This document shows positions 1 to 64,000 of a stretch of 64,000 bases of DNA, in pieces. Location: assembly GCF_035084215.1 (NCBI RefSeq), contig NW_027138407.1:310001-374000 (forward strand), written 5' to 3'. Under the pieces are notes generated by a model that was not told the origin of the DNA, did no database searches, and was given only the letters and a program-made list of their open reading frames with translations. Position numbers and translations under genes: made by a program. This stretch comes from Heptranchias perlo (taxonomy: Eukaryota). Every line of letters starts with the position of its first letter. Position 1 is the stretch's first letter.

Positions 1-1458
1 AACAACAGTGGTCCCAGCACCGATCCCTGGGGAACACCACATCCCACCTTTTGCCAGTCTGAGTAACTACCTTAAACCCCGACTCTCTGTTTTCTGTTTT
101 GTAGCCAGCTTGCTGTCCATTCTGCCACCTGTCCCCTGACTCCACATGCTCTGACCTTAATCAGGAGTCTGTGTGGTACCTTATCGAAGGCCTTTTAAAA
201 ATCCAAATATATTACAGCTACTGCATTACCCTTGTCTACCCCTTCTGTTACTTCGTCAAAGAATTCAATAAGATTAGTCAATCATGACCTTCCCTTTTGA
301 AATCCGTGCTGACTATTCTTTATTATATTTTCGGTTTCTAAATGTCTTTCTATTACATCTTTGAGTAAGGATTCTATTATCTTTCCCACCACCGACGTTA
401 AGCTAATTAGTGTATAATTCCCTTGAATGGTTCTAACTCCCTTTTTAAAAATTGGAATCACATTAGCTGTCCGCCAGTCCTCTGGCACTATTCCCTTTTC
501 TAATGAATTTTTATATGGACCAGGGGTTTTATCCTCTCTAAGTTTGATTAGTTTATCAATTATCTCCCCCCTTTCTATCTTAAATGTCTTTATATATTTT
601 ATGATCTCTTCTTCTAATGTACCATGTTAGTCTCCCTGGTAAATAATGAGGCAAAGTAATTATTTAATATTTCTGCCATTTCATTATTACCTGTGAGTTT
701 ATTGTGTGTATCCCTTAGTGGCCCGATCCCTATCCTGATCGTCCTTTTGTTATTTATGTATCTGTAGAGTACTTTAATATTTATTATATTCCTTGATAAT
801 TTAATTCAGTAGTTTCTCTTTGACTTCCTAATTGTTTGCTTCTGTCCTAAACTTTTCCTATTCCCTTTTATCATACTCTCCTTTATTGAATGTGTACTGA
901 GTGTATGCCTTTTGCTTTATTCATCCACGGTCTGTCATTACTGGCTAGTTCTTGCTTTTTAGTGGGATATATTTCTCCTGGACTCCACTGATCACCGTTT
1001 TAAATGTTTCCCACTGCTGTTCGATTTCTTGTGTTTATCGGTCAATTTTTCAGTTTATTTCCCCGAGTTCCATTCTGATCTCCTGAAAATCAGCTTTTTT
1101 TCCAATTTATTACTTTGGTCTTTGTCTTACTTATGTCCTTCGCAATCTTTATCTTAAACCATATTATGTTGTGATCGCTATTACCTATATGCTTACTTCT
1201 CTTATCTGTTCTGGTTTATTTCCCATTACTAGATCCAGCAGAGCTTCCTGCCTTGTAGGGTTTTTTTATATACTGGGTAGGAAAGGAGTCCTGCACAGTG
1301 TAAAAACTCCATTCCCTATACCCCTTTATCTACATCTTCTTGCCAGTTTACTGGGGATAGTTAAAATCTCCCATGATTATTATTCTAAGTCCTTTACTCA
1401 TTTCACATATTTGCTTAAACATTTCATCTCTACCTGCTTTCCACTATTAGGTGGTCTG
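1..1458 (-). mobile_element. Degenerate CR1-type LINE ORF2 fragment (endonuclease end to RT start)
   Basis: Minus-strand peptides PEDWRTANVIPIFKKG..NYTLISLTSVVGKIIESLLKD..SQHGFQKGRS and HRPPNS (endonuclease YRPP motif); many stops and frameshifts. Confidence 0.85.
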
Positions 1459-3400
1459 TGGATAACGGACCGTAGGCAGGGTCGGGGGGGGGATAACGGA
1501 CCACAGGCAGGGTCGGGGGGGGGGGGGGGGGGGATAACGGACCGTAGGCAGGGTCGGGGGGGGGGGGGGGGGATAACGGACCGTAGGCAGGGTCGGGGGG
1601 GGGGGGGGGGATAACGGACCACAGGGCAGGGTCGGGGGGGGGGGGGGATAACGGACCACAGGGCAGGGTCGGGGGGGGGGATAACGGACCGTAGGCAGGG
1701 TCGGGGGGGGGGGGGATAACGGACCGTAGGCAGGGTCGGGGGGGGGGGGGATAACGGACCGTAGGCAGGGTCGGGGGGGGGGGGGATAACGGACCGTAGG
1801 CAGGGTCGGGGGGGGGATAACGGACCACAGGCAGGGTCGGGGGGGGGGGGGGATAACGGACCACAGGCAGGGTCGGGGGGGGGGGGGATAACGGACCACA
1901 GGCAGGGTCGGGGGGGGGGGGGATAACGGACCACAGGCAGGGTCGGGGGGGGGGGGATAACGGACCACAGGGCAGGGTCGGGGGGGGGATAACGGACCAC
2001 AGGCAGGGTCGGGGGGGGGGATAACGGACCACAGGCAGGGTCGGGGGGGGGGGATAACGGACCACAGGCAGGGTCGGGGGGGGGGGGATAACGGACCGTA
2101 GGCAGGGTCGGGGGGGGGATAACGGACCGTAGGCAGGGTCGGGGGAGGGGGGGATAACGGACCGTAGGCAGGGTCGGGGGGGGGATAACGGACCGTAGGC
2201 AGGGTCGGGGGGGATAACGGACCGTAGGCAGGGTCGGGGGGGGGATAACGGACCGTAGGCAGGGTCGGGGGGGGGGGGATAACGGACCGTAGGCAGGGTC
2301 GGGGGAGGGGGGGATAACGGACCGCAGGCAGGGTCGGGGGAGGGGGGGGATAACGGACCGCAGGCAGGGTCGGGGGGGGGGGGGGATAACGGACCGCAGG
2401 CAGGGTCGGGGGTGGGGGGGGGATAACGGACCGCAGGCAGGGTCGGGGGGGGGGGATAACGGACCACAGGCAGGGTCGGGGGGGGGGGGATAACGGACCA
2501 CAGGCAGGGTCGGGGGGGGGGGGGGGGGGGGGGATAACGGACCGTGGGCAGGGTCGGGGGGGGGGGGGGGGGATAACGGACCACAGGCAGGGTCGGGGGG
2601 TGGGGGGATAACGGACCGTAGGCAGGGTCGGGGGGGGGGGGGGGGGGGATAACGGACCGTAGGCAGGGTCGGGGGGGGGGGGGGGGATAACGGACCACAG
2701 GCAGGGTCGGGGGGGGGGGGATAACGGACCACAGGCAGGGTCGGGGGGGGGGGGGATAACGGACCGTGGGCAGGGTCGGGGTGGGGGGGGGATAACGGAC
2801 CGTGGGCAGGGTCGGGGGGGGGGGGATAACGGACCACAGGCAGGGTCGGGGGGGGGGGGGGGGGATAACGGACCGTGGGCAGGGTCGGGGGGGGGGGAGG
2901 ATAACGGACCACAGGCAGGGTCGGGGGGGGGGGGGATAACGGACCACAGGCAGGGTCGGGGTGGGGGGGGGATAACGGACCGTGGGCAGGGTCGGGGGGG
3001 GGGGGGGATAACGGACCACAGGCAGGGTCGGGGGGGGGGGGGGGGATAACGGACCACAGGCAGGGTCGGGGGGGGGGGAGGATAACGGACCGTGGGCAGG
3101 GTCGGGGGGGGGGGGGATAACGGACCACAGGCAGGGTCGGGGTGGGGGGGGGATAACGGACCGTAGGCAGGGTCGGGGGGGGGGGGATAACGGACCACAG
3201 GCAGGGTCGGGGGGGGGGGGATAACGGACCACAGGCAGGGGGGGGGGGGGGGGGGGGATAACGGACCACAGGCAGGGTTGGGGGGGGGGGATAACGGACC
3301 ACAGGCAGGGTCGGGGGGGGGGGATAACGGACCACAGGCAGGGTCGGGGGGGGGGGATAACGGACCACAGGCAGGGTCGGGGGGGGGGGGATAACGGACC
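1459..3400. repeat. G-rich minisatellite, unit GATAACGGACC(GT/AC)AGGCAGGGTC plus a variable poly-G tract
   Basis: Direct tandem repetition, roughly 55 units of variable length. Confidence 0.97.
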
Positions 3401-3799
3401 ATGGCGTGTGAGAATAAATAAAAGTAGAAAAATATAAAAGCAAGTTCCAAGTATTTAAAACACTGTTTAGTGCACAAGAGTACAGCAGTAATATCCCTGA
3501 AGCCATTCCACAACCAAGCAAAATGATAACAAGGGTTGATTTTAAGATATAACATGGAGATCTGAGGGATAGGATCTATGCCTCATCATTGCCGACCATG
3601 ACTCAAACACAATCTCACTGCTTGTGGTCTCCAGTCACTGATCATCGTGAGTCCGTTGGTTCCAAGGGAGCTATATATTCTACACAGATGGGGGTCCACA
3701 GGGCACTCGCTGAGTATATAATGTAAAACCCCTCTTGTACTCTCACGCTCTGGTGGAAGACCAGTTCTGAATGAAACAATGATTGCAGTAATAAGCCCT

Positions 3800-4640
3800 C
3801 ATTGTAAAAAAGCAGCAATTGAGAGAGGATACAGCGGAGGGCAACCAGAACGATTGAGGGGATGGAGGGATTGGGTTACGACGATCCATTACGGAGAGTG
3901 AGCATGTTCTCACTGCGACAGAGAAGGTTGAGAGGTGATGTGTTGGCAGTTTTTAGGATTTTAAAGGGACTAGATAATGTAGACTGTGACAAGCTATTTG
4001 ACCTTGTCCGGAACAGTCGAAGCAGAGGACACCGCCTGCGCTGGAAGGGGGGATTTTAAACCCTCCCATCTACGGGTGAGTAAGATGGCGGGGGAGGGAT
4101 TCGCGTCGCTTTCCTGACACGTTCCTGCCCCCATCATTTTTACTGGAGCTGGGGCCTAATTTAAATGGTAGCGTCGCGTCCCGACGGCGTCATCGCCATT
4201 TTTACCCCGGCTACGGCCCGCACAAATCGGCAGCCTGCCAGTAAAAGCTGGTCGGAGCGAGAATCCAGGCCCAGGTCAGTTGTTGAAGAAATGTTTACGG
4301 TTCCCTGTGGGCCAGGAATGAACAGGAGACATCCTCCTGGCCCCAAGAGGATATCCATGGGCCTGCCCTGCCTGGGCTCCCCCCCCCCACTCCCCTCCGG
4401 ATCGCAGACTTGCCGACCCCCCCTGCAATCCGGGGACCATTTCCGTGGGCACCTGACGGCAAACTGACCCCCCCCCCCCCCATCAATTTTATCATCCGAT
4501 TTGGCACCCCCCCTGGTTAAAATCGGTCCTATTATTTCAGTGAGTGAGTGGTCAATTTATGGGACAGGCGAGACATTCGAAGCAGTTAGCATTGATTCAT
4601 TCAAGTGCAAATTAGATGAATTTCTTTCAGAAAGTAACAG
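3800..4640 (+). mobile_element. Old CR1 3' fragment interrupted by a ~480 bp GC-rich insert (about 4048-4528), possibly a MITE
   Basis: CR1 peptide MFSLRQRRLRGDVLAVFRILKGLD..SRSRGH stops near 4050 and CR1-like sequence resumes near 4530; insert ends GGATTTTAA..TTAAAATCG are imperfect inverted repeats. Confidence 0.5.
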
Positions 4641-4997
4641 TTCAGGTTACAGTATATGAGTAATTTGAGACACGAGGTGGGGTAAGTGGACCAGGCTCGG
4701 GAGGAACAGGTGACTTGGACCAGTGGCTCCCAAAGCTCTCCACCACTGGGGGCTTTTTCCCTCGCCTCATGTCTGGGGTCCGTTGGAGGCTAACTGATAG
4801 AGATTGATTGCTCGACAACTCCCATTGTCGCTGTAGCACACGACGACCAGGGCGGCAGGCAGCCAACTGGATGGACCTCGGTCGTCTTCCCGCTCAGCAA
4901 TTCCTGTATCTGTTGTGGGTTTCCATTAAGACGTGAGTAACGTTTGATCAGTGCAGCGCAAACATCACAGCGCGCCCATCAGGCAGGCGACACTTAC

Positions 4998-5177
4998 CAC
5001 TTCGTCCGTTCCCATGTAGGAGACCACGGCAGTCAGTGTCTGAATGGTGTAGAAGACCACCAGCGGGTTGTCGTGGTCCTCCAGGGTCTGGTGGAAGAGC
5101 CGCATCAGTTCGCGGAAGTGGCGCTTGAACGACTCGGTGCTGATGTCCACTACGGTGCTCAGCAGCAGCATCCCGAC
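4998..5177 (-). CDS. IPO4: Importin-4 coding exon 6 (VGMLLLSTVV...SYMGTDEV), 180 nt
   Basis: cag| acceptor, |gtaagt donor, phase 0/0; resembles human IPO4 MGLLLLSVVV..HRELLRLLNETL..LLFYSLRTLT. Confidence 0.92.
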
Positions 5178-5404
5178 CTGGAGCCCACGCCCGAGGGAAA
5201 ACGCACCAAGTTACTGCCGCTCGCTGACCACAGCTTCCACCACCCCCCCCTCCCAGTCTCGATCCAGTGACAACACCCACCCCTCCCGCCGGAGCGCACG
5301 CAGGGACGTCAATTGGACACGTGCGAGGACTGGACTGGGTCGTTGCCCGTGGGCGAATCGTGTGCCAACACTCGTCGGCTAGGCTCACACATGACGAATG
5401 GTCA

Positions 5405-5885
5405 CAGGGACAGAAGGAGGCCGTTCAGCCCCTCGAGACTGTTCCGCCCCTCAACTCGATCATGGCTGATCTGTATTTTAACTCCATTTACCTGCCCTGG
5501 TTCCGTAACCCTTAACACCCTTACCCAACAAAAATCGATCAATCCCAGTTTTGAAAGCACCAATTGACCTCCAGCCTTCAACAGCTTTTTTTTTTGGTGG
5601 GGGGGGGGGGAAAGAGTTCCAGATTTTCACTCCCCTTTGTGTGAAGAAGTGTTTCCTGACATCACCCCTGAACGGCCCGGCTCTAATCTTAAGGTTCTGC
5701 CCCCTTGTTCTCGGCTCCCCCACCAGAGGAAATAGTTTCTCTCTATCGACCCTATCAAATCCTTGAATCATCTTAAACCCCTCGATTAGATCACCCCTTA
5801 ATCTTCTACACTCGAGGGAACACAAGCCTAGTCTATGCAACCTGTCCCTCGTAATTTAACCCTCTAAGCCCTGGTATCATCCTGG
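5405..5885 (-). mobile_element. CR1 LINE 3' fragment
   Basis: [48 protein letters not shown]. Confidence 0.9.
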
Positions 5886-6133
5886 TCACTCCGGGGAGGT
5901 ACAGGAACTGCACCCCATCAAAAGGAGAGGAAAGGGAAGAAAAAAACTCAATGATGGAGCCCACTGCCAGCTGTGCAATAACCTACCGAGAGTTGGCACT
6001 GGACCTCAGTCACACCATCACCAATCTTTTTGGGGAATGGTCGTTTTTCTTTAGACACAAGACACAGGTGTAATCGCATTCTGCCATAATGAGAATGTGG
6101 GAATGCGTCACCTTCCCCCCCCACCTTACACAC

Positions 6134-6263
6134 CTGTCTCTCCTCAGGAACACTGCTCTTGGTCCAGTGAGTTATAAACTGAAGAAGTTGCGGCCATTTC
6201 TCTGGCGTTTCGTGCTTGACGATGATCGCAGCCAGCTGGGCTACCGAGTGCCGTACCTTGTGT
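6134..6263 (-). CDS. IPO4: Importin-4 coding exon 5 (HKVRHSVAQLAAIIVKHETPEKWPQLLQFITHWTKSSVPEERQ), 130 nt
   Basis: tttcag| acceptor, |gtgtgt donor, phase 2/0; conserved AQL and WPQLLQ motifs. Confidence 0.92.
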
Positions 6264-6524
6264 CTGAAAGGGGAACGAAATGGACCTGAGAACGGGCCGC
6301 GAGAATCGAACGGTGGAAACTTCCACTCGGCAACACATCAAGAGTTACTTCCAACCAGACTCACTTACAACAGACAGTGAGAGAACGGAAGGATACAGAG
6401 GTAGCAACTAAATCCCTCAATCTGCTGGAAATAATTGCTTCCATTTAGAGCGGCACAGTGCCACGACATAGCGGAACATTAGCGGCAGCACGTTAAAGAT
6501 CCATGGTGGGTGCCTCTCTCCTAG

Positions 6525-7160
6525 GAGCATAGGAACAGGAGTAGGCCATTCAGTCCCTCGAGCTGGTTCTGCCATTTAACTGGATCATGGCTGGTCTGTA
6601 CCTTAACTCCATTTACCCGCCTTGGTTCCTAACTCTTAATACCCTTGCCTAACAAAAATCTCTCAAGCTCAGTTTTGAAAATTTTCAATTGACCCCCAGC
6701 CTCAACAGCCTTTTTGGGGAAGAGAGTTCCAGATTTCCACCCCACAGTGTGCGAAGAAGTAATTCCTGACAGCACTCCTGAACGGCCTGACTCTAATTTT
6801 AAGGCTATCGCCCCTTGTTCTGGATTCCCCCACTAAAGGAAATAGTTTCTCTCTATCGACCCCATCAAATCCTTTAATCATCTTAAACAACTCGATTGTA
6901 TTCACCCTTTAATCTTCTACACTCGAGGGAATACAAGCCTAGTCTGTGCAACCTGGCCTCATAATTAACCCTTTTAGCCCTGGTATCATTCTCGTGAATC
7001 TGCACTGCACCCCCTCAAAAGCCAATATATCCTTCCTAAGGTGCAGTACTCCTTATGCGGTCTAACCAGAGCTCTGTACAGCTGTAAACATAACTTCCAC
7101 CCCTTTGTATTCCAGCCCCCATGAGATAAACGCCAACATTCCATTAGCCTTTTTAATTAT
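6525..7160 (-). mobile_element. CR1 LINE 3' fragment
   Basis: IELFKMIKGFDGVDREKLFPLVGESRTRG..IWNSLPQK plus CR1-type 3' tail. Confidence 0.85.
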
Positions 7161-8819
7161 TTAGGCTAATACCTCTCCGGGGTATAACTGTCAGCGAGAG
7201 ACTAGCAGCACTGGGCTGCTGCAGCGTGCTTCGTAGTGGCTGACCCAGAGCAGAATTGGCAGGCCTCTGGGAGAAGACTGCCAACCCACTCAGAGAATAT
7301 GAACATGGGGGATGGAGGAGGGATTGAGCCATAAATAGCCAGGAAAAACCTCCAGTTTTATTTCATGGCGTGTCAGAGTTATAGAACTGTAATAACACAG
7401 AGCTAGGCACAGAAGGAACAGCCACACAAGAACTCGGCTCACTGATCACCTCATCTACAAGCAGATTTCCCACGATGTTTTTCACAGTGAGTCACGGGAC
7501 ACATTATTTCTAACGACAGGAGCACAATACCACGTAACACACAATGTCGAACTGGTCTCCTAGATAAAAACATGAATATTTCTCTTTCTAATAAATCCAA
7601 AAAGGAATTCACGAGAAACCTCTTTACTCAGAGTTATGAGAATGTGGAACTCACTACCACATGGAGTGGTTGAGGTGAATAGCATAGATGCATTTAAAGG
7701 GAAAGCTAGATGAGTACGAGGGAGAAAGGAATTGAAGGTTATATCGATAGGTTGAGATGGAGTAGAGTGGAAGGAGGCTTGTATGGAGCATAAACACTGG
7801 CATTGACTGGTTGGGCCAAATGGCCTGTTTCTGTGCTGTAAATTCGATGTAATTCTATGTAATTCCCATAAATGTCTCTGCTTCTTTCTCACTCGCTAAA
7901 TATTTTCGTGTTGCTTACTGTTTCTCTCTGTCACACACATTTTTCCAATGCGGTGACTGTGTGACTCTGTCAGGCTCTTTCTGTCTCACTCTTCCTGTAA
8001 GTATCTCCTCTGCTCTGTCTTCTTTCTCTTCTAAATATCTCTGGAGTAGCTCACATGTTCATTACTGAGGTACTCTATATCTGCCTCTTGCCTTTTTTTA
8101 AGGCCTGGGATACACAAGAGGGGACATATGCCGAGTCAGAAGGAGGACAGAGTGAGGCTTTCGGAGAGGATCTGCAACACGGGCGGTTGAGAGCAGAGGC
8201 ATGCTGCAGGTTAGGCCAGGAGGCAGGCCAAGTGGGAGCAAGCGGCTGGAGCAAGAGAAGGAGCGGGCCAAGGGGAGGCTGCAACCCAAGAGTGGAGCGG
8301 GGGGAGGGCTGGAGCTGCATGTAATTGTGGGTGGGGCGAAAGGGTTGGGAAGGCACAACGAGACTACTTTGCTCATCCGCCCTGGAAAGCTCTCCAGTCA
8401 GCTGGGCCGGCAATCCTTCCCAGCCTACCTGCCGAGGGCTTCCTCAGTCACCGTGCCTCTCGCCCTCCCACCCCAAGTGCTTCCTGGATCACTCACCCCC
8501 AAAGGTTGCTCTTGGCCTGCTGAAACGGGAAAGGAGGAGAGCGAGCGATAGAGCAAGGTGCGAAGGAGAGAACAAAATATGAACGAGCAAGAATGAGAAG
8601 TTTAGTGGGAATTACTTAGAATATTTAGTGGGTATATGTTATCAATGCTGGTTATGAGTGCAAATTTTCAGCAAGCTAAATAATGAAGATGGCAGCATGA
8701 ACCAAGTTAACGTTTGCTTCAGAATTTGATCGCTACTTTCCAGTTTGGGATTCCTTTGAGAAAAACATTTTGAGCCCAATTTTCTCCTCTTTACTTATTG
8801 CTGCTTACTGACTGAATGG

Positions 8820-9390
8820 TACCAGGGGTGCGGCACTTCAGTTATGTGGAGAGACTGGAGAAGCTGGGGTTAAGCAGAGAAGGTTAAGGGGAGATTTGAT
8901 CGAGGCGTTCAAAATCATGAGGGCTTTTGATATCATAAATAGGGAGAAACTGTTTCCAGTGGCAGAAGGGTCGGTAACCAGAGGACACAGATTTAAGGTA
9001 ATTGGCAAAAGAACCAGAGGAGGAGATGAGAATTTTTTTTTAAAGCAGCAACTTGTGATGATCTGGAATGCGCTGCCTGAAAGGATGGACGAAGCAGATT
9101 CAATAATAACTTTCAAAAGGGAATTGGATAAATACTTTGAAGGGTATGCTGATGGGGTTAGATGAAGTCGGGAGGGAGGAGGCTCGTGTGGAGCATAAAC
9201 ATCTGCATGGACCTGTTGGGCCGAATGGCCTGTTTCTGTGATGTATATTCTATGTAATTCTATATAAGGGGAAAAATTTGCAGGGCTATGGGAGAAAGAG
9301 CAGGGGAGTGGGACTAATTGGACAGCTCTTTCAAAGGGCCGACACAGGCACAATGGGCCGAATGGCCTCCTTCTGTGCTGTATTGTTCTA
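8820..9390 (+). mobile_element. CR1 LINE 3' fragment(s)
   Basis: IEAFKIMRAFDIINREKLFPVAEGSVTRGHRFK..IWNALPER. Confidence 0.85.
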
Positions 9391-9440
9391 CGATATGGAC
9401 TGCTTCGGATTTGGTTTCGTCTAGTCAAGCAGGTATTTGG

Positions 9441-10006
9441 TGTAAGAATATAGGTATGTTTTTACATTGTTTCTTTAAATACAGAACAAAAGTCAGAACA
9501 GCTAATGTTGCAATTACGGTTAAACGGCGAGTAGCCAGAATCGGTTCAGACTGTACGCTGGCAAATCCTACCTTTTGATTACCATGACATTGGAGAAGGA
9601 TGAATCTTTAGACAATGGAACAGGATACTGACCAGGATGAGCCCCCGCCCCTACGGCCGTATGTTTCAGCAATCTGTTTAATGGCCGCCTAACAAAATTA
9701 AACTCAGCAAGAATTGGGGGACTGTACCAATGTTTTTAAACACGGTATAAAGAGGGATCTAAAACTTCACTCAGTTAATAACTTCAGCTACCTTTGAGGA
9801 GAGGAACCAGGAACGGCCTGGACAGGCAAACGCTCATGATTTCCGGGGAGTTCTTTGCCCGTGAGTTTCTAGATGTAGGACTGTGTGTACTGCTCTGCAT
9901 GCAGACTTAAGATGATGATTATTTTGAAACAATAATAAATGTGGTTAATATTACTGTCTCTAGCTTTCACGAATCTGTTATTAAAAGGATATGGATTGTC
10001 CTATCA
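9441..10006 (+). mobile_element. Solo LTR (566 bp) in IPO4 intron 4
   Basis: TG...CA termini flanked by 5-bp direct repeat TTTGG (9436-9440, 10007-10011); internal GC box, CCAAT 9727, TATAAA 9746, AATAAA 9934 in U3-R-U5 order. Confidence 0.7.
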
Positions 10007-10217
10007 TTTGGTAACGCTTATTTCAGTCAATCACTATTTTTTTATCCTACATGAGGGATCCTTTGTGCTGTGATGTCCCTCATCCTCTTATGAGCCACTC
10101 ATTATTCCTGTGCCCTGCAGCTCCTCCTCTATCCAGAGATATTAGAAGCGGCTGGTCAAGGCTTCACCATTTCTCAGCAATCCTCCTCAATGTTCCAAGT
10201 ATGTGCCAAACACTTAC

Positions 10218-10259
10218 TCATGTTCCTGCTGCAGAGACTGCAGAACCACTGGCTTCAAA
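10218..10259 (-). CDS. IPO4: Importin-4 coding exon 4 (LKPVVLQSLQQEH), 42 nt
   Basis: ccttcag| acceptor, |gtaagt donor, phase 2/2 joins exons 3 and 5 in frame; resembles human LKSLILTALQRET. Confidence 0.88.
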   Translation of the reverse strand, partial: FEASGSAVSAAGT

Positions 10260-10289
10260 CTGAAGGAATGAGAAAGAGACAATCTATTA

Positions 10290-12110
10290 GTACAACAAGA
10301 ACAACCACCTGAATTTTTACAGCACCTTTAGCGTAGTAAAATGCGCTTCACAGGAGCGATTATCAAACTAAATTTGACACCGAGCCACATAAGGAGATAT
10401 TAGGACAGGTGACCAAAAGCTTGGTCAAAGAGGTAGGTTTTAAGGAGCATCTTAAAGGAGGAGAGAGAGTTAGAGAGGCGGAGAGGTTTAGGGAGGGAAC
10501 TCTAGAGCTTAGGGCCCGGGCAGCTGAAGGCACGGCCGCCAAGGGTGGAGCAATTGAAATCGGGGGATGCGCAAGAGGCCAGAATTGGAGGAGCGCAGAG
10601 ATCTCGGAGGGTTGTAGGGCTGAAGGAGGTTACAGAGATAGGGAGGGGGCGAGGGTCCATGGAGGGATTTGAACACGAGGATGAGAATTTTAAAAATCGA
10701 GGCATTCCTTGGCCGGAAGCCAACGTAGGTCAGCAAACACAGGGGTGATGGATGAACGGGACTTGGTGCGAGTTAGGATACGGGCAGCAGAGTTTTGGAT
10801 GAGCTCAAATTTATGGAGGGTGGAAGATGGGAGGCCGGCCAGGAGAGGATTGAAATAATTAAGTCTAGAGGTAACAAAAGCATGGATGAGGGTTTCAGCA
10901 GATGAGCTGAGGCGGGGGCGGAGACGAGTGACGTTACAGAGGTGCAAGAGGTCTTGGTGATGAAGCAGATGTGGTTGGAAGCTCATCTCAGGGTCAAAGG
11001 GGACACCAAGGCTGCGAACGGTCTGGTCCAGCCTCAGACAGAGGCCAGGGAGAGGGATGGAGTCGGTGGGGAGGGAACGGAGTTTGTGGCGGGGATCAAA
11101 GACAATGGCTTCAGGTCTTCCCAATATTTAGTTGGGGGAAATTTTTGCTCATCAGTACTGGATGTTGGACAAGCAGTGTGACAAATCAGAGAGAGTGGGC
11201 AGGGGGTGGGGGTCCAAGGGAGGTGGTGGTGAGGTAGAGCTGGGTGTTATCAGTGTAAGCCTGGAACCAGAAATTGTGTTTTCGGATGATGTCGTCAAGG
11301 GGCAGCAAGTAGATGAGAACTAGGAGGGGGCCAAGGATAGATCCTTGGGGGACTCCAGAGGTAACAGTGCGGGAGGGGGAAGAGAAGCCATTGCAGGTGG
11401 TTCTCTGGCTACGACTGGAGAAATAAGAATGGAACTGGGGGAGCTGGACAACAGAGAGGCACTGGAGGAGAATGGTGTGGTCAACCATATCAAACGCTGC
11501 AAGACAGGTGGAGAAGGATGAGGAGGGATAGTTTACCGTTGTCACAATCACAGAGGATGTAATTTGTGATTTTGATAATGGCCGTTTCAGTACTGTGGCA
11601 GGGCGGAAACCGGATTGGAGGGATTCAAACATGGAGATGCGGGAAACGTGGGCACGGATTTGGGAGGTGACAACATGTTCAAGGACTTGAGAGAAAAGGG
11701 AGGTTGGAGATGGGGCGGCAGTTTGCAAGGACAGAGGAATTAAGGGTGGGGTTTTTTTTTTAAGGATGGGGGCGATGGCAGCAGATTTGAAGGAGAGGGG
11801 GACAGTTCCTGAGGAGAGGGAACCGTTAACAATATCAGCTAACATGGGGAAGTTGGGTGGTCAGCAGTTTGGTGGGAATAGGGTCGAGGGAGCAGGAGGT
11901 GGGTCTTATGGACAAGATGAGCTCACAGAGGGCATGAGGGGAGATAGGAGAGAAACTAGAGAAAGACGTGAGTTCAGGGCTTGGGCAGGAGGAACCTTAG
12001 GGGAAGTTTGGCTCGGTGGGCTAGGGGAAGGGAAGGAAGTGGCAGAGGCAGCTGAATGGATGGTCTCAATCTTTGTGACAAAGAAGTCCATAAGTTCCTT
12101 GCACTTGTTG
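10290..12110 (-). mobile_element. L2-clade LINE, 3' ~1.8 kb, degenerate
   Basis: RT motifs AAFDMVDH, SGVPQGSILGPLL, YTDNTQLY; LIHAFVTSRLNY..QNSAARILT. Confidence 0.85.
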
Positions 12111-12264
12111 GAGATGTCCCGATGCCAAACAGGTCCTGATAAGAAGCCATGTGAAGACTCGAACTCTTGTTCAGTTTAACACCTCCCCAACACACACAAC
12201 ACCTAACACTACATTCCAATAACAGACAGGTAAAACCTGCCAATTGCTTTAGGCAAGAATTAGC

Positions 12265-12600
12265 TACAGAGTAAAGCTCCCTCTACACTGTCCCCATCAA
12301 ACACTCCCAGGGCAGGTACAGGGTTAGATACAGAGTAAAGCTCCCTCTACACTGTCCCATCAAACACTCCCAGGGCAGGTACAGGGTTAGATACAGAGTA
12401 AAGCTCCCTCTACACTGTCCCATCAAACACTCCCAGGGCAGGTACAGGGTTAGATACAGAGTAAAGCTCCCTCTACACTGTCCCATTAAACACTCCCAGG
12501 GCAGGTACAGGGTTAGATACAAAGTAAAGCTCCCTCTACACTGTCCCATCAAACACTAACAGGGCAAGTACAGCACAGGTTAGATACAGAGTAAAACTCT
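12265..12600. repeat. 60-bp tandem repeat, about 5.5 copies
   Basis: Repeated ACAGAGTAAAGCTCCCTCTACACTGTCCCATCAAACACTCCCAGGGCAGGTACAGGGTTAGAT. Confidence 0.95.
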
Positions 12601-12649
12601 CTCCAATAGCCTCATCCTAACTTCCGTATGCACAAGTGAGATGATTTTC

Positions 12650-13000
12650 ATTATAAGAACATAAGAAATAGGAGGAGTAGGCCATCCGGCCCCTCGGGCC
12701 TGCTCCGCCATTCAATCAGATCATGGCTGATCTTCGACCTCAACTCCACTTTCCCCCCCGATCCCTTGATTCCCCTAGAATCCAAAAATCTATCGATCTC
12801 AGCCTTGAATATACTGAACGACTGAGCATCCACAGCCCTCTGGGGTAGAGAGTTCCAAAGATTCACAACCCTCTGAGTGAAGAAATTCCTCCTCATCTCA
12901 GTCCTAAATGCCCGACCCCTTATCCTGAGACTATACCCCCTAGTTCTAGACTCTCCAGCCAGGGGAAACAACTTCTCAGCATCTACCCTGTCAAATCCCC
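12650..13000 (-). mobile_element. CR1 LINE 3' end
   Basis: FPLAGESRTRGYSLRIRGRAFRTEMRRNFFTQRVVNLWNSLPQ plus tail. Confidence 0.9.
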
Positions 13001-13699
13001 TCAGCCACCTGAGACTGTTCTTACCAATTTTATGGCAATTGAAGTGCAGTTTTGTGCTGGGGAGCCCTGTCCATTAGGAAATTTGTTGAGATGTTCCCAC
13101 ACTTATTTCACATAGGGTCCTTTCGCTATTAGAAACCCTCTGTCTGCACTGAATTTGAACCAAGGTCCTAAGTGTAACAGGTCAATTTCTAACCCACTGC
13201 CCCCCTGGCCCTGCATCACTCTCCTTCAGTGATACACACAGAATTTTTAGAACATATAAAATGGAACGGCCTGTACCTGCGATCATTAAAGCAAGTCCTG
13301 TCAAGTACATTGCCGGTATCAGAGAAGTACTTCATTCCTTGTCTGACACCTTGTCCCTCATTAGAGAGGGGAGTCCTTCATCCCTCCTATCTGGTCCCAG
13401 AGGGTGAAAGGTCAGTGCCTGACCCACTGCCCCACCCAGTCCCCCATTAGAGAGGAGACCTTCATCCCCTCTGTCTGAAGCTGGATTTGACCCCAGGTCC
13501 CAGAGGGTGAAAGGTCAGTGACTGACCCACTACCCCACCCAGACCCCCTCAGAGAGACAGGAGCCCTTCACCCCCTGTGCCTGAAGCTGGATTTCCCAGA
13601 GGGTGAGAGAGCAATGCTCTTACTGTTAAAAAAATCATAAATTTCATTTAGCTCTCGACGTTTACTATCTGGAAAGTTAGAACAAAATCAATCACATAC

Positions 13700-13779
13700 T
13701 TCTCTTTAAGATCCGGTGACAGTTTCTTCCAGTGCTTAGCAACTCTTCTCCTCACGAGAACTGCTGCAAACTGACGGAT
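13700..13779 (-). CDS. IPO4: Importin-4 coding exon 3 (IRQFAAVLVRRRVAKHWKKLSPDLKE), 80 nt
   Basis: tag| acceptor, |gtatgt donor; IRQFAAVL.RRR matches the IPO4 importin-beta N-terminal domain. Confidence 0.95.
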
Positions 13780-14286
13780 CTATAGCAGGTGGGGGGAAAA
13801 AGAGGATGAGCTTTCTGATAGCTGGAGAGGAAAGTGCAATGACACGCACCCAGAAACAAAACACCACGGGGCTGAAAGAAACTGAACCGGGTTTGACAAG
13901 TTAAGTGCGACAGTTAGTGATTGGTCACTTTACACGGTCAGCAATGCCACAGTGGCGATGCCTCCATTAATCTCCCAGACTTTTTGCAGCTCCATGAAAA
14001 CCGATTCTAACCAAACGGGTGCCACGTGCAGGTGTGAGACCTTGAGTGCTACTGGCGGGAAGAGGCGCCAGCTGACCTGCTCACACACAAGACAGACTCT
14101 GCTCTTTAATGGCCGGCACCATTTCCATTCACAATCACTCCATCTCTCACTCAGCACATGAAAGAAAGAAAGAAAGACTTGCATTTATACATCGCCTTTC
14201 AGGACCTCAGGATGTCCCAAAAAGCCCGTTACAACCAATGGAGTGCTTTTGAAGTTGTAACGTGGGGAAATGCGGCAGCTGTTTAC

Positions 14287-14373
14287 CTGAGGGTTTGGTG
14301 AGCTTGTGAGGATGGTGCAGAGAGCTGGGACCACTGACGGATCCTTAAACGCCTCCTTCAACTGAGCTGTGGC
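14287..14373 (-). CDS. IPO4: Importin-4 coding exon 2 (ATAQLKEAFKDPSVVPALCTILTSSPNPQ), 87 nt
   Basis: cacag| acceptor, |gtaaac donor; resembles human ATEQL..PALCDLLASAADPQ. Confidence 0.93.
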
Positions 14374-15971
14374 CTGTGGGTGGGAAGAGAGGCAGAGAAT
14401 TACATCGAGTCTACACCACAGGATCAGGCCACTCGGCCCAACTGGTCTATGCCAGCGTTTATGCTCCACACAAGCCTCCTTCCACCCCTCTTAATCTCAC
14501 CCTATCAGCATATCCTTCTATTCCTTTCTCCCTCCTGTGTTTATCGAGCTTCCCCTTAAACGCATCTATGCTATTCGCCAGTAGCAGCCAGTAACACCTT
14601 CTAACCACTCTCTGGGTAAAGATGTTTCTCCTAAAAGACAGATCTGTGAGAAAGCAGCACTTCTACAATCTAATCAGCCCATTCAAAAACAGCAATACCC
14701 CCACCTTTGCCAAGGATTCAGACGTTTGGTTTGTGTTTAAAATTCACACCCCTGCCAAAAGCTCAAAGCAACGGATTGCAAGCGATTGGACAATTCCAAA
14801 ATTCCTTATTCCCACTCCTTCCCTGGGAAGATCCTACTTCACAACAAACATTCCTGAACACTCTCAGTACTCTCCCGTCCGAGTGTTGTGATTAGTGAGA
14901 GACCGGCTCTAAGTCATTACAATATTCATTCAACTTAGGAAAGTGGCTTTCATTTTCTTCCCTTAAAGCAGTGGAACAAAGGGTTACATTCTGCCCTCAA
15001 CCAAGAATCAGAGAGATTACAGCGCTGAAGTAAGGCGCTTTGTACTCCTACTTTTCAAATGCTTATCCAATTCCTTTTTAAATGTTATTATCGGCATCTC
15101 AATAGCTACTCACGCTAAAGTAGTCCAATATTCTAATGGATTCCTGTCCCCTGGTGCTTTTTTCTCTCTCTCCCCCTTCCGTTTTCCAACATTGCACACA
15201 TTAAACAAAATCTATAAATCTTTCATGAAATCATAAGCCTCGCTGCTCCTGAACATATGCGGAACTTTTCCAAATCCAGCCCAGCGGGATCGAATAGTCC
15301 TGCTGTCTTAAGATGTGACACGCAGGGCGTCCTTGACTCCTCCAAGCCCTGTGCACTCTCCAGCAGCTCCAAGCTTTGCGATGGGGGCTACAACTCTGGA
15401 CACCAGAGCCTGCTGATAGTGCTTGTTCCCAGACTAGCTGTCCGACGTCACAGCCCCCATTTGAAGTGAAAGGAAGCAAGCAGACCCAGGTGATAAATTT
15501 GGCATTTTTCTAAAGAAAAATCAAAGATCATTTTTGGGAAGGTACCTCTTTTCTAAAAAGACATGGGGGGATACTTTCAATAAAAAGGTACTCCTCCAAA
15601 GATGCCCGTTCCCCTTTAACATGTACAGCTGCTGGAAGTGCAGCGGTCCATAATCTTGAACTTTAATTCTCAGCCGACGGGAATTTTCAAGATGGTGAAC
15701 AAAATCCCGTAGAGACAGGAGCAAGTCAAAAATCTCAGCTGTACAAAGGCACCTTTGGCATTAACGACAGCGTGAACCACAAGCAGTTCCACTTCATTTT
15801 TAAGCAGTGGCAATGCCATGATTTTAAACTCCAAATGTGACTTTTTTTTTAATTGAATAGAGTTGCAGACCCGCTACCAAGGACGTGGATAAGGCGGCAG
15901 GAATCTGAGCCACTGACAGGTAGCGAATAATGGATTTATATATCCGACGCACACATCCAGTGTCAGCGACA

Positions 15972-17278
15972 TTTTTTTTTTATTCGTTCATGGGATGTGG
16001 GCGTCACTGGCGAGGCCGGCATTTATTGCCCATCCCTAATTGCCCTTGAGAAGGTGGTGGTGAGCCGCCTTCTTGAACCGCTGCAGTCCGTGTGGTGACG
16101 GTTCTCCCACAGTGCTGTAAGGAAGGGAGTTCCAGGATTTTGACCCAGCGACGATGAAGGAACGGCGATATATTTCCAAGTCGGGATGGTGTGTGACTTG
16201 GAGGGGAACGTGCAGGTGGTGTTTTTCCCATGTACCTGCTGCCCTTGTCCTTCTAGGCGGTAGAAGTCGCGGGTTTGGGAGTTGCTGCAGTGCATCCTGT
16301 GGATTCTGCACACTGCAGCCACTATGCGCCGGTGGTGAAGGGAGTGAATGTTTAGGGTGGTGGATGGGGTGCCAATCAAGCGGGCTGCTTTGTCCTGGAT
16401 GGTGTCGAGCTTCTTGAGCATTGTCGGAGCTGCACTCATCCAGGCAAGTGGAGAGTATTCCATCACACTCCTGATTTATGCCTTGTAGATGGTGGAAAGG
16501 CTTTGGGGAGTCAGGAGGTGAGTCACTCGCTGCAGAATACCCAGCCTCTGACCTGCTCTTGTAGCCACAGTATATATATGGCTGGTCCAGTTGAGTTTCT
16601 GGTCAATGGTGAGCCCCAGGACGTTGATGGTGGGGGATTCGGCGATGGTAATGCCGTTGAATGTCAAGGAGAGGTGGTTAGACTCTCTCTTGTTAGAGAT
16701 GGTCATTGCCTGGCACTTGTCTGGCGCGAATGTTACTTGCCACTTATCAGCCCAAGCCTGGATGTTGTCCAGGTCTTGCTGCATGCGGGCTCGGACTGCT
16801 TCATTATTTGAGGGGTTGCAAATGGAACTGAACACTGCAATCATCAGCGAACATCCCCATTTCTGACCTTATGATGGAGGGAAGGTCATTGATGAAGCAG
16901 CTGAAGATGGTTGGGCCCAGGACACTGCCCTGAGGAACTCCTGCAGCAATGTCCTGGGGCTGAGATGATTGGCCTCCAACAACCACTATCATCTTCCTTT
17001 GTGCTAGGTATGACACCAGCCACTGGAGAGTTTTCCTGCTGATTCCCATTGACTTCAATTTTACTAGGGCTCCTTGGTGCCACACTCGGTCAAATGCTAC
17101 CTTGATGTCAAGGGCAGTCACTCTCACCTCACCTCTGGAATTCAGCTCTTTTGTCCATGTTTGGACCAAGGCTGTAATGAGGTCTGGAGCCGAGTGGTCC
17201 TGGCGGAACCCAAACTGAGCATCGGTGAGCAGGTTATTGGTGAGTAAGTGCCGCTTGATAGCACTGTCGACGACACCT
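15972..17278 (-). mobile_element. 5'-truncated non-LTR retrotransposon (CR1/L2-superclade family 'B') with poly-A tail
   Basis: RT motifs ALDIKVAFDRVWH, GVPQGSVLGPTIFSCFINDL, MFADDC; poly-T on the plus strand at 15972. Confidence 0.9.
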
Positions 17279-17645
17279 TCCGACGCACACATCCAGTGGC
17301 ATCTACGTCTCCGACGCACACATCCAGTGTCATCGCTAATCGCTATATCCGACGCATCCAGTGTCATCTACGTCTCCGACGTGCACATCCCGTGTCATCT
17401 ACGTCTCCGACGTGCACATCCCGTGTCATCTACGTTTCCGACGTGCACATCCCGTGTCATCTACGTCTCCGACGTGCACATCCCGTGTCATCTACGTCTC
17501 CGACGTGCACATCCCGTGTCATCTACGTCTCCGACGTGCACATCCCGTGTCATCTACGTCTCCGACGTGCACATCCCGTGTCATCTACGTCTCCGACGTG
17601 CACATCCCGTGTCATCTACGTCTCCGACGTGCACATCCCGTGTCA
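17279..17645. repeat. 31-bp minisatellite GTGTCATCTACGTCTCCGACGTGCACATCCC
   Basis: About 11 tandem copies. Confidence 0.95.
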
Positions 17646-18394
17646 TCAATATATGCGGTGTGTATACAGTATCATCGATATATCTGATTTATATATCCAG
17701 TATCGATATATCCGATGCGGGTATCCAATATCATTAGATATATCTGCTGTCTACATCAAGTATCATCTAAATATACAATGTATATATGAAGGATCATCGA
17801 TATATCTGATAGTCCATGTATGCAATATATATATCCAACTATATTGTTCTATTTGATACTGATCCCTAGAAAGGGCATGCGCTGTGCCCTATATCTCTCG
17901 TGTCCCGGTCTGGCCTCTACCTGCTGTATGATCGCTTAATTTCACGAGAGATTACAATCTGCTGACCTTGTAGTTTGAATACTCTGCACCAAATCCCCTG
18001 CTAAAGAAATCCTGCTGCATGCAGCACTCGACCCACTAATTTCTTACAAATGAATCACAAAAGGTTCAATCGCAAACTGCAGTAAGTTTCAGTGAGAATC
18101 ATCTGTGAAATCAATCCCATGGGGAATTTTTCTCTGACCATTTATCACAGTTTCTATCAACAGATACACACCCTCACAGTGAGGACTGTTGGCCTCCCCA
18201 CCCCTCAATGATCGACTGTTAGCCACTCAGTGGCGGACCAGCAACCCCATCATTCACAGCCCTTCACTTCATTTTGACCCCTCCCCTCAGAGTGAAGGAC
18301 AGTGAGCCCCACTCCTCACAGAGTGACAAGGAGTCCCATCCTCCACGGTGATGGACAGCAAGCTCCTCCCCTCAGGTGAACAGTGAGCCCCTCC

Positions 18395-19290
18395 CAAGAA
18401 CATAAGAAATAGGAGCAGGAGTAGGCCATCCGGCCCCTCGAGCCTGCTCCGCCATTCAATAAGATCATGGCTGATCTTCGACCTCAACTCCACTTTCCCG
18501 CCCGATCCCCCTAGAGTCCAAAAATCTATAGATCTCAGCCTTGAACATTCCAAAGATTCACAACCCTCTGAGTGAAGAAATTCCTCCTCCTCACAGTCCC
18601 AAACGTCCGACCCCTTATCCTGAGACTATGCCTCCTAGTTCTAGACTCTCCAGACGGGGGAAACAGCCTCTCAGCACCGACCCTGTCAAGCTCCCTCAGA
18701 ATCCTATATGTTTCAACCTGTCATTCGTCTAAACTCCAGAGAGTATAGGCCCATTCTACTCAATCTCTCCTCATAGGACAACCCTCTCATCCCAGGAATC
18801 AATCTGGTGACCCTTTGTCGCACCCCCTCTAAGGCAAGTATATCCTTCCTTAGATAAGGAGACCAAAACTGTACGTAGTACTCCAGGTCAGGTCTCACCA
18901 AAGCCCTGTACAATTGCAGCAAGAATTCCTTACTCTTGTACTCCAACCCCCTTGCAATAAAGGCCAACATACATTTGCCTTCCTAATTGCTTGCTGTACC
19001 TGCATGTTAACTTTCTGTGTTTCATGTACAAGGACACCCAAATCCCTCTGAACACCAACATTTAATAGTTTCTCATCATTTAAAAAATATTCTGTTTTTC
19101 TGTTTTTCCCACCAAAGTCAATAACCTCACATTTCCTCACATTATACTCCATCTGCCACCTTCTCGCCCACTCACTTAACCTGTCTACATCCCTTTACAG
19201 ACTCTTTGTGTCCTCCTCACAGCTCACCTTCCCACCTAGCTTTGTATCGTCAGCAAACTTGGATACATTACATCGGTCCCTTCACCTCAG
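18395..19290 (-). mobile_element. CR1 LINE 3' fragment
   Basis: LAFIARGLEYKSKEFLLQLYRALVRPDLEYYVQFWSPYLRKD.. Confidence 0.9.
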
Positions 19291-19394
19291 TCATTATAGC
19301 ACTGGGCATGTAGCCCCTCCCCTCACCGGGGACAGCGAGCCCCTCCCCTCACAATGTTTGTTAGGCCCTATCCTCCCCACCAGTGTTGGGTACC

Positions 19395-20168
19395 GGACAC
19401 GTGCCAGGCAATGACCATCTCCAACAAGAGAGAGTCTAACCACCTCCCCTTGACATTCAACGGCATTACCATCGCCGAATCCCCCACCATCAACATCCTG
19501 GGGGTCACCATTGACCAGAAACTTAACTGGACCAGACATATAAATACTGTGGTTACAAGAGCAGGTCAGAGGCTGGGTATTCTGCGGCAAGTGACTCACC
19601 ACCTGACTCCACAAAGCCTTTCCACCATCTACAAGGCACAAGTCAGGAGTGTGATGGAATACTCTCCACTTGCCTGGATGAGTGCAGCTCCAACAACACT
19701 CAAGAAGCTCGACACCATCCAGGACAAAGCAGCCCGCTTGATTGGCACCCCATCCACCACCCTAAACATTCACTCCCTTCACCACCGGCGCACTGTGGCT
19801 GCAGTGTGTACCATCCAAAGGATGCACTGCAGCAACTCGCCAAGGCTTCTTCGACAGCACCTCCCAAACCCGCGACCTCTACCACCTAGAAGGACAAGAG
19901 CAGCAGGCACATGGGAACAACACCACCTGCACGTTCCCCTCCAAGTCACACACCATCCCGACTTGGAAATATATCGGCCGTTCCTTCATCGTCGCTGGGT
20001 CCAAATCCTGGAACTCCCTTCCTAACAGCACTGTGGGAGAACCTTCACCACACGGACTGCAGCGGTTCAAGAAGGCGGCTCACCACCACCTTCTCGAGGG
20101 CAATTAGGGATGGGCAATAAATGCCGGCCTCGCCAGCGACGCCCACATCCCATGAACAAATAAAAAAA
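19395..20168 (+). mobile_element. Family 'B' LINE 3' fragment with A-rich tail, inverted relative to the 16-17 kb copy
   Basis: CQAMTISNKRES..YKAQVRSVMEYSPLAW..; ends CCCACATCCCATGAACAAATAAAAAAAA. Confidence 0.9.
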
Positions 20169-20329
20169 ATAATGATCCCATTACTGTGACTGCCTCTTAC
20201 ACCCTCAATATGATGAGTTAGCCTTTGATTCCCTATCACATTCAACAACAGGTTAACCCATTCCATGTTTAGCACCTCCCTCAAGGACCGCTAGCCCCAC
20301 CCCTCCGTGAGCGACCACTAGCCCCGCCC

Positions 20330-21535
20330 CTCTGCCTTTGATTGTCTCCCTCAACCCCACCTCCTCGGCGATTGACAGCTAGCTACGGCCCCGCCCCCTC
20401 GCCGATTGACAGCCAGCCCCGGCCCCGCCCACTCGCCGATTGACAGCCAGCCCCGGCCCCGCCCCCTCGCCGATTGACAGCCAGCCCCGGCCCCACCCCC
20501 TCGCCGATTGACAGCCAGCCCCGGCCCTCACCTTCAATGATTGATACCCCGCCCCTTCACTGATCAACCTATTGGCCCCACCCCCATTCAATGATTGACA
20601 GCTAGCCCCACTCCTCCCCCTCAATGATAGACAGCTAGCCCCACTCCTCCCCCTCAATGATAGACAGCTAGCCACGCCCTCCCCTCAATGATAGACAGCT
20701 AGCCCCATCCCTCAACTTCAATGATCGAGTTAGCCCCGCCCCTTCACTGATCGACACATTGGCCCCACCCCATGATTGACAGTTAGCCCCACCCCCACAT
20801 TACCAGTTAGCCCCACCCCTTCAGTGATTGACAGTTAGCCCCACCCCATTACCAGTTAGCCCCACCCCTTCAGTGATTGACAGTTAGCCCCACCCCCACG
20901 TTACTAGTTAGCCCCACCCCTTCAGTGATTGACAGTTAGCCCCACCCCCACATTACCAGTTAGCCCCACCCCCTCAGTGTTTGACAGTTAGCCCCACCCC
21001 ATTACCAGTTATCCCCACCCCCTCAGTGTTTGACAGTTAGCCCCACCCCATTACCAGTTAGCCCCACCCCTTCAGTGATTGACAGTTAGCCCCACCCCAT
21101 TACCAGTTATCCCCACCCCTTCAGTGATTGACAGTTAGCCCCACCCCATTACCAGTTATCCCCACCCCTTCAGTGATTGACAGTTAGCCCCACCCCATTA
21201 CCAGTTATCCCCACCCCTTCAGTGATTGACAGTTCGCCCCACCCCCACATTACCAGTTAGCCCCACCCCTTCAGTGATTGACAGTTCGCCCCACCCCATT
21301 ACCAGTTAGCCCCACCCCTTCAGTGATTGACAGTCCCTTCAGTGATTGACAGTTAGCCCCACCCCCTTCAGTGATTGACAGTTAGCCCCACCCCCACGTT
21401 AGCGAGTTAGCCCCGCCCCCTTCCGCGATTGACAGTTAGCCCCACCCCCCACGTTAACGAGTTAGCCCCGCCCCCTTCCGCGATTGACAGTTAGCCCCAC
21501 CCCCACGCTGCCGAGTTAGCCCCGCCCCCTTCAGT
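20330..21535. repeat. C-rich degenerate tandem repeat (about 30-55 bp units) at the 5' end of IPO4 intron 1, rich in TGATTGACAG and GCCCC(A/G)CCCC
   Basis: Repeated CCCTTCAGTGATTGACAGTTAGCCCCACCCCATTACCAGTTAG. Confidence 0.9.
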
Positions 21536-21732
21536 GATCGCCGGTTGGTCCCGCCCCCTCCGCGCGAGCGGCCGTTTGAAAGCGGTCGCGAGCCGCCATT
21601 TGACAGTTGGCTCCTCCCCGCCGGAGCAACCGTTCAGGGAGCGGGGCTTCGATCACCGTCAACCCGGGGGAGGGAGGGGGGAGAGCAGGAGCAGGAGCAG
21701 GCCTTCCCCCATCCCCATCCCCGGCAACTCAC

Positions 21733-21801
21733 CTGCTGGATCAGGGCGGTGTCGGGCTCCAGCAGATTGTTGAGGATCTTCTCCAGGATCTCCGCCATCA
21801 T
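21733..21801 (-). CDS. IPO4: Importin-4 coding exon 1 (MMAEILEKILNNLLEPDTALIQQ)
   Basis: ATG ATG start, |gtgagt donor, phase 0; resembles human LEQLLRELLLPDTERIRR; exons 1-6 splice into 196 in-frame codons. Confidence 0.92.
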
Positions 21802-22110
21802 CTCTCTCTCTCTCTCTCTCGAATCGCTTTGTTTCTCGTCCCCTCACGACGCTCCCCCGGCCCCGGCTTCTCCCCCTCCTCCTCCACCACCTCCTTCTCC
21901 CTCTCCCCCCACAACACCGCCCTCCTTCCCCGCCAGCGCTGACTCGGCGCCTCAGGCTCAACACGCCGGCAAAAAAAAAATGTGCTTTCCCGATCGGGCG
22001 AACGGACGGACGGACGGAACGCCAAGGAGGCGCCGGCTGACGCCCCGGTGAGGGATGGTGTCACCTCTGCGGGAGCGCTCCCCCTGCCGCCCGGAGGAGT
22101 CACCTGGGAT
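21802..22110 (-). promoter_or_regulatory. CpG-rich IPO4 5' UTR and promoter region
   Basis: High GC and CpG content immediately upstream of the ATG; (GA)n tract just before the start codon; TSS not determinable. Confidence 0.6.
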
Positions 22111-25100
22111 TTGGGAGGACTCGGGCAGCGCCTCCCCTGCGGTTGGGAGGACTCGGGCAGCGCCTCCCCTGCGGTTGGGAGGACTCGGGCAGCGCCCCCT
22201 GCGGTTGGGAGGACTCAGGCAGCGCCCCCTGCGATTGGGAGGACTCAGGCAGCGCCACCTGTGGTTGGGAGGACTCAGGCAGCGCCACCTGTGGTTGGGA
22301 GGACTCAGGCAGCGCCCCATGCGGTTGGGAGCACTCAGGCAGCGCCCCCTGCGGTTGGGAGCACTCAGGCAGCGCCCCCTGCGGTTGGGAGCACTCAGGC
22401 AGCGCCCCCTGCGGTTGGGAGGACTCAGGCAGCGCCCCCTGCGGTTGGGAGGACTCAGGCAGCGCACCCCTCCTGCTGCGGTTGAGAGGACTCCAGCAGT
22501 GACCCCAAGACTGCAGTTGGGAGGACTCAGGCAGCGCCCCCTGTGGATGGGAGGACTCAGCCAAACCCATCCCCTCACTGTGGTTGGGAGTACTCAGGCA
22601 GCACCCCCTGTGGTTGGGAGGACCCACTCAGCGCCCCCTGCGACTGGGAAGACTCCAGCCTCGCCCCGTGTGGTTGGGAGGACTCAGGCAGCGCCCCCTG
22701 CGGTTGGAAGGACTCAGGCAGCGCTGCCTTGCCGTTGGGAGGACTCAGGCAGCGAGCACCCTCTGCGGTTGGGAGGACTCAGGCAGCGCCCCCTGCGGTT
22801 GGGAGGACTCAGGCAGCGCCCTCTGCGGTTGGGAGGAGTCAGGCAACGCCCACACCTGCAGTTGGGAGGACTCAGGCAGCGCCCCCTGCGGTTGGGAGGA
22901 GTCAGGCAACGCCCACACCTGCGGTTGGGAGGACTCAGGCAGCGCCCCCTGCGGTTGGGAGGAGTCAGGCAACGCCCACACCTGCGGTTGGGAGGACTCA
23001 GGCAGCGCCCCCTGCGGTTGGGAGGAGTCAGGCAACGCCCACACCTGCGGTTGGGAGGACTCAGGCAGCGCCCCGTGCGGTTGGGAGGAGTCAGGCAACG
23101 CCCACACCTGCGGTTGGGAGGACTCAGGCAATGCCCCCTGCAGTTGGGAGGACTCAGGCAGCGCCCCCTGCGGTTGGGAGGACTCAGGCAGCGCCCCCTG
23201 CGGTTGGGAGGACTCAGGCAGCGCCCCCTGCTATTTTGGGAGGAGTCAGGCAACGCCCACACCTGCGGTTGGGAGGACTCAGGCAGTGCCCCCTGCAGTT
23301 GGGAGGACTCAGGCAGCGCCCCCTGCGGTTGGGAGGACTCAGGCAGCGCCCCCTGCGGTTGGGAGGACTCAGGCAGCGCCACCTGCGGTTGGGAGGACTC
23401 AGGCAGCGCCCCCTGCGGTTGGGAGGACTCAGGCAGCGCCCCCTGCGGTTGGGAGGACTCAGGCAACGCCCACACCTGCGGTTGGGAGGACTCAGGCAGC
23501 GCCCCCTGCGGTTGGGAGGACTCAGGCAGCGCCCCCTGCGGTTGGGAGGACTCAGGCGGCGCCCCCTGCGGTTGGGAGGACTCAGGCGGCGCCCCCTGCG
23601 GTTGGGAGGACTCAGGCGGCGCCCCCTGCGGTTGGGAGGACTCAGGCGGCGCCCCCTGCGGTTGGGAGGACTCAGGCGGCGCCCCCTGCGGTTGGGAGGA
23701 GTCAGGCAACGCCCACACCTGCGGTTGGGAGGACTCAGGCAGCGCCCCCTGCGGTTGGGAGGAGTCAGGCAACGCCCACACCTGCGGTTGGGAGGACTCA
23801 GGCAGTGCCCCCTGCGGTTGGGAGGACTCAGGCAGCGCCCCCTGCGGTTGGGAGGACTCAGGCAGCGCCCCCTGCGGTTGGGAGGACTCAGGCAGCGCCC
23901 CCTGCGGTTGGGAGGAGTCAGGCAACGCCCACACCTGCGGTTGGGAGGACTCAGGCAGTGCCCCCTGCGGTTGGGAGGACTCAGGCAGCGCCCCCTGCGG
24001 TTGGGAGGACTCAGGCAGCGCCACCTGCGGTTGGGAGGACTCAGGCAGCGCCCCCTGCGGTTGGGAGGACTCAGGCAGCGCCCCCTGCGGTTGGGAGGAG
24101 TCAGGCAACGCCCACACCTGCGGTTGGGAGGACTCAGGCAGCGCCCCCTGCGGTTGGGAGGACTCAGGCAGCGCCCCCTGCGGTTGGGAGGACTCAGGCA
24201 GCGCCCCCTGCGGTTGGAAGGACTCAGGCGGCGCCCCCTGCGGTTGGGAGGACTCAGGCGGCGCCCCCTGCGGTTGGGAGGACTCAGGCGGCGCCCCCTG
24301 CGGTTGGGAGGACTCAGGCAACGCCCACACCTGCGGTTGGGAGGACTCAGGCAACGCCCACACCTGCGGTTGGGAGGACTCAGGCAGCGCCCCCTGCGGT
24401 TGGGAGGACTCAGGCAGCGCCCCCTGCGGTTGGGAGGACTCAGGCAGCGCCCCCTGCGGTTGGGAGGACTCAGGCAGCGCCACCTGTGGTTGGGAGGACT
24501 CAGGCAGCGAGCACCCCCTGCGGTTGGGAGGACTCAGGCAGCGCCCCCTGCGGTTGGGAGGACTCAGGCAGCGCCCCCTGCGGTTGGGAGCACTCAGGCA
24601 GCGCCCCCTGCGGTTGGGAGCACTCAGGCAGCGCCCCCTGCGGTTGGGAGGACTCAGGCAGCGCCCCCTGCGGTTGGGAGGACTCAGGCAGCGCACCCCT
24701 CCTGCTGCGGTTGAGAGGACTCCAGCAGTGACCCCAAGACTGCAGTTGGGAGGACTCAGGCAGCGCCCCCTGTGGATGGGAGGACTCAGCCAAACCCATC
24801 CCCTCACTGTGGTTGTGAGTACTCAGGCAGCGCCTCCTGTGGTTGGGAGGACCCACTCAGCGCCCCCTGCGACTGGGAAGACTCCAGCCTCGCCCCGTGT
24901 GGTTGGGAGGACTCAGGCAGCGCCCCCTGCCGTTGGGAGGACTCAGGCAGCGCCACCTGTGGTTGGGAGGACTCAGGTAGCGTTTCACCCCACCCACCAC
25001 CCCTGCGGTCGGGAGGACTCGGGCAGCGCCCCCTGCGGTCAGGAGGACTCCATGCAGCGCCCCCCCCCCCCGTCAGTTGGGAGGACTCAGGCAGTGCCCC

Positions 25101-28100
25101 CTGCGGTTGGGAGGACTCAGGCAGCACCCCCTGTGGTTGGGAGGACTCAGGCAGCGCCCCCTGTGGTTGGGAGGACCCACTCAGCGCCCCCTGCGACTGG
25201 GAAGACTCCAGCTTCGCCCGATGTGGTTGGGAGGACTCATGATGGGAGGACTCAGGCAGTGCCCCCTGCGGTTTGGAGGATTCAGCCAGACCCACACCCC
25301 CACTGTGGTTGGGAGTACACAGGCAGCGCCCCCCAGCGGTCGGGAGGACTCGGACAGCGCCCCCTGCGGTCGGGGGGACTCGGGCAGCGCCCCCTGCGGT
25401 CGGGGGGACTCGGGCAGCGCCCCCTGCGGTCGGGAGGACTCGGGCAGCGCCCCCTGCGGTCGGGAGGACTCGGGCAGCGCCCCCTGCGGTCGGGAGGACT
25501 CGGGCAGCGCCCCCTGCGGTCGGGAGGACTCGGGCAGCGCCCCCTGCGGTCGGGAGGACTCGGGCAGCGCCCCCTGCGGTCGGGAGGACTCAGGCAGCGC
25601 CCCCTGCGGTTGGGAGGACACAGGCAGCACCCCCTGCGGTTGGGAGAACTCAGGCAGCGCCCCCTTTGTTTGGAAGGATCCAGGCAGCGCCCCCTGCGAC
25701 TGGGAAGACTCCAGTCCAGCCTCCTGCAGTTGGGAGGACTCAGACACCGACCCTCCCCCCGACCACGTTTGGGAGCTCAGGCAGCGCCCCCTGCGGTTGG
25801 CAGGACTCCAGCAGCGCCCCCTGTGGTTGGGAGGACTCAGGTAGCGTTTTCCCCCCACCCCCCACACCTTGCAGTTGGAAGGACTCCTGCTGCACCCCCT
25901 GTGGTTGGGAGGACTCAGGCAGCACCGCCTTGCAGTTGGAAGGACTCCTGCTGCGCCCCCTGCGGTTGGGAGGACTCCAGCAGCGCCCCCTGCGGTTGGG
26001 AGGACTCCAGCAGCGCCCCCTGCGGTTGGGAGGACTCCAGCAGCGCCCCCTGCGGTTGGGAGGACTCAGGCAGCGCCCTCTGCGGTTGGGAGGACTCAGG
26101 TAGCGTTTCCCCCCCGCCCCCCACCGCAGTTGGGAGCTCAGGCAGCGCCCCTGCCCCTGCATTGGGAGGACCCAGGCACCGACCCCATCCCCCCACTGCG
26201 GTTGAGAGGACTCCAGCAGTGACCCCAAGACTGCAGTTGGGAGGACTCAGGCAGCGCCCCCTGTGGATGGGAGGACTCAGCCAAACCCATCCCCTCACTG
26301 TGGTTGGGAGTACTCAGGCAGCACCCCCTGTGGTTGGGAGGACCCACTCAGCGCCCCCTGCGACTGGGAAGACTCCAGCCTCGCCCCGTGTGGTTGGGAG
26401 GACTCAGGCGGCGCCCCCTGCGGTTGGGAGGAGTCAGGCAACGCCCACACCTGCGGTTGGGAGGACTCAGGCAGCGCCCCCTGCGGTTGGGAGGAGTCAG
26501 GCAACGCCCACACCTGCGGTTGGGAGGACTCAGGCAGTGCCCCCTGCAGTTGGGAGGACTCAGGCAGCACCCCCTGCGGTTGGGAGGACTCAGGCAGCGC
26601 CCCCTGCGGTTGGGAGGACTCAGGCAGCGCCCCCTGCGGTTGGGAGGAGTCAGGCAACGCCCACACCTGCGGTTGGGAGGACTCAGGCAGTGCCCCCTGC
26701 AGTTGGGAGGACTCAGGCAGCGCCCCCTGCGGTTGGGAGGACTCAGGCAGCGCCCCCTGCGGTTGGGAGGACTCAGGCAGCGCCACCTGCGGTTGGGAGG
26801 ACTCAGGCAGCGCCCCCTGCGGTTGGGAGGACTCAGGCAGCGCCCCCTGCGGTTGGGAGGAGTCAGGCAACGCCCACACCTGCGGTTGGGAGGACTCAGG
26901 CAGCGCCCCCTGCGGTTGGGAGGACTCAGGCAGCGCCCCCTGCGGTTGGGAGGACTCAGGCAGCGCCCCCTGCGGTTGGGAGGACTCAGGCGGCGCCCCC
27001 TGCGGTTGGGAGGACTCAGGCGGCGCCCCCTGCGGTTGGGAGGACTCAGGCGGCGCCCCCTGCGGTTGGGAGGACTCAGGCAACGCCCACACCTGCGGTT
27101 GGGAGGACTCAGGCAGCGCCCCCTGCGGTTGGGAGGACTCAGGCTGCGCCCCCTGCGGTTGGGAGGACTCAGGCAGCGCCCCCTGCGGTTGTGAGGACTC
27201 AGGCAGCGCCACCTGTGGTTGGGAGGACTCAGGCAGCGCCACCTGTGGTTGGGAGGACTCAGGCAGCGCCACCTGCGGTTGGGAGGACTCAGGCAGCGAG
27301 CACCCCCTGCGGTTGGGAGGACTCAGGCAGCGCCCCCTGCGGTTGGGAGGACTCAGGCAGCGCCCCCTGCGGTTGGGAGCACTCAGGCAGCGCCCCCTGC
27401 GGTTGGGAGCACTCAGGCAGCGCCCCCTGCGGTTGGGAGGACTCAGGCAGCGCCCCCTGCGGTTGGGAGGACTCAGGCAGCGCACCCCTCCTGCTGCGGT
27501 TGAGAGGACTCCAGCAGTGACCCCAAGACTGCAGTTGGGAGGACTCAGGCAGCGCCCCCTGTGGATGGGAGGACTCAGCCAAACCCATCCCCTCACTGTG
27601 GTTGGGAGTACTCAGGCAGCGCCTCCTGTGGTTGGGAGGACCCACTCAGCGCCCCCTGCGACTGGGAAGACTCCAGCCTCGCCCCGTGTGGTTGGGAGGA
27701 CTCAGGCAGCGCCCCCTGCCGTTGGGAGGACTCAGGCAGCGCCACCTGTGGTTGGGAGGACTCAGGTAGCGTTTCACCCCACCCACCACCCCTGCGGTCG
27801 GGAGGACTCGGGCAGCGCCCCCTGCGGTCAGGAGGACTCCATGCAGCGCCCCCCCCCCGGCAGTTGGGAGGACTCAGGCAGTGCCCCCTGCGGTTGGGAG
27901 GACTCAGGCAGCACCCCCTGTGGTTGGGAGGACTCAGGCAGCGCCCCCTGTGGTTGGGAGGACCCACTCAGCGCCCCCTGCGACTGGGAAGACTCCAGCT
28001 TCGCCCGATGTGGTTGGGAGGACCCCCCCTGCGGTTTGGAGGACTCAGGCAGCGCCCCCTGCGGATGGGAGGATTCAGCCAGACCCACACCCCCACTGTG

Positions 28101-31100
28101 GTTGGGAGTACACAGGCAGCGCCCCCCAGCGGTCGGGAGGACTCGGACAGCGCCCCCTGCGGTCGGGGGGACTCGGGCAGCGCCCCCTGCGGTCGGGGGG
28201 ACTCGGGCAGCGCCCCCTGCGGTCGGGAGGACTCGGGCAGCGCCCCCTGCGGTCGGGAGGACTCGGGCAGCGCCCCCTGCGGTCGGGAGGACTCGGGCAG
28301 CGCCCCCTGCGTTTGGGAGGACTCAGGCAGCGCCCGCTGCGGTTGGGAGGACACAGGCAGCACCCCCTGCAGTTGGGAGAACTCAGGCAGCGCCCCCTTT
28401 GTTTGGAAGGATCCAGGCAGCGCCCCCTGCGACTGGGAAGACTCCAGTCCAGCCTCCTGCAGTTGGGAGGACTCAGACACCGACCCTCCCCCCGACCATG
28501 TTTGGGAGCTCAGGCAGCGCCCCCTGCGGTTGGCAGGACTCCAGCAGCGCCCCCTGTGGTTGGGAGGACTCAGGTAGCGTTTTCCCCCCACCCCCCACAC
28601 CTTGCAGTTGGAAGGACTCCTGCTGCACCCCCTGTGGTTGGGAGGACTCAGGCAGCACCGCCTTGCAGTTGGAAGGACTCCTGCTGCGCCCCCTGCGGTT
28701 GGGAGGACTCCAGCAGCGCCCCCTGCGGTTGGGAGGACTCCAGCAGCGCCCCCTGCGGTTGGGAGGACTCAGGCAGCGCCCTCTGCGGTTGGGAGGACTC
28801 AGGTAGCGTTTCCCCCCCGCCCCCCACCGCAGTTGGGAGCTCAGGCAGCGCCCCTGCCCCTGCATTGGGAGGACCCAGGCACCGACCCCATCCCCCCACT
28901 GCGGTTGAGAGGACTCCAGCAGTGACCCCAAGACTGCAGTTGGGAGGACTCAGGCAGCGCCCCCTGTGGATGGGAGGACTCAGCCAAATCCATCCCCTCA
29001 CTGTGGTTGGGAGTACTCAGGCAGCACCCCCTGTGGTTGGGAGGACCCACTCAGCGCCCCCTGCGACTGGGAAGACTCCAGCCTCGCCCCGTGTGGTTGG
29101 GAGGACTCAGGCAGCGCCCCCTGCGGTTGGGAGGACTCAGGCAGCGCTGCCTTGCCGTTGGGAGGACTCAGGCAGCGAGCACCCACTGCGGTTGGGAGGA
29201 CTCAGGCAGCGCCCCCTGCGGTTGGGAGGACTCAGGCAGCGCCCCCTGCGGTTGGGAGGAGTCAGGCAACGCCCACACCTGCAGTTGGGAGGACTCAGGC
29301 AGCGCCCCCTGCGGTTGGGAGGAGTCAGGCAACGCCCACACCTGCGGTTGGGAGGACTCAGGCAGCGCCCCCTGCGGTTGGGAGGAGTCAGGCAACGCCC
29401 ACACCTGCGGTTGGGAGGACTCAGGCAGCGCCCCCTGCGGTTGGGAGGAGTCAGGCAACGCCCACACCTGCGGTTGGGAGGACTCAGGCAATGCCCCCTG
29501 CAGTTGGGAGGACTCAGGCAGCGCCCCCTGCGGTTGGGAGGACTCAGGCAGCGCCCCCTGCGGTTGGGAGGACTCAGGCAGCGCCCCCTGCGGTTGGGAG
29601 GAGTCAGGCAACGCCCACACCTGCGGTTGGGAGGACTCAGGCAGTGCCCCCTGCAGTTGGGAGGACTCAGGCAGCGCCCCCTGCGGTTGGGAGGACTCAG
29701 GCAGCGCCCCCTGCGGTTGGGAGGACTCAGGCAGCGCCCCCTGCGGTTGGGAGGACTCAGGCAGCGCCACCTGCGGTTGGGAGGACTCAGGCAGCGCCCC
29801 CTGCGGTTGGGAGGATTCAGGCAGCGCCCCCTGCGGTTGGGAGGACTCAGGCAACGCCCACACCTGCGGTTGGGAGGACTCAGGCAGCGCCCCCTGCGGT
29901 TGGGAGGACTCAGGCAGCGCCCCCTGCGGTTGGGAGGACTCAGGCGGCGCCCCCTGCGGTTGGGAGGACTCAGGCGGCGCCCCCTGCGGTTGGGAGGACT
30001 CAGGCGGCGCCCCCTGCGGTTGGGAGGACTCAGGCGGCGCCCCCTGCGGTTGGGAGGACTCAGGCGGCGCCCCCTGCGGTTGGGAGGAGTCAGGCAACGC
30101 CCACACCTGCGGTTGGGAGGACTCAGGCAGCGCCCCCTGCGGTTGGGAGGAGTCAGGCAACGCCCACACCTGCGGTTGGGAGGACTCAGGCAGTGCCCCC
30201 TGCAGTTGGGAGGACTCAGGCAGCGCCCCCTGCGGTTGGGAGGACTCAGGCAGCGCCCCCTGCGGTTGGGAGGACTCAGGCAGCGCCCCCTGCGGTTGGG
30301 AGGAGTCAGGCAACGCCCACACCTGCGGTTGGGAGGACTCAGGCAGTGCCCCCTGCGGTTGGGAGGACTCAGGCGGCGCCCCCTGCGGTTGGGAGGACTC
30401 AGGCGGCGCCCCCTGCGGTTGGGAGGACTCAGGCGGCGCCCCCTGCGGTTGGGAGGACTCAGGCAACGCCCACACCTGCGGTTGGGAGGACTCAGGCAGC
30501 GCCCCCTGCGGTTGGGAGGACTCAGGCAGCGCCCCCTGCGGTTGGGAGGACTCAGGCAGCGCCCCCTGCGGTCGGGAGGACTCAGGCAGCGCCCCCTGCG
30601 GTCGTGAGGACTCAGGCAGCGCCACCTGTGGTTGGGAGGACTCAGGCAGCGCCACCTGTGGTTGGGAGGACTCAGGCAGCGCCACCTGCGGTTGGGAGGA
30701 CTCAGGCAGCGAGCACCCCCTGCGGTTGGGAGGACTCAGGCAGCGCCCCCTGCGGTTGGGAGGACTCAGGCAGCGCCCCATGCGGTTGGGAGCACTCAGG
30801 CAGCGCCCCCTGCGGTTGGGAGCACTCAGGCAGCGCCCCCTGCGGTTGGGAGGACTCAGGCAGCGCCCCCTGCGGTTGGGAGGACTCAGGCAGCGCACCC
30901 CTCCTGCTGCGGTTGAGAGGACTCCAGCAGTGACCCCAAGACTGCAGTTGGGAGGACTCAGGCAGCGCCCCCTGTGGATGGGAGGACTCAGCCAAACCCA
31001 TCCCCTCACTGTGGTTGGGAGTACTCAGGCAGCGCCTCCTGTGGTTGGGAGGACCCACTCAGCGCCCCCTGCGACTGGGAAGACTCCAGCCTCGCCCCGT

Positions 31101-32975
31101 GTGGTTGGGAGGACTCAGGCAGCGCCCCCTGCCGTTGGGAGGACTCAGGCAGCGCCACCTGTGGTTGGGAGGACTCAGGTAGCGTTTCACCCCACCCACC
31201 ACCCCTGCGGTCGGGAGGACTCGGGCAGCGCCCCCTGCGGTCAGGAGGACTCCATGCAGCGCCCCCCCCCCCCGGCAGTTGGGAGGACTCAGGCAGTGCC
31301 CCCTGCAGTTGGGAGGACTCAGGCAGCACCCCCTGTGGTTGGGAGGACTCAGGCAGCGCCCCCTGTGGTTGGGAGGACCCACTCAGCGCCCCCTGCGACT
31401 GGGAAGTCTCCAGCTTCGCCCGATGTGGTTGGGAGGACTCATGATGGGAGGACTCAGGCAGTGCCCCCTGCGGTTTGGAGGACTCAGGCAGCGCCCCCTG
31501 CGGATGGGAGGATTCAGCCAGGCCCACACCCCCACTGTGGTTGGGAGTACACAGGCAGCGCCCCCCAGCGGTCGGGAGGACTCGGACAGCGCCCCCTGCG
31601 GTCGGGGGGACTCGGGCAGCGCCCCCTGCGGTCGGGGGGACTCGGGCAGCGCCCCCTGCGGTCGGGAGGACTCGGGCAGCGCCCCCTGCGGTCGGGAGGA
31701 CTCGGGCAGCGCCCCCTGCGGTCGGGAGGACTCGGGCAGCGCCCCCTGCGGTCGGGAGGACTCGGGCAGCGCCCCCTGCGTTTGGGAGGACTCGGGCAGC
31801 GCCCCCTGCGGTTGGGAGGACACAGGCAGCGCCCCCTGCGGTTGGGAGAACTCAGGCAGCGCCCCCTTTGTTTGGAAGGATCCAGGCAGCGCCCCCTGCG
31901 ACTGGGAAGACTCCAGTCCAGCCTCCTGCAGTTGGGAGGACTCAGACACCGACCCTCCCCCCGACCACGTTTGGGAGCTCAGGCAGCGCCCCCTGCGGTT
32001 GGCAGGACTCCAGCAGCGCCCCCTGTGGTTGGGAGGACTCAGGTAGCGTTTTCCCCCCACCCCCCACACCTTGCAGTTGGAAGGACTCCTGCTGCACCCC
32101 CTGTGGTTGGGAGGACTCAGGCAGCACCGCCTTGCAGTTGGAAGGACTCCTGCTGCGCCCCCTGCGGTTGGGAGGACTCCAGCAGCGCCCCCTGCGGTTG
32201 GGAGGACTCCAGCAGCGCCCCCTGCGGTTGGGAGGACTCAGGCAGCGCCCTCTGCGGTTGGGAGGACTCAGGTAGCGTTTCCCCCCCGCCCCCCACCGCA
32301 GTTGGGAGCTCAGGCAGCGCCCCTGCCCCTGCATTGGGAGGACCCAGGCACCGACCCCATCCCCCCACTGCGGTTGTGAGCTCAGGCAGTGCCCCCTTCA
32401 GTTGGGAGTACTCGGGCAGCGCCGACTGTGGTTGGGAGGACTCAGGCAGCGCCGCCTTGCTGTAGGGAGGACTCAGGCAGCGCCGACTGTGGTTGGGAGT
32501 ACTCGGGCAGCGCCGACTGTGGTTGGGAGGACTCAGGCAGCGCCGACTGTGGTTGGGAGGACTCAGGCAGCGCCGACTGTGGTTGGGAGGACTCAGGCAG
32601 CGCCCCCTGCGGTTGGGAGGACTCCAGCAGCGCCCCCTGCGGTTGGGAGGACTACAGCAGAGCCCCCTGTGGTTGGGAGGACCGAGGCAGCGCCAGGTGC
32701 AGTTGGGAGGACTCAGGCAGCGCCCCCTGCGGTTGGGAGGACTCAGTCAGCGTCCCCCCATGGACGGGAGGTCCGAGGCAGCGCCCCCCTGTAATTGGGA
32801 GGACCGAGGCAGCGCCCCCTGTAATTGGGAGGACCGAGGCAGCGCCCCCCTGTAATTGGGAGGACCGAGGCAGCGCCCCCTGTAATTGGGAGGACCGAGG
32901 CAGCGCCCCCTGTAATTGGGAGGACCGAGGCAGCGCCCCCTGTAATTGGGAGGACCGAGGCAGCGCCCCCTGCAG
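22110..32975. repeat. ~10.8 kb GC-rich minisatellite, 30-bp unit GCGGTTGGGAGGACTCAGGCAGCGCCCCCT, with higher-order blocks
   Basis: About 350 tandem units; 32-bp variant units; diagnostic variant blocks recur. Confidence 0.98.
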
Positions 32976-33004
32976 CTGACTCCCAACATGATCGATTTTG
33001 CTCT

Positions 33005-33720
33005 AAAGCAAAATACCGCGGATGCTGAAATCTTCAGTATTATCGCTGCGGATGCTGAAATCTGCAGTATTATCGCTGCGGATGCTGAAATCTGCAGTAT
33101 TACTCGCTGCGGATGCTGAAATCTGCAGTATTATCGCTGCGGATGCTGAAATCAGCAGTATTACTCACTGCTCACAATGCGGTCCCCTCTACATTTACTG
33201 AGCTTCTCCGCTCAGACTGCCACCGTGACCCTGACCTGCCGGCCGCTTGCCATTTTAACTCCCCGTCCCACTCCCACTCTGACCTCTCTGTCCACGTCCT
33301 CTTACACTGTTCCAATGAAGCTCAAAGCAAGCTCGAGGAACAGCAACCTCGTCTCTCGTTCAGGCATTTCGCAACCTTCCGGACTCAACGTTGATTTCAA
33401 TAACTCCAGATCATAACCACTGCTCCCAATGGTTCTACTGCTGCCATTTACAACTCCTCTGGACCCATCTTTTGTTTCTCTACTTGTCCCATTCCCGCCC
33501 TCCTCGCCTCGCACCATCACCCCTCTTGTCATTTAATCGCCCCCTGCCCTCCAGACCTTCCCTTTCGTTCTTTCTCCTCCCCCCCCCCCACCCCCTCCCT
33601 GGCTCTGTCCTTGCTTAAAAACCGTTCCACCTTCGACTTCTCCCAGTTCAGACCTGAAACGTTGACTCTCTGCCTTTCTCCACAGATGCTGCCCGACTGG
33701 CTGAGTGCTTCCAACAATCC
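33005..33720 (+). mobile_element. Penelope-like element fragment (GIY-YIG C-terminal end and terminal repeat), with a short ~30-bp tandem at its start
   Basis: HFNSPSHSHSDLSV..LHCSNEAQSKLEEQ..QPSGLNVDFNN peptide, typical of the fish Penelope endonuclease C-terminus. Confidence 0.7.
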
Positions 33721-33894
33721 CCCGATCTATTCAGATGGTGCCCAGGCATTGGACGCCGGTCCAGTGAAGGGCGGCCAAGCTCTCAGCTGGCTCAAAGCAA
33801 CGGGGAGGTTTGTGGATTTTTAACTCTGGAGGAGAGCGGGCTCAGGGGAGATTATTCAAGATCCATAAGGAAATGGATAAATCGGACACCGGTA

Positions 33895-34720
33895 ATACAT
33901 TTCCTCCAACCAAATATTGGGAAGACCGAAGCCATTGTCTTCGATCCCCACCACAAACTCCGTTCCCTCGCCACCGACTCCATCCCTCTCCCCGGCCGCA
34001 CTGTCCGAGGCTGGACCAGACCGTTCGCAACCTCGGCGTCCCCTTTGACCCTGAGATGAGCTTCTGACCCCATCTCCGCTCCGTCACCGAGACCGCCCAC
34101 TTCCACCTCCGTAACATCGCCCGTCTCCGCCCTCCCTGCCTCAGCTCATCTGCTGCTGAAACCCTCACCCGTGCCTTTGTTACCTCCAGACTGGACTATC
34201 CCAACGCTCTCCTGGCCGGCCTCCCGTCTCCCACCCTCCGTAAACTCCAGCTCATCCAAAACTCTGCTCCCCGCCCCCGTATCCTAACTCGCGCCGAGTC
34301 CCGTTCACCCAACACCCCCTGCGCTCGCTGGACCGACATTGGCTCCAGGACTGGGAACGCCTCGAGTTTAAAATTCTCATCCTCATGTTCCCTCTGTGAC
34401 CCTCGCCCACTCCCTATCTCTGTAACCTCCTCCAGCCCCTACGACCCTCCGAGGTCTCTGCGTTCCTCCAATTCTGGCCTCTTGCGCACCCCCCCCCCGA
34501 TTTTAATCGCTCCACCATTGGCGGCCGTGCCTTCAGCTGCCCGGGGCTCTAAGCTCTGGAATTCCCTCCCTAAACCTCTCCGCCTCTCTCTCCCCTCCTT
34601 TAAGACCCTCCTTAAAACCTACCTCTTTGACCGAGCTTTTGGTCGCCTGTCCTAATATCTCCTCGTGTGGCTCGGTGTCAAATTTTGTCACATGAAGCGC
34701 CTTGGGGAGGTTTTACAACA
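33895..34720 (+). mobile_element. L2-clade LINE 3' fragment
   Basis: Homologous to the 10.3-11.1 kb copy: VRNLGVPFDPEMSF, AFVTSRLDY, QNSA. Confidence 0.85.
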
Positions 34721-35143
34721 TTAATGGCGGTTGTACCATCGTCTTGGTGGGACTTCAGCTTGCCGCGCAGAAGCTCCCCGGCCTCATCCCGTCCTCCAGC
34801 CTCGTGCACCGTTGTTTAAATGTTTTTTTTTTGGCGGGCTTCCTTGAAGGAGAGACCCCTGAAGGGGGAGGGTGGGGGAGGAGTGGAGATTTTCCGCGAC
34901 AGGACTCCGAGCTCACCTCCCCGCCTAAAGACGAGACCAGCCCATTTGAGTAATGCAGATAATCCGGGCCGGTGTCTGATGGGTCAGGGGCACCATGGGT
35001 GGGCGCCAGGAGCCAGTGAAGGAGGGTAATTCTCCAGCATGGTGGTGAGGGGGGGCCACTGGGCAGTAGGTACCTGGGGGGAGCCCAATAGGAGGCACCT
35101 GGGGGGGGGGGGGAACCAGGAGTGCTACAGCTCTCAGCTCTAT

Positions 35144-37176
35144 GGGCTCGATTTTAGGAGGGAGGTGGGTTGGCAGTGGGGGGTCGACTGTGGCTAACCC
35201 GCCCAGTGAATTCGGGGAGCTCCACACGCGATCGCAGCCTAATTGAAGCCACTCACCTTGGCTTCCGGGTTTCGCGCTGGAAAGCTGCGCAGCGGGCGGA
35301 CGGCGCAGCCGCATCGTGGGCTGTCAGCTGGAGGAGCCCTATTTAAAGGGGCAGTCCTCCACTGACTGATGCTGCAGAAAGGAGCCAAAATTACAGCATG
35401 GAGCAGCCCAGGGGGAAGGCTGCTCCCAGGTTTAATGATGCCTCACTCCAGGTCCTACTGGATGGGGTGAGGAGGAGGGGGAGGAGGACAGAGATCTTCC
35501 CCCCGGCGGACAGGAGGAAGTGGCCTGCCTCTGCAACCATGAAGGCCTGGCTCGAGGTGGCAGAGGAGGTCACCAGCACCACCAACATATCGCCCACCTG
35601 CATACAGTGCAGGAGGCGCTCCAATGACCTCAGTAGGTCAGCCAAAGTGAGAACACTTACTCATTCCCCTACACTCCGTCTGCCACATCACCGCCCCCAC
35701 CCCACATCTCCTTCTGCACTGCCAACACTACTCTATCACATCACTCCTCACACCCACTCAAAGCTCATCCTCATCTCACCTGCACCTACTCACCTCGCCA
35801 GTACTCACCCCGCCACTACCACTCAACCCAATCCTCATACAATCTCATGGCTCCGTCTCATACTCACCCTCTCGTGCATCTCTTTCACGGTCAGCCTCAC
35901 TCAACCTGCCACTACCTGTGCTGCAGCCACAGGGCATGCATCACATATGTGCAGTAGGCAGCGTAAGGCAAATGTGTCGTGAGCATGAAGGGGATGCACA
36001 AGGGTGTTTGAGGGTTTGTCATGGTTTTTACTTGTATTTGATTTCTGATCAACTCACATAACATATTATATTGGCACCACTACTGCCACGTCTTCGCAAA
36101 TCTTGTCTGGTTTGTGCAATTATGCCCTTTCCTGAGGATCAGCATGAAGACCCACACCTGATGACACCCATTGTGTCACTGCAGAGTGGGTGTAGGTGTA
36201 TTTGCAGGGCTCTTTTGTGCAGACGACTGAGAGACGTTGGCGATGTTCCCATTGGCACCCTGGAAGGATGCGGAGGAGAAGTTGTTGAGGGCAGTGGTGA
36301 CTTTGACAGCGACAGGTAAGAAGATGGTGCTCGGGCCAGCCGGGAGCAGCTCGGCATGAAGGAGGCTGCAGATGTCCACGACTACATGTCGAGTGACTCT
36401 GAGCCTCCGTGTGCACTGCTGCTCAGAGAGGTCCAGGAAGCTGAGCCTCGGTCTGTAGACCCTGTGGCGAGGGTAGTGCCCTCTGCGACGCATCTCTCTC
36501 TGCGGTTGCCCTCCCTCTTGCTGTGCAGGTGGATGTGTTACAGCACCGTGTTGTGGAGCTCCACGTGTCAGAGGTGGACGGCGTGGCCGGCGAGGCTGGT
36601 GATGCTGTTCGCCCTCCGAGGAGGTCACGACTGCAGCTACGGCGGCCCCCATCCGGAAGATGTACATCTGAGGGGGTCCGCAAGGTAGGTACATGTCTCT
36701 GGACACCGGGGTAAGTGTGCAAATTGGTGAATTTGATTGTTAGGAGGAGAGTGGTGGAGGCCAAACTTTGTCCAATGTGACAGAGTGACCTCCTGCAATG
36801 AGTGATGGTCTCCCCCTCCCACCTGTCAAATGGACCTTTGCAGCTGCCACAGGCTGGTGGCTGCAACACGTCCATTTGAACTGGGAGTGTTTCCCCCAGT
36901 ACAGGAAACAGTCTCAGTTGATCTGAAAATCCCACCCCTCCTAAAATATCAGGTCAATCAGGTCTGTAAACGACCTGAAATACCTGGTTAATTACTTCAA
37001 GTGGCAGCGGGAGTCCCACATGAGGGGGCTGCGCGTGCAGGTCAGCGCGTCACTGGGGAACCCGGGAGTGGGCGGGTTGGAGCCAGGCTCACCACCCGCC
37101 CTGGGAATCCCCGATTTTCACAGCCCCTCACCCCCCGCCAGGAACGCACCTGATCGGGAGTGCGAAAATCGAGCAC
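35144..37176. mobile_element. Internally deleted PIF/Harbinger DNA transposon with convergent Myb/SANT-like gene (+, from 35398) and transposase 5' part (-, about 36176-36660)
   Basis: TIRs GGGCTCGATTTT (35144) and AAAATCGAGCAC (37165-37176); RF..ASLQVLLDGV..AWLEVAEEV..QCRRRSNDL; YRPRLSFLDLSEQQCTRRLR..LPVAVKVTTALNNFSSASFQ. Confidence 0.85.
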
Positions 37177-38195
37177 TTAGAGTTTATTTTATTATAAATT
37201 CTCTATTTAGAGTTTATTATATTATAAATTCTCAGTATTTAGAGTTTATTTTATTATAAATTCTCTATTTAGAGTTTATTATATTATAAATTCTCAGTAT
37301 TTAGAGTTTATTTTATTATAAATTCTCTATTTAGAGTTTATTATATTATAAATTCTCAGTATTTAGAGTTTATTTTATTATAAATTCTCTATTTAGAGTT
37401 TATTTTATTATAAATTCTCAGTATTTAGAGTTTATTTTATTATAAATTCTCAGTATTTAGAGTTTATTTTATTATAAATTCTCAGTATTTAGAGTTTATT
37501 TTATTATAAATTCTCAGTATTTAGAGTTTATTTTATTATAAATTCTCAGTATTTAGAGTTTATTTTATTATAAATTCACAGTATTTAGAGTTTATTTTAT
37601 TATAAATTCTCAGTATTTAGAGTTTATTTTGTTATAAATTCTCAGTATTTAGAGTTTATTTTATTATAAATTCTCAGTATTTAGAGTTTATTTTATTATA
37701 AATTCTCAGTATTTAGAGTTTATTTTATTATAAATTCTCAGTATTTAGAGTTTATTTTATTATAAATTCTCAGTATTTAGAGTTTATTTTATTATAAATT
37801 CTCAGTATTTAGAGTTTATTTTATTATAAATTCTCAGTATTTAGAGTTTATTTTATTATAAATTCTCAGTATTTAGAGTTTATTTTATTATAAATTCTCA
37901 GTATTTAGAGTTTATTATATTATAAATTCTCAGTATTTAGAGTTTATTATATTATAAATTCTCAGTATTTAGAGTTTATTTTATTATAAATTCTCAGTAT
38001 TTAGAGTTCATTTTATTATAAATTCTCAGTATTTAGAGATTATTTTATTATAAATTCTCAGTATTTAGAGTTTATTTTATTATAAATTCTCAGTATTTAG
38101 AGTTTATTTTGTTATAAATTCTCAGTATTTAGAGTTTATTTTATTATAAATTCACAGTATTTAGAGTTTATTTGATTATAAATTCTCAGTGTTTT
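37177..38195. repeat. AT-rich 32-bp tandem repeat TTTAGAGTTTATTTTATTATAAATTCTCAGTA
   Basis: About 32 near-identical copies. Confidence 0.97.
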
Positions 38196-38214
38196 TAGTT
38201 TATCTTTTTTCCAA

Positions 38215-39640
38215 ATGCTGTGCACAGTGCTCCAAGTGTGATATGGAGACCAGGACTGTGCCCAGTGCTCCAAGTGTGATATGGAGACCAGAACTGTACA
38301 CAGTGCTCCAAGTGTGATATGGAGACCAGGACTGTACACAGTGCTCCAAGTGTGATATGGAGACCAGAACTGTTCACAGTGCTCCAAGTGTGATATGGAG
38401 ACCAGAACTGTACACAGTGCTCCAAGTGTGATATGGAGACCAGAACTGTACACAGTGCTCCAAGTGTGATATGGAGACCAGAACTGTACACAGTGCTCCA
38501 AGTGTGATATGGAGACCAGAACTGTACACAATGCTCCAAGTGTGATATGGAGACCAGAACTGTACACAGTGTTCCAAGTGTGATATGGAGACCAGAACTG
38601 TTCACAGTGCTCCAAGTGTGATATGGAGACCAGAACTGTGCACAGTGCTCCAAGTGTGATATGGAGACCAGAACTGTACACAGTGCTCCAAGTGTGATAT
38701 GGAGACGAGAACTGTGCACAGTGCTCCAAGTGTGATATGGAGACCAGAACTGTGCACAGTGCTCCAAGTGTGATATGGAGACCAGAACTGTACACAGTGC
38801 TCCAAGTGTGATATGGAGACCAGAACTGTACACAGTGCTCCAAGTGTGATATGGAGACCAGAACTGTACACAGTGCTCCAAGTGTGATATGGAGACCAGA
38901 ACTGTTCACAGTGCTCCAAGTGTGATATGGAGACCAGAACTGTGCACAGTGCTCCAAGTGTGATATGGAGACCAGAACTGTGCACAGTGCTCCAAGTGTG
39001 ATATGGAGACCAGAACTGTGCACAGTGCTCCAAGTGTGATATGGAGACCAGAACTGTACACAGTGCTCCAAGTGTGATATGGAGACCAGAACTGTACACA
39101 GTGCTCCAAGTGTGATATGGAGACCAGAACTGTGCACAGTGCTCCAAGTGTGATATGGAGACCAGAACTGTACACAGTGCTCCAAGTGTGATATGGAGAC
39201 CAGAACTGTACACAGTGCTCCAAGTGTGATATGGAGACCAGAACTGTACACAGTGCTCCAAGTGTGATATGGAGACCAGAACTGTTCACAGTGCTCCAAG
39301 TGTGATATGGAGACCAGAACTGTGCACAGTGCTCCAAGTGTGATATGGAGACCAGAACTGTGCACAGTGCTCCAAGTGTGAAATGGAGACCAGAACTGTG
39401 CACAGTGCTCCAAGTGTGATATGGAGACCAGAACTGTACACAGTGCTCCAAGTGTGATATGGAGACCAGAACTGCGCACAGTGCTCCAAGTGTGATATGG
39501 AGACCAGAACTGTACTCAGTGCTCCAAGTGTGATATGGAGACCAGAACTGCACACAGTGCTCCAAGTGTGATATGGAGACCAGAACTGTGCACAGTGCTC
39601 CAAGTGTGATATGGAGACCAGAACTGTGCACAGTGCTCTC
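38215..39640. repeat. 38-bp tandem repeat derived from a CR1 RT segment
   Basis: Unit CACAGTGCTCCAAGTGTGATATGGAGACCAGAACTGTA; reverse strand reads HLEHCVQFWSPY, the CR1 HLEYCVQFWSP motif; about 37 copies. Confidence 0.95.
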
Positions 39641-39767
39641 AGTTTGGTCTCACCAAATTCCTGGTACGGTGAGTTCATTGCTCTGTTCAACAATGCGCTG
39701 AAAAGTGATTAAACATTTCAATCGATAGTTAATAATGACGACTCGGATTTAACAAAGCACTGCAGCA

Positions 39768-39773
39768 TTTATT
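39768..39773 (-). terminator. Polyadenylation signal AATAAA of the Ig light-chain-like gene
   Basis: About 100 nt downstream of the TGA at 39873-39875. Confidence 0.75.
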
Positions 39774-39872
39774 GAGTCTATAAGACAGCTCTAAAAACCT
39801 GCAGCTCCTTCCCGCACGCTGGCGTACCCCGGGTGAACTCAGCCTCGGGACGATCCTGCGCGGCCGAACGCG

Positions 39873-40216
39873 TCACTGCAGCTCGCAGGTCTCTCGGTCG
39901 ACGGTGTGGACGATGGGCTCCTGGCTGGACTCGTGCCACACCTGGCAGGAGTAGAGGGAGTGGGAGCCCCAGCGGCTGGCCGGCAGGGTCAGGTAGCTCC
40001 CCCAGCTGTAGCTGCCGTTGTCCTCCAGCGCGGCTTTCCCCGGGCCGGCGCCCTCCGTCTCCTCGCCGTCCAGCGTCCAGCGGGCGCGCACGTAGCCCGG
40101 GTAGAAGCCGCTGGCCAGGCAACTCAGGGTGACGGCGGCGTCTGCGGCACGGGCGCGGGCCAGCTCCTCTTTCGACGGCGGGTAGAGGTGGACGGTGGGC
40201 GCCGAGAGCTGGCGGC
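39873..40216 (-). CDS. Ig light-chain-like gene exon 3: C1-set constant domain
   Basis: cccgcag| acceptor; (S)RQLSAPTVHLYPPSKEELARARAADAAVTLSCLASGFYPGYVRARWTLDGEE..DNGSYSWGSYLTLPASRWGSHSLYSCQVWHESSQEPIVHTVDRETCELQ*; canonical Cys/Trp/Cys, PPS.EEL, GFYP, YSCQV.H, C-terminal Cys, no transmembrane segment. Confidence 0.95.
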
Positions 40217-40339
40217 CTGCGGGTTGGAGGAAGAGGAGGCGTTAGTCGGGCCCCCTCGCGGCAAAGATACAAAAACAATGACCACTCCACCCTGCCAGAC
40301 TAATTAATGAGCCCGATCATCCTCCCGCACTAATCATCG

Positions 40340-41780
40340 AGGAGAAATACTTATTAACGACTTCGATGAAGGCATAGAAAGTCTCATATCTGAGTTTGCC
40401 GATGACACAAAGATTGGTGGCATTGTAAGCAGTGGAGACGGAAACATAAAATTACAAAGGGATATTGATAGATTAGGTGAATGGGCAAAACTGTGGCAAA
40501 TGGAATTCACTGTAGACAAATGTGAGGTCATCCACTTTGGATCAAAAAAGGATAGAACAGGGTACTTTCTAAATGGTAAAAAGTTAAAAACAGTGGATGT
40601 CCAAAGGGACTTAGCGGTTCAGGTACATAGATCATTGAAGTGTCATGAACAGGTGCAGAAAATAATCAATAAGGCGAATGGAATGCTGACCAGAGTACAA
40701 GGGGGCAGAAGTTATGCTGCAGCTATACAAAACCCTGGTTAGACCGCACCTGGAGTACTGTGAGCAGTTCTGGGCACCGCACCTTCGGAAGGACATATCG
40801 GCCTTGGAGGGAGTGCAGCGTAGGTTTACTAGAATGATACCCGGACTTCAAGGGTTAAGTTACGAGGAGAGATTACACAAATTGGGGTTGTATTCTCCAG
40901 AGTTTCGAAGGTTAAGGGGTGATCTGATCGAAGTTTATAAGATATTAAGGGGAATCATATCCCTTAATACCTTTGGTTGGCAAAAAGCTATCTATCTCAG
41001 ATTTAAATTTAGCAAAATTTAACCTACGCTGCACTCCCTCCAAGGCCAGTATGTCCTTCCGAAGGTGCGGTGCCCAGAACTGCTCACAGTACTCCAGGTG
41101 CGGTCTAACCAGGGTTTTGTATAGCTGCAGCATAACTTCTGCCCCCTTGTACTCTCGTCCTCTCGATATAAAGGCCAGCATTCCATTAGCCTTATTGATT
41201 ATTTTCTGCACCTGTTCATGACACTTCAATGATCTATGTACCTGAACCCCTAAGTCCCTTTGGACATCCACTGTTTTTAACTTTTTACCATTTAGAAAGT
41301 ACCCTGTTCTATCCTTTTTTGGTCCAAAGTGGATGACCTCACATTTGTCTACATTGACTTCCATTTGCCACAGTTTTGCCCATTCACCTAATCTATCAAT
41401 ATCGCTTTGTAATTTTATGTTTTCATCTACAGATAGGGTGGATAGAGAGAAACTATTTCCGCTGGTTGGGGATTCTAGGAGAAGGGGGCACAGTCTAAAA
41501 ATTAGAGCCAGACCTTTCAGGAGTGAGATTAGAAAACATTTCTGCACACAAAAGGGTGGTAGAAGTTTGGAACTCTCTTCCGCAAACAGCAATTGATACT
41601 AGCACAATTGCTAAATTTTAAATCTGAGATAGATAGCTTTTTGCCAACCAAAGGCATTAAGGGATATGGGCCAAAGGCAGGTATATGGAGTTAGATCACA
41701 GATCAGCCACGATCTTATCAAATGGCGGAGCGGGCTCGAGGGGCCGAATGGCCTACTCCTGTTCCTACGTTCCTATGTTC
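40340..41780. mobile_element. CR1 LINE 3' copy (+) containing an inverted piece of the same family (-, about 40955-41430)
   Basis: Near-identical RT peptides on both strands (VDKCEVIHFG.KKDRTGYFLNGKKLKTVDVQRDL). Confidence 0.88.
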
Positions 41781-42713
41781 CTAAAAGCGTGAAGACACAA
41801 CAACAACCTACTGAGGCAGACAAGTTGACATTCCGATCGTAGAAACATAGAAAATAGGAGCAGGAGTAGGCCATTCGGCCCTTCGAGCCTGCTCCGCCAT
41901 TCAATATGATCATAGAATCATAGAAGTTTACAACATGGAAACAGGCCCTTTGGCCCAACATGTCCATGTCGCCCAGTTTATACCACTAAGCTAGTCCCAA
42001 TTGCCTGCACTTGGCCCATGGCTAATCCTCTATCTCAATACCATATTCCCGCTCTCTCCCCATACGCTTTGATGCCTTTTGTGTCTGGAATTCCATCCAG
42101 CTCCTTCTTTGCTTGACAATTTCTCCTAATTTTTCTGTATCTTGAAATCGTGCCCTTATGCCTTTGATTTGCCCAGCACTGCGAAACAATCTGTTTTACC
42201 TTGAATGCTGCTTTATCATTTCGAACACCGCTTATCGAATTTCGCCCAGGTTTGAGAGAATACGGCTCTCGTTGCTTTCGCGACCTGGGAATTGCTCGAT
42301 GGAAACAAAACCAAGGTCCGTCTGGTTCCCCTTCTCCCACCCTGGTCGCCGTGTGATACGATGATAATGGAGTTGTTGACTAATCAGGGCCATCGATCTC
42401 CATCAATTAGTCTCCAACAGACCCAGACATGAGGTGAGGAAAACCCCCAGTGGTGGAGAGCTTTGGGGAGCCATTGGTCCAAAGTCACCTGTTCCTCCCG
42501 AGCCCTGTTCCACTTCCCGCACCTCATGTCCCCAAATTACTCGTAGACTCTCTCCCCAAATGTTATTTTCCGAACTGAAGCGATCTCATTTTTGCACTCG
42601 AACAAATCGACTCTCTCCGCTCCCACTGCCTCCCCGGGGAGCCTGTTCCACAGATCGACCACTGTGTCTAAGCAAGTCTCTCTCCATATAAGTTTGTAGA
42701 CGGGGTTACTCAC

Positions 42714-43067
42714 TGGGTATAAGTAGGTGGATGCCGTTCCCAAAGTGGACTTGGTTGTTGTAATACATGGCGCAGTAGTAAGTCCCCATGTCCGCCTTGG
42801 CCACGCTGTTCACCGTCAGGAGGTAGGTGTTGTTCACACTATCCCAGGAAGGCTGGTACCGCTCGGTGATGCCCGAGCTCCGATCGATGCTCCCACTCGC
42901 CCAGTGGGTGAGCACCCACTCCAGCCTCCGCTCGCTCCGCTCCCGGTACCAGAAGCCGCCGTAGTCTCGGACGTTCAGGTTCTGCACCCGGCAGCTCAGG
43001 GTCCCGGCCCCTCCCGCGGCCACGGAGGCCGACGGCGGCTGTCTGAGGACGGGGTTCGGCGCGGCAC
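42714..43067 (-). CDS. Ig light-chain-like gene exon 2: germline-joined VJ domain
   Basis: ctccag| acceptor, |gtgagt donor, phase 1/1; (G)AAPNPVLRQPPSASVAAGGAGTLSCRVQNLNVRDYGGFWYRERSERRLEWVLTHWASGSIDRSSGITERYQPSWDSVNNTYLLTVNSVAKADMGTYYCAMYYNNQVHFGNGIHLLIP; Cys23, Trp41, D-x-x-x-YYC and J motif FGxG in one exon. Confidence 0.95.
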
Positions 43068-43124
43068 CTGGAGGAGGAGAGGTGTGGGTGAAGAGCAAGA
43101 CGTTACCCACAGCTCCGTACCGAA

Positions 43125-43835
43125 CGGGAAGGAGAAAGAAACAAAAGATAGTAAGAAAGAAAGGGAGAACGAGAGAGAGAGAAAAAGGAGGAGATGGAAC
43201 GAGAGAAAGAGAGTGAGTAAGTACAAAAGAGAGAGAAAGAAAAAGGAGGAGATGGAACGAGAGAAAGAGAGTGAGTGCAAAAGAGAGAGAGAAAGAAAAA
43301 GATGGAATGAGAGAAAGAGAGTGAGTGCGAGAGAGAGAGAAAGAAAAAGGCGATGGAATGAGAGAAAGAGAGTGAGTGCAAAAGAGAGAGAGAAAGAGAA
43401 AGAAGGAAAGAGACAGAGCGAGAGAAAGAGTGAGAGTGAGAAAGAGAGAGAGAAAAAGAGAAAGGCAGAGAGAGAAAAAGAGAGCGAAAAAGAATAAGTG
43501 AGAAAGAATGAGAGAGAGAAGGAAAAAGAAGGAAAGATAAAGAAGGAAAGAGAGAGAAAGAGAGTGAGTAAGTGAGAAAGAGAGAGAAAGACGGAGAGAA
43601 AAAGAAAGAAAAAGAGAGCAAAAAAGTAAGTGAGAAAGAAAGAGTAAGTGAGAAAGAGAGAGAAAGAAAAAGGAGAAAGAAGAGACAGACAGAGCGAAAG
43701 AGAGTGAGTGAGAAAGAGAGAGAGAAAGAAAGACAGAGAAAAAAAAAGAAGGAAAGATAAAGGAGAAAGAAGGAAAGAGAGAGAGTGAGTAAGTGAGAAA
43801 GAGAGAGAAAAAGAGAGAGAAAGAAAGACAAAATC
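43125..43835. repeat. ~700 bp polypurine (GA/GAAA) low-complexity tract in the leader-V intron
   Basis: Almost only A and G on the plus strand. Confidence 0.95.
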
Positions 43836-44084
43836 AAATAAAATTTGACACGAGCCTCATAGAGAGATCTCGGGCCGGAATTTGCTGTCAAAATAACGGT
43901 GAGGCTGATTACACTCGCTGTTATTTTTGCGTAAATGCTACAGCAACTTCGGGCGAGGAGCAGCTGCGCGGCTCGACGCGGATATCCAGAAGTTGCTGTG
44001 CGAGATGTTTCCCCTCCGCCATTAGCTCTGCCAAGGCAGCATCTCGCCCTCAGCCTCCCCGTTCCTTTTGTGGTGAAGTTGTTG

Positions 44085-44440
44085 TGTTTGGAGGGGCGCA
44101 GAGATCTCGGAGGGTTGTAGGGCTGGAGGAGTTACAGAGATAGGGAGAGGGGGGCGAGGGCCATGGAGGGATTTGAAAACAAGAATTTTATAATCAAGGC
44201 ATTCCCGGACCGGGAGCCAATGTAGGGTCAGCGAGCACAGGGGGTGATGGGTGAACGGGACTCGGTGCGAGTTAGGATACGGGGGGGCAGCAGGAGTTTT
44301 GGATGAGCTCAAGTTTACAGAGGGTGGGAGATGGGAGGCCGGCCAGCAGAGCATTGGAATAGTCCAGTCTGGAGGTAACAAAGGCAATGAACTGAAGCAG
44401 GGGCGGAGACGGGCGATGTTACGGAGGTGGAGGTAGGCGG
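44085..44440 (-). mobile_element. L2-clade LINE fragment
   Basis: Homologous to 10.6-10.9 kb; HLRNIARLRP. Confidence 0.75.
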
Positions 44441-44544
44441 AATGGGGTCGGAAAGAGAGACAGAAAAAGAGAGAAAGAAAGAAGATAGAGAAGAACAGAA
44501 AGAAAGGAAGAGAGAGGCAGCCAGAAAGAAAAGATAAGGAAGGA

Positions 44545-44990
44545 AAGACTTGCATTTATACGGTACCTTTCACCACCTCAGGATGTCCCAAAGCGCTTTA
44601 CAGCCAAAGAACTACTTTTTTTGAAGTGTAGCCACTGTAAGGAACGCAGAAGCCAATTTGCGCACAGCAAGATCCCGCAAACAGCAATGAGATAAATGAC
44701 CAGATCATCTGGTTTTTAGGCATTGGTTGAAGGATAAATATTGGCCCCCAGGGAGATCTCCCCTGATCTTCTTCCATTAGCGTCCGTGGGATCTTTTACA
44801 GCCACCTGAGACGGGGCAGACGGGGCCCTCGGTTTAACGTCTCATCCCCAAAGACAGTGGAGCGCTCCCTCAGTACTGGCAACCGGGGAGCGTCGGCCCT
44901 GGCTTTTTGGGAAGTCGAGTCTCCGGAGCGAGCGTGGGGGCTCGAACCCACGACCTTCCGACTCGGAGTGGGGGGAGAGAGAGCAGGTGC
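44545..44990 (-). mobile_element. tRNA-derived DeuSINE (SacSINE1-like)
   Basis: Deu-domain-like sequence (revcomp GGGATCTTGCTGTGCGCAAATTGGCT..GGCTGTAAAGCGCTTTGGGACATCC..ATAAATGCAAGTC) and B-box GGTTCGAGCC. Confidence 0.75.
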
Positions 44991-45097
44991 TACCCCTGAC
45001 CATGCCACGGCTGACACCCGCGCTGCCTCGATCAGAGCCCCTGCCTCTACATCATTCAACAGACCGGCCATAAAACAGACAGCGAGCACCCACTGAC

Positions 45098-45143
45098 CTG
45101 TGAGACACAGCAGCAAAATCAAGCTTCTCTGCACCGCCTCCAT
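45098..45143 (-). CDS. Ig light-chain-like gene exon 1: leader peptide MEAVQRSLILLLCLT(G)
   Basis: 46-nt phase-1 exon, the classic Ig split-leader arrangement; |gtcagt donor; hydrophobic core; in frame with the VJ exon. Confidence 0.9.
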
Positions 45144-45189
45144 CCCCGGACTCAGATGTACGACTGTTGAGTCCGCTCCGTTCCTTGTC

Positions 45190-45290
45190 TTTTTTTATAG
45201 GGGCGGACTCGGTAGGTGGGCCTGCCTTGGTACGGATCTTTGCATAATATTCAAACAGATCCCCTCGTACGATCCTCAGATGCAAATGGT
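45190..45290 (-). promoter_or_regulatory. Ig VL-type promoter: TATAAAA (45193-45199), GC box (45200-45207), variant octamer (45238-45245), octamer ATTTGCAT (45280-45287)
   Basis: Motifs read directly; the octamer is in the light-chain orientation on the sense strand, about 80 bp upstream of TATA. Confidence 0.85.
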
Positions 45291-45334
45291 TACGTTTCGA
45301 AATATCGTTGGCTGAGGAGGACTTTGGAAAGTTT

Positions 45335-46160
45335 GGTTTCGAGGACAGAGACAGGCTGGTGGAATGGGCGGACACGTGGCAGATGAAATTTAACGCAAAG
45401 TAATACATTTTGGCAGGAAGGGCGAGGAGAGGCAATATAAACTAAAGGGTACAATTCTAAAGGTGGTGCAGGAACAGAGAGATCTGGGGGTATATGTGCA
45501 CAAATCTTTGAAGGTGGCAGGACAAGTTGAGAAAGCGGTTAAAAAAGCATATGGGATCCTGGGCTTTATAAATAGAGGCATAGAGAACAAAAGCAAGGAA
45601 GTTATGCTGAACCTTTATAAAACACTGGTTCGGCCACAACTGGAGTATTGTGTCCAATTCTGGGCACCGCACTTTAGGAAGGATGTCAAGGCCTTAGAGA
45701 GGGTGCAGAGGAGATTTACTAGAATGGTACCAGGGATGAGGGACTTCAGTGATGTGGAGAGACTGGAGAAACTGGGGTTGTTCTCCTTAGAGCAGAGAAG
45801 GTTAAGGGGAGATTTGATCGAGGTGTTCAAAATCAGGAAGGGTTTAGATAAAGTGAATAAAGAGAAACTATTCCCATCGGCAGAAGGGTCGAGAACCAGA
45901 GGACACAGATTTAAGGTGATTGGCAAAAGAGGAAAAACTTTTTTACGCAGCGAGTGGTTTTGATCTGGAATGCGCTGCCTGAAAGGGCGGTGGAAGCAGA
46001 TTTAATCGTGGCTTTCAAAAAGGGAATTGGATGAATACTTGAAGGGAAAAAATTTGCAGGGCTAGGGGGAAAGGGACTAAATGGATTGCTCTTACAAAGA
46101 GATGGCACGGGCTCGATGGGCTGAATGGCCTCCTTCTGTGCTGTAACCATTCTATGATTC
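45335..46160 (+). mobile_element. CR1 LINE 3' fragment
   Basis: [49 protein letters not shown]. Confidence 0.92.
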
Positions 46161-46629
46161 TATAAGAGGGAGATGCTGGCCAGAAAGGGACACAAACTCT
46201 CTCCCACTGACTCCAACTGGAGACACAAACTCTCTCCCACTGACTCCAACTGGAGACACAAACGCTCCCATTGACTCCAACTGGGGACACAAACCCTCTC
46301 CCACCGACCTTTGGAGGTGCCGTCTTTCGGATGAGACGTTAAACCGAGGCCCCGTCTCAGGTGGGATGTAAAAGATCCCACGGCCACTATTGGAAGAAGA
46401 GCAGGGGAGTTCTCCCTGTTCTCCTGGGGCCAATATTTACCCCTCAACTAACAACCACTAAAACAGATTATCTGGTCATTTAACCATCTTTACCACGAGG
46501 CAGCTCTTAATCGATCTCAAATCTTACACTGAGCCCTCGATGCGTAGTCCAGTATCCGATGGCTATGGCTCTGGTTCAGTTGCAGACTGAAACTAAGCTG
46601 AAGTAGTCCAGGTCTGGATCGACCGCATC

Positions 46630-47140
46630 TGGAGAGACTGCGTCCAGTTCTGGGCACCGCACCTCAGGAAGGATATATTGGCCTTGGAGGGGGTGCAGTG
46701 CAGATTCACCAGAATGATACCGGGCATAAAAGGGTTAAATTATGAGGCGAGGTTGCATAGACTAGGCTTGTGTTCCCTCGAGTGTAGAAGATTAAGGGGT
46801 GATCTAATCGAGGTATTTAAGATGATTAAAGGATTTGATAGGGTCGATAGAGAGAAATTATTTCCTCTGGTAGGGGGAGTCCAGAACAAGGGGGCAGAAC
46901 CTTAAAATTAGAGCCAGGCCTTTCAGGGGTGATGTCAGGAAGCACTTCTTCACACAAAGGGGAGTGGAAATCTGGAACTCTCTCCCCCCAAAATGCTGTT
47001 TAAGGCTAGATGGGTGAGGGTCAATTGATAATTTCAATACTGAGATTGAAAGATTTTTGTTGGGTGAGGGGATTAAGGGATATGGAACCAAGGCGGGTAA
47101 ATGGAGTTAAAATACAGATGGGCCACGATTTAATTGAATG
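46630..47140 (+). mobile_element. CR1 LINE 3' fragment
   Basis: [42 protein letters not shown]. Confidence 0.9.
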
Positions 47141-48170
47141 TTGTTGGAAGCCAATCATCTCAGCCCCAGGACATTGCTGCAGAAGTTCCTCAGGGCAGTG
47201 TCCTCGGCCCAACCATCTTCAGCTGCTTCATCAATGACATTCCCTCCATCATAAGGTCAGAAATGGGGATGTTTGCTGATGATTGCACAGTGTTCAGTTC
47301 CATTCGCAACCCCTAAGATTATGAAGCAGTCCGTGCCCGCATGCAGCAAGACCTGGACAACATCCAGGCTTGGGCTGATAAGTGGCAAGTAACATTCATG
47401 CCAGACAAGTGCCAGGCAATGACCATCTCCAACAAGAGAGAGTCTTACCACCTCCCCCTGACATTCAACGGCATTACCATCGCCGAATCCCCCTCCATCA
47501 ACATCCTGGGGGTCACCATTGACCAGAAACCTAACTGGACCAGCCATATAAATACTGTGGTTACGAGAGCAGGTCAGAGGCTGGGTATTCTGCGGCGAGT
47601 GACTCACCTCCTGACTCCCCAAAGCCTTTCCACCATCTACAAGGCACGAGTCAGGAGTGTGATGGAATAATTTCCACTTGCCTGGATGAGTGCAGCTCCA
47701 ACAACACTCAAGAAGCTCGACACCATCCAGGACAAAACAGCCCGCTTGATTGGCACCCCATCCACCACCCTAAACATTCACTCCCTTCACCACCGGCGCA
47801 CAGTGGCTGCAGTGTGTACCATCCACAGGATGCACTGCAGCAACTCGCCAAGGCTTCTTCGAAAGCACCTCCCAAACCCGCGACCTCTACCACCAAGAAG
47901 GACAAGAGCAGCAGGCACATGGGAACAACACCACCTGCACGTTCCCCTCCAAGTCACACACCATCCCGACTTGGAAATATATTGCTGTTCCTTCATCATT
48001 GCTGGGTCAAAATCCTGGAACTCCCTTCCTAACAGCACTGTGGGAGAACCTTCACCACACGGACTGCAGCGGTTCAAGGCGGCGGCTCACCACCACCTTC
48101 TCAAGGGGCAATTAGAGATGGGCAATAAATGCCAGCCTCGCCACATCCCATGAACGAATATAAAAAAAAT
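47140..48170 (+). mobile_element. Family 'B' LINE 3' ~1 kb with A-tail
   Basis: PQGSVLGPTIFSCFIND..MFADDC with in-frame stops; ends CACATCCCATGAACGAATATAAAAAAAA. Confidence 0.9.
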
Positions 48171-61254: not shown

Positions 61255-62735
61255 TCATGGAATCAACCAGGGAACAGGCTATTTTAGATCTGGTCTTGTG
61301 TAATGAGACAGGGTTAATTAGTAATCTCACAGTAAGGGATCCTCTGGGAAAGAGTGATCATAATATGATAGAATTTCATATTGAGTTTGAGAGTGATGTT
61401 GTTAAGTCCGAAATTAGAGTCTTAAACTTAAACAAAGCCAATTACAGAGGTATGAAGGGTGAGGTGGCTAAGGTAGATTGAGAAATTAGATTAAAAGATA
61501 TGACGGTAGATAAGCAATGGTGAACATTTAAAGAAATTGTTCATAATTCTCAACGAATATATGTTCCATTGAGGGATGAAAACTCCACAGGAAAACTGAT
61601 CCATCCCTGGCTAACTATATAAGTTAAGGATTGTATTAGATTAAAAGAAGAGGATTATAATGTTGCCAAGAAGAGGAGTGAGCCTGAGGATTGGGAGGGT
61701 TTTAGAAACCAGCAAAGGACGACCAAAAAATTGATAAAAAGGGAGAAAATAGAATCTGAGAGTAAACTAGCAAGAAATATTAAAACAGATTGTAAGAGCT
61801 TCTACAAGTATGTAAAAAGGAAGAGAGTAACAAAAGTAAACGTTGGTCCCTTAGAGGCTGAGACAGGAGAAATTATAATGGGGAATCAGGAAATGGCCGA
61901 GACGTTAAACAAATATTTTGATTCTGTCTTCACAGAAGAAGACACAAAAAAATACCAGAAATAGTGGGGAACCAAGGGGCTAATGAGAGTGAGGAACTTA
62001 AAGCAATTAATATCAGTAAAGAAAAAGTCCTGGAGAAATTAATGGGACTAAAAGCCGATAAATCCCCCGGACCTGATGGCCTACATCCGAGGGTTCTAAA
62101 AGAGGTGGCTGCAGAGATAGTGGATGCATTGGTTGTGATCTTCCAAAATTCCCTAGACTCCAGAACAGTCCCCGTGGATTGGAAGGTAGCAAATGTAACC
62201 CTGATATTCAAGAAAGGAGGGAGAGAGAAAACAGGGAACTACAGGCCAGTTAGCTTGACATCAGTCGTCGGGAAAATGCTAGAATCCATTATTAAGGAAG
62301 TGCTAACAGGGCACTTAGAAAATCATAACATGATCATGGTTTTACGAAAGGGAAATTGTGTTTGACAAATCTATTAGGATTTTTTGAGGCTGTAACTAGC
62401 AGGGTAGATAAAGGGGAACCAGTAGATGTAGTATATTTGGATTTTCAAAAGGCATTCGATAAAGTGCCACATAAAAGATAAGGGCTCATGGGACTGGGGG
62501 TAATATATTAGCGTGGATTGAGGATTGGTTAACGGACAGTAAGCAGAGAGTAGGGATAAACGGGTCATTCTCAGGTCGGCAGGCTGTAACTAATGGGGTG
62601 CCGCAAGGATCAGAGCTTGGGCCTCAGCTACTTACAATCTATATTAATGATTTAGATGAAGGGACCGAGTGTAATGTATCCAAGTTCGCTCACGATACAA
62701 AGCCAGGTGGGAAAGCAAGCTGTGAGGAGGAGACA
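61255..62735 (+). mobile_element. CR1 LINE ORF2 fragment (endonuclease end to RT FADDTK), degenerate
   Basis: AILDLVL..LGKSDH; KSPGPDGLHPRVLKE..NYRPVSLTSVVGK; PQGSELGPQL..KFAHDTK. Confidence 0.92.
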
Positions 62736-62737
62736 TT

Positions 62738-64000
62738 GGGCGCTAAGTTGGGCCGTGTAGCGCCCGTTGTTTCGGTGCCAGACGCCATCTTGGTATAGGA
62801 GCTAGCGCTAACCCTGAACGCTGGAAGCATGTAAAGTAGGGAGAAAATGGCTGCAATCAGTGTGCAACGCTGATTTAAAGTGACACACACAATTTTGGAC
62901 CTTAATGCTCAACTCAACGCACAGTTCTTATCCCCGACCATCTAAATGTTTCTAACAGTGCCTGAAGGACCCCCCCCTCACTGGCGCTATTTAATGGGCC
63001 ATGCAGGTGTTGCAGGTTAGTTGCTGGATTATTGCTTCTGGCTGCTGGAGGAGTAGGAAGTGTTTTTTGAAGCTCCCTATTCTTACTCGGAGTTCCTACA
63101 CTACTTTTGAGAGTGGTTTGGCAGGTATTGCCTTACAGGTCGGAAAGTTACAACCCTGGTGGAACAACATTCCTGGCAACCATGGGCGGTCTGCCAGGGC
63201 TCCCGCTGGGCATTGAGCACGACTGGGAGCATGCAGAGAGGCCACGCCTGGCGGGTCAAGCTGCGAGGAGAAGGAGGACGAGGAGGCGCAGGGCACCGAG
63301 GAGGAGGCCCTAGCCAATGAGGGCCTTCAGGGATCAATTCTCTTACCTCAACATGACCGAGGAGGATTGCATCCGACGCCTGAGGTTCACCAAGGAAGCC
63401 GTCACCGAGATCTGTCAACTGGTGCGGCCACAACTGCAGCCTCAGAGCAGGGCGAGGACAGCATTGCCTGTGGTTGTGAAGGTCACCGTGGTGCTGAATT
63501 TCTACGGCTCAGGATCATTTCAGGCCTCTGCTGGCGACATGTGCAACATCTCGCAGTATGCAGTGCACTGCTGCATAAGGGAGGTCACAGACACACTGTA
63601 CCACATGAGGAACAGGTTCATCACCGTTCCTCTCGACAGAGACAATCAGAACGAGCGAGCACGGGGGTTCGCCCACATTGCTGGCTTCCCCATGGTGCAG
63701 GGTCCCATGGACTGCACGCACATTGCCCTGCATGCCCCGCACATCAACTCGGCCGCCTTCGTCAACCGAAAGGGCTTCTACTCCCTCAACGTGCAGCTGG
63801 TGTGCGACCACATGCATTGAATCATGGAGGTCGATGCCCGCTACCCTGGGAGTAGTCACGATGCCTTCGTAATGCGGCAGTCCAACGTGCCAGCTATCTT
63901 TCACCCGACTCGGCAAGTCAAAGGCTGGCTACTGGGCGATAAGGGCTATCCCCTCACGCCGTGGCTCATGACACCAGTCAGGAACCCACGCACACGTGCA
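62738..64000 (+). mobile_element. PIF/Harbinger transposon 5' part with a pseudogenised HARBI1-like DDE transposase, truncated by the window edge
   Basis: [55 protein letters not shown]; in-frame stops at 63311 and 63818; begins where the CR1 RT breaks off. Confidence 0.9.

What the first reader, a model, noticed from the sequence alone, without database searches (positions are those of the whole stretch)
22110..32975. About 350 co-oriented CTCF-like motifs forming a 10.8 kb block between a housekeeping gene and an Ig gene
Seen: the minus strand of the unit reads ACCGCAGGGGGCGCTG (variant ACCACAGGTGGCGCTG), repeated head-to-tail from the IPO4 promoter edge. Known: the CTCF core consensus is CCASYAGRKGGCRS, which the unit matches at 12 of 14 positions, and clustered CTCF sites bound mammalian Igh at its 3' end. 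Inference: a repeat-built insulator or loop anchor separating IPO4 from a lymphocyte-specific gene. The units are CpG-rich, so binding could be methylation-switchable.
Basis: partly seen in the sequence, partly recalled or inferred. Interest (0 to 1): 0.7.

Follow-up and report, generated by a model that had tools for sequence, protein, structure and literature searches.

The report
Giant shark repeat, weak CTCF motif
A 10.9-kb block of about 350 short repeats sits at the start of a shark housekeeping gene and carries weak, same-direction look-alikes of the docking site of the genome-folding protein CTCF; they are predicted to point away from the neighbouring antibody-like gene, so the block is likely an ordinary expanded repeat and at most an incidental barrier.

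Summary
The array is real: a 30-bp minisatellite, 353.9 copies (22111-32973), unique to this locus, 313 bp upstream of the IPO4 start codon and 6.8 kb 3' of a spliced, germline-joined VJ-C1 light-chain-like gene. "350 CTCF motifs" overstates it: 206 sites pass p<1e-4 with a recalled matrix, the main unit scores 12.4 of 26.1 bits, and none has fewer than two consensus mismatches (core positions 1 and 3). The motifs face IPO4, opposite to the Igh 3' anchor. TCR-alpha C lies 292 kb away, behind two PARP14-like genes, with its own candidate CTCF sites. Only 9 of 228 cores carry the methylation-sensitive CpG. The motif is not significantly protected from mutation, and a score this good among 97 local arrays has about 15% chance. 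The genome holds several better CTCF minisatellites (median 15.5-21.4 bits), and the scan has noted this class before in this and other shark genomes. Best reading: a weak promoter-edge CTCF-like site, tandemly amplified, probably methylated, at most an incidental barrier. Binding is untested. New member of a known kind (DXPas34-type).

The parts
22111..32973 (-). 30-bp minisatellite, about 354 units; the minus strand carries a degenerate CTCF core (positions 1 and 3 off consensus) in about 60% of units
   Evidence: TRF; unit split; recalled-matrix scan; mismatch counts; locus-unique
24440..32420 (.). three copies of a higher-order block inside the array (marker units at 24676, 27465, 30878; offsets 2789, 3413, 6202), 96-97% identical over 1.2-1.6 kb
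22071..22101 (-). diverged single unit at the promoter edge (9.6 bits, contains a GGGCGG box); inferred seed or oldest relic of the array
   Evidence: sequence; score; printed; seed role is inference
21732..21845 (-). IPO4 exon 1 (ATG at 21798); RNA contigs reach 21841-21845 and splice at 21732
   Evidence: 3 of 3 RNA-type runs, one sample; identity from later exons
21540..22110 (.). CpG-island-like IPO4 promoter region, CpG observed/expected 0.84
39873..40215 (-). C1-set exon of the light-chain-like gene; AATAAA at 39768-39773
   Evidence: Pfam; sequence; splice joint
42713..43070 (-). single VJ exon, joined in the germline (no recombination signal found by the scan)
45098..45143 (-). leader exon of the light-chain-like gene
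   Evidence: ORF; protein P0001; loose end

Best explanation
This is a locus-specific 30-bp minisatellite with a three-fold higher-order duplication that likely grew by tandem amplification of a weak CTCF-like site at the edge of the IPO4 promoter, is probably methylated over most of its length, and would bind CTCF only weakly, so any barrier it makes is likely incidental and is predicted to face IPO4. Shown: the repeat structure, uniqueness, motif scores, strand, flanking genes and the abundance of other giant repeats nearby. Inferred: origin from the promoter-edge unit, expansion by slippage and unequal exchange, germline methylation, low occupancy (each 30-bp unit lacks the C1 and A3 contacts and a good upstream module), and stalling of cohesin arriving from the IPO4 side where CTCF does bind.
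For: Giant repeats are normal here: 97 arrays cover 231 kb of 864 kb, including 41.8, 29.5, 15.9 and 11.0 kb blocks. Main unit 12.4 bits against 14-22 bits for the single sites listed around the TCR-alpha/delta locus on the same contig. No unit restores C1, and none restores A3 while keeping C2. Changes are not significantly rarer at 8 high-information positions than at 11 spacer positions (14 vs 20 alleles; Mann-Whitney p=0.56; 65 of 88 unit types, 290 of 338 copies). CpG positions show 41 transitions to 6 transversions, other positions 55 to 74 (unit types, not independent events). A diverged unit lies at the promoter edge. CTCF ancestry is plausible: arrays with the same two-mismatch pattern give 961 triple matches against 179, 94 and 292 for three control patterns, and a similar array sits at another promoter, pointing into its gene. 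Upstream module matches 5 of 10 at best.
Against: The array is the top scorer of 97 local arrays. 16 sites score 13.4-15.5 bits and every kb holds 9-20 sites of 12 bits or more except the last (7), so summed occupancy could be large. At non-CpG core positions fewer copies are changed than in the spacer (58 over 6 positions vs 203 over 11; not tested on its own). At allele level the CpG excess is weak (4 of 4 vs 12 of 18 positions). At array level the excess of this motif class over the rotated control is only 10 vs 5 on contigs C1-C4, so CTCF ancestry is about even odds. The matrix is recalled from memory and additive matrices mispredict weak cores (PMC10287918, section 16). No binding, methylation, Hi-C or cross-species data.
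Confidence: 0.5

Rival explanations
1. Chance look-alike: a GC-rich minisatellite with a five-G run that resembles the motif but was never a CTCF site and is not bound.
For: Expected 0.157 arrays at this score among 97, seen 1; at 8.4 bits expected 0.80, seen 2. Only 22 hits against a 70% GC background. Control patterns also form arrays: 94 matches in 18 arrays for the rotated pattern. Two informative core positions are off in every intact unit.
Against: The motif class is 3- to 10-fold over controls by matches. The non-core matrix positions 17-19 (CTG) also fit. The promoter-edge unit shares a 16-base word with one other place in the genome, a promoter CTCF-like array (noticed after the fact).
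Confidence: 0.25
2. Working, selected insulator: about 200 weak sites add up to a strong cohesin barrier and enhancer blocker that keeps an enhancer of the light-chain-like gene or the antigen-receptor region off the IPO4 promoter.
For: It lies between the two genes, and IPO4 is spliced in 3 of 3 RNA-type runs while the Ig gene joint is seen in 2 of 3. Tandem sites insulate in either orientation (PMC7087399, passages); persistent sites are often tandem (PMC9958374, passages). Cartilaginous fish use the CTCF orientation code (PMC10115646, passages). Slight lean to fewer changes at non-CpG core positions.
Against: Motifs face IPO4; no site of 11 bits or more lies between the array and C240:382 kb on either strand. 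No improvement toward consensus across 338 units. Persistent boundary sites are consensus-like and often carry the upstream motif, which these do not. No enhancer identified; no conservation shown.
Confidence: 0.2
3. Germline-type occupancy: the staggered weak sites are bound mainly by CTCFL/BORIS (or another zinc-finger protein) in testis, marking or repressing the repeat, as at human VNTRs.
For: CTCF and BORIS co-bind simple tandem repeats in human cells (PMC5007689, passages); sharks have testis-biased CTCFL that lacks the cohesin-binding YDF motif (PMC7471279, passages).
Against: No direct evidence here; the CpG decay pattern points to germline methylation.
Confidence: 0.05

Closest known systems
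DXPas34 minisatellite beside the mouse Tsix promoter (PMC3149622, passages)
   Same: 30-34-bp CpG-containing monomers in tandem, CTCF motif in the monomers, next to a promoter, lineage-restricted and variable in motif number
   Different: Here 10.9 kb and about 354 units with a 3-kb higher-order repeat; motif degenerate in every unit; binding and function untested; no X-inactivation context
Human simple tandem repeats (VNTRs) and TAR1 bound by CTCF and BORIS (PMC5007689, passages)
   Same: Uncharacterised GC-rich VNTRs forming staggered clusters of CTCF-type sites
   Different: Those are ChIP-validated; this one is predicted only, and weak
Mouse Igh 3'CBE super-anchor (PMC7826415, passages; orientation from PMC5859386 section 20)
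   Same: Many co-oriented motifs 3' of an Ig constant exon, before a non-immune neighbour
   Different: Ten bound elements with a deletion phenotype, with 3' sites mostly facing the V genes; here a minisatellite of weak motifs facing away from the Ig gene, which does not rearrange
Other CTCF minisatellites of this genome (G000:C23:50.00M, C3:53.72M, C10:82.34M, C20:52.06M, C1:49.96M, C4:69.86M)
   Same: Tandem, one-strand CTCF motifs with unrelated spacers; the C4 array is also promoter-proximal and points into its gene
   Different: Five have exact consensus cores (median 15.5-21.4 bits); this array is weaker, and longer than the four whose ends were seen (C3 and C23 run past the fetched stretch)

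Membership tests
CTCF-motif minisatellite (DXPas34 type) | Tandem array of about 30-34-bp monomers | tested here: met
   period 30, 353.9 copies
CTCF-motif minisatellite (DXPas34 type) | Monomers carry a CTCF motif | tested here: inconclusive
   206 of about 354 units pass p<1e-4 (uniform background), 22 against 70% GC; none closer than two mismatches
CTCF-motif minisatellite (DXPas34 type) | Next to a promoter | tested here: met
   313 bp from the IPO4 ATG; RNA contigs end at 21841-21845
CTCF-motif minisatellite (DXPas34 type) | CTCF bound in vivo or in vitro | not testable with these tools
   no ChIP or EMSA data
Igh 3'CBE-type super-anchor | Cluster of co-oriented motifs directly 3' of the receptor constant gene | tested here: inconclusive
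   6.8 kb 3' of the light-chain-like gene, but 292 kb and two PARP14-like genes from TCR-alpha C
Igh 3'CBE-type super-anchor | Motifs face the receptor locus | tested here: not met
   206 of 206 hits on the minus strand, facing IPO4; convention recalled, checked on the contig's TCR locus (vs PMC5859386)
Igh 3'CBE-type super-anchor | Bounds a rearranging or class-switching locus | tested here: not met
   VJ is one germline exon with no recombination signal found
Igh 3'CBE-type super-anchor | Bound by CTCF/cohesin; deletion lets the enhancer act downstream | not testable with these tools
   needs ChIP, Hi-C, deletion
High-affinity two-part CTCF site | Consensus core plus upstream module (TGCAATACCC-type) | tested here: not met
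   core off at positions 1 and 3; best upstream match 5 of 10, overlapping the previous unit's core
Methylation-switched CTCF insulator (H19 type) | CpG at core positions 2-3 | tested here: not met
   9 of 228 cores; the unit's CpGs are at 3-4 and 12-13; only 2-3 matters in vitro
Methylation-switched CTCF insulator (H19 type) | Differential methylation between alleles or tissues | not testable with these tools
   no methylation data

The most novel reading that the evidence does not exclude
Sharks build tunable cohesin barriers out of CTCF minisatellites (up to about a quarter of this genome's exact consensus sites sit in tandem pairs), and this array is the weak-site, high-copy extreme: a length-variable insulator whose strength is set by copy number, walling a housekeeping promoter off from a conserved non-rearranging light-chain-like gene at the edge of the antigen-receptor complex.
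Probability: 0.12. Interest if true: 0.65.

Novelty: new member of a known kind. Interest (0 to 1): 0.27.

Why it matters
As it stands it is one more CTCF-like minisatellite, unusual mainly for size. It would matter if bound: 200 weak sites at 30-bp spacing are a natural test of whether number can replace affinity in stopping cohesin, and the genome offers matched strong arrays for comparison. The neighbouring single-copy germline VJ-C1 gene, conserved in five sharks, may interest immunologists more than the array.

Tried and rejected
Dispersed repeat family: rejected, 186 of 186 genome matches lie in the array; the promoter edge has only three short low-complexity hits elsewhere. 3' boundary of TCR-alpha: rejected on distance, intervening genes and the locus's own candidate sites at C240:622,248, 767,865, 773,303. 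DAD1 as neighbour, as in mammals (recalled): not on this contig. UrIg/UrIg2 identity for the Ig gene: does not fit, those have three or more C domains (PMC12227049, passages and section 6). G-quadruplex or switch-region character: no four-run G3 motif on either strand, 10 AGCT in 10.9 kb. Reversed-pattern controls carry an obligatory CpG and undercount, so rotated controls were added: exact consensus 4543 vs 822 rotated, 180 reversed, 123 reversed-rotated. Cross-species test: no relatives held; run search listed one organism, one sample, no RNA holder on record; no look-alike earlier windows. No Ig-gene cover in run X5 is not used as evidence of silence. One 159-base contig of depth 8.7 in X5 covers 22025-22108; may be DNA. 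One search used a wrong frame and found nothing. The primary structure paper on methylation (PMC5542067) was not held. My notebook remark that V-region sites are mostly minus was too strong: 15 minus, 13 plus at 14 bits or more; only the exact-consensus ones are 4 of 4 minus. Paper searches (listings only) showed no title or abstract start on shark CTCF minisatellites; most subscription papers and bioRxiv supplements are not searched.
Full report
Observation. Tandem Repeats Finder gives one array at 22111-32973, period 30, 353.9 copies, 77% matches. My split gives 338 units of 88 types, the commonest exact unit 71 times. The array has a second level: a composite block recurs three times at offsets 2789, 3413 and 6202 with 96-97% identity. 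A genome search with up to two mismatches finds 186 matches, the number found inside the array, so the unit is unique to this locus.

Motif quality. With the JASPAR MA0139.1 matrix recalled from memory (no call supplied it; column sums 908-913), 206 sites pass p<1e-4 on a uniform background, all on the minus strand, 16 pass 1e-5 and none 1e-6; at 44% GC the counts are 208, 172 and 3, at 70% GC 22, 0 and 0. The main unit scores 12.4 of 26.1 bits. Against CCASYAGRKGGCRS no position has fewer than two mismatches, 175 have two, 61 three. The defects are core positions 1 and 3; no unit restores C1, and none restores A3 while keeping C2. The best upstream-module match is 5 of 10 and overlaps the previous core (motif from PMC10287918 passages). 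The matrix behaves sensibly in this genome: the exact consensus occurs 4543 times against 822, 180 and 123 for control patterns.

Chance. 92 of 20,000 shuffles of the unit reach 12.3 bits. Among the 97 arrays in the 864 kb of contig examined (of 1.715 Mb) this one ranks first, but 0.157 would reach that score by shuffling. Giant repeats are common here: 41.8, 29.5, 15.9 and 11.0 kb. Genome-wide, tandem pairs of the exact consensus number 1082 against 22 reversed, and at least five unrelated arrays have median scores of 15.5-21.4 bits. Triples with the same two defects number 961 (about 75 from this array by my own count) against 179, 94 and 292 for controls; by arrays, the first 100 listed matches fall in 10 arrays on C1-C4, against 5 for the rotated control. 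CTCF ancestry for this array is therefore about even odds, helped by a diverged unit at the promoter edge (22071-22101, 9.6 bits) and by a similar promoter array on C4.

Selection and methylation. Using 65 of 88 unit types (290 of 338 copies; longer or poorly aligned units dropped), 8 high-information positions carry 14 alleles and 11 spacer positions 20 (p=0.56 on copies changed); non-CpG core positions lean toward fewer changes (58 over 6 vs 203 over 11). CpG positions show 41 transitions to 6 transversions against 55 to 74 elsewhere, counted by types that share descent; by alleles 4 of 4 against 12 of 18. This suggests germline methylation but does not show it. The unit's CpGs lie at core 3-4 and 12-13. 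Only methylation at 2-3 blocks binding in vitro (PMC10287918 passages; review PMC6222495 passages), and 9 of 228 cores have that CpG.

Neighbours. Left: IPO4, ATG at 21798, exon 1 spliced in 3 of 3 RNA-type runs of one sample. Right, 6.8 kb away: a leader, one germline VJ exon and one C1 exon, spliced in 2 of 3 runs. It is single-copy (next V at most 40%, next C at most 43% identical; 150 candidates scored each), labelled lambda-1-like in Heptranchias perlo at 100% identity, with relatives in four other sharks (V 57-66%). The contig carries the TCR-alpha/delta locus on the minus strand: J-alpha 643.8-767 kb, J-delta and D-delta 793-805 kb, V beyond, and a C exon at 635.1-635.5 kb that I take as C-alpha by position. 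That is 292 kb from the array, with two PARP14-like genes between. This fits the shark antigen-receptor complex of PMC12227049 (abstract, passages, section 6 and part 1 of 2 of table S1 read).

Orientation. By the usual convention (recalled), a motif read on the minus strand points to lower coordinates. The contig's TCR locus agrees with mouse under it: the exact site before J-alpha faces V and 4 of 4 exact V-region sites face J-C (PMC5859386 section 20). The array thus faces IPO4, away from the light-chain-like gene and TCR, whereas Igh 3' sites mostly face V. No site of 11 bits or more lies between the array and 382 kb to pair with it as a divergent boundary. Insulation can be orientation-independent (PMC7087399 passages), so this lowers the super-anchor claim, not all barrier function. 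Skate TAD borders follow the orientation code (PMC10115646 passages).

Mechanism. Shown: structure, uniqueness, scores, strand, neighbours. Inferred: a weak CTCF-like, GC-box-containing site at the IPO4 promoter edge was caught in tandem amplification, then duplicated in 3-kb blocks; most of it is probably methylated and weakly occupied; bound units would stall cohesin coming from the IPO4 side. I give this 0.5, pure look-alike 0.25, selected insulator 0.2, germline CTCFL target 0.05.

Comparison and verdict. It works, if at all, like DXPas34 (PMC3149622 passages) and the CTCF-bound human VNTRs (PMC5007689 passages). It is not an Igh 3'CBE-type anchor (PMC7826415 passages) nor an H19-type switch. 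Earlier scan notes describe the same class in this and other shark genomes (unchecked AI notes that supplied three paper leads and the promoter-site wording). New member of a known kind; interest 0.27.

Noticed in passing
window 39873-45143 (-): Single-copy, germline-joined two-domain VJ-C1 gene, spliced, conserved in five sharks (whole protein 54-67% to this one), about 290 kb 3' of TCR-alpha C. Its V is only about 38% identical to the nearest light-chain V genes of the genome. It may be the IgL sigma or sigma-prime gene listed near psmb5 in table S1 of PMC12227049 (orthology untested), or a separate non-rearranging lineage.
   Followed up: partly
G000:C240:622-974 kb: TCR-alpha/delta translocon with mouse-like candidate CTCF sites: V-facing sites at 622,248 (3' of C-alpha), 767,865 and 773,303 (upstream of J-alpha), and many 14-22-bit sites among V segments.
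   Followed up: partly
G000:C23:50.00M, C3:53.72M, C10:82.34M, C20:52.06M, C1:49.96M (L088-L092): Unrelated minisatellites made of exact CTCF consensus cores (at least 215, at least 138, 52, 85 and 17 copies; median 15.5-21.4 bits). Better insulator candidates than this array.
   Followed up: partly
L094:3677-3977 (G000:C4:69.86M) and window 22083-22098: A nine-copy 32-bp CTCF-like array at the promoter of a gene whose first exon looks like riboflavin kinase (recalled, untested) shares a 16-base word with the IPO4 promoter-edge unit; these are the only two places in the genome with that word.
   Followed up: partly
G000:C3:73.38M: DAD1 is on another contig, not 3' of TCR-alpha as in mammals (recalled); PARP14-like genes lie there instead.
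   Followed up: no
G000:C240:529286-571063 and 128118-157654: Very large minisatellites: 31 bp x 1350 (41.8 kb) and 32 bp x 900 (29.5 kb).
   Followed up: no
window 40047: RNA contigs of X6 and X7 read A where the assembly and the DNA run read G in the C1 exon; allele or editing not resolved.
   Followed up: no
window 20355-21538: IPO4 intron 1 begins with a graded series of 34-, 33- and 49-bp repeats, so the promoter is flanked by minisatellites on both sides.
   Followed up: no
window 35347-36740: Open frames that look like a Harbinger-type transposon remnant (recalled resemblance) between the array and the Ig gene.
   Followed up: no
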